A stretch of 64,000 bases of DNA from a bacterium (lineage in GTDB: Bacteria; UBA8248; JACPRG01; G963555815), in the NCBI GenBank assembly GCA_965218795.1, contig OZ244653.1:576001-640000 (forward strand), given 5' to 3'. Below are positions 1 to 64,000 of this stretch, one piece after another. Numbering within the stretch: position 1 is the stretch's first letter; the number at the start of each line of letters is the position of its first letter. The notes under the pieces were generated by a model. The model was not told the origin of the DNA, ran no database searches, and was given only the letters and a program-made list of their open reading frames with translations. The translations under genes and the position numbers were made by a program.

Positions 1-908
1 GCGGCGTCGCATTTTCCGCATTTCGTGCAGGCGTCCGCATCCAGCAGGTCCTTCCAGGTCAGCTCTTCCAGTCTTGATGCGCCGAAGGATTCGGCGGTCT
101 CGTCTTCGAAGTCGATGTAGGACAGGGCGGGCTCCGTTTTGGCGTCCAGATCCCGAAATAGAATCGCAATGGGGGCGAAGAGGGCGTGGCTGAGCTTGGA
201 CCATCCCATGTAGGCGATCAGGCCGAAGGAAATGACAACGTGGATCCACCACCAGGCCCGATGCCAGGCGAGGAGGCCGGCCTCGGTGGGGATGGCCCTC
301 TCGAGCCAAAGGGCGATGACATATCCCACGGGAGACCAGACCGCCCAATCGGGATGCTGGCGCAGTTCCGTGGCTCCGATGCGCAGGCCCTCGACGAGAA
401 AGCCGGTGAGGAAGACCAGGATGAGGCCGAAGAGCGCAACGGCGTCGTCCCACGTTTCCGAGAGGTGGGCAGGCCGCAGGACGTAACGTCTGAATCCGAG
501 TAGAATCAGCCCCGCCCCGCCCAGAGCCATGAGGATGTCGCCCAAGGCGGAATACCAGAGGTAGAAGCTCCCTTTCCAAAAGTTGATGTGCAGTCCGAAA
601 TAGTTGAGATCCTTCTCGATGGCGATAATTGTTGTGGCGATCAGCGCCGCCACAAAGCCAATGAAAAGAAGGAAGTGGCCGAGGCCCGGCAGTTTTTCCC
701 GGTAGAATCCCTTATGCGCGAATGCGTAGAGGAAGAGGCCGGCCATTCGCTCGCCCCATCGATCGAGCCGCTTCGCCGCCTTGCCCATCCGCCACAGCTG
801 CACACGCCGAAGAATCCCCCATGCGAAGATTCCGACAGCGAGCAGCGCGATCAAATAAATCCATTCGCCGCCGGGTATATTTCCAAAGACCTCTCGGGAA
901 GCTTCCAT
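1..908 (-). CDS. Membrane-bound Fe-S oxidoreductase (HdrF/FadF-like, putative ETF:quinone oxidoreductase), runs off the window edge
   Basis: Not in the ORF track; manual translation from ATG at 908 (AAAGGA upstream): MEASREVFGNIPGGEWIYLIALLAVG..., several TM helices with His residues (GHFLLF, WWIHVV, KLSHAL), then FGASRLEELTWKDLLDADACTKCGKCD (start of a CxxCxxC 4Fe-4S motif). Confidence 0.85.
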   Translation of the reverse strand, partial: MEASREVFGNIPGGEWIYLIALLAVGIFAWGILRRVQLWRMGKAAKRLDRWGERMAGLFLYAFAHKGFYREKLPGLGHFLLFIGFVAALIATTIIAIEKDLNYFGLHINFWKGSFYLWYSALGDILMALGGAGLILLGFRRYVLRPAHLSETWDDAVALFGLILVFLTGFLVEGLRIGATELRQHPDWAVWSPVGYVIALWLERAIPTEAGLLAWHRAWWWIHVVISFGLIAYMGWSKLSHALFAPIAILFRDLDAKTEPALSYIDFEDETAESFGASRLEELTWKDLLDADACTKCGKCDA

Positions 909-988
909 GTTCGGTCCTTTGCGGATTGCGGCTCACCCAGAAGAAAAAGCCGTCTGAAACCTTCCCGATCATTATCCATCAAAAGCCG

Positions 989-1497
989 CCTCGGCGTGAT
1001 GGAGTTCACACGTCCATAGAGGGGCGGCGGTGCCACTCCGAATATCCCGAAAAAAGGTTGGAGAGAGAGCGTGCCCCCCCCCAGGGCACTTCTGCGGTCA
1101 TGGCTTCCCGGTCCAGCGGAATGTGCAGCCGCCGCAGGAGCGGGAAATCCTCGGGCAAAGTCCCGAACAGGGGCCAAATCAGATTATATCCCCAATCGGC
1201 CTTGAGCTTGCATTCGAGAATTCTCACTTCCAAGGTATCACCCGGATCGGCTCCGTTCACCCAGACCGGACCCGTCATGAAATGCGGTCCGGGTCCGCGC
1301 TCGCACTTCTTGTGAATCTCAAAAGTTTCCGAAGGGATCACGGAACGGTCCGGCGGCATATCCTCGGGTTCCCCGGAGATGCAATGAAAGGTCACCCGGT
1401 CTCCGGAGTCTATTCGGAGGGCGGACGGAAGGTTCGCATCGAAAAATCCCCAATGAACCGTGTCGGGTGACGCGTGAAGCTCATGATGATTCGGCAT
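989..1497 (-). pseudogene. Acetamidase/formamidase family gene, frameshifted and C-terminally truncated
   Basis: Motifs TVHWGFFD, GPHFMTGPVWVNGADPGDTLEVRIL. Homology switches frame at the G9 run (1074-1082) to ..GTLSLQPFFGIFGVAPP..ITPR, then is lost shortly before the next gene. Confidence 0.8.
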
Positions 1498-1690
1498 CGT
1501 TCTCCCTCTCCTTGGGTATGGAATGCAGGCGGTCAATTCAATACACCCGCCGCCGGGGATATTGCCGGGGACCTATCGGTCATTATAAGTCTCTGAAGCG
1601 TCATTGGCGGCGTCCCGATCAGGCGGATTTTTGGCATAATGGGCTGTCGGGTCGGACATGAAGGGGAGTTTTCGGTGAGGAGAGAGCGGA

Positions 1691-2833
1691 TTGGATTTTG
1701 ATCCCAGCGGGTTACAAACGCACATTCAAGAGATGGCCAAGGCTTTCGTCCGGGAATGTGTCCTTCCAGAGGCGGAAGCCTGGGAGAAGAACTGCGAGAT
1801 ACCGGAAAGATTTCTCGAACGCATGGCCCAGCAGGGTTTTTTGGGCCTTGTCGTTCCCCCGGAATACGGGGGCAGCGGGATTGGGCCAGTCGGCCTCGTC
1901 TTGGCGTTGGCGGAGATCTCGGCCGCTTCGCCCACGCTGGGGTTCATCATGTCCATCAACAACCAGTTTTGCGATGCAGTGTACCGCTTTGCTACTGACG
2001 ACCAGAGACAGCGCGTCCTGCCGGATCACGTGGCCGGCGGGCAGATCGGCTCCATCGCCCTGACGGAAGCGGAAGCGGGGTCCAACGCCACGGCCGTTCA
2101 GACCTCGGCGAAGCGGACCGAGGGGGGCTATCTGCTCAACGGCGAAAAGCTCTACGTCTCGAACGGGGGCTACAAGGGAAGGGTCGTGGTATGCACTCGA
2201 ACGTCGGATGACCGGAGAAAGGGCTTGACGTTCTTTCTGGTGGACAAGGAAGCCGAGGGCTCCCGCCGAAAGCTGATGGAACAGACCATCGGCCTGCGGC
2301 CCGCGAACATGACGGTACATACGTTCGAGGACTGTTTTGCGCCCGAGCAGGACCGGCTGGGGGAAGAGGGCTCGGGATTCGATTTCATTCAACTGGCTAT
2401 CGGAAACGGGCGGCTCGGCATTGCGGCCCAGTGCGTGGGGATTTCACGGGCTGCGCTGAATCTGGCCCTGGAGCATGCCAAGAGCCGAAAGCAGTTCGGC
2501 GGACCTCTGGCCAAGCTTCAGGCCGTCCAGTTCTATCTGGCGGACATGGCCACGGCCATCGATGCCGCTGAGCTGATGACGCTTCGGGCCGCGTGGTCGA
2601 AGGAGAACGGCAAGCCTTACGACACGGAGGCGGCCATGGCCAAGCTGTATGCCTCCGAGGCGGCGGGAAAGGTGACGGATACGGCCCTCCAGATCTTGGG
2701 AGGGAAAGGGTATTTCGACGCCTCTCCGGCGGCGCGCCTGTACGCGGATGCCCGGGGCGCCAGAATATTCGAGGGCACGAATGAGGTGATGAAACTGCTG
2801 ATCGCGCGAGGAATTCTGGGCGAATTCAAGTGA
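1691..2833 (+). CDS. Acyl-CoA dehydrogenase
   Basis: ALTEAEAGSN, LNGEKLYVSN, RKQFG, IFEGTNEV motifs; TTG start with GAGGAG upstream. Confidence 0.95.
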   Translation: MDFDPSGLQTHIQEMAKAFVRECVLPEAEAWEKNCEIPERFLERMAQQGFLGLVVPPEYGGSGIGPVGLVLALAEISAASPTLGFIMSINNQFCDAVYRFATDDQRQRVLPDHVAGGQIGSIALTEAEAGSNATAVQTSAKRTEGGYLLNGEKLYVSNGGYKGRVVVCTRTSDDRRKGLTFFLVDKEAEGSRRKLMEQTIGLRPANMTVHTFEDCFAPEQDRLGEEGSGFDFIQLAIGNGRLGIAAQCVGISRAALNLALEHAKSRKQFGGPLAKLQAVQFYLADMATAIDAAELMTLRAAWSKENGKPYDTEAAMAKLYASEAAGKVTDTALQILGGKGYFDASPAARLYADARGARIFEGTNEVMKLLIARGILGEFK

Positions 2834-2858
2834 ATCCAAAGCGAGCTGAGAGGGAGGC

Positions 2859-3176
2859 ATGACGGAATATCGTGTGGTCTTGATCACTTGCGGGGGAGAG
2901 GAGGAGGCCGACCGGATCGCGACTGCGCTGGTCGAAGAACACCTCGCGGCATGCGCAAATATCGTGCCGAAAGTTACATCCGTCTACCGGTGGAAAGGGG
3001 AAATTTGCAGGGATTCGGAAGTTCTCCTGATCGTGAAGGCGTGCGCGAGCACCCTCCGCAAACTGGAGGAACGTGTGAAAGAGATTCACAGCTACGAAGT
3101 CGCTGAGGTCATCGCGCTGCCGATTCTTGCCGGGTCGAAAGAGTACCTGGATTGGATGAAGGACGCATGCAGGTAG
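2859..3176 (+). CDS. cutA: Divalent-cation tolerance protein CutA
   Basis: LAACANI, SVYRWKG, HSYEVAEVI motifs; GGAGG RBS. Confidence 0.93.
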   Translation: MTEYRVVLITCGGEEEADRIATALVEEHLAACANIVPKVTSVYRWKGEICRDSEVLLIVKACASTLRKLEERVKEIHSYEVAEVIALPILAGSKEYLDWMKDACR

Positions 3177-3260
3177 CGGCCGAAATACAGAGACGGTCGA
3201 ACCCGAACACCGGATTCTTGGCTAGCCGCCGTTTATTCCTCTTCGGGCGCGCCGAAAAAA

Positions 3261-3508
3261 TCAGACGAGTTTTGCGACCTCAATATTCTGTTTTGAGCGA
3301 AACGTCTCCGGTGTTCTTGCGATCAGGGCTCCCACATCGTCGATGACACGACCGACGAGATAGGGCATCCCTCAAGCGGAGTACGAGGTTGTGTACTCCC
3401 CTCTCAAGACGACGATATCCAGGTCGTGCCTGCGGCGGCGCGGGCCTGGAAAGCCGCGCTCATGCCCGCAGCATCGTCTCCGATGACGATCCAACGAGCC
3501 TGTGCCAT
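3261..3508 (-). pseudogene. N-terminal relic of a CoA-disulfide reductase/NADH oxidase family flavoprotein with UGA (putative Sec) at the redox Cys
   Basis: Manual translation MAQARWIVIGDDAAGMSAAFQAR/(frameshift)RRRHDLDIVVLRGEYTTSYSA-TGA-GMPYLVGRVIDDVGALIARTPETFRSKQNIEV matches the family pattern IGGxAAGMSAA..SYxxCGLPY..LIARTPE; truncated after about 80 codons. Confidence 0.8.
3326..3371 (-). promoter_or_regulatory. SECIS-like stem-loop directly 3' of the UGA at 3372-3374
   Basis: Stem UCGUCGGU/AUCGACGA, loop CGUGUC starting 21 nt after the UGA, plus lower pairing CCUAU/GUGGG. Confidence 0.55.
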
Positions 3509-3657
3509 GCTTCATCCCTCCAGTGATGGACCACCGGCAGCGCAGGTGTTTCTGCATGACTCCGAATCAGTACCCCGAAATTGACGCGGAGACAGTAGGA
3601 CAAGATAGAGGAGTGAGCCGCGTGTCGTTGCAGCCGTCTTTTCAGCCCGAGCCTTGT

Positions 3658-4239
3658 TCAATTTTCTCGATTGCTTTCAGCCCGCACCTTTGTAATGACG
3701 TTTTTGAAGCTTTGAAGGATTTCCTCTTCGGTTTCGGCCGCCGCGTAAGGGCTGGGGAGCAGGAAGACCCGGCTCTCACCGAACAGGCCCTTCCACGCGT
3801 CGTCCTGCGATTCGATGAGTCCGCCGTCGCCGGGTACTTTTCCTCCAATGATTGCCTCCAAAGCCTTTTTGTAGATGAAGCAGACGATACGAGGGCGACC
3901 CTGTCGAATCTGATGGACGACGAACTGCGAGCCGAGCGAAAGTTCTTCCTCGGTAATCTGGTCAGCGCGAGCCGTGGGCCGCGGGACGAGATCCGTGATG
4001 CCTAGACCGTTGTCCAGCATGGATTGGTCCTCCACCCCGACTTCCGCGTCTTCCATCAAACCGATGGAGCGAAGGCGCCGCCAGAATTTCTTGCCGAGAT
4101 TGCCTTGATGGTAGTGGCCGGACTCAATGCTGGGGGGAGAGGGGTTCAGGCCGACGAAAAGTATTTCGAGATCGGCTTTCCAGATGGGAGCGAGGGTCGT
4201 AATCTCCGAATTTTGCCAAAAAATATCGATGAGCTGCAT
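3658..4239 (-). CDS. mug: Mismatch-specific uracil/thymine DNA glycosylase (Mug/TDG family)
   Basis: ILFVGLNPS, GITDLV, FLLPSP motifs. Confidence 0.85.
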   Translation of the reverse strand: MQLIDIFWQNSEITTLAPIWKADLEILFVGLNPSPPSIESGHYHQGNLGKKFWRRLRSIGLMEDAEVGVEDQSMLDNGLGITDLVPRPTARADQITEEELSLGSQFVVHQIRQGRPRIVCFIYKKALEAIIGGKVPGDGGLIESQDDAWKGLFGESRVFLLPSPYAAAETEEEILQSFKNVITKVRAESNREN

Positions 4240-4245
4240 GCGGAA

Positions 4246-5046
4246 TCAATCCGGTTCTTTTCTGGCGGTCCACAGGGTTTTCATCAGACCATGATAGGGC
4301 AAATCGAAAGGATTGAACCGTTCGGCATTGATATCCCCGAATTTCGCTTCACTGAGCGAGCGGGCCACATCGCTGCCTGCAAACATTTTTTCGACCACGA
4401 CTTCTTGGACACGCTGGTAAGTTTTTCTCTTTCGAATGAAAGCGGTCGATTCCACTCGGCCGACACCTTGCTTCGGCGAATAGGTCAACCGAACGGCCAG
4501 CGAGTAGTCTTTCGTCTCAACGAATTCCGATCGGCCGTTCCAATAGGTTTCAAAGAATTCCTGGTCGTTCAGGTCAAAAATGAAGAAACCTCCCGGCTTC
4601 AAGGTTTTATAGGCGTTCCGGAAAACTTTTTGAAGGTCGGATTTCGTGGCTAAATGATTGAGGCTGTCATAAGTGCACGTGACCAGGTCGGCCTCCTTTG
4701 TCTTGGCCCACTTACGCATGTCCCCCCGGATATAGGTGACCTTCTTTCCGGCTTTGCGGGAATTCATTTCAGCGACGCTGAGCATATTCTGGGAGATGTC
4801 CACGCCAAAAACGGTCCAACCTTTTCCGGCGAACAGATTAGCCAGCCGACCCGTCCCGCAGGCAAGATCCACCATGACGCCGGGCTTGACTCCCTCCCGG
4901 CGAAGAAAGGCGGTTGCCCGAGCGAATACCGCCTTTGCGAAGTCCGCCGCCCATTGCTGATCGTAGATTTCCGCCAACTGCGTATATGGGGTCGATGCCT
5001 TGATGTCCACTGCCTCCGTTGGAAGCCCGCCCAGGCCTCCGGACAC
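4246..5046 (-). CDS. Class I SAM-dependent methyltransferase
   Basis: VDLACGTG, GVDISQNML, DSLNHL, LKPGGFFIFD. Confidence 0.9.
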   Translation of the reverse strand: MSGGLGGLPTEAVDIKASTPYTQLAEIYDQQWAADFAKAVFARATAFLRREGVKPGVMVDLACGTGRLANLFAGKGWTVFGVDISQNMLSVAEMNSRKAGKKVTYIRGDMRKWAKTKEADLVTCTYDSLNHLATKSDLQKVFRNAYKTLKPGGFFIFDLNDQEFFETYWNGRSEFVETKDYSLAVRLTYSPKQGVGRVESTAFIRKRKTYQRVQEVVVEKMFAGSDVARSLSEAKFGDINAERFNPFDLPYHGLMKTLWTARKEPD

Positions 5047-5077
5047 GGTTCGATTCCGACAATTGCCTACATCGTGG

Positions 5078-6067
5078 CTAACTGTCCATCAGCTCTCGGC
5101 ACTTGGCCGTGAAGGCCGGTATCACTTGCTTGTAGTCTCCCACAACGCCAAAATGGGCGCGCTCAAAGATGGGGGCCTCCGGATCGGTATTGATGGCTAC
5201 AATATTCTTGGAAGGACCGGCGCCGACCATGTGTTGGGTCGCTCCTGAGATTCCAACGGCAATGTAAAGTTCCGGGCTGACGATTTTCCCGGTCTGGCCA
5301 ACCTGGTATTGGGGGGGTACCCATCCTGCGTCCACTGCGGCTCGTGAGGCGCCCAAGGCGGCCCCCAGGACGTCCGAAAGCTCTTCGAGATAGCTGAAGT
5401 TTTCCGCTCCGCCCAGTCCCCGGCCGCCGGAAATGACGATATTGGCGTCCTCCAGGCGAACGCCTTCCGTTTTGATGCTGACCTTTTCGAGGAACCGGAC
5501 GGGTAGGGAGGAACCGTCCAATCCCGAGGGGCGGGATTCCACCTGCCCCGTCCTGGATTCGTCCGGCTCGGCTCGCGAGAATGCCTTGGGCCGGATTGAA
5601 ACCACTTGCATCCGGTCTTGCCTGGATGTGGTTTCCGCAACCGCGCTTCCTCCCCAGACCGGACGACTCAGGATCAGCCTTTCTCCATCCCAGCGGGCCT
5701 CGGTGCAGTCGCTCGCGAGGTGCGCCTGCTGTCGATAGGCCACACGGGGCGCGAGGTCGCGGCCTGTGTCGTTGGATGCGCAAAGAAATATTGTGGGCCT
5801 TTCCTCTTCGATGGTCTGATTCACCACCTGTGCATAGGCCCCCCCCTCATAACCGCCCAGAAATGAATCCTCCACCAATATGGCCCGGTCGGCTCCGAGG
5901 TGGATCAGTTTCTCGCCCAGCGCCGAGACGCCCTCCCCCGGCAATAGGGTGGCCACTGTGCCTTCAGATTGATCGGCCAGTTTTCTTGCCGTTCCAATGA
6001 CCTCGGCGGTGACCGGCGCAATTGAACCCTCTATGCTCTCGGCCAAGGCGAGAATGGAAGCGGGCAT
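5078..6067 (-). CDS. etfA: Electron transfer flavoprotein alpha subunit
   Basis: ISGGRG, GASRAAVDAGW, QVGQTGK, YIAVGISGATQH. Confidence 0.96.
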   Translation of the reverse strand: MPASILALAESIEGSIAPVTAEVIGTARKLADQSEGTVATLLPGEGVSALGEKLIHLGADRAILVEDSFLGGYEGGAYAQVVNQTIEEERPTIFLCASNDTGRDLAPRVAYRQQAHLASDCTEARWDGERLILSRPVWGGSAVAETTSRQDRMQVVSIRPKAFSRAEPDESRTGQVESRPSGLDGSSLPVRFLEKVSIKTEGVRLEDANIVISGGRGLGGAENFSYLEELSDVLGAALGASRAAVDAGWVPPQYQVGQTGKIVSPELYIAVGISGATQHMVGAGPSKNIVAINTDPEAPIFERAHFGVVGDYKQVIPAFTAKCRELMDS

Positions 6068-6079
6068 GACACAGTCTCC

Positions 6080-6898
6080 TCAGATCAGTTTACGGTCGCG
6101 GAGCAGAACAGCGAGATTTTCCGCCGCCTCTTCAACGGTGTCTCCATTCACTATCTCACACGCGCCCTCATGTTTCGGAATGTAAAGCAGAAGCAATGCT
6201 TCACGCGATGAAGCCTCCCCGAAACCGTTGGCGGTCAGGGCCAAATCCGAGACCCCCAGGCTGGGCACTTGCTTTCTGGAGGCTTTGAGAATGCCCGGTA
6301 CGGTTGGTAGGCGCGGCTCACCAATTTCGTTGCTGATGGTCAAAACGCAAGGCGTGGACACCGCATATGCAGCGCTCCCATCCTCGAGCACGCGTTCGAC
6401 GCGTACCCCCCCCTCCGACGGTTCGATTTTCTGGACCTGGGTGACGCATGGGATGCCCAGGGTTTCGGCCACGGCGACTCCGGTGGCGCCGGAACTCCAG
6501 TCAGAGGAAACCCTGCCGAACAAGACCAGATCAAACGGTGCTTTTTCCTCGCCGATCTTCCGGATCGCAGCAGCCAGCACCTGTGCTGAACCGAATGCGT
6601 CCGACCCACTGAATTCCTCGTCGTCCAACAGTACGGCCTCGTCGCAGCCCATTGCCAAGGCCTTCTTGATGTTATCCATCGTATCCGGGGCGCCGACGCT
6701 CAGGACGGTGATGCTTCCCCCGTGCGCCTCTTTCAGTTGAACCGCGGCTTCGAGCGCATACTGATCGAAATTACTGATTACAGGAGAAACGTTTGGCGGG
6801 GGAACGACTGACTTCGCGGCTTCATCAACCTTGAAATCACGCGCGGGTATGTCGGGGTCGAGAACCTGCTTTATGCAGACGATGATATTCAAAATCAT
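6080..6898 (-). CDS. etfB: Electron transfer flavoprotein beta subunit
   Basis: IVCIKQV, FDQYALEAA, ALAMGCD, EPRLP; directly upstream of etfA. Confidence 0.95.
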   Translation of the reverse strand: MILNIIVCIKQVLDPDIPARDFKVDEAAKSVVPPPNVSPVISNFDQYALEAAVQLKEAHGGSITVLSVGAPDTMDNIKKALAMGCDEAVLLDDEEFSGSDAFGSAQVLAAAIRKIGEEKAPFDLVLFGRVSSDWSSGATGVAVAETLGIPCVTQVQKIEPSEGGVRVERVLEDGSAAYAVSTPCVLTISNEIGEPRLPTVPGILKASRKQVPSLGVSDLALTANGFGEASSREALLLLYIPKHEGACEIVNGDTVEEAAENLAVLLRDRKLI

Positions 6899-6994
6899 TG
6901 ACTCTCGGTACTTCCTGGGGCGGGGCCTTGAACCCTCTTCATTGCCGGTCGTCTGCTCCGTGTGGGTTTTTGGGGAGCCAAAAAACCGTCAAAA

Positions 6995-7022
6995 ATTATC
7001 AGCCATCCCCTTAGGGTGTCAA
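6995..7022 (-). promoter_or_regulatory. Putative sigma70 promoter for etfBA
   Basis: TTGACA-16 nt-GATAAT on the minus strand, about 100 bp upstream of etfB. Confidence 0.5.
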
Positions 7023-7225
7023 TACATATTTAATATTTCAATCCATCATTCTTGCGATAGCTCTAAGTCCCAGCAGAATATTGTACAGGCATTCAACAAG
7101 AAAGCCGCTTCCGGTTGACACTCCAAGAAACCGTATGCTAATGAAAGCCTTTTGTGAATAAGAAAGTCTTCGCATTTTCGGCGGAAATTCCGCTGCCCAA
7201 TTTTCGGTTTTCCGAGGATTTTTGG

Positions 7226-8005
7226 ATGGAGTTGGAAGGGAAGGTGGCCATCGTTACGGGCGCCGGTCGGGGAATTGGGCGGGCCATCAGTAAAGTCCTG
7301 GCCAGAGAAGGAGCCGCTGTGACTCTCGCCGCCCGGTCGATGGATCGATTGAACGCCACGGCGGGGGAAATACAGGGTGACGGGGGCCGATGCCTTGTGG
7401 TCCATACGGATGTCAGCTCTGAGGGGTCCGTGAACCAAATGTTCAGGGAGACCATCGACGAGTTGGGGACGGTCGATATCCTGGTGAACAACTCCGGGAT
7501 TGCCGGACCCACCGCCTTATGCGAGGAAACGACCGTCGAAGATTGGAATGAAACGTTTGCGGTCAATGTGATTGGGCCGTTTCTTTGCGCGAAAGCGGTT
7601 TTGCCGCTGATGAAGGAAAAGCGGTACGGCCGAATCGTCAACATCTCCTCGATGAGCGGGAAGCGTCCTTTGGTTATGCGGACCCCTTACACCAGTTCCA
7701 AAATGGCCGTTATGGGCTTCACGAGGACCCTCGCTCATGAGGTGGGAGAATATGGGATCACCGTCAATTCGGTGTGTCCGGGAGCGACATCCGGCGAACG
7801 GATCGATAATGTCATTCGGAATCTGGCCGAGAGCCAGGGCAGGACGGAAGAAGATGTCAGATCCGATTTTACGGGTCCTTCCGCGCTGAAGACGCTGGTT
7901 GACCCCGAAGACACGGCAGAGGTGGTTTGTTTCCTCGCCTCCGAGCGCGCGGCACACTTGACGGCTCAGGACATCAATGTAACGGCGGGTTTGGTCTGGT
8001 ATTGA
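7226..8005 (+). CDS. Short-chain dehydrogenase/reductase
   Basis: TGAGRGIG, NNSG, YTSSK; start set at ATG 7226 (GAGG RBS). Confidence 0.93.
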   Translation: MELEGKVAIVTGAGRGIGRAISKVLAREGAAVTLAARSMDRLNATAGEIQGDGGRCLVVHTDVSSEGSVNQMFRETIDELGTVDILVNNSGIAGPTALCEETTVEDWNETFAVNVIGPFLCAKAVLPLMKEKRYGRIVNISSMSGKRPLVMRTPYTSSKMAVMGFTRTLAHEVGEYGITVNSVCPGATSGERIDNVIRNLAESQGRTEEDVRSDFTGPSALKTLVDPEDTAEVVCFLASERAAHLTAQDINVTAGLVWY

Positions 8006-8189
8006 GTTGCGGGCCGGCATTCGGGGGGCCCAGAGCAGGGGACCATGACCCGCAGATTTCTGCGATATACTGTATTCCTCCTCTTTTCTGGAACGGGAAT
8101 GGGCGAGGGGAGGATTCTGCTTGGTTTTTCATTCTATTCATCTCGGCATGCATTGACTGTATGGGTGAGGGATTTTAGGGGGCGGTTGA

Positions 8190-10505
8190 ATGGACCAACA
8201 CGGCAATCTGACCATTGTCGGGAGCGACCAGGCGAACGTTGATGGGTTTTTGAAGTCAACGGGCCAGGCGGTCTATGGGGCGGATTTCTCAATGCCGGGC
8301 ATGCTCGTGGGGAAATACTTGCGGAGCCAGCAACCCCACGCCAGGATTCTCAACATCGAGACAGCGCGTGCGGAGAAGCTGAGCGGTATCCGCGCCGTCG
8401 TGACGGGCAAGGACTTCCCCAAACGCTTCGGCCTCGTCCTGCGCGATCAAGTCTATTTGGCGGTCGATCGAGTCCGATACGCGGGCGAACCCGTGGTTGG
8501 CGTTGCGGCCGAGGACCTGGACACGGCAATGGAAGCCTTGGAATCAATCCAGGTCGAATACGAGCCTTTACCGGCATTGTTCGATCCGGAGGAATCCTTG
8601 AAAGAGGACGCCATCCTGATCCACCCCGACCTGGGCGAGTATGAATGCACGCCGAGCTTCCATCCCGTGCCCGAAACCAATATAGCGAACCACCTGAAAG
8701 TACGTACCGGGGATGTCGACGAAGGCTTCCGCCAGAGTGCCGTCGTCTATGAAGGGACCTACACAACGCCGGCCGTTCATCACGTTTACATGGAGCCCAA
8801 TGCTCATGTGGCCCAATTTACGAGCGACGGAAGACTCAACCTCTGGGCCGATACCCAGACGACTTATCTTTCGCGTCTGAAACTCTCCGAGTCCCTGGGG
8901 CTCCCCATGAGCAAAATACGGGTGATTGCCACCTATGTGGGAGGGGGCTTCGGCGGGAAGCACTTCCAAGGCCAACCGGAAACCGTAGCCTTGGCCATGA
9001 AAACCGGCGGGAGACCCGTGAAAGTTCAGTTTACGCGGGAGGAGGCCTTCCAGGCCACTTCGCTGCGCCATCCTTCCAAGGTGACCATTACGACCGGCGC
9101 AATGAAAGATGGGACCTTCGTAGCCCGCAAGAACCGGGTCATTATGGATACGGGGGCCTACTCCGAGCGCGGCGTGATGGTGACGAAGAACGCGGGATAC
9201 AGCTCGCCGGGTCCGTACCGCTTTCCCCACGTCTGGATCGATGCGTACTGCGTCTATACCAACAAGACCATCAGCGGGGCTTTCCGAGGATTCGGAATTC
9301 CCCAGGTCTGTTGGGCGCATGAGGTCCACCTGGAGGAACTGGCGGAAGAGCTGGGTATGGATTCCTACGACCTCAGGATGAAGAACGCCTTCGTCGATGG
9401 GGACGTGACCTGGACTGGCCAAGAGTTGAGCAGCGTGGGCGTCAAGCCCTGCCTCGAGGCGGTTTTCGAATCGATCGATTGGCCCAGGAAACGCGGCCAC
9501 AAAGGGAATATCCGGCGGGGGCGCGGCATAGCGGCCATGCAAAAGTCGACGGTGACGTTTTCCTCTGGCGCCACCCTCAAGATCAACGAAGATGGAACGG
9601 TGAATGTGCTTTCCGCGGCGGTCGATTGCGGACAGGGCTCCAACACCATGCTCGGCCAAATCGTTGCCGAGGAGTTGGGCGTCAAGCCGGAATCCGTGGT
9701 GATGGCCGCCTCGGACACGGATATCGGTCCATTTGATTGGGGGACCGCAGCGAGCCGGGTAACATTCATTCTGGGTCCGGCCATCCGGAACGCGGCTATC
9801 GACGCGCGCAATCAGCTCCTCGAGCGCGCGGCCGACCAGATGGAGGCGCGGCCGGAGGATCTCTTTGTGCGGGACGGGATGATCCGGTTCAAGAGTGATC
9901 CGGAAAAGAGGATGTCCATATCAGAAGTGTACATGGGCAATCACCGGCAGGGCGGGAAAGGCACCCCCATCATGGGCGTCGGGGCGCATGCCAACGAGAT
10001 GACGCCCCTGGATGAGCTCGGGCACGGGACGAAGCCGACTCCCTTCTGGATGCATGCGGCTCAGGCCGCCGAGGTGGAGGTGGATACCGACACGGGAGAC
10101 GTCACGGTCACCAAATTGGTGGGTGCTCACGACGTCGGCAAGGCCATCAATCCCATCAGTTGCGTGGCGCAGATTGAAGGCGCCTTGGCGACGGGGCTTG
10201 GATACGCCCTTTCCGAGGAGCTTCAATACGACGGTGGAGAATGCATCAATCCAAGCTTGGCCGATTACAAGATTCCCACGGCCTTGGACTGTCCTCCCTA
10301 CGAATCTATCGTCATCGAGGTGCCCCACGAAGATGGACCTTACGGTGCCAAGGGACTTGGTGAGCCGGGTCTTGCACCGACGGCAGCAGCCATCGCCAAC
10401 GCAATCCATGACGCCTGCGGGGTAAGGATTCGCAATCTCCCGCTCACTGCGGAAAAGGTGTATGCGGAGCTGCAACGGATGAAGGCGGAGGAGAAGGGCA
10501 TGTAG
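8190..10505 (+). CDS. Xanthine dehydrogenase family molybdopterin-binding (large) subunit
   Basis: GGGFGGK, AFRGFGIPQ, GQGSNT, GAKGLGEP (catalytic Glu); 771 aa. Confidence 0.93.
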   Translation: MDQHGNLTIVGSDQANVDGFLKSTGQAVYGADFSMPGMLVGKYLRSQQPHARILNIETARAEKLSGIRAVVTGKDFPKRFGLVLRDQVYLAVDRVRYAGEPVVGVAAEDLDTAMEALESIQVEYEPLPALFDPEESLKEDAILIHPDLGEYECTPSFHPVPETNIANHLKVRTGDVDEGFRQSAVVYEGTYTTPAVHHVYMEPNAHVAQFTSDGRLNLWADTQTTYLSRLKLSESLGLPMSKIRVIATYVGGGFGGKHFQGQPETVALAMKTGGRPVKVQFTREEAFQATSLRHPSKVTITTGAMKDGTFVARKNRVIMDTGAYSERGVMVTKNAGYSSPGPYRFPHVWIDAYCVYTNKTISGAFRGFGIPQVCWAHEVHLEELAEELGMDSYDLRMKNAFVDGDVTWTGQELSSVGVKPCLEAVFESIDWPRKRGHKGNIRRGRGIAAMQKSTVTFSSGATLKINEDGTVNVLSAAVDCGQGSNTMLGQIVAEELGVKPESVVMAASDTDIGPFDWGTAASRVTFILGPAIRNAAIDARNQLLERAADQMEARPEDLFVRDGMIRFKSDPEKRMSISEVYMGNHRQGGKGTPIMGVGAHANEMTPLDELGHGTKPTPFWMHAAQAAEVEVDTDTGDVTVTKLVGAHDVGKAINPISCVAQIEGALATGLGYALSEELQYDGGECINPSLADYKIPTALDCPPYESIVIEVPHEDGPYGAKGLGEPGLAPTAAAIANAIHDACGVRIRNLPLTAEKVYAELQRMKAEEKGM

Positions 10506-10606
10506 CAGTCCCGGGCCGACTCCGTTCTCTCTGGAGAGGGTCGGAGGCTTTCGCCTCCGCGGCTTCCCGGGCATGCGACCATCACGGAGCAATAGGAATC
10601 GTTGAA

Positions 10607-11074
10607 ATGACAAACTCAGGCGAGAAAGGCCCCAAACGGGGGGAAGAGAAGAGTATCGAAGAGGTTCAGCGCGAGGGCGGGGTCTTCAATATCGACGAGA
10701 GCCAGGCGGTGCATGAGCTCCCGAATGGTACGCTCCGCCTCCTTGTGTGGCCCGGGATGGGCGCGCGAATGCTGAGCACACATTCGGCCCGCCTCAAACC
10801 CGGACAGGCCTTCGAAGCGCATGCCCACGCTGTAGCCGAAGACGTCATCCTCGTATATCGTGGGAAGGGCAGGGTATTTCTCCATGATCGCTGGTATGAC
10901 GTCAAAGAGGGTGATCTGGTATACGCTCCGGCGGGCGTGAAGCACGGCTTCGCGAATCCGGCCGAGAACACCGAAGATATGATCACATTGGGTACCGGTT
11001 CGCCCCCGATGCTGGATCTCTACGAGAGCGCCGGGTATTTGAAGGACAACGTTTTTACATTCAAAGACGAATAG
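10607..11074 (+). CDS. Cupin domain protein
   Basis: PGQAFEAHAHAVAED...GDLVYAPAGVKHGFAN metal-binding cupin motifs. Confidence 0.88.
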   Translation: MTNSGEKGPKRGEEKSIEEVQREGGVFNIDESQAVHELPNGTLRLLVWPGMGARMLSTHSARLKPGQAFEAHAHAVAEDVILVYRGKGRVFLHDRWYDVKEGDLVYAPAGVKHGFANPAENTEDMITLGTGSPPMLDLYESAGYLKDNVFTFKDE

Positions 11075-11090
11075 TCGAGCGGACATTTCG

Positions 11091-11903
11091 ATGAAGGTCG
11101 GATTCTATCAATTTGCACCGGTTTTCGGGGATGTTGGCGGAAACCTGAAGACTGTCCGGGATGCGGTCTCCGGGATGGAGGCCGACCTGATCGTACTGCC
11201 TGAGCTGTTCAACACGGGATACCAGTTCGTGTCCGAGGGAGAAGCGCGCGAACTGGCCGAGCCGATTCCCGGCGGGGATACCTGCGGGGCCATGATGGAC
11301 CTGGCCGATGAGCGCGGATTGTACATTGTGGGTGGTCTGGCCGAATGCGAAGGCGGCAGAGTCTACAATTCATGTGCGCTCTTCGGTCCGGAAGGCTTTA
11401 TCGGGCGGTACCGCAAGCTTCACTTGTTCTACGAAGAGAAGCGGTGGTTTCAGCCGGGAGAAGAGCCGCCGCCCGTTTTCGATCTGGGAGACGTAAGCGT
11501 CGGCCTCATGATTTGCTTTGATTGGTTTTTCCCCGAAACGGCGCGCATGCTCGCGGTCCAGGGGGCGGACATCGTGTGTCATCCCGCCAATCTGATTTTC
11601 ACGCTATGTCATCAGGCGATGTTGACCCGGTGTCTCGAAAACCGGGTCTATGCCGTTACGTGCAATCGAACGGGTAGGGATGAGCGGAAGCAGGATGAGA
11701 CTTTGACATACACGGGCGGAAGCCAGATTGTCGATCCCCACGGGAAGTTGCTGATTCGGGCCGGAGAGGGCGAGCCGGAAGGACAGGTTCTCGAAGTTGA
11801 TCCGAAAGCCGCAAGAAACAAGGATTTTAATGAATTCAACAATATACTGAGCGACCGGCGCGTGGCGATTTACGAGTCGCTGAACCGTCCCATTGCCTCA
11901 TGA
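11091..11903 (+). CDS. Carbon-nitrogen hydrolase (nitrilase superfamily amidohydrolase)
   Basis: Glu-Lys-Cys triad: VLPEL, YRKLHLF, ICFDW. Confidence 0.93.
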   Translation: MKVGFYQFAPVFGDVGGNLKTVRDAVSGMEADLIVLPELFNTGYQFVSEGEARELAEPIPGGDTCGAMMDLADERGLYIVGGLAECEGGRVYNSCALFGPEGFIGRYRKLHLFYEEKRWFQPGEEPPPVFDLGDVSVGLMICFDWFFPETARMLAVQGADIVCHPANLIFTLCHQAMLTRCLENRVYAVTCNRTGRDERKQDETLTYTGGSQIVDPHGKLLIRAGEGEPEGQVLEVDPKAARNKDFNEFNNILSDRRVAIYESLNRPIAS

Positions 11904-11919
11904 GGTATTGGAGGACACA

Positions 11920-13584
11920 ATGAAATTCAACTCCAGGACGATCAACGACTTCCGGAGACCGAATTGCGTCCTCCCCTTGATCGTCTCGCTGACCCTGATC
12001 GGTTTGTCAGGTCTGTCCGTATCTGGTGCTGGTGCAGCCGAAAAGGTCGCCCGGATCGTTTTCTCACCAAAAGAGGAACTGACCCTCGAACGATTGGACC
12101 CCATTCCGCTTGCCTGCCGTCGAGGTCCCTTTCAGCTTGAAATTCCCGTAACTCGCTTGGCCTCCGTAAGTGTCATCGACCGGACAGTTCTCGAGCTGCG
12201 ATTCCGGGGCGGAGGTTCCTGCAAGACGAAGGTTCCCAAGTCACCCGTCACCGGGGAGTGGTCGCATGGAGCCTTCAAGCAGGATTGGAAAGACCTCCGG
12301 CGGATTGAAATTCTCAAGCCGTCGAAGTCGGAGGATGGAAAGGGCCGCGGACCCTTGGCCGTCATCCGCGCCGGCAACCGGGTGACAATGAAAGGCGTCC
12401 GTCTCAGCGAAAACGAACCGCTGAAGGTCAGAAAGGGGGCGTTCCAGCTTCTCATCGCCTGGAATCGGATTCAGGACCTTGAACAGGCGGCCTCCGGAAA
12501 GGCGATGCAAATCCGGTTGATGGACGGAGTGGCCGCCGGAGGGAAACCCCCGAAGCTCGTGGAAGGTGAATGGCGGGGGGCGTCTTTGAAAGTTCCGGGC
12601 CGGCTGGTCCGAAGCATCGAGATCCAGGATGAAAAGAAGAAATCGGAAGCCATGGAGAAGAAGGGGCAGCGGGGGTCGCCTCCACCTGGTCAGCGATCAA
12701 GGACGAAGACTTGGGGCGTGGTGGCGGACGACGGCGGGGTCCGCTTTGACATCACCGGGCCGCCGGAGTTTGACGGGCCGTTCAACTTTTGGAACGAGAT
12801 TCGCCAAGTCCGGGATCGGTCCTACCTGCCCCTGGCGCAGGGGCCGTCCGTCAAGGACGGGAGGACGATTTTGATTCCGGCCGAAAGGGTTCGGGATGTC
12901 AAGAAAAGCAAGGAACGAAACGCCGTCCGTTATGAGGTGACGCTGCAATCGGGACACCGATATTCAGGCAGCGTCGCTTCCGGCAATCTCTATGCCGCAA
13001 CCCTCGCCGGAAGGATCGAAATCCCGATTTCCCGGATTAGCCTGTTCGCCCCTGTGAAAGCGTCCAAACGGCCGGTGCCCCCCGCAACCCTTCGGGCGGT
13101 GATCCATCCGCCTTCGGGCAATCCGATCCGGGTGAAGGACCCGTTGTTGTTTTACGAGCGGAAGCTTCGGCCCGATTGGAAGGAGTCGGGTCCGAGCTGG
13201 GCGGGGGGACATACAAAGCCGTTCCTTTTCGTCAAGCTGGGGAGCACCGTCCAGCGCGTCAGCTTCTCCAAGTTGAAACGGCTGGAAGTGCCGGCCGGTC
13301 CCGACGGTCGATTTATATTTGCAAACAGGGACGGCAGTCAACTCAGTTTAACGGTGGATTGGGACCGGCACCGCGAAGTGGAGGACCTGGCCGGGATCGA
13401 GCAGGTTCACCCTTCCGGAGAGGCCTATGAGCTCGGTCATATCGGGCTCGTGGGGCGGATCGCTCCGGGGATCCTTGTTCACATTCCCTGGAAACATATC
13501 CGGGCCGTCGATCTGGAGAAGGCGCCTGCCGGAGCTCCCGGCCCGAAGGCCCCCTCGCCAAGAGTTCGGTCGACCGACCCGTAG
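11920..13584 (+). CDS. Hypothetical exported protein with four tandem beta-rich modules
   Basis: GGAGG RBS before ATG 11920; signal-peptide-like hydrophobic stretch ending AGA-AE; recurring (I/V)Pxxx(I/L)xx(I/V) motifs. Confidence 0.75.
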   Translation: MKFNSRTINDFRRPNCVLPLIVSLTLIGLSGLSVSGAGAAEKVARIVFSPKEELTLERLDPIPLACRRGPFQLEIPVTRLASVSVIDRTVLELRFRGGGSCKTKVPKSPVTGEWSHGAFKQDWKDLRRIEILKPSKSEDGKGRGPLAVIRAGNRVTMKGVRLSENEPLKVRKGAFQLLIAWNRIQDLEQAASGKAMQIRLMDGVAAGGKPPKLVEGEWRGASLKVPGRLVRSIEIQDEKKKSEAMEKKGQRGSPPPGQRSRTKTWGVVADDGGVRFDITGPPEFDGPFNFWNEIRQVRDRSYLPLAQGPSVKDGRTILIPAERVRDVKKSKERNAVRYEVTLQSGHRYSGSVASGNLYAATLAGRIEIPISRISLFAPVKASKRPVPPATLRAVIHPPSGNPIRVKDPLLFYERKLRPDWKESGPSWAGGHTKPFLFVKLGSTVQRVSFSKLKRLEVPAGPDGRFIFANRDGSQLSLTVDWDRHREVEDLAGIEQVHPSGEAYELGHIGLVGRIAPGILVHIPWKHIRAVDLEKAPAGAPGPKAPSPRVRSTDP

Positions 13585-13630
13585 CGTCGACGCGGGCCGG
13601 ACGGGACATCGCCCCGCCGCTCTTCAACCC

Positions 13631-14626
13631 TCAGACCTTCGCGACGTCCAGGGTTGACTCTACGAACAACTCATCGACCGACAGCTTGCGCTCGGACAGG
13701 CCCTGCTCGAAGGAGTACCGGGTCAGGGCCTCGATGGTCGTGCGGTTGGGTTCGACGCCGTACGACCAGTAATCCTCGCCCAATACCTGCTTGCTGACTT
13801 CCAACTCATGGACCAGCCAGGGGAGCGTCGCCCCCAATGCCGCCGTCGACTCCAGGTTCTCAAGGGCGAGAGCCTTGGAACGGCACAAGGCTTCGTACAA
13901 GTTTTGGGCGACCCAAGGGTCATTCTCCAGGATCGATTCCTTGATAACGACCAGATGCATGATGGGATAGACGCCCGTGCGCTTGTAGTAGTCCATCTCC
14001 ACTTCTTTGTAATCGGGGAAGAGCCGGACCACGTTGGAGTCCGGCTGGTAAAACGCAGATGGCGCTCTGGCGGTGAACAAAGCATCGATATCACCGCTGT
14101 CCAGCATCTCGTTCAGCGTTTTGGGGGCCGGGGGGTTCTCGACTGTGATCGTAGGCGGAAGATGGAGATCGACTCTTTCCTTTCGGCCCCACTCTTCCAG
14201 TCCACCGGCGACCCAGGTCACGCCCGTTTGATCCACGCCGTATTCATGGTGAAAGATTCCTCTCAACCAGACAATGGCGGTCATGGCGTACTCGGGGACG
14301 CCGATTCGCTTGCCCGCCAGATCCTCCGGTTTTTCGATTCCCGCATTCTTGTTGATGAAAACGCAGGAGTGCCGAAAGAATTTGGAGGGGAATACCGGAA
14401 TGGCTCGGAAGGGCGGGTTCGGGCGAGACCGAAAGATGAGGTAAGCCGAAAAACTCATCTCACTGGCATCAAACTCCTGGAACTTGCTCTGGCGCCAAAA
14501 GATGTCTTCCACCGGAAGGCGAAGAAAGTTGAGATCAATGCCCCCGGGCACAATGGTCCCGTCTTCAAGGTAGCGTGTCCGATCATAATCGGCACAAGCG
14601 AAACTCATCTTTAAATTCGACACCAT
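13631..14626 (-). CDS. 4,5-dihydroxyphthalate decarboxylase-like / periplasmic-binding-fold protein
   Basis: FACADYDRT, FDASEMSFS, IPVFPSKFFRHS, GVPEYAMTA, YPIMHLV, YWSYGVEPNR. Confidence 0.8.
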   Translation of the reverse strand: MVSNLKMSFACADYDRTRYLEDGTIVPGGIDLNFLRLPVEDIFWRQSKFQEFDASEMSFSAYLIFRSRPNPPFRAIPVFPSKFFRHSCVFINKNAGIEKPEDLAGKRIGVPEYAMTAIVWLRGIFHHEYGVDQTGVTWVAGGLEEWGRKERVDLHLPPTITVENPPAPKTLNEMLDSGDIDALFTARAPSAFYQPDSNVVRLFPDYKEVEMDYYKRTGVYPIMHLVVIKESILENDPWVAQNLYEALCRSKALALENLESTAALGATLPWLVHELEVSKQVLGEDYWSYGVEPNRTTIEALTRYSFEQGLSERKLSVDELFVESTLDVAKV

Positions 14627-14718
14627 CGTTCTCCCATTTCCCAACCAGGGGTGATGAGCCGCGCGGTTCCGCGGCCCGCGAACCTGAATTACGTTCCTCT
14701 GGAATTCTCCTTATCCGA

Positions 14719-15516
14719 TCAGATATCCATCAAGGCTTTGCGCTGGGCCCCGTCCACCGTAATGGAGGCGCCGGTGATGTAACTGGCCCGTTCGGATGCA
14801 AGAAAGACGACGAGATTTCCAACCTCATCCGCTGTGCAGAAACGGCCCAGGGGGAGGCTCCTCAGGGCCAATGCAGATGCCTCCTCTCGCGTGCAGCCCC
14901 GGCCTTTGGCCATCGTGTCCACCAGACCCCACCAGCGTTCTGTGTCAACGGGCCCCGGATTCACGGCGTTGACGAGAATGTTGTCCTGAGCCAGGCTTTC
15001 CGCGATCGCCAGGGTGAAATTGATTCCGGCCGCATTTGCGGCGCCGGGGGTCAACTCGAAATGGATGGGTTTGACGCCGTCGTTTCCGATGACGTTGACA
15101 ATCCGCCCGTACTTGCGCTCGCGCATGTGAGGGACCACTGCGGTCGTGCACCGGACGTATCCCATGAATTTCAGATTCAGGCTCTCCATCCAGTCGGCTT
15201 CCACTATCTGATCAATGGTCCCGCCCGGGGAGCTTCCGGCGCAGTTCACCAGAATGTCCACATGACCGAAGTGCTCGACACATTGCTGGACGAAATGGCG
15301 GGCGTCGGCCTCCTTCGTGGTGTCGGCGGTCACCGAAAATGCCTTTTTCCCGGTTCTTGCCTCGATCGCCCGCCCGGCCTCGTCCATACCGGCCTGGTTC
15401 CGGGCGCACATGCCAATTTCGGCGCCTTCCTCGGCAAGGAGCGTGGCCGCGGATCTCCCGATACCCTTACTGCCTCCATTGATGATGGCCACTTTCCCCT
15501 GTAGTCCCAGGTCCAT
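14719..15516 (-). CDS. Short-chain dehydrogenase/reductase
   Basis: NGGSKGIG, LVNCAG, VNAVNPG; canonical YxxxK not evident (PGAANAA instead). Confidence 0.88.
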   Translation of the reverse strand: MDLGLQGKVAIINGGSKGIGRSAATLLAEEGAEIGMCARNQAGMDEAGRAIEARTGKKAFSVTADTTKEADARHFVQQCVEHFGHVDILVNCAGSSPGGTIDQIVEADWMESLNLKFMGYVRCTTAVVPHMRERKYGRIVNVIGNDGVKPIHFELTPGAANAAGINFTLAIAESLAQDNILVNAVNPGPVDTERWWGLVDTMAKGRGCTREEASALALRSLPLGRFCTADEVGNLVVFLASERASYITGASITVDGAQRKALMDI

Positions 15517-16152
15517 TGGTTCCTTCCTTCCATTGAGGCGACGACCCGAAGGATCGAGACCTCCAGGCTCGCTGAATTCACCAAGCGTGAACCCAATGCG
15601 CCGTTCAGCCGGCGCAAAGAGATTCCCTATCGTTCAAATTCTGTGATTCTACCGATTTGGCGCGGGAGAAAAAAGGGCTGCGTAAACCCATACCGGACTT
15701 CAAAGCGCGGGAGGTGAAGGAAGTGTTCTGCAATTGCCTGGTACGGGCGGTCTGGTTCCTTCGGATTTACAGCAGCTTTCGGCAGCCGCCGACGGAGGCA
15801 GACCCACCCTTCGCCCTCAATTTTTTCGGATGCTCAGCGGAAGGCTTTTCTTCCTTCGTTCGTAAGTCTCGGGAGCGTCCTGAGCGGGAGGGAGAGCGCG
15901 GGTGGGTGTGTACGGCGGGTCGATAAATCCCGGCAGACTCCTTTTTGAGCTCTCTGCCGGCAGACATTTGCCTCCTTGGGCGCGCAAAAGTGCGAACGGT
16001 TCCGGTGCCAAGTGCGCCTGCCGGTGATTCGTTCTCGCAGCATGAGGAAGGAAGATAGAACGCTGCGTCATTCGCCCGCGCGCCCATGACATCGCACCTC
16101 ATGCGGGCCATCACGGCGGACCGGGCCTCAAGCGGGAAGGCGGCGTGTCGGA

Positions 16153-17271
16153 TTATCCCATCTTCAATGGAATGAACGCCGTGGAATCCGGCTTGTCCGC
16201 GGTTCCTTCTCCGATATTGATCGCGCTGATTTTCGCGGCTACGTTGCTGGCGATCTCCCGAAAAGACGCAGCCACCGGGCTTTCAGGATCTGAGTAAACA
16301 ATCGGACGGCCTTCATCCCCCCGTTCACGGATGCGGACGTCCAGCGGGATGGCGCCCAGATACGGGACTTCATACCGAGCGGCCATCCGTTCACCGCCGC
16401 CGTGGCCGAAAATCTCAGTCCGTTCGCCACAGTGGGGGCAGACGTAATAGCTCATGTTTTCAATAATACCCAGGATGGGCGTGTCGACCTTGTTGAACAT
16501 CTGGAGACCTTTTTTGGCATCCAACAATGCGATGTCCTGCGGGGTGGTGACAATGACCGCGCCGGTCAGCGGCACCTTTTGCGTCAGCGTGAGATGGGCG
16601 TCACCGGTTCCGGGCGGCATATCGACCACCAAGTAGTCCAATTCTCCCCAGTCGACATTCTGAACGAACTGGGTCACGGCCTGCATGACCATGGGCCCCC
16701 GCCAAATGATTGGCGTGTCATCGCGGTCGCCGAGCAGGAGACCCATCGACATCAGCTTGACGCCGTAATTCTGAAGCGGAAGGATGCGGTTTCCCTCGCC
16801 AACATTCGGCTGGCCGGAAATGTTCATCATGAGGGGGATGCTGGGCCCGAAAATGTCCGAGTCCATCAGGCCGACGGCGGCGCCATACTGAGCCAGAGCC
16901 ATTGCCAGATTGACGGCGACGGTGGACTTTCCCACGCCGCCTTTCCCGCTGGCAACGGCAAAGACGTTCTTGACGCCCGGGATGAGCTGCCGATCTGTCG
17001 TGGCCCGCCCCTGGGGGACGCGGAACGTCATCTCAACGGAAACCCGTTCGACTCCGGGAAGTTCCAGGATATGCTTCTCGACCTGGGCTTGCAGATCATC
17101 CTTGACCGGGCAGGCAGGGGTGGTCAACTCGATACTCAGCGAGACAGCCGGTCCGTCGACACTCAGGTTTTTTACGAACCCCAGCGAGACGATATCCCGG
17201 CTGAGATCCGGGTCGATGACACCGCGCAGGGCGTTGAGTACTTGCTCTTCCGTAACGGATGGATTGACCAT
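16153..17271 (-). CDS. apbC: Mrp/NBP35 (ApbC) Fe-S cluster carrier ATPase with N-terminal DUF59-like domain
   Basis: VIDPDL..TTPACP, SGKGGVGKST, DMPPGTGD, ENMSYYVCPHC. Confidence 0.95.
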   Translation of the reverse strand: MVNPSVTEEQVLNALRGVIDPDLSRDIVSLGFVKNLSVDGPAVSLSIELTTPACPVKDDLQAQVEKHILELPGVERVSVEMTFRVPQGRATTDRQLIPGVKNVFAVASGKGGVGKSTVAVNLAMALAQYGAAVGLMDSDIFGPSIPLMMNISGQPNVGEGNRILPLQNYGVKLMSMGLLLGDRDDTPIIWRGPMVMQAVTQFVQNVDWGELDYLVVDMPPGTGDAHLTLTQKVPLTGAVIVTTPQDIALLDAKKGLQMFNKVDTPILGIIENMSYYVCPHCGERTEIFGHGGGERMAARYEVPYLGAIPLDVRIRERGDEGRPIVYSDPESPVAASFREIASNVAAKISAINIGEGTADKPDSTAFIPLKMG

Positions 17272-17617
17272 GTCCCCCTTCCTCCAAGACCGGAGATGTG
17301 AGCGGCCTCAGACGGGCCGCTTCCACTTTATTCAATCGATGATTTCCGATGCAGTCCTTTCCTTGGGACCGAGGATACGAAGAGTGAATCTTCTTCAAAG
17401 TCTCTTGCATCCTGGATTCCGCCAGACGCTGGCCTGAACCCTCCGATGGATTCCTTCGGAACTCGATGAATCGAAACATCTGCCGCGCCCGATCCGGGTG
17501 CGGAAAATCGTATTCTATTGGAAGACCTTCACGCCTGGGTCGCAAAGGCCGAGCAGCGCCTCCGGAAAGCCTCGGTTGCAAGACGAGCTTGGCCTAGACC
17601 TCCTTAGCAACCGACGC

Positions 17618-20085
<2,468 letters not shown>

Positions 20086-20146
20086 GTCGATACGTTTCCT
20101 TTCTGTTTTGTTTTGGGAACCGGGTTCAGGCGCAGCGGCCTTGCGG

Positions 20147-21946
20147 TCAACCCGCCTGACCCATCATGACAGACACCCCGCGGGCCGGCGGGATGGATTC
20201 TTCAATTCTGATGTGTTTGGCGGCCCAAGCCCGGACCGCCTCGGTGGAGGGTAAAGACATCACTTCGTCGGCCCAAGCCTTCGCCTTCGCCAATGAGATG
20301 CTTCTCAATGCCTCTTTGATTCTTGGAATCCTCTGGGGGCTCATACTCAACTCGCGTACCCCCATCCCCGCCAACAGCACCGCTGAGGTCGAGTCGCCTG
20401 CCATCTCCCCGCACACGGCTACCATGATTCCGGATTCGTCCGCGGATTGAACGACCCGCCGGATCAACCTCAGGACCGCCGGGTGGAGAGCGTCGTAGAT
20501 ATACGAGATCCTTTCATTACCCCGGTCGGCGGCCAATGTGTATTGGGTCAGGTCATTGGTCCCAATGGTGAAAAAGGAAACCTCTTTTGCCAGGACATCA
20601 GACATCAACGCCGCTGCTGGAGTCTCAACCAATATCCCGACGGGGGGCAGATTCCCAATCGCGAGCCCCTCACTTTGCAGATCCCGGGCACAGGCCCGGA
20701 GGAGGTCGTTGGCATGTCGGACTTCTTCCAGGCCGGAGACAAACGGATGAAGGATGTGCACGCGCCCTTGCAACGAGGCCCGCAAAAGGGAGCGAAGTTG
20801 AGGGCGGAGCACGTCTTCGCGCGCCAGCGAGAGCCGGATCGCGCGCAACCCGAGCGCCGGATTCGCCTCGATTGCGGGGGTGAGCGTGTCTGCCGCAACG
20901 TCTCCGCCCAAATCAAAGGTCCGGAACACCGCGGGCTGTGGCGCTACTCCCTCGATAATCTGACGATACACTTCAAGGTGCTCCTCCTCGGTCGGCAGAT
21001 CCGCGCGGTTCAAGTAAAGGCATTCGGTCCGGTAGAGGCCGACGCCGGTCGCCCCGTTCGCGCGGATGGCTTCCAGTTCTGTCGGAGAGCTGATGTTCGC
21101 GCGAAGGACCATCCGACTCCCATCCGTGGTTTCGCACGGCAGATCCCTGAAGTACAGCAATGCTTGCTGCCGATCTTCATGCGAATTCTTGAGCGCGTTG
21201 AAATTTCGCAGCGTTTCCCGGCCGGGATGGATATGGAGGGCGCCTGTCCCTCCCTCCATCGCCACTGAATCTCCCTGCCGAATGCTCGAGGTTGCCCCAT
21301 CCACCCCCATGATGGCCGGGATTCCCAGGGTACCCGCGATGATTGCGGCGTGAGAGGTTCTTCCTCCCAATTCCAGGACGAGACCCCTCAGGCGTTTTCG
21401 GTCCATTCCCAGAAGGTCCGCCACGGCCAAGTCGCGGGCCACCAGAATGTCTGGAGGGCCCAAATAGGCTGAAAGCTGCGGATTCACGCCCATGAGTCTG
21501 CGCAGGACATGCTGAATCACCTGGCGAACGTCGCCGCGTCGCTCCCGGATGTATTCGTTGGTCAATTCCGTGAACCTGGCTTCATACCCCTCAAGGGTAT
21601 TCTCCAGTGCCCATTCCGCATTCCAGTAATTCGTTCGAATACATTCGAGAGCCTCTCCGATGAAGATCTCGTCGGACAGGATCATCAGGTGGGCATCCAG
21701 GATGTAGAGAGGCTCTTCTCCGAGTTCGCCGGCTAGGCCTTCTCGCATCCCCTTGATTTCCGCCTCCGTTTCCTTGAAGGCTTCTTGGAGGCGATTGACT
21801 TCCCCGGCTGCTTGTTTCGGGGAGATCAGATATCGTGGGTTTCGACGATCCGCCGATTCCAGCACGAAAGCCTCCCCCCACGCGACCCCCGGAGAGACGC
21901 CGATTCCTCGCAATACAAGTTCTTCAGGCATTCGCGTTTCCGTCAT
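20147..21946 (-). CDS. ptsI: Phosphoenolpyruvate-protein phosphotransferase (PTS enzyme I)
   Basis: GGRTSHAA phospho-His, [32 protein letters not shown]. Confidence 0.96.
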
Positions 21947-22221
21947 GAGGCATCATTGAACCCGTTGTTGACCAGTGCGACCAACTCCTGAACCATGGCG
22001 TCGGCATCGTCGCCTTCGGCTCGAAGGACAAGGCAGGACCCCTGGGAGGCACCCAACATCATGACTCCCATAATGCTTTTCCCGTTTACGCAGAGGTCTT
22101 TTTTTGAAACCACGATTTCGCTGCTATAGCGGTTGGTTACTTTGACGAAAGCGGCAGCGGGTCGGGCGTGTAAGCCCAACCGGTTGCGAATCTCAACTTC
22201 TGCTTCAACGACCGGATTCAA
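21943..22221 (-). CDS. ptsH: Phosphocarrier protein HPr
   Basis: GLHARPA (His15) and NGKSIMG (Ser46). Confidence 0.96.
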   Translation of the reverse strand: MNPVVEAEVEIRNRLGLHARPAAAFVKVTNRYSSEIVVSKKDLCVNGKSIMGVMMLGASQGSCLVLRAEGDDADAMVQELVALVNNGFNDAS

Positions 22222-22685
22222 TCTGCGGACTCCTCCATGTCAAGCATGTCGCCAGCCACGGTAATCGTCTTCTTCCCATAATCCCGGACAAATCCGGCGG
22301 CCTCCCGGAGGCCAAGCTTATCGAGGATAAATGGCAGCTTCAACAGCATGGGAAGGTTCACACCGGTCACGACCTCGATATTCCGTTGTTCAAGAAACGA
22401 CAGACTGATGTTACAGGGCGTACCGCCCAACATATCCGTCAGGAGTAATACGCCCTGTCCCCCATCCACTTTTCCAATCGCTTTTCCGATGGTTGCCCGG
22501 GCTTTCTCGACATCCACGTTCTGGTCGATATGGATGGCTTCGCACTGGGGGAATTCGCCAACGATGCTCTCCGCATTTTCCTTTAAAACCGAAGCCAGCG
22601 CGCCATGAGTCACGATCACCACGCCGATGGCGCTCGCGGCAGCCGTCTTTGATGGGCGGCTCATTTCATTCCGGGCCTTGTTCAA
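22218..22685 (-). CDS. PTS mannose/fructose-type EIIA component
   Basis: VIVTHG, LTDMLGGTPCN, TGVNLPML. Confidence 0.92.
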   Translation of the reverse strand: MNKARNEMSRPSKTAAASAIGVVIVTHGALASVLKENAESIVGEFPQCEAIHIDQNVDVEKARATIGKAIGKVDGGQGVLLLTDMLGGTPCNISLSFLEQRNIEVVTGVNLPMLLKLPFILDKLGLREAAGFVRDYGKKTITVAGDMLDMEESAD

Positions 22686-23622
22686 TGGAATCCGCCGCTT
22701 CCGTCATCCTCCTGAGGATGCCTTCTTGAAAAGACTCGGCAGAACGATGTCCCATATTTTTCAATAATTGGTTTCGCGCGGCCACCTCGACCAGGGTAGG
22801 AATGTTCCGTCCTGGCTTGACCGGGAGCCGAACATAAGGGAGTGGGATTCCGAGGATCTCGTAGGGATGTCCATCCAAACCGAGCCGGTCATATTCCTGA
22901 GCGGGATCCCACTCCTCGAGCAGGATGACCAGATCGACCTGTTTGACATCCCGAATGGAGACTACGCCGAATAGGTCCCGAATGTTCAGAATTCCCAACC
23001 CGCGAATTTCCATGTGATAGCGTCCGATTTCGAGACTTCGTCCGTTCAGCCGGTCACCGGTCCGGCGAATTTGCACGACGTCGTCCGCCACCAGACGGTG
23101 GCCGCGCTGGACCAGATGCAAGGCGCTCTCGCTTTTTCCAATTCCGCTTTTTCCCAAAATAAGGACGCCGACCCCATTGACATCGATCAGGACCCCATGC
23201 TCCGTCGTTACCGGCCCCAGTCGAGCCTCCAAGTACATGGAGAGATGAGAAATGACGAGAGAGCTTTGACTGCGCGAGCGGATCAGGGGAATGCCCGAAT
23301 TCTCGGCAGCCTCGATTAATTCGCTCGGAACATTCAGCCCTTTCGTCACGAAGAGGCAACAGATGGGATGCCCGCAGAAGTTCCGGATGGCCTCCCGGGC
23401 TCGTTCTTCCGGGAGAGTGGTCAGGTACTCAATCTCTGTCTCGCCCAAGACCTGTACACGGTCTGGATGAAAATTCTTGAAGAAATCTACAAATGCAAGG
23501 CTGTATTTTTGCAGCCGGGGATTCGGGATGAGGTTGTTCAACCCGCGCTCACCTGCAAGCAGCTCGAGATCCAGATATTCTCTCTGTTCCTCAAAGAGTT
23601 CCTGGACCGACAATTCCGTCAT
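22666..23622 (-). CDS. hprK: HPr kinase/phosphorylase
   Basis: HGVLIDVNGVGVLILGKSGIGKSE, LVADD, MEIRGLGI; start set at ATG 23622. Confidence 0.96.
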   Translation of the reverse strand: MTELSVQELFEEQREYLDLELLAGERGLNNLIPNPRLQKYSLAFVDFFKNFHPDRVQVLGETEIEYLTTLPEERAREAIRNFCGHPICCLFVTKGLNVPSELIEAAENSGIPLIRSRSQSSLVISHLSMYLEARLGPVTTEHGVLIDVNGVGVLILGKSGIGKSESALHLVQRGHRLVADDVVQIRRTGDRLNGRSLEIGRYHMEIRGLGILNIRDLFGVVSIRDVKQVDLVILLEEWDPAQEYDRLGLDGHPYEILGIPLPYVRLPVKPGRNIPTLVEVAARNQLLKNMGHRSAESFQEGILRRMTEAADSIEQGPE

Positions 23623-23856
23623 CTGGGTATCCTGGCCCCTTCCGCTCAGAAAAACCCGCCATCGGTCGGAGGGGACCTCTGGCCGCCCTTGACAGTCACG
23701 ATGAAATGGGCGGGACTCACCGGAAGGCCGAATCTTGCAGTTGCCCATCCCAAAGAGATTCGACTGACAGGCGCACTATCCTGCAGGTCAAATTCATTAT
23801 GTCTTCACAGATGTGCCTTGGTTTCAAAAGAACCGAATCTCGGGCCACCCATCGAG

Positions 23857-24432
23857 TCAGCTTGGCTTGGGTGCGATAAGTCCTATTTGTCCGTCTCCAA
23901 GGTAGTAGACAATGTTTATTTCTTCAGTTTCGGAGTTTCGAAACACGAAAAATTTATGATTCTGAGCGGACAACTGAAGGGTTGCCTCCTCGATTGACAT
24001 GGGCTTGATGGGCACATGTGAAATCTTCGCAACCGGCGGTGCTTTTCCCAATGGATGGGGTTCGTCCGGCTCCTCTTCGAAGGTTTCCTCCATCACTTCG
24101 GATTGGGACTTCGTCGCTTCCGATTCCCTCTGGTTTTCCCGGATCCGGTTGGAGCCGCGGCGTGTCTTGTGCTTCTCGATTTGTCTCCTCAATTTTTCCA
24201 CCGTATTGTCTACGGCGATATGGAGGTCATTGCTAACATCTTCCCCATGAAACTTGAATCCGTTCCCGAGAAGTGTGATCTCGGCCCCTTGCCGGTATTT
24301 CTCGACGGAAAGCACAACATTGGCTGAGGTTGCACTGTCCAGCAACCGCTCGAGTTTTTGAACGCGCTCCTCGACATGATTCCTCAACGCGTCAGTCAAA
24401 TGGGTGTGTCGCGCGGTAATTTTCACCTGCAT
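23857..24432 (-). CDS. hpf: Ribosome hibernation promoting factor (long HPF)
   Basis: MQVKITARH, LRRQIEKHK, KPMSIEEA..FFVFRN; follows rpoN. Confidence 0.93.
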   Translation of the reverse strand: MQVKITARHTHLTDALRNHVEERVQKLERLLDSATSANVVLSVEKYRQGAEITLLGNGFKFHGEDVSNDLHIAVDNTVEKLRRQIEKHKTRRGSNRIRENQRESEATKSQSEVMEETFEEEPDEPHPLGKAPPVAKISHVPIKPMSIEEATLQLSAQNHKFFVFRNSETEEINIVYYLGDGQIGLIAPKPS

Positions 24433-24580
24433 GCTTGATTCTCCTCCTTATTCCCGATTCCATGCGCAACAAAGTCATCCCCCCGCAGAGCGAGGTTATC
24501 ATGTCTGTTCGATAGGGAAAAGAATGCGTCAACTGGATGGGTTGAAAGTTTGCGAAAGATAACGGAGGCCGGAAATGCGT

Positions 24581-25925
24581 TCAGAAAGCGACGCGTTTAC
24601 GTCTGCTTGCAGGAGGAATCTTTAATTCTTTTCGATACTTTGTCACTGTTCTACGCGCGATTTCAATGTTTCTCGCCTTGAGCAGGTCTGCGATCTTTTG
24701 GTCTGTCAAAGGGTTCTGTGCGTCTTCGTCGTCCACCGAATGCCGAATCTGCTCCTTCACGGATACGGACGATGTACTCTCTCCCAATCTGGATTTCAGC
24801 TCGCTGTGGAAAAAGAATTTCAATTGATGAATCCCTTGCGGCGTATGCATGTATTTACCGGTTGTGGCTCGGCTGACGGTGGATTCATGCATGCCGATAT
24901 CCATCGCAACGTCTCGCAAGACCAACGGCCGCAAAGCCTGTATCCCGTAATCCAGGAAATCTCGCTGAAACCGGACAATGCTGCGCGACACCTTCATGAG
25001 CGTCTGTCGCCGCTGTTCGATGCTTTTGAGGAGCCATAGGGCGGACCGGAGTCGGTCCTCCAGATATTGTTTCGTTTCGCCTTGATTCTTGTTGCGCAAA
25101 AGCACCCATAAGCAGAGTTGATTCGGAGGCGGGGCATTCCGTCCTCATTGAGGAAAATCTGATATTCTTCGCCGGGCCCATTTGCAGTCTTGAATACATA
25201 GACGTCGGGGTAAACATACTCCGGCTGCGTTTCATCGAAGCGAAGTCCGGGCCGTGGATTGAGCGAGCGGATCAGGCGAACGGCCTCAAGCACATCGGTA
25301 ATGTCCGCCCCCACGGAGCGCGCAACTTTGGGGACAAAACGGTCTTCGAGCTGATCCAGATGGTTTTCCAGGAGTTCATGGATCAGGTCATCGACAATTC
25401 CAAGGGATCTCACCTGGAGGAAAAGGCATTCCTTCAAGGATCGGGCCGAAAGTATCCATCGTCAGCCAGATTCCCTATGATTTCTACGGCTATCGGTTTC
25501 AAGTCTTCCGAAATATCAGAGAGAGACAGCTGCCAAAGGAGGTGTTCAGCGAGGGTTGTGTCTTTACGAAGGCGGTTTTCAAGAGAGGAGAACTCCGACT
25601 GGTCGCCTTCGTGATATCCCATGTCCAGGTTGCTGTCGAAATAGGCCGTCAGGTCGCTCTCCAACTCATCCCGACCGGACTCCGACGGTGAAGCGGTCAG
25701 GTCCATGCTCCCGCTTTCCCATTCGGGTGCGACGTCGTAACCTTCCTCTTCAGCCTGACCGTCTTCCAGGAAAGGGTTTTCTACCATTTCCTGGCGAATT
25801 TTAAGGATGAGTTCCTGGCGGGTCAGGGGAAGCAGCTTGATGGCCTGCTGGAGCATGGCCGTCATCACTAGCTTCTGACTCAGGTTCTGGAACTGGCCGA
25901 GCCTTGGCCCTACGTCCATGGCCAT
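24581..25925 (-). pseudogene. rpoN: RNA polymerase sigma-54 factor, split into three reading frames
   Basis: Region I (LQQAIKLL, ENPFLE), core-binding (KECLFLQ), HTH (HESTVSR) and RpoN box (ARRTVTKYR) lie in three ORFs. Out-of-frame junction near 25445 with a conserved segment missing, and a 1-nt lesion near 25106. Confidence 0.88.
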
Positions 25926-25975
25926 TGTAGAACTCCCCCATAATCCCGACCGAGCAGTGATCGGGACCCTGCAAA

Positions 25976-26717
25976 TCAGTTTCCGAGTGAGAAGTGCTCG
26001 CCGAGATAAATGTCGCGGGCCTTTTGGCTTTTCGCAATTTTTTCGGGCGACCCGCTTTCCAATATTACTCCCTCATTTAAAATGTATGCCCGATCGACAA
26101 TTTGAAGCGTCTCCCGCACATTATGATCGGTGATCAGTACGCCAATCCCCAAGTTTTTCAACTGAACCACCATGTTTTGTATGTCCCCAACGACGATGGG
26201 GTCAATTCCGGCAAAGGGCTCGTCCAGAAGTATGAAAAGAGGCTCGGTGGCTAATGCCCTGCAGATCTCCACCCTGCGCCGCTCACCTCCTGAAAGAGAG
26301 AACCCCTTGCTCTTCCGGACATGGAAAATGTTCAACTCTTCCATGAGGTCCCGGGCCTTCTTCTTCCGCGCTTGGCGTCCCAATCCCTGAGTCTCGAGAA
26401 TGGCGAGAATGTTCTCCTCAACGGTTAATTTACGAAAAACCGAAGGCTCCTGCGGCAAATAACCAATTCCCATTCGGGCGCGTTGGAACATGGGCAAGTC
26501 GGAAACATCCTTATCGTTCAAGATCACCTTGCCCTCGTCCTGGCGGATCAATCCTACGACCATGTAGAAACTCGTGGTCTTTCCCGCTCCGTTTGGGCCC
26601 AAGAGCCCAACGATCTCTCCAGGACGGATGTCCAGGCTGACGTTATTGACGACTCGACGATTTCGAAACGACTTTACGAGTCCGCGGGTCGCCAGTTGTC
26701 TTTTTTGCTTGGGACAA
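25976..26717 (-). CDS. lptB: LPS export ABC transporter ATPase LptB (5' end unresolved)
   Basis: [35 protein letters not shown]. In-frame N-terminus [16 protein letters not shown] has no ATG/GTG/TTG before it; TTG at 26717 is one base out of frame across an A6 run. Confidence 0.88.
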
Positions 26718-27317
26718 GTCTCTTCCGTTCCCGGATTTTTTCTGGGCGGAGGGTTTTTTGTCGTTGGTTGAACCGCGGCCCTGATTTCTTACGTTCTCCT
26801 TCGTGGGATAAAGAACAACATCTACGCGGCGATTACGGTTAGAGTCTCCTTGCACGATTAATTGGTCGGTCTTCAGATAGAAGCTCATCTTATGGCCGAC
26901 GATGATGTTGTCGTTCTCCCAGACCTTCGGGTTTCCGAGGAGAACGATCTTCTGTTCACCGTCATAATACACGGCCTTGTCCGCCGTTGCATACTTGCCT
27001 TCCCGGCTTATGTCCACACGACCTATCGCCTCGATACGGTCGATCTTCTCCGTCTTTGCGTTCCTGTAAACTTCGAGACGGTCGCTGTGGATAACAAGGG
27101 CGCCCCGGGTCGCCGTGACATTACCGATGAAATGGACCCACAGGTTCTTGTTGTCGGCGACCATTCGGTCCGACACAATGTGAATGGGAACTTCTTCTTT
27201 GATAGTCTTATTTTGAAGGAGGCTTTGGGCCACGACTGTTGTGACCGGTCCGACCGCCGGTAACACACAGAATATAAGAATACCCGTCAACGTTTTGACA
27301 ATACAGGATTTTTTCAA
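26643..27317 (-). CDS. lptA: LPS transport periplasmic protein LptA
   Basis: Signal peptide, [31 protein letters not shown]; between lptC and lptB. Confidence 0.88.
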
Positions 27318-27913
27318 TTTTTTTTCTTCCCTGTGGGTTTCCAATCCTTGAATGCAACCGGGATGAAGTTCGCTTTCACTTTGTTCTCGAGCCAAAACCG
27401 CTGCTCGTCAACCTTCACGCGCAACCCGTTCCCAATCAGCCTGAACGTCTTCCCGGCGATCCAAACCGGTCTTTTCGTCACGATCTCTCGTTGCTCGTTG
27501 CGCCAACGTAATTCTTCGGTTCGAAGGGTGTATCCATCTTCGGAAACGACCTCCACATTTCCACGAATCCGGATATCTTTGGATTCGTTGTCGAGTTCTC
27601 CGGTCTCTCCGGTAATATGTACCGGTTTTCGGCCCTCGACAAACACTTTCACACGAATGTCCTCTAGCAGGGTCTTGTTATTTTCGTGGTACATTTGTGC
27701 CCATTCGGCTTTGAGCTCCCATACTTTGGCCCCCCCTTTGTCCTCCGTGAGAAAAACATCCTTGAGGCGCAAGTCCGCATCCGTGCCTGCAAGCTCGAAG
27801 CGCTTGGGCAGAAACCGTTCTTGCGTGTTGGTCAAAAGGAAGAATGCGACACTCGCGAGAACTGATCCAATAAGCAGAAGAAGCCAAAAACGAACACTTT
27901 TCAACAAAGGCAT
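27314..27913 (-). CDS. lptC: LPS export protein LptC
   Basis: N-terminal TM anchor, WELKAEWA, GNVEV, LRTEELRW; synteny with lptAB. Confidence 0.88.
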   Translation of the reverse strand: MPLLKSVRFWLLLLIGSVLASVAFFLLTNTQERFLPKRFELAGTDADLRLKDVFLTEDKGGAKVWELKAEWAQMYHENNKTLLEDIRVKVFVEGRKPVHITGETGELDNESKDIRIRGNVEVVSEDGYTLRTEELRWRNEQREIVTKRPVWIAGKTFRLIGNGLRVKVDEQRFWLENKVKANFIPVAFKDWKPTGKKKN

Positions 27914-27983
27914 TGCAGAAACAACTCCCTTCCATCCAAGTTATGTCACAAAGCTGCAAGGCTGTAAAGACAGAAGGTTCAAG

Positions 27984-28595
27984 TCATGGCCGCTCGAAAG
28001 GGGGCGTGTATTCTTCAGAGGCGGAACACGATTGGGGGGAGGGCATAACGGTATCGGAATCAGAAGAAATGGCCTGGATCAGGCTCTGATGCCTTGCCCC
28101 GAAAGCCTGTATCAGGAATGTTCGGGTTTCCGGTGTTTCTATTTGAATATGGATTTCCATCCGGCCCTCGGGTGTCAAATCTTCAAGCTTTTCGGCCCAT
28201 TCGATGATCACCGCACCCGATGAAGATTCGGAAACCATGCCCAGCAGTTCATCCAGACCGATATCGGCGATTTCCTTCCGGGAACCGATCCGGTAAAGAT
28301 CGACGTGGTAGATCGTGAAGGGTCCGGAATACTGATTGATGAGGGTAAATGTAGGGCTTCGAACACCCTTGGAGGTTCCCCTCACCCCTTCCGAAATACC
28401 CCTTGTCATAAGGGTCTTGCCCGACCCAAGGGTTCCAAAGATGCTGAGGATATGCCCCGCCGACAGATGCCTGCCGATCCGCCGCCCCAACGAAAGGGTT
28501 TCTTCCTCACAAGTCGAGAAATAACGGAAGATTCTTTCGTTTCCGGCGATACCGGTATCAAGAGATTGGACAATCTTGGAAGGGTCCGCGTTCAT
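27984..28595 (-). CDS. tsaE: tRNA threonylcarbamoyladenosine biosynthesis ATPase TsaE
   Basis: GTLGSGKT, SPTFTL, HVDLYR, IEWAE. Confidence 0.93.
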   Translation of the reverse strand: MNADPSKIVQSLDTGIAGNERIFRYFSTCEEETLSLGRRIGRHLSAGHILSIFGTLGSGKTLMTRGISEGVRGTSKGVRSPTFTLINQYSGPFTIYHVDLYRIGSRKEIADIGLDELLGMVSESSSGAVIIEWAEKLEDLTPEGRMEIHIQIETPETRTFLIQAFGARHQSLIQAISSDSDTVMPSPQSCSASEEYTPPFERP

Positions 28596-30181
28596 TCCTC
28601 CTCTCCACCCATTGAGGTGAGCTCTCTTGAGCGGATCAATCTTTCCCGGGCTTCAGGAAGCAGGCGCATCACGTCCGAGGCGAGGATCCCCCGTCCTCCC
28701 ATCTTCATGGCCGCCATATCCCCCGCCAGCCCATGCAAGTGGACGGCCGCCCGTAACGCATCGGCCGGAGGAAGTCCCTGTGCGAGGAGCGAGCCCGCCG
28801 CACCCGCCAGCACGTCGCCCGTACCGCCGGACGCCAGGGCCGGATTTCCGCTCATGTTGATCCAAACCTCTCCATTCGGGGAGGCCAGAACGGTTCCAGC
28901 TCCTTTGAGGGCGACCTCGACGGCCTTCTCATTCGAGAATTCACGGGCGGTTTCGATCCGATTCGCCTGCACCGATTCCAAGGTTTGACCTGTCAACCTG
29001 GAGATCTCTCCCGGGTGTGGCGTCAAGCAGAGCGGAGCGGATACTTGGCTCCACGCTTCGAAGCCCGACGCCATGGCATTTAATCCATCAGCGTCTACCA
29101 CCATGGGCCTGTCGCACTGGAGCAGCCAATCGTGGACGAACGACACGGTTTCTTCCTGTGTTGTGATCCCCGGTCCGATCACTACGGCATCCATCCCTGA
29201 CGCGGCCGTCAGTCCAGGCTGCAGGCCTTCCACCGAGAATGTACCTGAGGCAGTTGAGGGTAAGGGGAGACTCATGATTTCGGGGGGGGCGGGCCCCAGC
29301 GTAACGGCCGCCTCCGGGTAGGCCAAGGTGACCAAACCGGCGCCCGAGCGAAGGGCTGCTTCAGCAGCCATGAAAGCCGCGCCCATCTTTCCCGTCGATC
29401 CGGCAACAACGAGGACATGGCCGAAGGTTCCCTTGTGGGCGTCGGCCGGGTAGGTGGGAAACAGCGAAGCCGCTTCGCCGGCTTCGAGTAGAAAAGTCTG
29501 TACGCCTTGGGCGCCCGCCGCGGCCCGCGGAATCCCGATGTCGGCGATAACGAGGCGTCCGGAATAATCCGGTCCAGGGTGAAGGATGTGCCCCCGCTTT
29601 GGAAATCCAAAGGTGACAGTCAGGTCGGCCCGCAAGGCGATTTCCATGGGTCGTCCCGTATCGGCATGAAGGCCCGAAGGGATATCAACGGCTGTGATAG
29701 GCGTCTCCCTCCGGGAAATGGCGGAGAGAGCCGTGGCAACATGGCCACGGGGGGCGGAGGTGAGACCTGTCCCGAATACCGCATCGACCCAGAGATCCAC
29801 GTCACGAAAACTCTCTTTGCTCCGGAGGACGGCTTCTTCGTCCGGCAGGACCTGAATGTGGATCCCCATCCGCCTCGCGCTGTCGAGGTGGGTGCGGGCG
29901 TCGCCGACGGATGCATCCGTATCGAACAGACAGTACACACATACACGCGAGCCCAGATTATGGAGGTGCCGGGCGATCACATAACCGTCACCACCGTTGT
30001 TTCCCTTGCCGGTCAGAATGCCGATCCGACGGCCTTCCAGCTCTCCATACCGCTCCTGCATGGTGCGGACTACGCATACGCCGGCGTTTTCCATCAGGCA
30101 TACGCCGGGAATTCCGTACTCTTCGATGGCGCGGCGGTCGATGCCGGCCATCTCCTCGGCCGTAACCAGGAGTGGAGGCAT
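28592..30181 (-). CDS. nnr: Bifunctional NAD(P)H-hydrate epimerase/dehydratase
   Basis: LMENAG, GKGNNGGDG, DIPSG, HKGTFG, TPHPGE, GGTGDVLAG. Confidence 0.95.
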   Translation of the reverse strand: MPPLLVTAEEMAGIDRRAIEEYGIPGVCLMENAGVCVVRTMQERYGELEGRRIGILTGKGNNGGDGYVIARHLHNLGSRVCVYCLFDTDASVGDARTHLDSARRMGIHIQVLPDEEAVLRSKESFRDVDLWVDAVFGTGLTSAPRGHVATALSAISRRETPITAVDIPSGLHADTGRPMEIALRADLTVTFGFPKRGHILHPGPDYSGRLVIADIGIPRAAAGAQGVQTFLLEAGEAASLFPTYPADAHKGTFGHVLVVAGSTGKMGAAFMAAEAALRSGAGLVTLAYPEAAVTLGPAPPEIMSLPLPSTASGTFSVEGLQPGLTAASGMDAVVIGPGITTQEETVSFVHDWLLQCDRPMVVDADGLNAMASGFEAWSQVSAPLCLTPHPGEISRLTGQTLESVQANRIETAREFSNEKAVEVALKGAGTVLASPNGEVWINMSGNPALASGGTGDVLAGAAGSLLAQGLPPADALRAAVHLHGLAGDMAAMKMGGRGILASDVMRLLPEARERLIRSRELTSMGGEEE

Positions 30182-30185
30182 AAGA

Positions 30186-30932
30186 TTACTCGGAGATTTC
30201 TCTGGATTCCCCGGACGCGTTTTCGATGAGCGTCACCATGTCCCGAACGGCAATCTCCATGCCGGAAAATATGGACCGGGACACGATACTGTGACCGATA
30301 TTCAGTTCCAAAATCTCCGGAACCGCGGCCACCCGGGTGACATTGAGGTAGGTCAGGCCATGACCGGCGTGAACTCCGAGCCCTTGGTCCGCGGCCCTTC
30401 GGACACCCGTGAGGATGGTCTCAACTTCTTGATCGCTCTCCGCGGGCGTCTTTGCTTCCGAATAGGCGGCCGTGTTGATTTCAACGAAATCCGATCCCAG
30501 GCGCTTTGCGCTGTCAATCTGGTCTGGGTGGGGGTCGATGAAGAGGCTCACCTGTATTCCGGCTTCGTGAAGACGGGAAATATAGGGCTTGATCCTTTCT
30601 TCCTGGCCAGCGGCGTCCAGTCCGCCTTCGGTGGTGACTTCTTCGCGCCTCTCGGGAACGAGGGACGCTTGGTCCGGCTTCACGTCGAGAGCGAATTGAA
30701 GCATTTCGTCTGCAGCGGCCATCTCCAGATTGAGCTTTCCCCGAACGGTCTCACGCAGCAGGCGAACATCCCGATCCTGGATGTGCCTTCGGTCCTCCCG
30801 CAAGTGGACTGTGATTCCAATCGCCCCTGCGAGTTCCGACTGGACGGCCGCCCAAACCGGATCGGGCTCGACCGTTCTGCGGGCTTGCCGCACGGTGGCC
30901 ACGTGATCGACGTTGACGCAGAGATGTGCCAT
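30186..30932 (-). CDS. pdxJ: Pyridoxine 5'-phosphate synthase
   Basis: [39 protein letters not shown]. Confidence 0.97.
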
Positions 30933-31018
30933 ATGGGTGAAGGGCGCAGGGGGGCCGTCAGGGAGGCGGGATTCGCAGGGGGAGCGTCGTTTTCATGATG
31001 TTCGGCCCTCAATGGTGC

Positions 31019-32929
31019 TCAGGCGGGCTGCTCACTCGGCGGCACGGGAGGAATCTTGCCGGACACAGGCGTTTCCGACGGAGCCTCGGACTCCTCTCCG
31101 CCCTCATCCGGCTCGGTTTCGTCCTTGATCGGCAGTGGGGGCAGTGTATCGCCCCGAATCAGCATGTCTACCTCATTCCCATCAATGGATTCCCTCTCCA
31201 TGAGGGCTTCGGTGATGGCTTCCAGCGCGTCCCGGTTTTCTCGAATGATGGTTTCCGCGCGCTCGTAGCCACCCATGACAATACACTTGATTGCTTCGTC
31301 GATAGACTCGGCGGTTTTCTCGCTGTAGTCTTTGCCCCGCTGGATTTCACGCCCCAGGAAGATCGCCTCGTCCTCTTTGCCGAACGATAGAGGCCCGAGC
31401 TTCTCGCTCATGCCCCATTCGCAGACCATCTTTCGGGCCTGCAGGGTCGCACGCTCAATGTCATTGGCCGCCCCCTGGCTTTCCAGATTGAGGATGAACT
31501 GCTCGGCCGCCCGTCCACCCATGAGGATGGCAATCTCTCCCTGGAGGAAGCCCTTGTCACGGTTATACCGATCCTCGACCGGAAGGGCATGCGTGAGGCC
31601 CAGCGCCATTCCGCGAGGGATGATGGTGACCTTGTGGATCGGGTCGCTCCCTGAGATCAGCTTGGAGACGAGAGCGTGGCCGGCTTCGTGGACCGCGGTC
31701 ACCCGCTTTTCCTCTTCACTGATCACCATGCTCCGCCGCTCTTTGCCCATCATGACTTTGTCTTTGGCGTATTCCAGATCGTTCATGCCGACGAATTTCT
31801 TTCCCTGGCCGGCGGCATATAGCGCCGCTTCATTGACGAGGTTGGCCAGGTCGGCCCCGGAAAATCCAGGAGTTCCCCTGGCCACGATCTGGAGGTCAAC
31901 GTTCTTGGCCGTTGGGACATTCTTACCGTGCACCTTGAGGATGCCGAAGCGTCCTTTGATGTCAGGGCGCGGAACCACCACGCGCCGATCGAACCGACCG
32001 GGACGGAGGAGCGCGGGATCGAGGACGTCCGGGCGGTTGGTGGCGGCAATCAGAATCACGCCTTCGTTGCTTTCAAATCCGTCCATTTCGACCAGGAGTT
32101 GGTTCAGGGTCTGCTCCCGCTCATCGTGCCCGCCGCCCAGACCTGCTCCGCGGTGTCTGCCGACGGCGTCGATCTCATCGATGAAAATAATGCACGGCGC
32201 GTGCTTCTTGCCCTGTTCAAAGAGATCCCGCACCCGAGAGGCTCCGACACCGACGAACATTTCCACAAAATCCGATCCGCTGATGCTGAAAAAGGGGACC
32301 TCGGCCTCGCCCGCAATCGCCCGTGCCAACAGTGTCTTCCCTGTGCCCGGGGCCCCCATCAGCAGAACGCCTTTGGGGATCTTTCCGCCCAGTTTCTGAA
32401 ACTTCTGGGGATCCTTCAGGAATTCAATGATTTCCTGAAGCTCTTCCTTGGCCTCGTCAACGCCGGCCACATCAGCGAAAGTGACTCTGGTCTTCTTATC
32501 CGACATAAGGCGGGCCCGGCTCTTCCCGAAGGAGAGGGCCTTGGTCCCTCCCGTTTGCATCTGACGCATGAAGAAGATCCATACGCCCAGAAGCAAGAGC
32601 ATGGGAAGCCAGGACAGGAGTATGTTGGTGTACCAGGAGCCATGGTCAGGCGGCTCGACACGAATGCTAACCCCTTTTTCCCGCATCAGCGGAACCAGGG
32701 TGTCATCCTTGGGCACATAGGTGCGGAACTGACGACCATCCATGAAGCGCCCTCGAATATTCTCTCCCTGCATCACGACTTCCAGGACGCGCTGTTCCTG
32801 GACCGCACGCACGAATTCACTATATCCGATACTGCTCTCGGTGGCATGGGGTCGGAAGAGCTGGAAGATGGCGATCATGATGAGGCCGATGACCAGCCAA
32901 AGGGCTAGATTTCGGTAGAATTGGTTCAA
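31019..32929 (-). CDS. ftsH: ATP-dependent zinc metalloprotease FtsH
   Basis: Two TM helices, [26 protein letters not shown]. Confidence 0.98.
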
Positions 32930-33079
32930 GTCGTTATTCTTCCCCGTCCGACCATCGAGGCCGGCTGCGAAATTGAGAGAGCGCTCGATCAGGCCAAGTC
33001 ATTGCTGAACTCATCGATTCTTTAGATTAGGGTCCAAAGGGTTTCTTTTCAACCTCTATTTTCGCTTGCTTTGTTCCGT

Positions 33080-34585
33080 TCAGGGGCTCGAAGGGGTCAA
33101 AGGAGAGACCTTGAGACGCAAAATTTGTCTGGTTTCGGGGCGAATTTTGAATCGATCGTCAATTCGATGTCCGATGATCCATGCAATTTCCCCGCCAGAT
33201 GTGATCAGCAATGGGACGCGGTCACGAAATCTCCGGGGAATTCGGGCGTCCACCAAGAAATCCTGAACCTTCTTCGATCCCCCAAGCCCAAGAGGATGGA
33301 AGCGGTCACCCGGTCTACGGGAGCGAACGGAGAGCGAGGTTCCCGTCCCATCGGCGTCCAGAATTGCCTCGTCGGACTGACAGGCCACGGAAAGGCTTCC
33401 GTCTCGGGGGGCGAACGAAGATTCAATTCGAATCCCCCAAGAAGGCAACTCCACAACCCCGGGTACGAAGACCTCACACGTATTCATTAGACTTTGGCTG
33501 GTTCCCGAGGGCTCCGGGTTTGCTTTCTGAATAACCAGGCGTGCACCATCCCGAATCGCAACAATCCCGCCCGGTAGGGACAGCCTTTTCTCGCCGCCCA
33601 ATTCAAAAGCGGTTTGCTCCGCCAGTCCAATCATCTTGCTGATCGTCTCGAATTCCGGGGGCGCCGCGTCAAAGTCCTTGAGGATTGCATAGAGTACACG
33701 GCGTTGTAAGGCAATCGGCAGACCCGAAAAGCGGGTGAGATCAATGGCCGGTTCCCCTTCAGCAGAGGAGGCGCGCACGCCGCTCATGGCCCGGGCCGAT
33801 TCGTCCATCAACCATTTCTCTTCCGCCCTCAGGATTTCAGCGGTCTCCCGGATGCGATTCTGGATTCCGGGATTTTCCTGTTCCAACAAGGGGAGGATGT
33901 GATTCCGGACGCGATTTCGCTGGTACTTGTCGGTGTCATTGCTCGGGTCCAGCAGGTATGGAATTCTTTCCTCCTGCAAGAATCCCAGAATCTCCGCGCG
34001 GCGGGTTTCAATCAACGGACGAATGAGTGTCACGGGTTTCGATGATTCTCGGCTATCGAGATTCATGGGCCGTTTCGGTGGAATGCCCGCCAGGCCAGGC
34101 CGTCCTGAGCCACGAATGAGGTTGAGCAGGACGGTTTCTACGAGATCATCCGAGTTGTGTCCGAGAGCCAGTCGATCGGCCTCCAGCTCCCGGGCGGCCT
34201 CAGTAAAAAATGCATACCGAAGTTTACGGGCCGCCATCTGGATGGATCCCCCCCCCTTATCCGCCCATTGCTCTTTGCTGATGGATGAGACCAGGCATTG
34301 AATATTCAGTGATTTGCAATGAGAGCGAACCCAGTCAGCGTCCCGGTCGGCTTCCTCGCCGCGAAGGCCGTGGTGTACGTGAACGGCGGTCAGAGCCTTT
34401 TGGCTCCCATAAAGCCTGTGAAGGGCGTGGAGCAGGGAGATGGAATCAGGTCCACCCGACAGAGCGACCAGGATCCGGTCGTCTGGCTGAAGCAGATCAT
34501 GTTTTCGAATGGTATTTTCGACGGATGAGAGAAAGCGACTCAAAACAGCCTCCCCGGGCCGGCACCCCGAGGTACGCTCACGCAC
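33080..34585 (-). CDS. tilS: tRNA(Ile)-lysidine synthetase
   Basis: SGGPDS, HHGLRG, ARKLRY, RPLI, RNRVR, C-terminal RRPGDRF..KKVQDF. Confidence 0.95.
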   Translation of the reverse strand: MRERTSGCRPGEAVLSRFLSSVENTIRKHDLLQPDDRILVALSGGPDSISLLHALHRLYGSQKALTAVHVHHGLRGEEADRDADWVRSHCKSLNIQCLVSSISKEQWADKGGGSIQMAARKLRYAFFTEAARELEADRLALGHNSDDLVETVLLNLIRGSGRPGLAGIPPKRPMNLDSRESSKPVTLIRPLIETRRAEILGFLQEERIPYLLDPSNDTDKYQRNRVRNHILPLLEQENPGIQNRIRETAEILRAEEKWLMDESARAMSGVRASSAEGEPAIDLTRFSGLPIALQRRVLYAILKDFDAAPPEFETISKMIGLAEQTAFELGGEKRLSLPGGIVAIRDGARLVIQKANPEPSGTSQSLMNTCEVFVPGVVELPSWGIRIESSFAPRDGSLSVACQSDEAILDADGTGTSLSVRSRRPGDRFHPLGLGGSKKVQDFLVDARIPRRFRDRVPLLITSGGEIAWIIGHRIDDRFKIRPETRQILRLKVSPLTPSSP

Positions 34586-34622
34586 AGTCCGAGCAAAGCG
34601 AGAGTCCAGGGAGGAGGAGACA

Positions 34623-34699
34623 TGGTGGCGGTGCAGGGATTTGAACCCCGGACACTGCGGATATGAGCCGCATGCTCTAACCGACTGAGCTACACCGCC
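34623..34699 (-). tRNA. tRNA with CAU anticodon, most likely elongator tRNA-Met
   Basis: GGCGGTGTAGCTCAGTCGGTTAGAGCATGCGG-CTCATAT-CCGCAGTGTCCGGGGTTCAAATCCCTGCACCGCCACCA: full cloverleaf, encoded CCA, G1:C72 paired (not initiator). Confidence 0.95.
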
Positions 34700-34745
34700 T
34701 TAGACGAAAAATCCGCAGACCACCGCCAGGCATCCGCGCAACGCC

Positions 34746-34901
34746 TTAAGGAATGCGCTTCGGCCTGAAGATGGCAAGGGCAAACATGCCGGCCAGGAGA
34801 TAGAGAAACAGCTTGTAGTTGATGTCAGCCACCTTGAGGCCAGCCGCCACGCAAATGTAAGTGACAACGACCAGTATGGCGATTTCGATTTCACGTCTCA
34901 C
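34746..34901 (-). CDS. Small (51 aa) two-helix membrane protein
   Basis: Below the ORF-track cutoff; GTG start with GGAG upstream; MRREIEIAILVVVTYICVAAGLKVADINYKLFLYLLAGMFALAIFRPKRIP. Confidence 0.6.
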   Translation of the reverse strand: MRREIEIAILVVVTYICVAAGLKVADINYKLFLYLLAGMFALAIFRPKRIP

Positions 34902-34998
34902 GCCCGATTTTTCTCCAAATCCTTAATGATTCTATTGTTCGGGCCGGGCTAAAAGACAGACAGGGTGACTGTGAATCTCCCGGTTACACAGCATTGAC

Positions 34999-35026
34999 AT
35001 TATAGGCGTGGCCAGGGAAGAGTCAA
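34999..35026 (-). promoter_or_regulatory. Putative sigma70 promoter heading the small-ORF/tRNA/tilS block
   Basis: TTGACT-16 nt-TATAAT on the minus strand. Confidence 0.6.
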
Positions 35027-35324
35027 GAATACCGAGACAGCCGAAAATCATGATTCAGCGGGTATGAATGCCTCGCTGGTTGATATTCGGCTTGAGTTCA
35101 GGTTATGTATCGAATATCTGGCCTCTTTGCTTCGCTCACCATCCTGGGAGAGATCTTGTTGGGGAAGGCAGAGGAATTCCGACTGCCCCCAGGATGTCGA
35201 TCAAGATGGGTGCATTGACTCCCGTGCGGTTTGAATGCGCGGGTGGATTTCCCATGATGAACACATATCGAGAGGTTGGTTGATACGGCCGGCCGCTACG
35301 CTGGAAGACAAGGAGGTCGCCGCA

Positions 35325-36626
35325 ATGGCCACGGAAGTCACCATGCCCAAATTGGGCCTTACGATGGAGCAGGGCACGGTTCTCACCTGGAAGAAGAAGG
35401 CTGGGGATCTCGTCGGGGAAGGAGAGGTCCTCCTCGTGATCCAGACGGACAAGGTGGAGTTCGACGTTGAGTCTCCGGCTGCCGGTACTCTCCTGAGGCT
35501 CCTGGCGAACGAAGGCGATGTGGTGCCGACGGGCGATGTGATCGCGTACGTCGGGGAGGCGGATGAGAAGCTGGAAAATGCGCCTGCGCCGAGAGTGGGA
35601 GCTGCCGCTGCCGGCCGTGTTGCGGCATCGCCGGTCGCGCGGAATCTGGCGACAGAGTTGGGTGTCGACCTCTCGGCGGTCAAAGGGAGCGGGCCGGGGG
35701 GGCGAATCGTCAAGGAGGACGTACTGAAAGCCGCCGAGGCTCCGTCCGCCGCGCCCGTATCCGCCGACGGTCGGGTCTTCATCTCCCCGCTGGCCAAGCG
35801 GCTCGCCCGCGAGCGAGGAATCGACTACTCGCGAATCAGGGGAAGCGGGCCGAACGGCCGGATCATCAAGAACGATATCCTGCAAGCTGAACAGAAACCG
35901 GAAGCCGCGCCCACGATTGCCACATCACCGGGCGGGATATTGGAGAGCATCCCGGTCCGGGGGATGCGTCAGGTCATTGCCCAGAGAATGGTGCAGAGTT
36001 GGACGTCCATTCCGCATGTCACCGAAGTCATTGACGTGGATGCCACGAAAATCGTGGAGATGCGGGAGGCCCATCAATCCGTTTGGGAAGAGCATTATGG
36101 CGTCAAGATTTCTTACAACGATATTTTTGTGCACCAGATTGCGCGCGCCATCCGTAGATTCCCCAGGGTCAATTCCCGGTTAAACGGCAATGTCATCGAG
36201 ATCCTCGAAGAAGTCAATATCGGTGTTGCGGTTGAAGTGGATGAGGGGCTGATGGTTCCTGTGATCCGGAACGCCGACCGGAAAAACGTGGGACAGATCG
36301 CGGGTGAAATCCGGGATCTCGCCGAAAGGGCGCGGGAGGGACGGATCAATCCCGACGAACTCGCCGGCGGCACGTTTACCATCTCAAATCTCGGAGCGTA
36401 CGGAATTCAGACCTTTACGCCCATCATTGACCTTCCGAACAGTTGCATTCTGGGAATCGGAAAGATTACGAAGACCCCTGTCGTCGTCGATAACGTGGTT
36501 GCGATTCGGGATGTCGTTTATTTGAGCCTGTCCTTCGATCATCGAATTGTTGACGGCGCGCCCGCCGCGCAGTTCCTGGCGTTATTGAAAGAGACGTTGG
36601 AAGATCCGGTTGTCGTACCGTTGTAG
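35325..36626 (+). CDS. Dihydrolipoamide acyltransferase (E2) of a 2-oxoacid/acetoin dehydrogenase complex
   Basis: AGGAGG RBS; lipoyl domain (TDKV), two peripheral subunit-binding domains (GSGPGGRI, GSGPNGRI), catalytic DHRIVDG. Confidence 0.95.
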   Translation: MATEVTMPKLGLTMEQGTVLTWKKKAGDLVGEGEVLLVIQTDKVEFDVESPAAGTLLRLLANEGDVVPTGDVIAYVGEADEKLENAPAPRVGAAAAGRVAASPVARNLATELGVDLSAVKGSGPGGRIVKEDVLKAAEAPSAAPVSADGRVFISPLAKRLARERGIDYSRIRGSGPNGRIIKNDILQAEQKPEAAPTIATSPGGILESIPVRGMRQVIAQRMVQSWTSIPHVTEVIDVDATKIVEMREAHQSVWEEHYGVKISYNDIFVHQIARAIRRFPRVNSRLNGNVIEILEEVNIGVAVEVDEGLMVPVIRNADRKNVGQIAGEIRDLAERAREGRINPDELAGGTFTISNLGAYGIQTFTPIIDLPNSCILGIGKITKTPVVVDNVVAIRDVVYLSLSFDHRIVDGAPAAQFLALLKETLEDPVVVPL

Positions 36627-36852
36627 AGCCTCCTTTTTTTCAGTCCTTGCTACTGAAAGAGTCACTCGATGGCGCAAGGTCTTGTTTTGACGTTGCCTTA
36701 TTATCAAAGATGCCCATTGGATAAGGCACGCTCGAGGTCTCCGGAAGTGTGATGCCAAGGGGCAATCGAACCCGAGTGACGTGCACAGCCATTGAGCTTG
36801 TTTTCTTTCGGCCGTGCTAAACTTGCTTCCTCTCTGCATAGGAGGATCGGCC

Positions 36853-37887
36853 ATGCTCGGGGTGGTCAAGACGACGAGGGGGGAGGGAAACGTTGAAGTG
36901 CGGGAAGTCCCGGAGCCCTCACCCGGTACCGGAGAGGTCAAGATAGCGGTTCGTAACGCGGGCATCTGCGGGACGGATCTCCATATCTACCATGATCATT
37001 TCATGTCGAATCCCCCTGTGGTCATGGGACACGAATTCTGCGGCGAAATTGTTGATGTCGGGCAGGGAGTGACGGGATACGGGCCGGGAGACCGGGTCAC
37101 CTGTGAGACGGCAGCGAGAACCTGTGGGACCTGCCGGTATTGCCGCCGCGGGGATTACAATCTTTGCGACGAGCGATTGGGATTCGGGTACGGCGTGAAC
37201 GGGGCTTTCACGAGCTTTGTCATCGCCCGGCAGCAGCTCCTTCACCGTCTGCCGGATAACGTGGATTTTTTGGCGGGCGCGCTCACCGAACCGCTGGCGT
37301 GCGCCGTCCACGGGGTGATCCACATGACGGGCGTCCAGGCCGGCGATGTGGTGGTGGTGACCGGACCCGGCCCCATCGGGTTGATGGTGGCTCAGGTGGC
37401 CCGCGCGGAAGGGGGCCACGTCGTGATGCTTGGAACGGGGCGTGACCAGGCGCGGCTGAAGATAGCGGAAGGGCTGGGATTCGCGCGTGTCATGAATATC
37501 GATGAGGAGGATGCTGGAGAGTACATCAAGGAATTGACGGACGGCTTTGGAGCGGACGTGGTTTTCGAAGGCGCGGGCGCTCCGGTCGCGGCCAGGCTCC
37601 TTCTTGAGATGGTTCGCAAATCGGGGAAATTCACACAAGTCGGTTTAATGGGGAAGCCCTTCGAGATTGATTGGGAGCGGATAGCTTACAAGGAACTCAA
37701 GGTCACCGGGATGTTCTCCCAAAACTGGCGGGATTGGGAGCGGGCGCTGGCGCTTATCAGCCAGGGGAAAGTGGATGTGGCGGCTCTTGTCTCCAGTCGG
37801 GTTCCCATCACCGAGTGGGAAGCCTCCTTTCAAAAGCTCGAGGCCGCCGAGGAGGTCAAGGTTCTCATGAAACCGGTGGAGGACTGA
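36853..37887 (+). CDS. Zinc-dependent medium-chain alcohol/polyol dehydrogenase
   Basis: GICGTD, GHE, CGTCRYCRRGDYNLC, GPGPIG; GGAGG RBS. Confidence 0.93.
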   Translation: MLGVVKTTRGEGNVEVREVPEPSPGTGEVKIAVRNAGICGTDLHIYHDHFMSNPPVVMGHEFCGEIVDVGQGVTGYGPGDRVTCETAARTCGTCRYCRRGDYNLCDERLGFGYGVNGAFTSFVIARQQLLHRLPDNVDFLAGALTEPLACAVHGVIHMTGVQAGDVVVVTGPGPIGLMVAQVARAEGGHVVMLGTGRDQARLKIAEGLGFARVMNIDEEDAGEYIKELTDGFGADVVFEGAGAPVAARLLLEMVRKSGKFTQVGLMGKPFEIDWERIAYKELKVTGMFSQNWRDWERALALISQGKVDVAALVSSRVPITEWEASFQKLEAAEEVKVLMKPVED

Positions 37888-38005
37888 CTTTCAGACGCTG
37901 TTCAATTCACGCCCGGATTCCGCCCTGCCTTCGATACACGAATCCATCCAGAGCCCAATGACGATGGGGCTCCGGCCATTCATCGGTTAAGGCCGAGATA
38001 CCCGC

Positions 38006-38503
38006 TCACTCATATCGGGGCATGGGTTGCTCCGGCGGGACCACGTGAATCTGCTCGATCAGTTCGGGCGGATGAACGATCGTGTTGTGCAGCGGGCAGT
38101 GGGCCAAGTCCTCGAGAAGTGTCTTTTTCTGGTCTTCGGTCAAATCCCCTTTGATGTAAACGTCAGACACAATCTTGGCGATCATGTTTTTACGGCGTTC
38201 GGGATCCCCATGGTAGTCCTTGTGAAACTTGGGGGTGAGACTCCGCTTGAAGCTCAGGTGAATTTCCACATCATCAATCTGGATCCCTTTGGCCTTCGCT
38301 ACTCCCAGCAGCGTGAGGAGGCTTCACCCGCCGTAGCCGGCCGCAAAAAACTCGAACGGGGTAGCCCCGAGATCATCCCCGCCGCGGACCTCCGGTTCGT
38401 CCAGTACGTAGGAATGTTTCCCGGTGGTCGTGAACATTTGCATCTGCATGCCCCTGCCCGTCGTTCGGACAACGACTTGAGGCTGGCCTCGTTTTTCAGG
38501 CAT
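38006..38503 (-). CDS. OsmC/Ohr-family protein with in-frame UGA (putative selenocysteine, codon 60)
   Basis: Manual translation: ...YVLDEPEVRGGDDLGATPFEFFAAGYGG-TGA-SLLTLLGVAKAKGIQIDDVEIHL...HCPLHNTI. The UGA (38324-38326) occupies the first catalytic Cys site, and both halves are in the same frame with no other lesion. Confidence 0.85.
38292..38323 (-). promoter_or_regulatory. SECIS-like stem-loop directly 3' of the OsmC UGA
   Basis: UGA-A-GCCU-CCUCA-CGCUGCU-GGG-AGUAGCG-A-AGGC: 7-bp upper stem, G-rich apical loop 17 nt from the UGA, 4-bp lower stem. Confidence 0.65.
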
Positions 38504-38667
38504 GTGAGTGACCTTTCTCTCGTTTGGGTTGTCCGGATAGAAGAAAAAGGAAATCGATGCTCATCGGGAGTTGGCCGCCATGCGGAGGCCGTTCAGTCGA
38601 TACGGAGCGGGAGTCAGCAAGTCCTTCGGAGCCGACCGGTAAGCCTCCGAGGCCTCCTTGTTTTTCC

Positions 38668-39784
38668 CTAACGCTGAAAGCGCTTCTCCCCATAGAATTG
38701 AGAGATTTTTCTCCATTTTCCGCTTGGAAATTCGGCGTCCAGTGGGTCAAGGATTTTCAAAGCCGACTTTGGGTTGCGGGCCTGAAGGAGTGCCGTGCCG
38801 TAGAAGAAGAGGGTGTCCTCCCGGACCGTTCCGGTCGCCTCGGACAGGAGCTCTTGGTACAAGGGTAACGCCTTGTGCCAGCGCGCGTGGAGCGTGTAGT
38901 GCCGGGCGCGGGTCAGTTTCCCGCCTGCGGCCTGATCAACTTTGAACCAAAGCCGGCTCCGGAGAAAATAGATGTCCTGGACAAAGGCGGAAAATGCCTT
39001 TCCGAACATTCGGTGATACAAGCCTGTTGTCTTGATGATGCGCCGATGCTTTGGTCGCTGGCCTTCGATAAAGCTGAGTCCGGGACGGCTGGGTCCGATC
39101 GGGCTGATGACGAACGAGCGATACCAATCCAAAAATTGAGCCTGACGGCTTCCGTTGCTGGCTATGCCCGCCAGCTCGAATCCGGCGCGGAAAATGGGAA
39201 GATTGTCGATATGGGAAAAATCCCTTTTGAGTTCGTCACGCGTCAAGCGTCACGCCTCCGCGCTCGGCCCCGGGAAGAATTCCATTAAGCGGATCGACGA
39301 TTATCCAGCGGCCGTTCAGATTCACTTCCGCGATGGTGTGTGGAGAGTTTCCGGTTTTGTCCCGCATCATCGCTATTCGCGCGGACAGCCCCCTCTTTGC
39401 AACCAACTGAATGTGCACGACGGCTATCTGGTTGCAGTAAGCCCTGCCTTCGGCTGCCACGTCCAGTGGGGGGCGGTCGCGCCCGGGGGTATCCGACGGG
39501 ACGTTGAGGCGCCAGTGGAGATAGGTCATCACGCCCGAAACTGTCTGGAGCGGGCCCTTTCCGACAGGGGAAGCCCGATGGGCCATGACCTCATAGGTGA
39601 CATGTGCGTATGCCCGTCTCAGGGTTCCGCCCCCGGTAATGGTCAAATAGAGGGGGAAGGAGAGGATGAGGACAACAAGGAGCACCGGCACCGCGATGAG
39701 GATCCGCCGCCTCCCGCTCCGGCGGGTTTTGACACCGCCTTGCCGGTCAATCCATGAGGTGCTGAGAAGGTTGAAAGCGCTCAA
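38668..39784 (-). pseudogene. Membrane-anchored transglutaminase-like protein with C-terminal TPR-like region, split by a frameshift
   Basis: ORF 39236-39784 has a TM anchor and a Cys-His-Asp triad (AYCNQIA, HTIAEV, WIIVDP). ORF 38668-39246 continues (DELKRD...TPR-like). The junction is a 3x7-nt imperfect repeat at 39233-39253. Confidence 0.65.
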
Positions 39785-39786
39785 TG

Positions 39787-40782
39787 TTACTTCTCGTAAG
39801 GGATTGGCGTCAGGAGAGCTTCGTTTTCCCTCATGTCACGCTCCAGATCTTCAAAAAGCCGGCTTGTGATCGGGCCGGGTCCTCCGTTACCAATCGGATG
39901 TCCGTCGTACTCGACGATGGGAATCACTTTAAAGGTCGTCCCCAGAAACATCATTTCGGCCGCCGTGTAAGCCTGGGTTGGGAGGATGTCGCACTGCTCG
40001 GCGCTGGCTAGGTGCCCTTGCTCGATGAGCGTTCGGGCAATATCCAAGACCCGGGTGAGGGTTGTCCCCTGGAGCGCGTTTCGGAAACAAGGCGTCTTGA
40101 ATTCGTTGTTTGGGGTAACAACGGCTACATTCTTGTTCGACCCTTCCGCCAAACAGCGGTTCTCGTCCAGTGCGACGGCGCTGTTGACACCCCTTCTGGT
40201 CGCTTCCAGTTCCATCAACGCATTCGGCATGTAATTGCAATTTTTCAACTGGGCGGAATCTTCCTTTCGTGCAGGGATGCTGCTGGTGATGACCCGCATT
40301 CCGTGCAGACTGTGAGCGGCGGCAGGGTTCTCCGGGGCGGTGATGACCACGTACAAGTGGCTGAAGTTGCATTCTCCCGGATTGACCGAAAAACCGCCCG
40401 TTCCTCTCGAGATGAAGACCCTGGCGGTTGCCTCCCGGGCCTGACCGACCGCGGCCGTCTCCAAAAGGATGTCACGAATTTCGCTCTCGGACGCCGGAAA
40501 TTCGATGCCCGCAATTCGGGCGGAACGCTCGAGCCGGTCGAGGTGCGCGTCCAGCTGATAGACCCTTCCATGGTGGATGGCCATGGTCTCGAAGACTCCA
40601 TCCCCCCGGTGGACCATGTGATCATCCATAGGAACGGTCATGAGGCGAGGATCTGTGACTATCCCCCCGAAGACGCTTGAATACATCGAGAAGTACCGTC
40701 CGGAGCGCGGATCATCCGGAGACAATCTTCCCTTGAAAAGATCGTGCGCATCCAAATGCGAGAGGTGGCTTCGGGTTTTCAT
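39787..40782 (-). CDS. Class IV PLP aminotransferase (D-amino acid transaminase/ADC lyase-like)
   Basis: DDHMVHRGDGVFET, HLDRLERSA, LKNCNYMPN, EGSNKN, LQGTT. Confidence 0.9.
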   Translation of the reverse strand: MKTRSHLSHLDAHDLFKGRLSPDDPRSGRYFSMYSSVFGGIVTDPRLMTVPMDDHMVHRGDGVFETMAIHHGRVYQLDAHLDRLERSARIAGIEFPASESEIRDILLETAAVGQAREATARVFISRGTGGFSVNPGECNFSHLYVVITAPENPAAAHSLHGMRVITSSIPARKEDSAQLKNCNYMPNALMELEATRRGVNSAVALDENRCLAEGSNKNVAVVTPNNEFKTPCFRNALQGTTLTRVLDIARTLIEQGHLASAEQCDILPTQAYTAAEMMFLGTTFKVIPIVEYDGHPIGNGGPGPITSRLFEDLERDMRENEALLTPIPYEK

Positions 40783-40806
40783 CCCTCGATCCCCCTTTCT
40801 CTTGAA

Positions 40807-42237
40807 TCAGTGCTCGACACCAGCCGTTTTCGAGCGCCAGAGAAATACTAATACCGCTCCAAAAACGATGATGAACAGGGCGGCTTCCGGGGCGCGTTTC
40901 TCGACCGCGAGGAAGAGTTTCGTCCGGAGGTAAGCCAGCGTTCCCGTGTGGCTTTTCTCTAGTCTTGCCTGTTCTTTTTCTGCGTGACGAATTCGGGATT
41001 TGACGGCCTCGGGATCCACGGCCTCGGGGAGACTTTTTTTCAGAAAGTGGATCTCCAGGGCATAGTGGCGGACAGCATCTCTCCATCCATTCTGGACATA
41101 TCTGAGGATATCGGCGAGGGCACCATGGATGCGGCCGTCTTCGGGTGTCCACGACAGAGCTCGTTTATACGCCTCGACCGTCTCATTGAGACGGCCTCGT
41201 GTTGTGGCCCGTTCCGCCTTTGCGAGCTCCTCCTCGGCCGCGCGCTTACGGTAGACAGGGTTGTTTGGGTCCACTCGGGCCAAACCCTCCATGATGGCGA
41301 GCCCGGATTCAGCCTGTTCTTCCTCCGATGAACCGGAAGCGGAACCCTCCAGAAGTCGTTTGGCCTTCAAGTATATGGCGAGGGATTCCTTTTGTTTTCC
41401 CGGCATCCTTTCTAAGGTCTGGGCGATTCGAATGTGGGCCGAAACACTGTCATCAAGCCACTCGAGAGCCTTTTGGTAACGTTTCAGGGCTTTCGTATAA
41501 TTTCCTCCCCTGAAGAAATAATCCCCGCCTTCCAGGGCGCGTTCCACCATGGCTTCCCTTGCTTCTCGGAAACTCGGGTCAAGGCTGACGGCGTGCAGAA
41601 ACATGGCCTCGGCTTTCTCCGTTTTCCCAGTCCTGACGAGGGCACGAGCTTGAGCCAACAGGTAGGCTGCATAGGGCCGCCCGGCTACTTCACCCCCGGC
41701 AGGTGTTCCGATCATATCTCTGGCTTTCCGGCCTTCAAAGAATGTCTTCAACAGTGGAGACTCGACATCGCCTTCATAATTCGCCAAAGGGAGGAACTCT
41801 CTGAAGTCTGAAAAAAATGCCTGAACTTGCGGATGCATCGGCTGGATGGCACGGGCCACCCAATAGAACTTGATGGCCTGGCGATAGTTGTTGAGAGCAA
41901 TCTCGGCCTCTGCCGCTCCAAGGAGAGAATCCACTAGGCCCGGGAGCCTGAGGAGACCGGCCCTGAAGGCGTTGACCGCGGCGCTCGGGCGGTCTTGTTT
42001 CAAAAAAAGTCTTCCCAGTTCATCGACGATTTCCAGATTTCCCGGACAGCCGAACGCGGCCTCTTGTAAGACGGTCACCTCTTCCTGTGGCGACTTCACT
42101 TTCTTCAAGGATTCCTTCCAATTTTTGTCAGACCGACAATCCGGAGACTCTTCCGAGAAGACGGAAGGCGACACCATAGTTATCCAGATGAGGACAAGGG
42201 TGAAGAAGAAGCCGAGAGAAAGGTTTCGATGAGTCAT
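40807..42237 (-). CDS. Exported TPR protein with C-terminal transmembrane anchor
   Basis: Signal-peptide-like N-terminus, multiple TPR-like helical repeats, C-terminal APEAALFIIVFGAVLVFLWRSK; start uncertain (ORF extends to 42303). Confidence 0.8.
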   Translation of the reverse strand: MTHRNLSLGFFFTLVLIWITMVSPSVFSEESPDCRSDKNWKESLKKVKSPQEEVTVLQEAAFGCPGNLEIVDELGRLFLKQDRPSAAVNAFRAGLLRLPGLVDSLLGAAEAEIALNNYRQAIKFYWVARAIQPMHPQVQAFFSDFREFLPLANYEGDVESPLLKTFFEGRKARDMIGTPAGGEVAGRPYAAYLLAQARALVRTGKTEKAEAMFLHAVSLDPSFREAREAMVERALEGGDYFFRGGNYTKALKRYQKALEWLDDSVSAHIRIAQTLERMPGKQKESLAIYLKAKRLLEGSASGSSEEEQAESGLAIMEGLARVDPNNPVYRKRAAEEELAKAERATTRGRLNETVEAYKRALSWTPEDGRIHGALADILRYVQNGWRDAVRHYALEIHFLKKSLPEAVDPEAVKSRIRHAEKEQARLEKSHTGTLAYLRTKLFLAVEKRAPEAALFIIVFGAVLVFLWRSKTAGVEH

Positions 42238-42424
42238 ATGCGCTGAGACCAGCTTGCTCATGATAATAAGTTTAGGAATGCCAAGCGCCATCCGCAAATC
42301 CAACTTTTTGAGTCTTGCCGAAATTGCGGGTTATGGGGGAATCGACCAGAGTCATTCGTCGGCATCCCGTCGATGGAGTAGGGCCGGGCGAATATCTCAC
42401 AGGTCGGCCGCTTTGCGGAAAAGA

Positions 42425-43201
42425 TCAGGAGAGGCCGTATTTTCCCCTGAGGGAATTGATCCGGATTCGAAGGAGCCCGACCAGCGATCGAATCGAATCA
42501 CGGATGATGTGTACCTTGGAGTCATCGGCGTTCTTCCAGTTGACGGGCACTTCTTTCACCCGAAAACCCTGCCGCTTAGCGATGTAAAGGATTTCAGCGT
42601 CAAAACTCCAATCATGAAGGGTTTGAAGGGAGAAGATCGAATGTGCGGCTTCCAGGCTGAAGCATTTGAACCCGCATGTGAAATCGCTCACGGTCAATCC
42701 GAGTAGCCATCGGGAAAGTAAGGTAAAGATGGTGCCCATTTTCTCGCGGAGAAAGGATTGGTGCCGTTCGATGTGCGCTCCCTCTGTGCGACGGGTCCCT
42801 ATGACGGAGTCATAGCCCTGCTGAAACCACTCCTTGAGGTGGTCGAACTCTTCGGGTCGGGTAGAAAGATCGGCGTCCAGAAACAGGATCAGCTTTCCCC
42901 GGGCCGCCAGCATTCCCCGCTGGACGGCGAATCCCTTCCCACGGTTCCGATCATTGTTCAGAAGGGCCATATGGTTTCTTCCGGATTTGAACGCCCGGGC
43001 AATCTCGCTCGTTCGATCGGCGCTCCCATCGTCGACTACTATGATTTCATAGGTGGGAGTTTGCTTTTGGGCGTAATCTTCGACAGCCTCCAGACATTTT
43101 TGCAGGACGGGTTCTTCATTAAAAGCAGGGATGACGATGGACAATTCGATAGAAGCGTCGGCCGCTGCCGTTTGTGCGGAATCGGGCGGCGAGTGTTGCA
43201 T
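42425..43201 (-). CDS. GT2 polyprenol-phosphate glycosyltransferase (DPM1/ALG5-like)
   Basis: SIVIPAFNE, VDDGSAD, NRGKG, LDADL, DFTCGFK, WSFDAE, EVPVNW. Confidence 0.92.
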   Translation of the reverse strand: MQHSPPDSAQTAAADASIELSIVIPAFNEEPVLQKCLEAVEDYAQKQTPTYEIIVVDDGSADRTSEIARAFKSGRNHMALLNNDRNRGKGFAVQRGMLAARGKLILFLDADLSTRPEEFDHLKEWFQQGYDSVIGTRRTEGAHIERHQSFLREKMGTIFTLLSRWLLGLTVSDFTCGFKCFSLEAAHSIFSLQTLHDWSFDAEILYIAKRQGFRVKEVPVNWKNADDSKVHIIRDSIRSLVGLLRIRINSLRGKYGLS

Positions 43202-43368
43202 GACGAATTTTCCCGGAAAAGGACAAGTCTCGTCGAGACCGTAGTTTTCAAGTCCGGGATGGGTTTCCCGAATCGATCCGGGAAACTTCGGCCCCGTCCC
43301 CAAAAATCAGCCGGTCATCATGACATACGGAAGCCGGGGATTTCAATCACTCGGACGGCTCCCATCTC

Positions 43369-44491
43369 TCAGCAGTCCTCGCAAGAGGCCTCATCGAAGC
43401 AGACCTGGAAACGATCCCCGATTTTCGGTCCGGCTGAGTTTCTTCTTTTCGCCGAAAAAGAAGATAACCGTTGGTTTCCCGAACCAGTTCGAAATCGGGA
43501 TGAGTGCGCATCTCCTTTTGCTTTGCAGGCTCCATAAACTTTGCGGTTGGTATCGATGAGAACGAACCTGGCGTCGCGAACGATCGGAAACACGAAGATA
43601 TTTTCCTGTCGGGTCATGTGAGGGACAAGTCGCTGGTTGCCGAGACAGAGGCTCCCCGGGGAATGGAGACGGTCAAGGATCTACTCGTCCAATGCCGCTC
43701 GCTGATGATGAGACGACGCGGACGGGTCAAATCCCAAAAGGAGAAATTCGCAACGCCCACGACGAAGACGAGTCCGCCGAGTCCTCAAACGACGGCTCTT
43801 GACCTGGTCCGCCTTTCAATGGCTCGCAGCGCCCGGACGGTTCAGGTGTTTGACTGAAAGCCGGCATGGCCACCTGGATGGCCAGAACCGCCCACCACAA
43901 AGGTAGAGTCCTGCGGTTGTTCACCCGATTTTTCTCTCCTTACAGAACGACTGCCGTCCAGAGTCCAAACACGAACAAATAGACCGGAACGTCTTCTTTG
44001 GTCATCCACGCGGGGACGATGCCTGGTCAGTGCAATGCCCATCTTTTCCGCGACAAGCCAAGGAACGCGGTGGACAAGAGAGTAGGGGCTCAAGCATTTC
44101 CATGTGGAAGTCGAACATGAGCCCTCGGGACAGGTTGCGGGACAGGGGGTATGAAAACGCGAGAGCCAAGCCGGCTCAGCGGGTTTGAAGCTCTGAGCGG
44201 CTGTAGGCGTATAGGGGGGAGGGCGGCCGCCCCAACGAGGCCAGGGCCTGAAGAATCGCAAGCGTCAGGGGGCCGTCGTGGATAAGGGGGAAGATTGGAG
44301 CAGGGTGTTCACCGAAGTCGATGTGCGGTAAAAGTGGAACAAAAAAGAATCGTCCCTTCAGATATTGGACAGGCCGTAATCAAAAATGCTCAAATCCCAT
44401 GCATTGGTCCCTGAGTCAGGTGCTGAATCATCCGAAATGCCAGATAGGCCACACACCAGGCGATTAGGCCGACGAGCAATGCTTGGTTCAT
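43369..44491 (-). pseudogene. Degraded DUF2079-like (GT-C-like) membrane protein
   Basis: Pieces in shifting frames: MNQALLVGLIAW.., TNAWDLSIFDYGL, FGEHPAPIF, PLTLAILQAL, MFDFHMEML, WMTKEDV, IPRGASVSA, VPHMTRQENIFVFP..FVLID; several frameshifts and an in-frame stop. Confidence 0.65.
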
Positions 44492-44622
44492 TTTGAAAGA
44501 TTTTCCACCTCATCCGGATGGAGATGGAGGTCCCTTAGGATGGTGGCGTTGCAGGGTCAGGCTGCGGGCCTCCCCAAGGTTTTCTATGTTTGGACGGGTG
44601 ATCTCTCCCGGAGCGAGGACCG

Positions 44623-45849
44623 GTGATGGATGAATCCGGAAACGGTCGCCGCGCATGGGGAATGGTCGCCATCGTATTCGTCACCGTTGGCTTCTCCGGC
44701 GCCGTATGGCACATGTTCGGAATATTCGTGAAGCCGCTGGAGGCCGAATTCGATTTGACTCGCACGTCGGTATCACTCGTCGTAACCCTTTCCCAAGGCG
44801 TCTATTTCTGCATGATGATGGTGGTCGGGAAGATCCTGCATCGCTTCGGGCCCAAGGCGTTGATTGTCACGGGAATGGCCGTGTTGGGCACAGGGGCGCT
44901 CCTCTCCGGGTCCGTGCAATCCATAGGTCAAATGTACTTGGCCTATGGGGTTGTGCTCGCAGCCGGCTATTCGGTGGCGACCATCAATGTATCGAGTATC
45001 GCGGTTACGCAATGGTTTAGCCGAAACCGGGGATTGGCCCTGGGAGTTGCTCTGGCCGGGTTCAACGCGGGCCAGCTTGTCATCCTGCCTTTTACCCAAT
45101 ACTGGGTGCTTCACTTCGGCTGGCGAAATGCATTTTATCTTGTGGGGGTTGCCACCCTCCTCCTACCCTTGCCGCTGGCAGTCACCCTTTTGCGGAACGG
45201 CCCTTATCGCAATGAAGACACCGGGACAGAGTTGTCGCGAGTCGGGAAGGCGGGGAATTCGCTGAGAGAGTCACTGAAGCGCCGTTCATTCTGGTTTCTG
45301 GCCGTAAGCTTTTTTGCCTGCGGTTTCAGCGATTTCGTACTTGCCGCCCATCTGCCGTCTTTTGCAATAGACGTCGGAATCAGCCCGTTTCTCAGCGGTT
45401 CGGCTCACGGGATGATCAGCGGAATCAGCATTGTGGGCGTCATTGTCCTCGGGGCTCTTTCGGATCGAATCGGCCGCCGATACCCGTTGACATTCATCTA
45501 TGTGGTCCGCGCGGTCTGTTTCTTGTTCCTCCCTTGGATTGGCGGTTATCTGGGTCTTTGGATATTCATCTCGCTCTATGGCTTCTTCTATTTCGCGACG
45601 ACCCCCATGACCTCAGCCGCGGCATCAGATATCTTTCCTTCGGATCAGTTGGGTACCCTGTATGGGTACATTATTGCGGCTCATGGTCTGGGAGCGCTGT
45701 TGGGGCCTTTTGTGGCGGGCGTCATCTTCGACACCCAGGGGAGTTACACACCAGCCTTCCTCATCACGGGGGTCGTCCTTCTTTTCGGCGCGGTTTGTTG
45801 CGCCTTGATTGACGACCCCATCCGGGAGGCTCGCCAAAGCCCGGCTTGA
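44623..45849 (+). CDS. MFS transporter
   Basis: About 12 hydrophobic segments; motif A (GALSDRIGRR); WFSRNRGLALG. Confidence 0.93.
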   Translation: MMDESGNGRRAWGMVAIVFVTVGFSGAVWHMFGIFVKPLEAEFDLTRTSVSLVVTLSQGVYFCMMMVVGKILHRFGPKALIVTGMAVLGTGALLSGSVQSIGQMYLAYGVVLAAGYSVATINVSSIAVTQWFSRNRGLALGVALAGFNAGQLVILPFTQYWVLHFGWRNAFYLVGVATLLLPLPLAVTLLRNGPYRNEDTGTELSRVGKAGNSLRESLKRRSFWFLAVSFFACGFSDFVLAAHLPSFAIDVGISPFLSGSAHGMISGISIVGVIVLGALSDRIGRRYPLTFIYVVRAVCFLFLPWIGGYLGLWIFISLYGFFYFATTPMTSAAASDIFPSDQLGTLYGYIIAAHGLGALLGPFVAGVIFDTQGSYTPAFLITGVVLLFGAVCCALIDDPIREARQSPA

Positions 45850-45855
45850 GAAATC

Positions 45856-46434
45856 CTACCGGAGGCCGTCCTCGCCTTCGACTTCCTGCAGTTTCAAGCC
45901 GCCGACCCTCGGGAAGGGACGGCCTCCGTCCGTTACCACGATGGCGCAAAGTATCTCATCCGGAAACGGAGCGTCCGGAACGCAAACGGTCATCGCGTCA
46001 TAGTGGGACCGGACGTACACGGCGTCTTTGTAATGGAGGGGGACATCCAGCGTCGTTCCGGCCGCTCCCCGTTTTTTTGAAGAAGCGATCACCGCTTTCC
46101 CGCCACCGACCAGTTCCCGAAGGGGTTTTCCAAGCTTGGGGTGGAGAACAGCGGCCGCATGTTCCATTTCACCGGACGTCCCGACAATCGCCCCTTTGCC
46201 GTAACTGTGGTACCTGTCTCCGCCCAAAGCCTCGATGGCAATCCTTCCCAAGACGCTGCCGGCCTCTTCACCCATTGAGATGAGTTCTTCAAGGGATTCA
46301 TCGAACCGGCCGACAAAGGGGTTTTCAAATACAGCGATCGCGGCCGCTTTTCGGATGGGAGGATCCACATCCCTTCCGGTTTCCCGTCGGATCTCTTCAA
46401 CCATCGTCATGAATTTTCGGACCTTCATTTCCAT
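45856..46434 (-). CDS. Amino acid synthesis family protein (DUF1185/AA_synth-like)
   Basis: NPFVG, SYGKGAIVG..GEMEH, LDVPLHYKDAVYVRSHYD, GGRPFPR; GGAGG RBS. Confidence 0.85.
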   Translation of the reverse strand: MEMKVRKFMTMVEEIRRETGRDVDPPIRKAAAIAVFENPFVGRFDESLEELISMGEEAGSVLGRIAIEALGGDRYHSYGKGAIVGTSGEMEHAAAVLHPKLGKPLRELVGGGKAVIASSKKRGAAGTTLDVPLHYKDAVYVRSHYDAMTVCVPDAPFPDEILCAIVVTDGGRPFPRVGGLKLQEVEGEDGLR

Positions 46435-47029
46435 TAGGAGCCTCCGTGGCAGGGGATACACTCGACGTTGGTCCGGCTTTTGAATTGGCGCGCTCTCAGG
46501 CTGTCCCCGAGTAAGATTGGGTTTGTCACGTTGTCACAGACCCAAGGGTCTGTAGACGGAAGTCCATTCCAGCTTGAGCTTTTTTAAACAAAATTTCAGG
46601 AAAAGGAAAGGGAGGCCGCTGGATGGTACGGGATGCTTCGGGAGATGCGGCTTGCCTTGATGGATCGAGAGTATCTTCGAAATCGGTCTGAATGGAATTC
46701 TTCTCGCTGAGCCGGGGCCTGCGTCTTCAATCCTTTGATTCGGAAGAGTCGAGGCATTCGGGATGATAGAATATGTAAAGACCTTCGTGGCCGATACAGA
46801 CGGCAACATGATCCTCGATTTCTCCTTTGCAGCGCTTACAGACCTACCGGCCAGGAGGCGGCGTGGTGGAAGGAAAATTTGAGAATGAATCTCGGTATTT
46901 GCAATGGAAGTGAACAAAGGATTCATTGCTCCATCCCGCATAATTCCAAAAAAGTGGTACTCTGATAAGTCGGATTCTGACGAAAGAACTTGAGCCTTGA
47001 TTTCCCAGTGGAGCACATAGAAAGACCCG

Positions 47030-47058
47030 TTGACTTGACCAAGATATCCGAATAGAAT
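47030..47058 (+). promoter_or_regulatory. Putative sigma70 promoter for the mltD-like gene
   Basis: TTGACT-17 nt-TAGAAT. Confidence 0.6.
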
Positions 47059-47154
47059 CTTACGATTCCTCTGGAGCGAAGGTTTAATATTGAGGGATCA
47101 ATTAACTGGGGTTTGAAACTCTTGCCTTGGATTCCATGGACAAGGGGGTCACCT

Positions 47155-48696
47155 GTGAGCGCTCTCCGGATTTTTCTTTTCATTTCTTTTCTGTTCGTAT
47201 TGAGCGCTTGTGCTGCTGTTCCCGGCCGCTCCAATCGGACGATCGGGTCCGTTCCCGTCCCTTCTGAAAGGGACACCGCAGCCGATTTGAAACGAGGGAC
47301 CTCGCAGTCCGTTGCAACCGCTCCCATTCCAGCCACTCAGTCGCAGGAACCCCTTTCGACTTCCCTGAAACAGGAGACGGAGAGCTCTCTGAGAATTGCG
47401 GAGAGCGAAACCATCACCAGTCGCCTTTCCATTCCGTCCGAGCCGTTGAAGGGCCCGGATCAGCCATCCCCCGTTCTCCCCCCCCAGCCGCCTCGAAACC
47501 GTCCGGAGCCGGGAGGCGATACGGTGATTCGCAAAGATACCGGACCCACGATTCCAATCGTCTTGACTGCCAGGGTTCGTTGGTTCGTCAATTACTTTAC
47601 CGGGCCGCGCCGGAAGACGTTTACGAAATGGCTGGAGCGATCGACCCGCTATACTGATATGATGCGGAAAATCCTTCGGGAAGAGAGGGTCCCTGAGGAC
47701 CTGATCTATATCGCGCTGATCGAGAGTGGGTACGATCCCAAGGCTCGCTCCTGGGCGGGCGCGACCGGAATCTGGCAATTCATGAAGCCCACGGCAAGGA
47801 TGTATGGGCTCAAGGTGAACTGGTGGATCGATGAGCGGCGTGACCCTGAAAAGGCAACCCGGGCGGCCGCTCGTTACTTCAGGGATCTTCACCAGTCGTT
47901 CCGCTCATGGCATCTGGCCCAGGCCGGCTACAACGCTGGAGAGGGAAAAATCCGACGGGGGCTTCGGCGGGTGAAGCGGAAGGATTTTTGGACGCTGGCC
48001 AAGACCCGCTACATTGCCAGAGAAACTCGAAATTTTGTACCGAAGTTCATGGCGGCCGCAAGGGTGGCCAAGAGCCCCGAAGACTACGGGTTTACCGGAC
48101 TGAATTACCAGTCGCCGCGTCGCTTCGAAAAGGTGCGCGTATCCAAGTCCACCGATCTGCGATGGATCGCTTCGGCGGCGGGTGTCTCATTGAAAGAGAT
48201 ACAGGATTTGAATCCTGCGTTGCGGCGCTGGAGAACCCCTCCGAAGTATCCCGACTTTGAGATCAGGGTTCCCGTCGGGACCTCTGAGCAGGTGGCCACG
48301 GCCATTGAGAACTGGTCTCCCGAAATATATGCGGGTCGGAAATACAAAGTGGAGAGAGGCGACACATTAAGCGAGATTGCCTTGAGCATCGGGACGCCGA
48401 TTAAAGTTCTGATGGAACTGAACGGGCTCAGCAATCCGGGTCGGATATACATCGGGCAGGAGTTGATCCTGCCAGACAAGGGTCCCAAAGGGCAGAGAAT
48501 CGTTCGGGTGTCCCCCCAATCCCCCCGAGTTTCCTCCCCTGGACGCGACTCCATTCATGTCGTTCGTTCAGGGGAGACCATCTGGCATCTTTCAAGACGC
48601 TATCGGATCAAGATGAAAAAGCTGCTGGCCTGGAATCACCTCTCCAAAGATGCGCAGATTCGCCCTGGAGACAAGATTCTTCTTTCGCTCCCTTGA
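47155..48696 (+). CDS. mltD: Lytic murein transglycosylase (MltD-like) lipoprotein with LysM domains
   Basis: Lipobox LSAC, SLT motifs (IESG, GIWQFM, GYNAGE, ETRNFV), LysM repeats (YKVERGDTLS, HVVRSGETIW). Confidence 0.9.
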   Translation: MSALRIFLFISFLFVLSACAAVPGRSNRTIGSVPVPSERDTAADLKRGTSQSVATAPIPATQSQEPLSTSLKQETESSLRIAESETITSRLSIPSEPLKGPDQPSPVLPPQPPRNRPEPGGDTVIRKDTGPTIPIVLTARVRWFVNYFTGPRRKTFTKWLERSTRYTDMMRKILREERVPEDLIYIALIESGYDPKARSWAGATGIWQFMKPTARMYGLKVNWWIDERRDPEKATRAAARYFRDLHQSFRSWHLAQAGYNAGEGKIRRGLRRVKRKDFWTLAKTRYIARETRNFVPKFMAAARVAKSPEDYGFTGLNYQSPRRFEKVRVSKSTDLRWIASAAGVSLKEIQDLNPALRRWRTPPKYPDFEIRVPVGTSEQVATAIENWSPEIYAGRKYKVERGDTLSEIALSIGTPIKVLMELNGLSNPGRIYIGQELILPDKGPKGQRIVRVSPQSPRVSSPGRDSIHVVRSGETIWHLSRRYRIKMKKLLAWNHLSKDAQIRPGDKILLSLP

Positions 48697-48759
48697 TCCC
48701 CTTCTCGCCAGTAGATTCAATCCCTCCATAAGGAATGAATGTTTCTGTGGGTGAAAGGA

Positions 48760-50028
48760 TCAAACTTGGTCCAATGTTCCCCAGCGTCCGCAGGATGGGC
48801 ACCGACCTCTCCAGTCCGTAAGCTGTTCCTGGCACGTGGTACAATGGAAATGCCCTCCGCTTTTCGGCTGAAAGGACAAAGCCGCCCGGGCTCCTGCGAC
48901 ATCATCTGTATCCAGGAGCGCCCGGGCGCGGACCAGGCGGGCGCGGGGGGTATCTTTAGCGGAGTCATCCTCAAGGTGCCGTAACGCTTCTGTCGGTTGC
49001 CCCAGACGCAGGTAGGCCTCGGCCAGGGCCAGCTGCAAAAGATCATCGCCGGGCCCCCTTCGCCGGGCCTTCCGGAGGGCCTGGACCGTATCCTCTCCCG
49101 AAGAGCCATTGCCGAGCGTTGAGAGGATACGTGCCAGGAATATAAACGCCCTTGTTTTCTCGTACCCTTCCCGCCAGATACCGAGCGCCTGATCTCTCCT
49201 GCCGGATGCGCGAAGAACATCCCCCAGGGCTACCCGCGGCGGGATGCAATCGCCATGGACGTCGATGGCCTCATTGAGGCGTTTCTCGGCATCGGCCGGT
49301 TTTCCGGCTTGGGCGAGTTGCCATCCGGCTTCATAGAGCAGATGGGCGAGAAGCATTCGATCCGGATCGCTTGCGCCCCCCGGACGGCGGACCAGCCGTT
49401 TTTGAAACCCGGCGGCAATTTCCCATGCCCCGGCGGAGATATAGTGGTCGCGAATTCGCGTGAGGGGGATGGATTCGTCCCCGCCGGCATAACGCACGCG
49501 CTCCAAGAGGGCCCGGAGGGCGTCCGGGCGTCCGGCGATCGCGAAATCGTCGGCCAGACTCTCAATCAGCCGACCGTCATCGCTGCCGGCCTGGATGGCC
49601 CTTCTGTGAAGGTCGAAGGCGGCGTCCAAACGGCCCAGGTCGCGCTGAAGGTTTCCCGATTCCAACAGCGCTTGTTTGTGGACGGGATTTCTCCGAAGGC
49701 TTCGGCGGAACGCTCGCCGGGCTGCCTGTCGATCGCCCTTGGCGATAGAAGCCTGACCAGCTCGATAGAAGATTTCGGCCTCTTGAATCCGACGCTCCGC
49801 CCGTCTGTGCCGGCTCCTGCGCCATGCGTTGATGATTCGGGAGGGAAGATCCCAGATGCCCGTGCCGAGAGCGCCGAGCAAAGCAAATCCCAACACCACC
49901 AGGATCAATGGCAAGTCGTACGCCCGCCCTTTCCACAAAGTCAGGCGGACGTTTTCAGCATTCTGGGGCAGGAGATACAGACCGCCCAGCAAGAGTAATC
50001 CCAAAGTGACGATGAAACGCAAGGGCAT
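48760..50028 (-). CDS. LapA-LapB-like fused LPS assembly regulator (TM, TPRs, rubredoxin-like Zn finger)
   Basis: N-terminal QNAENVRL..LPL TM hairpin, TPR repeats, C-terminal CTTC..WRGRCPSC. Confidence 0.8.
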   Translation of the reverse strand: MPLRFIVTLGLLLLGGLYLLPQNAENVRLTLWKGRAYDLPLILVVLGFALLGALGTGIWDLPSRIINAWRRSRHRRAERRIQEAEIFYRAGQASIAKGDRQAARRAFRRSLRRNPVHKQALLESGNLQRDLGRLDAAFDLHRRAIQAGSDDGRLIESLADDFAIAGRPDALRALLERVRYAGGDESIPLTRIRDHYISAGAWEIAAGFQKRLVRRPGGASDPDRMLLAHLLYEAGWQLAQAGKPADAEKRLNEAIDVHGDCIPPRVALGDVLRASGRRDQALGIWREGYEKTRAFIFLARILSTLGNGSSGEDTVQALRKARRRGPGDDLLQLALAEAYLRLGQPTEALRHLEDDSAKDTPRARLVRARALLDTDDVAGARAALSFQPKSGGHFHCTTCQEQLTDWRGRCPSCGRWGTLDQV

Positions 50029-50068
50029 GGACGTTCCCCGGAATCAGAACCGGGCGTTGACCCTCCTG

Positions 50069-50428
50069 CTAGGAAACTCTCGGTGTACGCTCGGCTTCAC
50101 TTTGACAGACAATACAGAGCCTCGCATAGGGCATGGCGTTGAGGCGTTTGGCCGGAATTTTGGATTCACATTGCTCGCAAATTCCATACGTCTCGTCTTC
50201 AATCTTCTCAAGGGCCATTTCGACAAGTTTCAGTTGGGAACGTTCTTTTTCCCCCAATCCGATGAGGATTTGCCGGGTGTTGATGCCTGTCGCCTGATCC
50301 GCAATATCCTGGATGCCGTCTTCGCCGATTTCCTGGTTTTCCCGTCTTCGGGTGCCGACGTCTCCGATCAGCGATCGGCGGATTTCAAGGAGCTTCTGAC
50401 GATGCTTTTCCAGGGTTTTCTTGTTCAT
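50069..50428 (-). CDS. dksA: DksA/TraR family C4 zinc-finger protein
   Basis: DIADQA coiled-coil tip, YGICEQC..RLCIVC. Confidence 0.88.
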   Translation of the reverse strand: MNKKTLEKHRQKLLEIRRSLIGDVGTRRRENQEIGEDGIQDIADQATGINTRQILIGLGEKERSQLKLVEMALEKIEDETYGICEQCESKIPAKRLNAMPYARLCIVCQSEAERTPRVS

Positions 50429-50841
50429 GAAGAGCTTCCCGTTTGAAACGCGATGGGTTGCCCGCCGTCTTGGGCAGGTCCATCCGTGATTATGTGGCCG
50501 GCCAGTTCGTCGAGTCGCGGGGCTCGGGCCCAGAGCCGTTCCAAATGATAGAAATTCCGAGCTTCGGAGCTAAACACGTGGATGACGATATCGTCGTAAT
50601 CCAGCAAGATCCAGCTTCCTTCCTTCAGCCCCTCCCGGGAGAGCGGTTCAACCCCCAAGGCGGAGAGGCGTTCATCGATGCTTTCCGCTATGGCCTCCAT
50701 CTGGCGGGGATTCTGCCCGGAGCAGATGAGAAACAGGTCCGTGATGCTCGAGATTCCCCGGAGGTCCAGCACCGCGAGGTCCATGGCTTTTCGATCCAGC
50801 GCCGCCCGGCAGGCTGTCAAACCCTTCTGTTCCGTGTCCAA
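50425..50841 (-). CDS. rsfS: Ribosome silencing factor
   Basis: DRKAMDLAVLD, WILLDYDDIVIHVF..RNFYHLERLW. Confidence 0.93.
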   Translation of the reverse strand: MDTEQKGLTACRAALDRKAMDLAVLDLRGISSITDLFLICSGQNPRQMEAIAESIDERLSALGVEPLSREGLKEGSWILLDYDDIVIHVFSSEARNFYHLERLWARAPRLDELAGHIITDGPAQDGGQPIAFQTGSSS

Positions 50842-50851
50842 CGGTTGACCT

Positions 50852-51592
50852 TTACGACCTTGCAAATTCCTGTCCCGCCGCGCCGGCATAGAGCAAGTGC
50901 TCCAAAATGTAAGCCTCCACCATGTCGGGCACAAGGTATTTAATGCTCCTGCCCGAGGCGAGCCGTTGCCGGATCATGGAGGAGGAAATATCGAAATAGG
51001 GTATATCCTTCAACCAAATCCGGCTTTCGCAAGGCTCCACTTCAACGCCTTCCGCCGCCACCTGATGATCGAAGCCTGTCCGTGCGAAATTCAGCTCCCC
51101 CTTCGGAGTGGTGAGAGATTCTTCCAAAATCCCCAACATCTCATCGACGGACAGCGTCGGACGCCGAACGACCACGAAGTGAGTCAGCCCAAAAAGAGCC
51201 TGTGCGTCCCGCCAGGATCCTATTTGACGAAAGGCGTCCTGGCCAATGATGAAGAAAAACGCTGTATCCGGGGCCTCCTCGTCTTGCAGCGCGCCCAGCG
51301 TGTCGATGGTGTAGCTCACCCCGCCCCGCCGAATTTCCATGTCCCGGACCTCAAGTCTGGGATTCGACAGAATGGCCAATGAAACCATTTTCAATCGATG
51401 CTCGGAGGCAATGAGACACTCATTATCCTTGAGGGGAGGCAGATTGGCCGGAATCAGGATGACCTTATCCAGGCTGAAATCCTTCCCGACCTCTTCGGCC
51501 GCGACCAGGTGCCCCATGTGAATCGGGTTGAACGTGCCCCCTAGAATCCCGATTCGATGGCCGTCGGTCCCCAAGTCAATCGATGATTTCAA
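50852..51592 (-). CDS. nadD: Nicotinate-nucleotide adenylyltransferase
   Basis: GGTFNPIHMGH, SYTIDTL, IGQD, ISSSMIR. Confidence 0.95.
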   Translation of the reverse strand: MKSSIDLGTDGHRIGILGGTFNPIHMGHLVAAEEVGKDFSLDKVILIPANLPPLKDNECLIASEHRLKMVSLAILSNPRLEVRDMEIRRGGVSYTIDTLGALQDEEAPDTAFFFIIGQDAFRQIGSWRDAQALFGLTHFVVVRRPTLSVDEMLGILEESLTTPKGELNFARTGFDHQVAAEGVEVEPCESRIWLKDIPYFDISSSMIRQRLASGRSIKYLVPDMVEAYILEHLLYAGAAGQEFARS

Positions 51593-51604
51593 ACCCGTGT
51601 CGCC

Positions 51605-52732
51605 TTACTGAAGCAGGACAAGGTTATCGCGGTGGATCACTTCGTCGTATCCCTTGAACCCCAAGATGGATTGGATGGCCGATGTCTTTTGACCTTTGAT
51701 CTGCTCCAGGTCTTTGGAGCCGTAATTGACCAGTCCCCGAGCGAACTCATCCCCCATCGGCGTGCAGCACGTCGATGAATCCCCGAATGAGAAAATTCCT
51801 TCCACGGCGATCACACCCGATGGCAGGAGGCTTTTCCCCTTTTCGGTGAGGGCAAGGCGCGCTCCTTCATCCACAATGATCTTGCCTTGGGCCCTACGCG
51901 CAAAGGCTATCCAGCTTTTTCGCCCGCTCATCGGATGATTCTCAGGCCGAAACAATGTCCCGACGGATTCTCCGGCGAGAACCGACGTGAGGATTCCATC
52001 CAGGGTGCCTCCGGTTACGACAGCCGGGATTCCGGCTTCCGTTACGGATTTGACCGCCCGGAGCTTTGTGATCATCCCGCCGGCTCCGAATTCGCTTTTT
52101 CCTTTTTGCGCCATATCCTCGATCCGATCGTCAATCCGATCGACCTCGGGAATGAGCTTAGCGGATTTGGACTTGTTGGGATTGGCCGTGTACAAGCCGT
52201 CCACATCCGTCAGGATGATCAAGAGGTCGGCTTCAATCATCGTCGCGATAAGGGAAGATAAGGTGTCGTTGTCTCCAAACCGTATCTCCTCAACGGAGAC
52301 GGTATCGTTCTCATTCACAATGGGGAGGACGCCCTGATGCAGCATGGCGAAGATCGTATTTCGTGCGTTGAGAAACCGGCCCCGGTGATGGACGTCATCG
52401 TGCGTCAGGAGGATCTGACCCACGGTAATTCGGTCCTTTTCGAAGCACCTTTGATACGCCTGGATCAGACGGCTTTGTCCGACGGCCGCCGCGGCCTGTT
52501 TCAGCGGCATATTATGAGGAATGCGACTGAGTCCCAACGCCTGGACACCCACGCTGACGGCCCCGGACGATACCAAAACGACTTGGCGCCCCTTCGATCG
52601 TATCGCGCTCAGCTGGTTTGCCAGTGAGCGAACGGACGCCTCGTCCAGACCCGCACCGGGAGGGCCTGCCAGAACACTGCTTCCGACCTTGATCACGATC
52701 CGCCGGCATTGGTGAAGTCGCTCTCTGGTCAT
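51605..52732 (-). CDS. proB: Glutamate 5-kinase
   Basis: IKVGSS, VSSGAV, NENDTV, FGDND, GGMITK, PUA domain (SLLPSG). Confidence 0.97.
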   Translation of the reverse strand: MTRERLHQCRRIVIKVGSSVLAGPPGAGLDEASVRSLANQLSAIRSKGRQVVLVSSGAVSVGVQALGLSRIPHNMPLKQAAAAVGQSRLIQAYQRCFEKDRITVGQILLTHDDVHHRGRFLNARNTIFAMLHQGVLPIVNENDTVSVEEIRFGDNDTLSSLIATMIEADLLIILTDVDGLYTANPNKSKSAKLIPEVDRIDDRIEDMAQKGKSEFGAGGMITKLRAVKSVTEAGIPAVVTGGTLDGILTSVLAGESVGTLFRPENHPMSGRKSWIAFARRAQGKIIVDEGARLALTEKGKSLLPSGVIAVEGIFSFGDSSTCCTPMGDEFARGLVNYGSKDLEQIKGQKTSAIQSILGFKGYDEVIHRDNLVLLQ

Positions 52733-53793
52733 CAGCGCACTGTCTGCGTGTCGTGAGTGTCCAACCCGTCCCATCCGTTTCTTTTGATTTGCGAATCCGT
52801 CAACGGTTCGTTCGAGAGAATGCGGCGCACCGCCCGGAGGAGATCGGGAAGGCCTTCTCCCGTGGCGGCCGAAATCGCAATCACTTCCTCAGCCGTGACC
52901 GGCTGCCCGAAATTCGGCATGGCGTGACGGGCTTCCGGCAGGTCGATCTTGTTGGCCGCAACGATCACCGGTTTTTCCAACAAGGATTTATCGAACAAAC
53001 CCAGCTCGGCCATGACGGCGCCGTAATTTTTCATCGGATCCCCTTCCGGCGGGAAGAGGTCCACCACGTGGATAAGGACCCGCGTTCTCTGTATGTGCCG
53101 GAGAAAGTGTGCGCCCAGCCCTTTACCGACATGGGCTCCCTCGATAAGGCCCGGAATGTCGGCTGCCACACAGGACTCGTAATCGCCCAGATCCACAATG
53201 CCCAAGACTGGCTCCAATGTGGAGAACGGGTAGTCTGCAATCCGGGGGGTGGAGTTGCTGATACGGGCGAGGAGCGAGGATTTCCCGGCGTTGGGCGCGC
53301 CGACGATACCAACATCGGCCAGCAGGCGCAACTCGAGCCGCAACAACCTTTTTTCGCCAGCCACTCCTTTTCCGGCCCGCCGGGGAGCGCGCTGTGTGGA
53401 AGACTTGAAGCGGGCGTTGCCCCGTCCGCCCCGTCCGCCGCGCGCCACCACGACCTCATCTCCCTCGGCAGCAAGGTCAAAGAGGTTCTCGTCCGAGGCG
53501 TCATCCATGACCAGCGTCCCCACAGGAACCTCGAACCGTATATCCGGCCCTTTTCGGCCGTGCTGGTCCTGCCCCCGTCCGGGGGTTCCACTCCGGGCCG
53601 CAATCCGGTTCTTGTTTCGGAAGACAAGCAGGGTGCTGGCGGAGGATGATGCGAGAAGCCGAACATCCCCCCCATCGCCTCCGTCGCCTCCGTCCGGGCC
53701 GCCTCTGGGGACGTATTTTTCCCGCCGGAAGCTGACGCAACCCCGGCCGCCGTCTCCACCTTGAACGATGATGCGAGCCGAGTCGATAAACAT
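52732..53793 (-). CDS. obgE: GTPase ObgE
   Basis: MFIDSARI, Gly-rich Obg fold, GAPNAGKS, DIPG, NKID. Confidence 0.97.
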   Translation of the reverse strand: MFIDSARIIVQGGDGGRGCVSFRREKYVPRGGPDGGDGGDGGDVRLLASSSASTLLVFRNKNRIAARSGTPGRGQDQHGRKGPDIRFEVPVGTLVMDDASDENLFDLAAEGDEVVVARGGRGGRGNARFKSSTQRAPRRAGKGVAGEKRLLRLELRLLADVGIVGAPNAGKSSLLARISNSTPRIADYPFSTLEPVLGIVDLGDYESCVAADIPGLIEGAHVGKGLGAHFLRHIQRTRVLIHVVDLFPPEGDPMKNYGAVMAELGLFDKSLLEKPVIVAANKIDLPEARHAMPNFGQPVTAEEVIAISAATGEGLPDLLRAVRRILSNEPLTDSQIKRNGWDGLDTHDTQTVR

Positions 53794-53806
53794 TGTCGTT
53801 GGGGGC

Positions 53807-54076
53807 TTAGCCGGATTCCGAGGACACCTCGACGATGTGGACGAATTTGCGGCCGCCGCGTCCGGTTTGGAACTTGACCTGGCCGCTTCGTTTGGCGAAA
53901 AGCGTATAGTCGCCGCCGGTTCCGACGCCTTCGCCGGCGTGATAGGAGGTCCCGCGCTGGCGGACAATAATGGTTCCGGCATTGACTTGCTGGCCCCCGA
54001 AACGTTTGATTCCGAGGCGTTTTCCTGCGCTGTCCCGTCCGTTTTGCGAACTCCCGCCAGCCTTCTTGTGAGCCAT
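53807..54076 (-). CDS. rpmA: 50S ribosomal protein L27
   Basis: [24 protein letters not shown]. Confidence 0.98.
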
Positions 54077-54089
54077 TTGAATACCCTCC

Positions 54090-54404
54090 TCAGGAGGAGG
54101 CGATTTCCGTTATCCGGACCGCCGTGAAATACTGCCGGTGTCCATTCTTGCGTCTGTAGTTCTTCCGACGCTTCTTCTTGAAGACGATGATCTTCTTATC
54201 ACGCCCTCGATTCACAATGACGCCCTTGACGTGAGCTTTTTGCAGGTTGGCTGGAGAGGCTGCCAGATTCTCTCCCGAGCCAACGGCGAGAACCTTGGGA
54301 AAGGTGATTTCCTGGCCGATTTCGCCTTCTATTTTCTGAAGGTGGACAATCTCTCCCTCTGCGACGCGGTGTTGATGCCCACCAGTGTCAATTACGGCAT
54401 ACAC
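54090..54404 (-). CDS. rplU: 50S ribosomal protein L21
   Basis: [25 protein letters not shown]. Confidence 0.98.
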
Positions 54405-54500
54405 GATAACCCACTCCCTGGAATTCTCAGGAATTTCAGGAATCAGTGAACGACTGAAGACTCCATCGAACGAAACGCATTTCTTCTGTCAAACCACCGA

Positions 54501-54529
54501 AATTTAGACCGATTACGGGGATCTGTCAA
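54501..54529 (-). promoter_or_regulatory. Putative sigma70 promoter for the rplU operon
   Basis: TTGACA-17 nt-TAAATT on the minus strand. Confidence 0.6.
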
Positions 54530-54795
54530 GGAGGATTTACCGTCTCCATCGCCGGGTTGGGAAGAATGGGCCAGCGGTCAAAATCCGGGTTTGACGGCTA
54601 CTTTCGCATTCTTTGCAACATTCCGATTTCCAAGGCAAGCGCAGCACCGGTCGGGACGGGCCCCATGAAGACCAAACGAGAAGAATCCCCCCGGCGAACA
54701 GACCGATCCCTTCATCCCATCTCGGTTGCTCTTCATGAAGTGACCCGTCAGAGCGGAGCCCGCCGCCATAACCCCCAGGGCCGTCGAAATGAAGG

Positions 54796-55160
54796 CCGGT
54801 GCCAGGGGATACGCCCCCGACGACTTTCTTCCCTCGAAGGTCCGAAATGTTGCGACATCCCGGATGCCTTTGTGGTGACGATTCGTACGGGTTCCGGGTA
54901 CAGGGAAGCGATGGCCAGCAGGTTTTTTACGGGCCGCTTCCCCTTGAAAAATCCCGTGCCGGTATAGGCCCAGTTGGCCACGTTGTTCTGAATGAAGGCC
55001 GACTCGATGGCCCGGCGGGCGATGAGGTTGCCGTTGGCCACCGAGGCGTTTCCGGTTTGCGCGGTGGTGACCAGGCCCGGGATTCTCTCAGGCAAGGCGG
55101 CTGCCAGTGCTCCCCCCAAGGGGTAATAGGTCCCCCCGGTCCCTACCCGCAACAGCCCAG
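54796..55160 (-). pseudogene. Fragment of a TAXI-family TRAP transporter solute-binding protein
   Basis: GTGGTYYPLG, ASVAN, AYTGTGFF, IASLYPE, then after a frameshift ISDLRGKKV..PGTG; no signal peptide or C-terminal half. Confidence 0.78.
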
Positions 55161-55355
55161 GATGAAAAACGAGGACACGAGATATCCGCGCCTGCAATGA
55201 ACTGTACGGCACGCAAGGCGCCCTTGAGAGAGAGCTTGTTCCGTAATTCTTCCTGTAAGGACTTTGCTTGTCGGGTTTTCACCCGCCAAGAGTGAAGCTG
55301 GAGGCTTTGCAACGGTCCCGGTAACGTGGAGAAGGTGCGTCCCCAAGGTCTGCAA

Positions 55356-55550
55356 TCATTCTTCTAACCCCTGGGATGTAGTTTCGTCCGCTTCGGCATC
55401 CTCTTCCAAAGCCCTCTGTATTTCTTCCCTGACCGACGAACGGATGTGCTTCGGGTCCCTGGACCATTCCGGAATCTCCTGCCCTCTTCGAGAAGGGACA
55501 TACTTCCGGCTCATTCGTCTGACACGCTTCACCCGGTCATCTTCACTCAC
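55356..55550 (-). CDS. Small hypothetical protein (basic N-terminus, acidic C-terminus)
   Basis: 64-aa ORF, GTG start with GAGG upstream, fills an otherwise empty gap. Confidence 0.45.
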   Translation of the reverse strand: MSEDDRVKRVRRMSRKYVPSRRGQEIPEWSRDPKHIRSSVREEIQRALEEDAEADETTSQGLEE

Positions 55551-55767
55551 AGCCGGAAGTCCTCATCAGCGCGAATCCAGTCTACCCCAGTCCCATTCTA
55601 CTTCATCTTAACGGATTCCGTGCGCTCCATTGAACCCTGTGCGCGGTTGGAAATCAGAGCGGTTGTCCGGCGAGAGAGATTCTCTTATACTCGCATGTCG
55701 CGTTTCGACTGAAGAGCGGGATATCCCCCCGACCATTCAATGAATTTCTGCGGGAGCGATCTTGACC

Positions 55768-56157
55768 ATGTCCAAACAAGTGATCCAACCGAAGAACATG
55801 CCTGTTCCGGCGGCGCCTTATTCCCCGGGAATCAAGAAGGGAAACTTCATTTTTACGTCCGGCCAGGTGGCCAATGACTCCAGTGGTACCTTGGTCGGCA
55901 TTGGAGACGTCAAGGCCCAGACCGATCAGTGCCTGGCCAACATTGAAACCATTTTGAAAGAGGCCGGCGCCGGCAAGGAAGATATCCTCAAGTGCGTCGT
56001 TTTTCTGTCCGACATTCGTTACTTTCAGGATATGAACGAAGCCTACGCCAAGTTCTTCGAGGGGACGGATAAACCGGGCCGTTCTACGGTTCAGGCACCC
56101 TTGGCCCGTCCCGAGATGCTCGTAGAGATCGAGGCCGTCGCCTACGTTGGCGACTAG
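55768..56157 (+). CDS. RidA/YjgF family enamine/imine deaminase (copy 1)
   Basis: PYSPG, TSGQ, MNEAY, GRSTV (Arg), VEIEA. Confidence 0.92.
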   Translation: MSKQVIQPKNMPVPAAPYSPGIKKGNFIFTSGQVANDSSGTLVGIGDVKAQTDQCLANIETILKEAGAGKEDILKCVVFLSDIRYFQDMNEAYAKFFEGTDKPGRSTVQAPLARPEMLVEIEAVAYVGD

Positions 56158-56165
56158 GAGGAGTC

Positions 56166-56549
56166 ATGCCAAAGACGATCATCGAATCTGAAGGCTCGGC
56201 CGCGATCGGCCCATACTCTCCCGGCGCCGGAGCCGAAGGGCTGTTCTTTTTGTCCGGAAAAGCCGCCCTCGACGAGGAGGGTAACGTCATCGCTCGCGGA
56301 GACGTGCGGGGCCAGACCGAAGCAACGTTGAAGGCCGTCGAAAAGGTCCTCTTGGATGCCGGGGGCACGCTCAGCGACATCGTCAAGACGACGGTGTTCT
56401 TGTCGGACATGCGCCATTACGAAGGGATGAACGAGGTATACGGAAATATGCTTCCCAAGGATCGGCCCGCGCGTTCGACGATTTTGATGGTTCCGCCCGC
56501 AGTGGACCTGCTGGTCGAGATCGATGTCATTGCCGTGATTGGAGAATGA
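56166..56549 (+). CDS. RidA/YjgF family enamine/imine deaminase (copy 2)
   Basis: GPYSPG, LSGK, MNEVY, PARST, VEIDV; AGGAGG RBS. Confidence 0.92.
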   Translation: MPKTIIESEGSAAIGPYSPGAGAEGLFFLSGKAALDEEGNVIARGDVRGQTEATLKAVEKVLLDAGGTLSDIVKTTVFLSDMRHYEGMNEVYGNMLPKDRPARSTILMVPPAVDLLVEIDVIAVIGE

Positions 56550-56553
56550 GGGG

Positions 56554-56940
56554 ATGGGTCGAACGATCATCACGATGGAAGACGGCTCGAAAGCCGTCGG
56601 ACCGTATTCTTCGGGGGGCATCGGCGGCTCACTGGTTTACTCCTCGGGCCAGACCTCTCTGGACCGGGACGGAAACGTCGTTGGCATTGGGGACGTGAGC
56701 GTACAAACCACTGAGACGATGAAGAATCTGATCGCCGCCTTGGCTGCGGGGGGCGCTTCGGTGGAGGATATTGTTAAGACGACGGTGTTTCTGCCGGATA
56801 TCCGGGATTTTGCGGAAATGAATGAAGCCTACGCAAAGTTTTTCCCCAAGGATCCTCCGGCTCGATCCACTATCCAGGCCGCCTTGGCGCTCCCGGAATT
56901 GCTGGTGGAGATAGAGGCGATCGCTGTGCTGGACGACTAA
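56554..56940 (+). CDS. RidA/YjgF family enamine/imine deaminase (copy 3)
   Basis: GPYSSG, SSGQ, MNEAY, PARST, VEIEA. Confidence 0.92.
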   Translation: MGRTIITMEDGSKAVGPYSSGGIGGSLVYSSGQTSLDRDGNVVGIGDVSVQTTETMKNLIAALAAGGASVEDIVKTTVFLPDIRDFAEMNEAYAKFFPKDPPARSTIQAALALPELLVEIEAIAVLDD

Positions 56941-57065
56941 TGTTTTGAAGGAACCCCGTTCCGGAAGGCCTCGATATCCCGAAACGGGATGCAAGGGAGG
57001 TGGAGGAGTGGTTCAGTGCTGAGGCTTGATCCCCAAGCGTAGCAGGTGGTTCATCCCGGGTGGAA

Positions 57066-57365
57066 TCAGCTGAGGTCCCTGTCTTGTCCATAGACCTTAT
57101 GTGAAGGCCGGTTTTCGAGAATTCCGTCAAGCCCCCAGTTGGTGACCTGCTTGAACAAATCGCTTTTGATGAAGCTGGCAAAATCTTCCCGTTGTTCCCA
57201 CTCGGAGAGTATGGCGTAGGAGTTCGGGCGCTTGACTTGGTGATACAGATAGCTGACCTTATGCCCGGGTTGTCCCTCCAGGACGTCCAGCACCTCCTCG
57301 AATTTCTCCTCGAATCGATCTTCATTCCCCGGCTTGACGTCGTAGTAAAGTCCCACCGTAATCAT
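57066..57365 (-). CDS. Antibiotic biosynthesis monooxygenase (ABM/IsdG-like) domain protein
   Basis: YDVKPGNEDRFEEKF, PGH, YAILSEW..EDFASFIKSDLF. Confidence 0.8.
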   Translation of the reverse strand: MITVGLYYDVKPGNEDRFEEKFEEVLDVLEGQPGHKVSYLYHQVKRPNSYAILSEWEQREDFASFIKSDLFKQVTNWGLDGILENRPSHKVYGQDRDLS

Positions 57366-57623
57366 TCTCTTTTTGATTCCCCCAATCGGCTCTGTTCTGG
57401 ATGGAGACGGGAATCCGTTCCCATGATATGAAAATGCGTCCGGTCGCTTCACCGTAGAAGATCGATATTCCTAAGTCAACGATTTCGGCTCCGATCCGTC
57501 GATTGGTTGGCCGGAACTTTTTGCCTATATACCACGTTTGTATCTTTCAGTGTTTCGATACGGGAGATAGCCGATTGGAAGGAAACCCGGGCGACTGCTC
57601 GGAGGAGATGAAAAGGAAAGGTC

Positions 57624-58880
57624 ATGGACATCCAAACAGGTATGCTCAGCAATGGCATCCGAATCGTCACTCAAAAGCGGTTCGGAAGCGAGGCGGTGGC
57701 GTTTCACATCTATTTTGGATGCGGCGGGAGGCACGAACCCGACGAGGTGGTGGGCGTTTCGCATGCGCTCGAGCACATGATATTCAAAGGTACCCCCACG
57801 CGAACGTACCTGCAAATTGCTGAGGAAATGGAGGGCGTCGGGGCGTCAATCAATGCCAATACAGGGTCTGAGCGCACCTGCTATTTCTTTGTGGCTCCGG
57901 TCGAGGTGCTGGGCAAGGTTCTTCCGGTTTATGCCGATGCCATCCATAACAGCTTGTTGGACGCGGACGAATGGGAGAAGGAAAGGCATGTCATCCTCGA
58001 AGAGCTGAAGATGTACGAAGACATGCCTCGTTTCGTGGTCAGCGACAGGCTGGAAACGACCATGTTCAATCTTCAGGTGGGGGTCATCGGTTCCCAGGAG
58101 ACCATCCAGGCGATTCAGACGGAAGACATGCGGCAATTGATAGCCCGGTGGTATGGCTCGGACAATACGGTCATTTCCGCCGCCGGCGGCATCGACCACG
58201 ACGCCGTGATGGAGATTGCGGATCGGTATTTCGGATCGCGTTCGGAAAGCGGCGCCAAGGCCGAATGGCCGAAATTGCCGGGCAAGAGCAGCCAGCCGAT
58301 TTGCGGTGTCGTCCGTCAGACGGATCAAGTGAATCTGGCCATCGGATTCCGGTCGTTCGGGCTGTCGCATCCGAATCTTCCCGCCCTCCGTCTGATGAAT
58401 GACATCCTGGGCGGAAAGATGTCGAGCCGTCTTTTTGATGAAGTGAGAGAAAAGCGGGGACTGGCCTACAGCGTCCACTCGCGCGTCCACCCATTGACGG
58501 ATACGGGATATCTGGAGCTGAAGGCGGGCGTTGCCCTGGACAAAGCAGTGGAAGCGACCCGGGTCATCCTGGGAGAGACCGCGCGACTGCGGGAGCAGCC
58601 CGTGGGGGAAGAGGAACTGATTTCGGCGAAGAAACATCTGCGGGGCCTTCTTCTCATACAGGAGGAGTCCAGTGAATTTGCCGACCGGAACGGGGAGAGC
58701 CTTCTGCTGGAAGGGGAGGTGAAGACCCTTGAGAAAGAGCTCGCAGCGATTGAGCGTGTCAGCCGCGAAGACATCCGGCAGGTGGCGAACGATATCTTTG
58801 TCGACGAGGAATTAACGTCCGCTTTTGTTGCCGAGCGAGACCTCAGTGATGTGCTCACTCCAGTCTTGAGAGTCGAATGA
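57624..58880 (+). CDS. M16 (pitrilysin) family zinc peptidase
   Basis: HALEH (HxxEH), NANT, SSRLFDEVREKRGLAYSV. Confidence 0.95.
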   Translation: MDIQTGMLSNGIRIVTQKRFGSEAVAFHIYFGCGGRHEPDEVVGVSHALEHMIFKGTPTRTYLQIAEEMEGVGASINANTGSERTCYFFVAPVEVLGKVLPVYADAIHNSLLDADEWEKERHVILEELKMYEDMPRFVVSDRLETTMFNLQVGVIGSQETIQAIQTEDMRQLIARWYGSDNTVISAAGGIDHDAVMEIADRYFGSRSESGAKAEWPKLPGKSSQPICGVVRQTDQVNLAIGFRSFGLSHPNLPALRLMNDILGGKMSSRLFDEVREKRGLAYSVHSRVHPLTDTGYLELKAGVALDKAVEATRVILGETARLREQPVGEEELISAKKHLRGLLLIQEESSEFADRNGESLLLEGEVKTLEKELAAIERVSREDIRQVANDIFVDEELTSAFVAERDLSDVLTPVLRVE

Positions 58881-59160
58881 TACTGCCATGATGTGAAATT
58901 CGATGGGCCGAGGTGACGTCAGTCCATCCGAAACATTCTTACCCCGCTGGTCCGAATTTTCGCCGAATTGTCGTTTCCGTATTTGCTATAATTGGATTTG
59001 CTTTTTCGCCAGGGTATGTTCAGATTGGGTGGAAAAGGCGGCGGCGAGGGTCGTCCAGTGCTTGATTGATAGGCCGGATCTCCAGGAAAGAATCACCATT
59101 CATTGGAATGGGCGACATTGGATTGAGGGGTCCGTCAGCGCAAGAATTTCGGGGCTTGGA

Positions 59161-60585
59161 ATGATGAAGGTTCCCATCCTCGTGTCGGTCAGTCCGTGTC
59201 TCGTCGCGGGATTGTTATGCGCGGGCTCAGGGTGGTCAGAAAAGGGTGCTCCTTGTCCGAAAACGGGTGAAAAATTTTTGTCGGCAGCGAGGTTCGCGGT
59301 GAGGCCCTTTGTGCGGGAAAGCCTGTTCCGTAAAGCGATCGCTCAATGTCCAAAGGACGCGCGCGCCTATTATCTGCTGGGGCGTCATTATCAGGCGCTT
59401 CATCTGCGATCGAAGGCAAGCCAAGCCTACCAGTCCGCTCTGGAGCGCCTGCCGGAGGCCACCGACATCCTGCGGCAAATCGGAAGGCTCGATCCTCGGA
59501 GGCCCAAAGAGGCGATTTGGAGCGTAATAGGGAATCTTATCCCACCCAAGGAAAGAGGAGAGAGCGGCAATCCGGAGTCACGGTCCCTTCAGAACCTCCT
59601 GGGAAAGATGTCCAGTGACCCCGAAGACCGATTGACCTTGGCAAAGGAATTGACCAGCCTCGCAGAGAGTAGGATGCGCCGAAATCAGAGCAGCTTGCCA
59701 CTCCTGTTGCGTGCAATCGAGCTCGTTCCGACCTACGAGCGTGCCCGGAACTTTGTCTTGCAACGTTTCTGGGATAAGGGTGAATATCTATTTCATGGCG
59801 AATGGTATGACAAGGCGGCAAAAGAGTATCAAGAAGCGTTGATCTACGCGCCGAACGATCCAAGGCTACATCTGAGGCTGGCGGACACGTACAGTCGAAT
59901 GAAGGGTGCCGAGAGTGATGCCCTCAGGCACTACCGGCAGGCGGACACTTTTTTCGCGCAACGGCGGACCAGTGTCATACCGGGCGATGACCAGGTATCC
60001 ATCCGCCAGAAAATTCAGTGGGGTCTGGACAAGTTTGATGAAAATCGTCCGGCCTATCGAAAAAAGCGGGGTGACAAGGCACGAAAGCGAGGAAAAACGT
60101 ACCTGGACAAGGCCGACTACAAAAGGGCAGCCGTCGCGTTCAAGAAAGCGATTGGTTGGATGCCCGGCGATGCGCTCCTACACTTTGATCTGGCGACGAC
60201 GCTGAAGCAGTTAGAGGACCCGCGGTCCGACAGGGAGGCCCTTCAGCACTATGAGCGCTCTCTCGCACTGTTCCGAACAAGCCCTCCGCCGGAGGCGGCA
60301 AACCTGAAAAAGCGGTTTGAGAAGCGAATCCAATTGGAGATTGCCCATCTCACAGGAGAGAGCAGCTCAATGTATTACCTGATGCAGCAAGTGGCCCTAG
60401 GGGTTCAGGAACGCGCTGTTGAATTGTCCCTCTTTGTTCTCGCCTTCGCGGGGATTACGGTATACTTACTGCGCGCTGGCATGCGGATTAGCAGCCCTAG
60501 AGCCGAGGGGCCCCTATCCCACCCAATAGTCCGGCAGCCCACCATCTTGACTTCCGAATCTGCCAGCTTGACGACCCAGCAGTAG
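59161..60585 (+). CDS. Exported TPR protein with C-terminal TM anchor (paralog of 40807-42237)
   Basis: Signal-like N-terminus from ATG 59161, TPRs, C-terminal RAVELSLFVLAFAGITVYLLR. Confidence 0.8.
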   Translation: MMKVPILVSVSPCLVAGLLCAGSGWSEKGAPCPKTGEKFLSAARFAVRPFVRESLFRKAIAQCPKDARAYYLLGRHYQALHLRSKASQAYQSALERLPEATDILRQIGRLDPRRPKEAIWSVIGNLIPPKERGESGNPESRSLQNLLGKMSSDPEDRLTLAKELTSLAESRMRRNQSSLPLLLRAIELVPTYERARNFVLQRFWDKGEYLFHGEWYDKAAKEYQEALIYAPNDPRLHLRLADTYSRMKGAESDALRHYRQADTFFAQRRTSVIPGDDQVSIRQKIQWGLDKFDENRPAYRKKRGDKARKRGKTYLDKADYKRAAVAFKKAIGWMPGDALLHFDLATTLKQLEDPRSDREALQHYERSLALFRTSPPPEAANLKKRFEKRIQLEIAHLTGESSSMYYLMQQVALGVQERAVELSLFVLAFAGITVYLLRAGMRISSPRAEGPLSHPIVRQPTILTSESASLTTQQ

Positions 60586-60875
60586 TTTTCCCACCGATCG
60601 AAGCGCCACATTCTGTCCAGGACCAGATTGTGTTTGACGTAATAAACGCCGCGGGAGGCCCTTTTGGCAATCCAGTCGTAAGACCGGCCATCGGTTTGGG
60701 CGGCGCCTTCGATCAGGTTGGTGACGGTGCGCTCTTTGACCATTTCAATTGCCTTGAGCCCGTCCATCGATTCTTTGACGCTGATTCCCCACTGGTAGAC
60801 CAGACCCAGAAAGATGGCCACCACGATATACCCAAGGATTTTCAGCTCATGGTTCATATTTTGAGGGGGCTTCAT
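60405..60875 (-). CDS. Hypothetical membrane-anchored protein
   Basis: N-terminal TM (ILGYIVVAIFLGLVYQW); downstream of the GT2 gene; its 3' end overlaps the convergent TPR gene. Confidence 0.55.
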   Translation of the reverse strand: MKPPQNMNHELKILGYIVVAIFLGLVYQWGISVKESMDGLKAIEMVKERTVTNLIEGAAQTDGRSYDWIAKRASRGVYYVKHNLVLDRMWRFDRWENYCWVVKLADSEVKMVGCRTIGWDRGPSALGLLIRMPARSKYTVIPAKARTKRDNSTARS

Positions 60876-60914
60876 CTATCTTCCGTAGGCTTCTGTCGTA
60901 TTGGCTCTTAAAGA

Positions 60915-61628
60915 TTAGAACCGATGGTTTCGCAGAAGAATGGCCCAAAGGGACCAACGGAAATAGCTGCGGGCGACTTGTAGAAGTTTGAAGCTGGACT
61001 GGCCGGCTTTGCGTCCCTGCCAAGTGGTAGGGACTTCAGTGATACGATAGCCTTTGAGAAATGCCTTGACGCATATTTCCAACGAGGAGGCGAACCCCGC
61101 TTCCTCTAGCGGTGTCGTGTGCAGAATTTCCGACCGGTACATTTTGAATGCATTGCTGACATCGTGGGTAGGGATTCCGGTCAACTTCTTAAGGCTTAAG
61201 CAAACATAACGCGAAAGGAAACCCTGGAGAAACGGTCCACCCCGCCGTTTGCCCCCCGGCATATACCTTGATGCACAGACTAAATCGAATCCCTCCTGAA
61301 GCTTCTCATACATGAGGGGGACCGTTTCGGGATCATCACAGAGGTCGGCCATCATTACGACGGTCACAGGTGTCGTGACCTGCTCGAAACCGGACTTCAG
61401 GGCATTGGTGATTCCGCGGGGGCGCGGGCTGTTCACAAGCTGGATATTCGGTCTCCGCTTGGAGAGCTCGGTGACGATTTCCGAAGTGCGATCATCCGAG
61501 CTGTCGTTCACGACGATCACACGATGGGGGATCCGAAGCCTCTCTTCGAGCGATTCCAGTGTATCCTCAATATTCGGCTCTTCATTCAAAGCCGGAATAA
61601 CGATGGTGATTTCCGAATTGTCGCTCAA
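60915..61628 (-). CDS. GT2 polyprenol-phosphate glycosyltransferase (DPM1-like)
   Basis: TIVIPALNE, VNDSSDD, MMADL, SRY, DVSNAFKMY, EVPTTW. Confidence 0.9.
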   Translation of the reverse strand: MSDNSEITIVIPALNEEPNIEDTLESLEERLRIPHRVIVVNDSSDDRTSEIVTELSKRRPNIQLVNSPRPRGITNALKSGFEQVTTPVTVVMMADLCDDPETVPLMYEKLQEGFDLVCASRYMPGGKRRGGPFLQGFLSRYVCLSLKKLTGIPTHDVSNAFKMYRSEILHTTPLEEAGFASSLEICVKAFLKGYRITEVPTTWQGRKAGQSSFKLLQVARSYFRWSLWAILLRNHRF

Positions 61629-61631
61629 CGG

Positions 61632-62261
61632 TCAACCCCGGTTGGTTCGCAAGTTTGGTGCATTGCCTGCCCATGAATCAACGATTGTAGTCCAATGGGG
61701 GATTTGAAGTAGATGAATGAGTCTCACGAACTTATCGAATCTGCCTGGAATCCAGAGGATGAGCCGCCAATTTACCACACGCCGGAGAAGTCTCGCTCTC
61801 CAGGTTTTGAAGAGAACATCCAGAGTCTCACTGCCCATGCGGGCTGAGACCTTTTTCCTCCTCGGGACCACTGCGAAGGCGGTCCCGGCTCCTTTACGCG
61901 CTGCCAGCCGACCATGAAGGCAGGCCCGCTCGGAGGGCGAATCATGTTGCAAATCCAACCCTCCGTCAAAATCCGTCAACCCTCTCTCATTTATGTGGGA
62001 TGGAACGAATATCGGCAAATGTTCTTCAGTAGAAACCGCGCCCAAAACCGAGGACCCTCCGGCTCCGGAAAAACCGACTTTGGAGACCCAAGGCTCGACA
62101 TTTTTCTTGTACCGCCGAGTGGAAAGAATAGTGCCTGAGAACGCATGAGATGACGGACACCTGAGAAGGATATATAATTTTTTAGATGGCGTGCCAAGAC
62201 TCCGTTTTAAAGGTGTACGAGCAGAAGGATTCATTTTTTCTTGGACATCCAAAAACAACAT
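61632..62261 (-). CDS. Hypothetical ORF, no recognisable family
   Basis: 630-nt open frame ending 3 nt before the GT2 start; no motif recognised. Confidence 0.25.
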   Translation of the reverse strand: MLFLDVQEKMNPSARTPLKRSLGTPSKKLYILLRCPSSHAFSGTILSTRRYKKNVEPWVSKVGFSGAGGSSVLGAVSTEEHLPIFVPSHINERGLTDFDGGLDLQHDSPSERACLHGRLAARKGAGTAFAVVPRRKKVSARMGSETLDVLFKTWRARLLRRVVNWRLILWIPGRFDKFVRLIHLLQIPHWTTIVDSWAGNAPNLRTNRG

Positions 62262-62933
62262 CGGTTCAATCTACGGCGGGCCCTTCTCGTATACCCGATA
62301 GCTCTTGTGTCCGCTCTTTTTTTTGCACCTCTGGCACCCGCTCAGTTGCCAGATATCCTCAAGCCCGGGGATTTTCCGTTGGACAAATCCCCCAAGACCC
62401 CCGATAAACCCAAAGATGATTTATTTCAGGGGGTTAACTCGGAGCTTGGAACAGCGCCAAAGATTACTTATGCCAGGGCGGCCGATCTCGTCGCTCCTGG
62501 GGAGATTTGGGAGATTTTTCTGGTTCTGCAGGACGAGGAGGGCGACCTGAAATCCGTGGAGTGGGAGCTCCGTCAATTTGGGCTTGGTGGTACCTCCAAA
62601 GGAACACTCCCCCTGTCTCTGTCGAGGAAAAAACCCAAGGAAGGACAGGAAAAATTCAAGCGTGATGTTATCGAAAAACTGTCTGGTTACATCGAATTAG
62701 ATACCGCGGGTCCGGATGTCCTCAGACACCCGGGTCGTTTTGACGGTCTCCGGATGGAATTGATCGTAGTTGCCGTGGATCGCCGCGGGCTGCAGAGTAA
62801 GAAGCGCGTTTTCTCTCTGACGTTCCGTCTTGGGGCGCCCCGCGCCGCACGCCCTGTCATATCCGGTGGGAAGTTCTCTTATCGTATTGGAAGTATTGTC
62901 GCTGTGTTTCCGGACCCATTAAAGGAGAGGTAA
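62241..62933 (+). CDS. Hypothetical exported protein
   Basis: Signal peptide (..LFFAPLAPA-Q), beta-rich body; AAGGA upstream of TTG. Confidence 0.65.
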   Translation: MDIQKQHRFNLRRALLVYPIALVSALFFAPLAPAQLPDILKPGDFPLDKSPKTPDKPKDDLFQGVNSELGTAPKITYARAADLVAPGEIWEIFLVLQDEEGDLKSVEWELRQFGLGGTSKGTLPLSLSRKKPKEGQEKFKRDVIEKLSGYIELDTAGPDVLRHPGRFDGLRMELIVVAVDRRGLQSKKRVFSLTFRLGAPRAARPVISGGKFSYRIGSIVAVFPDPLKER

Positions 62934-63034
62934 TCGGGCTTCCCTTTATTTTCGTCGAAATCTGTTATTCATTCCCAATGGCTCCCTCTTTGATCTGCTG
63001 GATGTGAAAAATTTGTTGCTGGATAGAGAAATTC

Positions 63035-63062
63035 TTGACACAGGGTATTTTGGGAATAATCT
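63035..63062 (+). promoter_or_regulatory. Putative sigma70 promoter for the GntR gene
   Basis: TTGACA-16 nt-TAATCT. Confidence 0.45.
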
Positions 63063-63115
63063 GCTGTTTGCAAATGACAACCGCATGATTCTGCTTGATT
63101 AAAGGACTACATCCC

Positions 63116-63787
63116 ATGTCGGCAACAAGCCTTCAGCCGCTGCGGAAGAAGCTTCTCTCAGAGAACGTGGTCGGAGCGATCCGATCGGCGATACTGAATG
63201 GGGAATTGGAGTTGGGTCAGCGGCTTGTAGAAACGGATTTGGCAGAACAATTAGGCGTCAGTCGAGGTCCGGTCCGGGAGGCTTTGCGGCTCTTAGCTGC
63301 TGAGGGGTTGGTCGTGATTAACGTCCATCGCGGCACTTTTGTCGTCCAGCCGACGAAAGATGACGTGGAAGAAATCTACAGCTTGCGCGAGGCGCTGGAA
63401 TTCCTGGCCGTCAAGCGGGTCATCGAGATAGCGCGTGACGAGGAAATTGAAGGTCTTTTCAAAACGGCCAAGCAATTTACGGCCGCTTCCAGCCAGAAAA
63501 AGGTGGCTCAACTCGTCGGTACGAACATGGCGCTTCACGGCGAACTGTTCAAATTGGCTCGACATGAGCGCCTTTCTCAGATATGGGCCACGTTGGAATC
63601 TCAGCTTCGTCTCTGCAATCTCATCGAATTCGAGCGTAGGAACGAAGATACGGAACGGGCATTCGATCAGCACATGAAAATTTTAGATGCCATCCGCGAC
63701 CGGGACAGTGAGGCAGCATGCCGGTTCATATCCGAACATATTCAGAAGTCGGCTCAGGTATTGCAGGCAACAGATGTCTCTGGCTGA
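63116..63787 (+). CDS. GntR/FCD family transcriptional regulator
   Basis: GQRLVETDLAEQLGVSRGPVREAL HTH, FCD domain (NMALH, QHMKILDAI, EHI). Confidence 0.94.
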   Translation: MSATSLQPLRKKLLSENVVGAIRSAILNGELELGQRLVETDLAEQLGVSRGPVREALRLLAAEGLVVINVHRGTFVVQPTKDDVEEIYSLREALEFLAVKRVIEIARDEEIEGLFKTAKQFTAASSQKKVAQLVGTNMALHGELFKLARHERLSQIWATLESQLRLCNLIEFERRNEDTERAFDQHMKILDAIRDRDSEAACRFISEHIQKSAQVLQATDVSG

Positions 63788-64000
63788 GACGATAAAGAAC
63801 CTTTTCGGCCGTAAGCCCTTCTTTCTTCAAGAAACTACTTCTTCCCCCCCGGAGAATCATTCGTCTCCATCCTGACCACAACGGGCACTTTCTTTGAATC
63901 GAAAATTCAATTAGAGAAAGCCCAGGGCGGGGATTGAGAGGTCCGTTCTCGATGTCGGAAGGCGAACCAAGCGTAAGCAGTCACGCGTTCGTTTGAGAGT

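Follow-up and report, generated by a model that had tools for sequence, protein, structure and literature searches.

A probable OsmC-family selenoprotein gene with a conserved in-frame UGA and a SECIS-like hairpin

The locus and its reading frame

In the window, that is, the whole 64,000-nucleotide stretch of DNA that was analysed, the minus strand from 38503 to 38006 carries a single 165-codon frame of the OsmC family, which opens with an ATG at 38503-38501 and ends at a TGA stop at 38008-38006. The sole in-frame interruption is a second TGA, at 38326-38324, which occupies codon 60. An earlier note on this DNA had described a continuous frame with this one UGA in it, and translation from the ATG at 38503 indeed yields 165 codons with one internal TGA. 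In the mechanical ORF list of the locus, by comparison, the frame appears as no more than two pieces, one of 59 aa (38324..38503) and one of 87 aa (38006..38269). The features of the locus are as follows:

38006..38503, minus strand: full coding sequence of the proposed selenoprotein, 165 codons plus the stop TGA, with an OsmC-like domain at residues 42-147
38324..38326, minus strand: proposed Sec codon UGA (codon 60), in the column that in OsmC/Ohr contains the first conserved (peroxidatic) Cys
38096..38098, minus strand: codon of Cys136 (motif HCPLHNT), which corresponds to the second, resolving-type Cys in OsmC/Ohr
38297..38313, minus strand: SECIS-like hairpin with a 7-bp stem (CGCUGCU/AGUAGCG) and a GGG loop, the stem beginning 10 nt past the UGA
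38292..38322, minus strand: possible, weakly supported lower helix, GCCU (38322-38319) with AGGC (38295-38292)
38501..38516, minus strand: start ATG and an upstream purine-rich AAAGG, seven nt before the ATG

The AAAGG is likely to be a ribosome-binding site, as judged from its sequence and position, and an aligned start (MPEK, MPER, MSEK or MSRK) is common to all of the orthologs described below.

The TGA at codon 60 is not a sequencing error, a point on which the proposal of the earlier note depended. Contigs from three other studies (X4, X6 and X9; depth 13-23) each span positions 37900-38600 without a break; apart from 38059, 38080 and 38123 they agree with the window throughout, and the TGA is identical in all of them. 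A contig from an RNA library (X18, metatranscriptome; depth 2.3) covers positions 37906-38168 only, i.e., the 3' third of the gene; it could represent DNA carry-over and does not show transcription.

Family, fold and active site

The Pfam OsmC model (PF02566) matches the read-through protein with 52.6 bits, compared to a gathering score of 27.5, and the match extends over residues 42-147, thereby spanning the TGA. An AlphaFold model, calculated with a 61-row alignment, has a pLDDT of 90.5 and a pTM of 0.81. Its best fold match in the PDB is 2opl (E 8e-8, TM 0.72), followed by 2pn2, 6mjn, 1lql and 1vla; altogether 53 PDB entries match at E<=0.001, led by those of OsmC and Ohr proteins. In the model, U60 lies within a long central helix (residues 49-72), and C136 is located just before the last helix (residues 137-143). 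The columns which are invariant in the 61-sequence alignment are D35, G42, P49, U/C60 and C136.

The general layout of the active site resembles that of the Ohr/OsmC hydroperoxide reductases, for which the Xylella Ohr (Cys61, Arg19, Glu51) may serve as a reference. Both have the two-Cys architecture with the first Cys (here U60) in the long central helix, and both have an acidic residue, which in the present protein is placed nine positions before U60. This residue, E51, is present in 13 of 13 orthologs, and either E or D occupies the position in 39 of 46 Cys homologs. At the sequence level, the similarity to Ohr is weak, and no Ohr chain of the PDB matches better than E 0.003. In the comparison of 13 aligned orthologs with 46 Cys homologs, no residue could be assigned as the catalytic Arg of OsmC/Ohr: R40 does not vary among the orthologs but is not conserved in the Cys homologs.

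The thiol peroxidase mechanism is established for Ohr and OsmC (PMC5384416, PMC5962072). If the family mechanism applies, the selenolate of U60 would attack a hydroperoxide and thereby be converted to a selenenic acid, and Cys136 of the CPLH motif would resolve the latter to an intramolecular selenenylsulfide. A thiol reductant would then regenerate the enzyme; by analogy, this might be a lipoylated protein or thioredoxin. Reasoning from this analogy, we regard hydroperoxide reductase activity as the more plausible function of the protein, with moderate confidence.

The main alternative concerning function, which we consider unlikely though deserving of attention, is that the protein is an OsmC-fold selenoprotein which is not a hydroperoxide reductase, such that the Sec60/Cys136 pair serves as a selenenylsulfide oxidoreductase, a sulfur or selenium carrier, or a sensor, in the manner of OsmC-like subfamilies whose function is uncharacterised. 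The best fold match, 2opl, is itself an uncharacterised OsmC-like protein, and the scores with the NCBIfam models specific for Ohr and OsmC fall well short of the respective cut-offs (for the Ohr model TIGR03561, 21.6 bits compared to 88.85). The catalytic Arg, as noted above, is one element of the Ohr triad that was not located, and one OsmC-like protein is reported to lack thiol peroxidase activity (PMC4069020). Against this alternative, both of the Cys positions that define the peroxidases are among the invariant columns of the 61 aligned sequences, and the acidic residue at the position of E51 is largely maintained. Moreover, the replacement of Cys by Sec is typical of peroxide-reducing enzymes.

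The neighbouring genes were considered as a functional clue and rejected. Conservation of the neighbours (a Zn-dependent alcohol dehydrogenase, a class IV aminotransferase and TPR genes) is limited to the four genomes of the same, closest family and does not extend to the second family. They provide no functional hint, which leaves room for the non-peroxidase alternative. Likewise, a lipoyl-bearing E2 gene located two genes away (35235-36626) was considered as a source of reductant and rejected, as it is matched in one relative only. The match in that relative is seen at two loci (L019 and L038) of one contig.

Conservation of the UGA codon and selection on the flanking sequence

A six-frame search of 41 related genomes revealed 22 matches above 200 bits in 22 of the genomes (59-99% identity, own genome included), and each of them contains exactly one TGA. 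When the 51 genomes of the phylum were considered, matches at E<=1e-30 were found in 27, representing 5 of the 15 genera, and one in-frame TGA was present in 27 of 27. The orthologs found in genomes other than the source genome number 26.

For alignment, 21 distinct orthologs were extracted, comprising 20 loci of the 41-genome search and one additional locus (L040); four loci (L036-L039) were left out as duplicates of others (L017-L020). The TGA falls in the same alignment column in all 21 and is embedded in the context AGYGG-U or AGHAG-U. Relatives that are 59-80% identical to the window copy retain both the TGA and the hairpin, and none of them has TGC or TGT at that codon. The earlier note had asked whether relatives conserve the TGA or have a Cys codon instead, and the answer is clearly the former.

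Comparison with the window copy gave dN values of 0.09-0.24 upstream of the TGA and 0.12-0.46 downstream of it, while dS either exceeded 0.95 or was saturated. The corresponding dN/dS ratios are 0.06-0.13 upstream (computable in 3 of 12 pairs) and 0.08-0.38 downstream (computable in 11 of 12 pairs). By these substitution ratios, the coding sequence on either side of the TGA is under purifying selection.

The column of U60 was also examined in more distant homologs. Among the best 150 of 1266 matches in a library of 1.84 billion representative proteins, the residue aligned to U60 is Cys in all 147 stretches that cover it, and that aligned to C136 is Cys in all 148 covering stretches. The pairing of U with Cys at position 60, which the earlier note had predicted, was thus recovered without exception among these stretches. 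U60 similarly aligns to a Cys of the PDB chains 9wo1, 2opl and 6mjn, and Cys pairs with the UGA column in two further loci (L041 and L042). The exhaustive search of the same 1.84 billion representatives returned no relative at E<=1e-30, and the gene therefore has no Cys-form ortholog in that library.

The SECIS-like hairpin

The proposed SECIS consists of the strands CGCUGCU (38313-38307) and AGUAGCG (38303-38297), which enclose a GGG apical loop (38306-38304) that begins 17 nt past the UGA. The single sequence does not prove the hairpin, since the fold is not beyond that of shuffled sequences and Rfam provides no match. The 61-nt fold has a predicted energy of -14.5 kcal/mol compared to a mean of -16.5 for the shuffles (z +0.76), and 152 of 200 shuffles are at least as stable as the native sequence. 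An Rfam scan of positions 37900-38600 (E<=10) gave no family, the only two matches being at chance level (a snoRNA and Xist, both with E about 1).

The comparative evidence is of a different character. In a gap-free alignment of the 21 orthologs, all 147 cells of the upper 7-bp helix are paired. Two of its pairs change on both sides: pair 27-35 occurs as GC in 14 sequences, AU in 5 and GU in 2, and pair 28-34 as CG in 20 and UA in 1. Four of the seven pairs are invariant, and in the remaining one only a single side varies (UA 17, UG 4). The covariation thus rests on two pairs, among related sequences. When the 3' partners were slid by 1-3 columns, the pairing of the whole 11-pair structure (both helices) fell from 92.2% to 24.7-56.7%. 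The covariation score is 0.141, which none of 500 shuffles reached, a figure that is inflated by the kinship of the sequences. The RNAalifold consensus independently predicts the same upper helix.

The stem is written in the codons of T64-L65-L66-G67-x68-A69, and the use of synonymous codons in this segment is unusually restricted. In four of the five hairpin codons with an invariant residue, the third base is frozen (ACG, YTG, GGA and GCG, without exception in the 21 sequences), and the fifth (CTG/CTA) coincides with the compensated position. In the rest of the gene, the third position is frozen in only 1 of 50 codons for invariant residues (Fisher 7e-5, a value overstated by kinship).

The putative lower helix, GCCU/AGGC, pairs in 78.6% of the cells, and none of its pairs is compensated. 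Three of the four pairs are open in 5-7 of the 21 rows, and the helix is absent from the RNAalifold consensus. Consequently, of the two-part hairpin that was described in the earlier note, the upper stem stands, with its complete pairing and two compensated pairs, and the lower part does not.

In comparison with known bacterial SECIS elements (the E. coli fdhF element and the bSECISearch model), the hairpin is similarly located inside the ORF directly past the UGA, with a G in a small apical loop. Its spacer and loop distance correspond to the geometry of the fdhF SECIS, in which the spacer is about 10-11 nt and the loop is placed about 17 nt from the UGA; a loop distance of 16-37 nt from the UGA is the general rule for bacterial SECIS elements. 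Unlike the known elements, the present hairpin has a loop of three nucleotides (GGG), its stem contains no bulged U, and it is not matched by an Rfam family. The distance of the loop from the UGA equals that in the selD gene of the same genome, which has a 3-nt UGA loop. In the three other Sec-containing OsmC genes of the genome, the loop contains GUA and is located a few nucleotides further on.

These observations bear directly on whether the locus is a pseudogene, in which a nonsense mutation converted TGC or TGT to TGA and the hairpin is a chance product of a GC-rich coding sequence. Such an explanation would be compatible with the unexceptional fold of the single sequence and with the splitting of the locus into two fragments by gene callers. 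We nevertheless consider it very improbable, in view of the retention of the TGA in all of the orthologs, across five genera and down to 59% identity, the purifying selection on both halves, the compensated changes and frozen synonymous sites of the hairpin, and the lack of a Cys-form ortholog at E<=1e-30 among the 1.84 billion representatives.

Selenocysteine machinery and the genetic code

The Sec machinery was sought in the whole genome, which consists of one contig of 5.17 Mb. The selA, selB and selD genes were all identified above their curated cut-offs, with 566 bits for selA (cut-off 268), 387 for selB (cut-off 242) and 319 for selD (cut-off 125). The selD gene contains its own in-frame TGA, in a KAGG-U-GSK context. 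A tRNA-SeC with the anticodon tca is also present and is the only tRNA with this anticodon. The set of sel genes on which the earlier note had made its proposal contingent is therefore complete in this genome.

On this basis, decoding would proceed in the bacterial manner: the 7-bp GGG-loop hairpin, 10 nt past the UGA, would serve as the SECIS, and SelB carrying Sec-tRNA(Sec) would bind it and supply Sec at the UGA, where release factor 2 would otherwise act.

The UGA might alternatively be read without Sec, owing either to a reassigned code (TGA as Trp or Gly) or to near-cognate read-through that inserts Trp or Cys. The one observation in its favour is a public protein call of a relative (P0002), which has W at the UGA codon. 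The same call, however, also places W at its own terminal TGA and continues from there into junk sequence, and the W therefore reflects a wrong choice of code by the caller. A reassigned code is excluded, since TGA is the commonest stop codon of the genome (it ends 1738 of 2827 long ORFs) and RF2 is present with 517 bits. The sole tRNA with a tca anticodon is the tRNA-SeC, and a reading without Sec in either form is hardly credible.

As a side observation, selB was found in 48 of the 51 genomes of the phylum, so that its co-occurrence with the OsmC-like gene is uninformative. The three genomes without a selB match are likewise without the gene studied here, which proves nothing.

Representation in public protein collections

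Four relatives were retrieved by a word-indexed search among 5.8 billion proteins. Three of them are C-terminal stubs with a length of about 100 aa, and the remaining one is the P0002 call, a protein of 196 aa on a 737-base contig, in which W appears both at the Sec codon and at the true stop. The clusters to which the relatives belong comprise N-terminal pieces of 58-59 aa and C-terminal pieces of 83-101 aa, named either "hypothetical protein" or "uncharacterized OsmC-like protein", and the titles of the records refer to Nitrospinae or Nitrospinota. Pieces that end at residue 59 (P0011, P0018) were also encountered among the top rows of the exhaustive search. The earlier note had anticipated that standard pipelines would mis-call such a gene, and the public collections indeed hold the family either in these two kinds of pieces or as a read-through in which TGA is taken as W.

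The abundance of such pieces, together with the mechanical ORFs of the window, could suggest two separate small genes, an N-terminal one of 59 aa and a C-terminal one of 87-105 aa, perhaps forming a split OsmC; this is scarcely tenable, as there is no conserved start just past the TGA (the listed GTG is 19 codons downstream, inside helix H49-72), the break occurs in the middle of that helix, exactly at the column of the catalytic Cys, and the Sec machinery together with the SECIS-like hairpin provides a simpler account of it.

In a 2026 paper on the database BSepDB (PMC13326102), 48-54 selenoprotein genes are reported in MAGs labelled Nitrospinota, and that database may already hold the gene studied here.

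Relation to known OsmC-type proteins

Selenocysteine-containing OsmC-like proteins have been in print since 2005, when three sequences of COG1765 with the motif UxxT were reported (PMC1088965); the earlier note was thus correct that such proteins are known from selenoproteome surveys. Reviews of 2022 and 2026 (PMC9312934, PMC13188914) still list one OsmC-like selenoprotein family, again with UxxT. In the literature searched, no paper on a UxxxT OsmC selenoprotein was found.

The known kind is represented by the NCBIfam model NF041052 (OsmC_like_Se), with a cut-off of 95 bits. Three other genes in the genome exceed this value (120.9-143.5 bits); they contain one TGA each, have the motif ULLT or ULLS, and carry their second Cys in GCFAEN. 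The protein studied here scores 53.6 bits in one scan and 44.4 bits in another, its orthologs 43.6-61.3 bits, and the members of a paralog clade 46.8-64.7 bits, all of them below 95. Its motif is USLLT, and that of its relatives UGLYT, i.e., UxxxT as opposed to UxxT. Because its score lies below the cut-off, its motif is UxxxT and the canonical CP[LI]HNT is kept, the gene is, on its sequence characteristics, not a member of NF041052.

Compared with the UxxT family (that of the Sargasso Sea/GOS surveys, COG1765/YhfA-type, NF041052), the present protein has the same OsmC fold, the same placement of Sec at the first conserved Cys and a SECIS hairpin inside the CDS just past the UGA. The two differ in their motifs: UxxxT combined with a second Cys in CP[LI]HNT in the present protein, as opposed to ULLT combined with GCFAEN in the NF041052 genes. 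A further clade in the relatives (L043, L044, L046), about 35-40% identical, has U in the same column and the same hairpin geometry, and it likewise falls short of the NF041052 cut-off.

The Cys-type OsmC-like proteins, which occur either as stand-alone proteins of about 145 aa or as C-terminal domains of fusions of about 400 aa, contain Cys where the present protein has Sec. The closest PDB entries by sequence are 9wo1 ("Osmotically inducible protein C", E 7e-16) and 2opl (GSU2788, E 1e-5). The motifs DEP...GG...P.E...C...T and CPVH are shared with these proteins, and C136 of HCPLHNT aligns to the KCPVHKT of 9wo1. Identity to the Cys-type proteins is 40% or less, and the studied clade differs from them in an additional insert (PKFHKDYHGDPERRK, about 10 residues) and in a C-terminal tail.

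In a quick unrooted tree, the 13 sampled orthologs occupy one branch (SH-aLRT 99), which lies inside a 60-row, mostly Cys-type group that excludes the NF041052 genes (support 87). The root of this tree is undefined and the NF041052 branch is very long, so that it offers no basis for separate origins of Sec in the two clades. The gene adds to an already known kind of selenoprotein and arguably represents a distinct subfamily. More tentatively, and with less than even confidence, we suggest that it belongs to a second, undescribed, Sec-only branch of OsmC (UxxxT...CPxH), which is nearly confined to one small Sec-rich phylum, lacks a Cys-form ortholog and arose separately from the UxxT family.

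Interpretation and significance

The gene very probably encodes a selenoprotein. This reading follows from the conserved TGA, the pairing of U with Cys, the covariation of the hairpin, the complete Sec machinery and the recurrence of the same TGA in independent assemblies. With only slightly less assurance, we consider that the gene is intact and encodes an OsmC-family protein of 165 residues with selenocysteine at residue 60, read by means of the hairpin SECIS. The binding of SelB, the insertion of Sec, the peroxidase activity, the substrate and the reductant are the elements of this account that we infer.

The finding leaves the understanding of Sec decoding and of the OsmC enzymes unchanged. 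For annotation, a profile for the studied clade, which the curated NCBI model does not reach, would repair a systematic error. For biochemistry, a natural Sec enzyme with close Cys homologs offers a route to compare selenol and thiol peroxidase chemistry. For the organism, the gene is the fourth Sec-containing gene of the OsmC type in one genome; if the reading holds, this bacterium would possess four Sec-dependent OsmC-type enzymes, including the three UxxT paralogs, which would represent an unusual commitment of selenium to a single antioxidant fold.

Selenocysteine-containing OsmC-type genes of the genome

The genome that holds the window contains four Sec-containing OsmC-type genes: the 165-codon gene under study (window 38503-38006, - strand) and three genes outside the window, at loci L047-L049, which score above the curated cut-off (95 bits) of the NCBIfam model of such proteins, OsmC_like_Se (NF041052). 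Each of the three has a single in-frame TGA, in the context GIGxU-LLT/S, followed on its 3' side by a GAAGC-type hairpin.

OsmC_like_Se genes at L047-L049 (G000:C1 is the genome's single contig)
G000:C1:1380473-1380892, + strand
G000:C1:3682860-3683228, + strand
G000:C1:3048035-3048394, - strand

Relatives carry a second clade of Sec-containing OsmC-like genes (about 35-40% identity), characterized by the motifs GLGLU-TVVTL ... CCPVHNT and, like the studied gene, scoring below the NF041052 cut-off. Their hairpin has a 7-bp stem and a 3-nt loop, and its distance from the UGA matches that in the studied gene. A search of the window's own genome with the studied protein as query returned no match of this type.

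Second-clade genes in relatives
L043 468-935, - strand
L044 462-929, + strand
L046 402-881, + strand

The selD locus

The genome's selD is itself a selenoprotein gene (Sec context KAGG-U-GSK), and on the opposite strand, about 1.3 kb away, lies a divergent ORF scoring 106 bits, below cut-off.

Features of loci L001/L002
G000:C1:5147448-5148413, - strand, selD
G000:C1:5145405-5146154, + strand, divergent SelD-like or AIR-synthase-like ORF

Elsewhere on the contig, also outside the window, ARAGORN labelled the 92 nt at G000:C1:256424-256515 "tRNA-???"; its anticodon call there is abnormal, consisting of two bases (gg).

Genomic neighborhood and conservation

Downstream of the studied gene, and convergent with it, is an alcohol dehydrogenase gene preceded by one for a lipoyl-bearing E2; this adjacency is kept in the closest relatives only. 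Ohr and OsmC are reduced by lipoylated proteins.

Downstream neighbors
Window 36814-37887, + strand, Zn-dependent alcohol dehydrogenase
Window 35235-36626, + strand, lipoyl-bearing 2-oxoacid dehydrogenase E2

An ortholog with 67% identity, carrying both the TGA and the hairpin (L040 3001-3498, + strand), occurs in a MAG labelled Acidobacteriota, whereas all other genomes with the gene belong to a different phylum. The gene may have been transferred laterally, or the MAG may be wrongly binned or labelled. X6, a sequencing run of another study, also contains a second contig, only 151 nt long and at depth 2.9, that comes from a different organism and matches window 38291-38341. The match is confined to the UGA-plus-hairpin segment, the flanks diverging on both sides, as would be expected if no other part of the gene were as strongly conserved at the DNA level.
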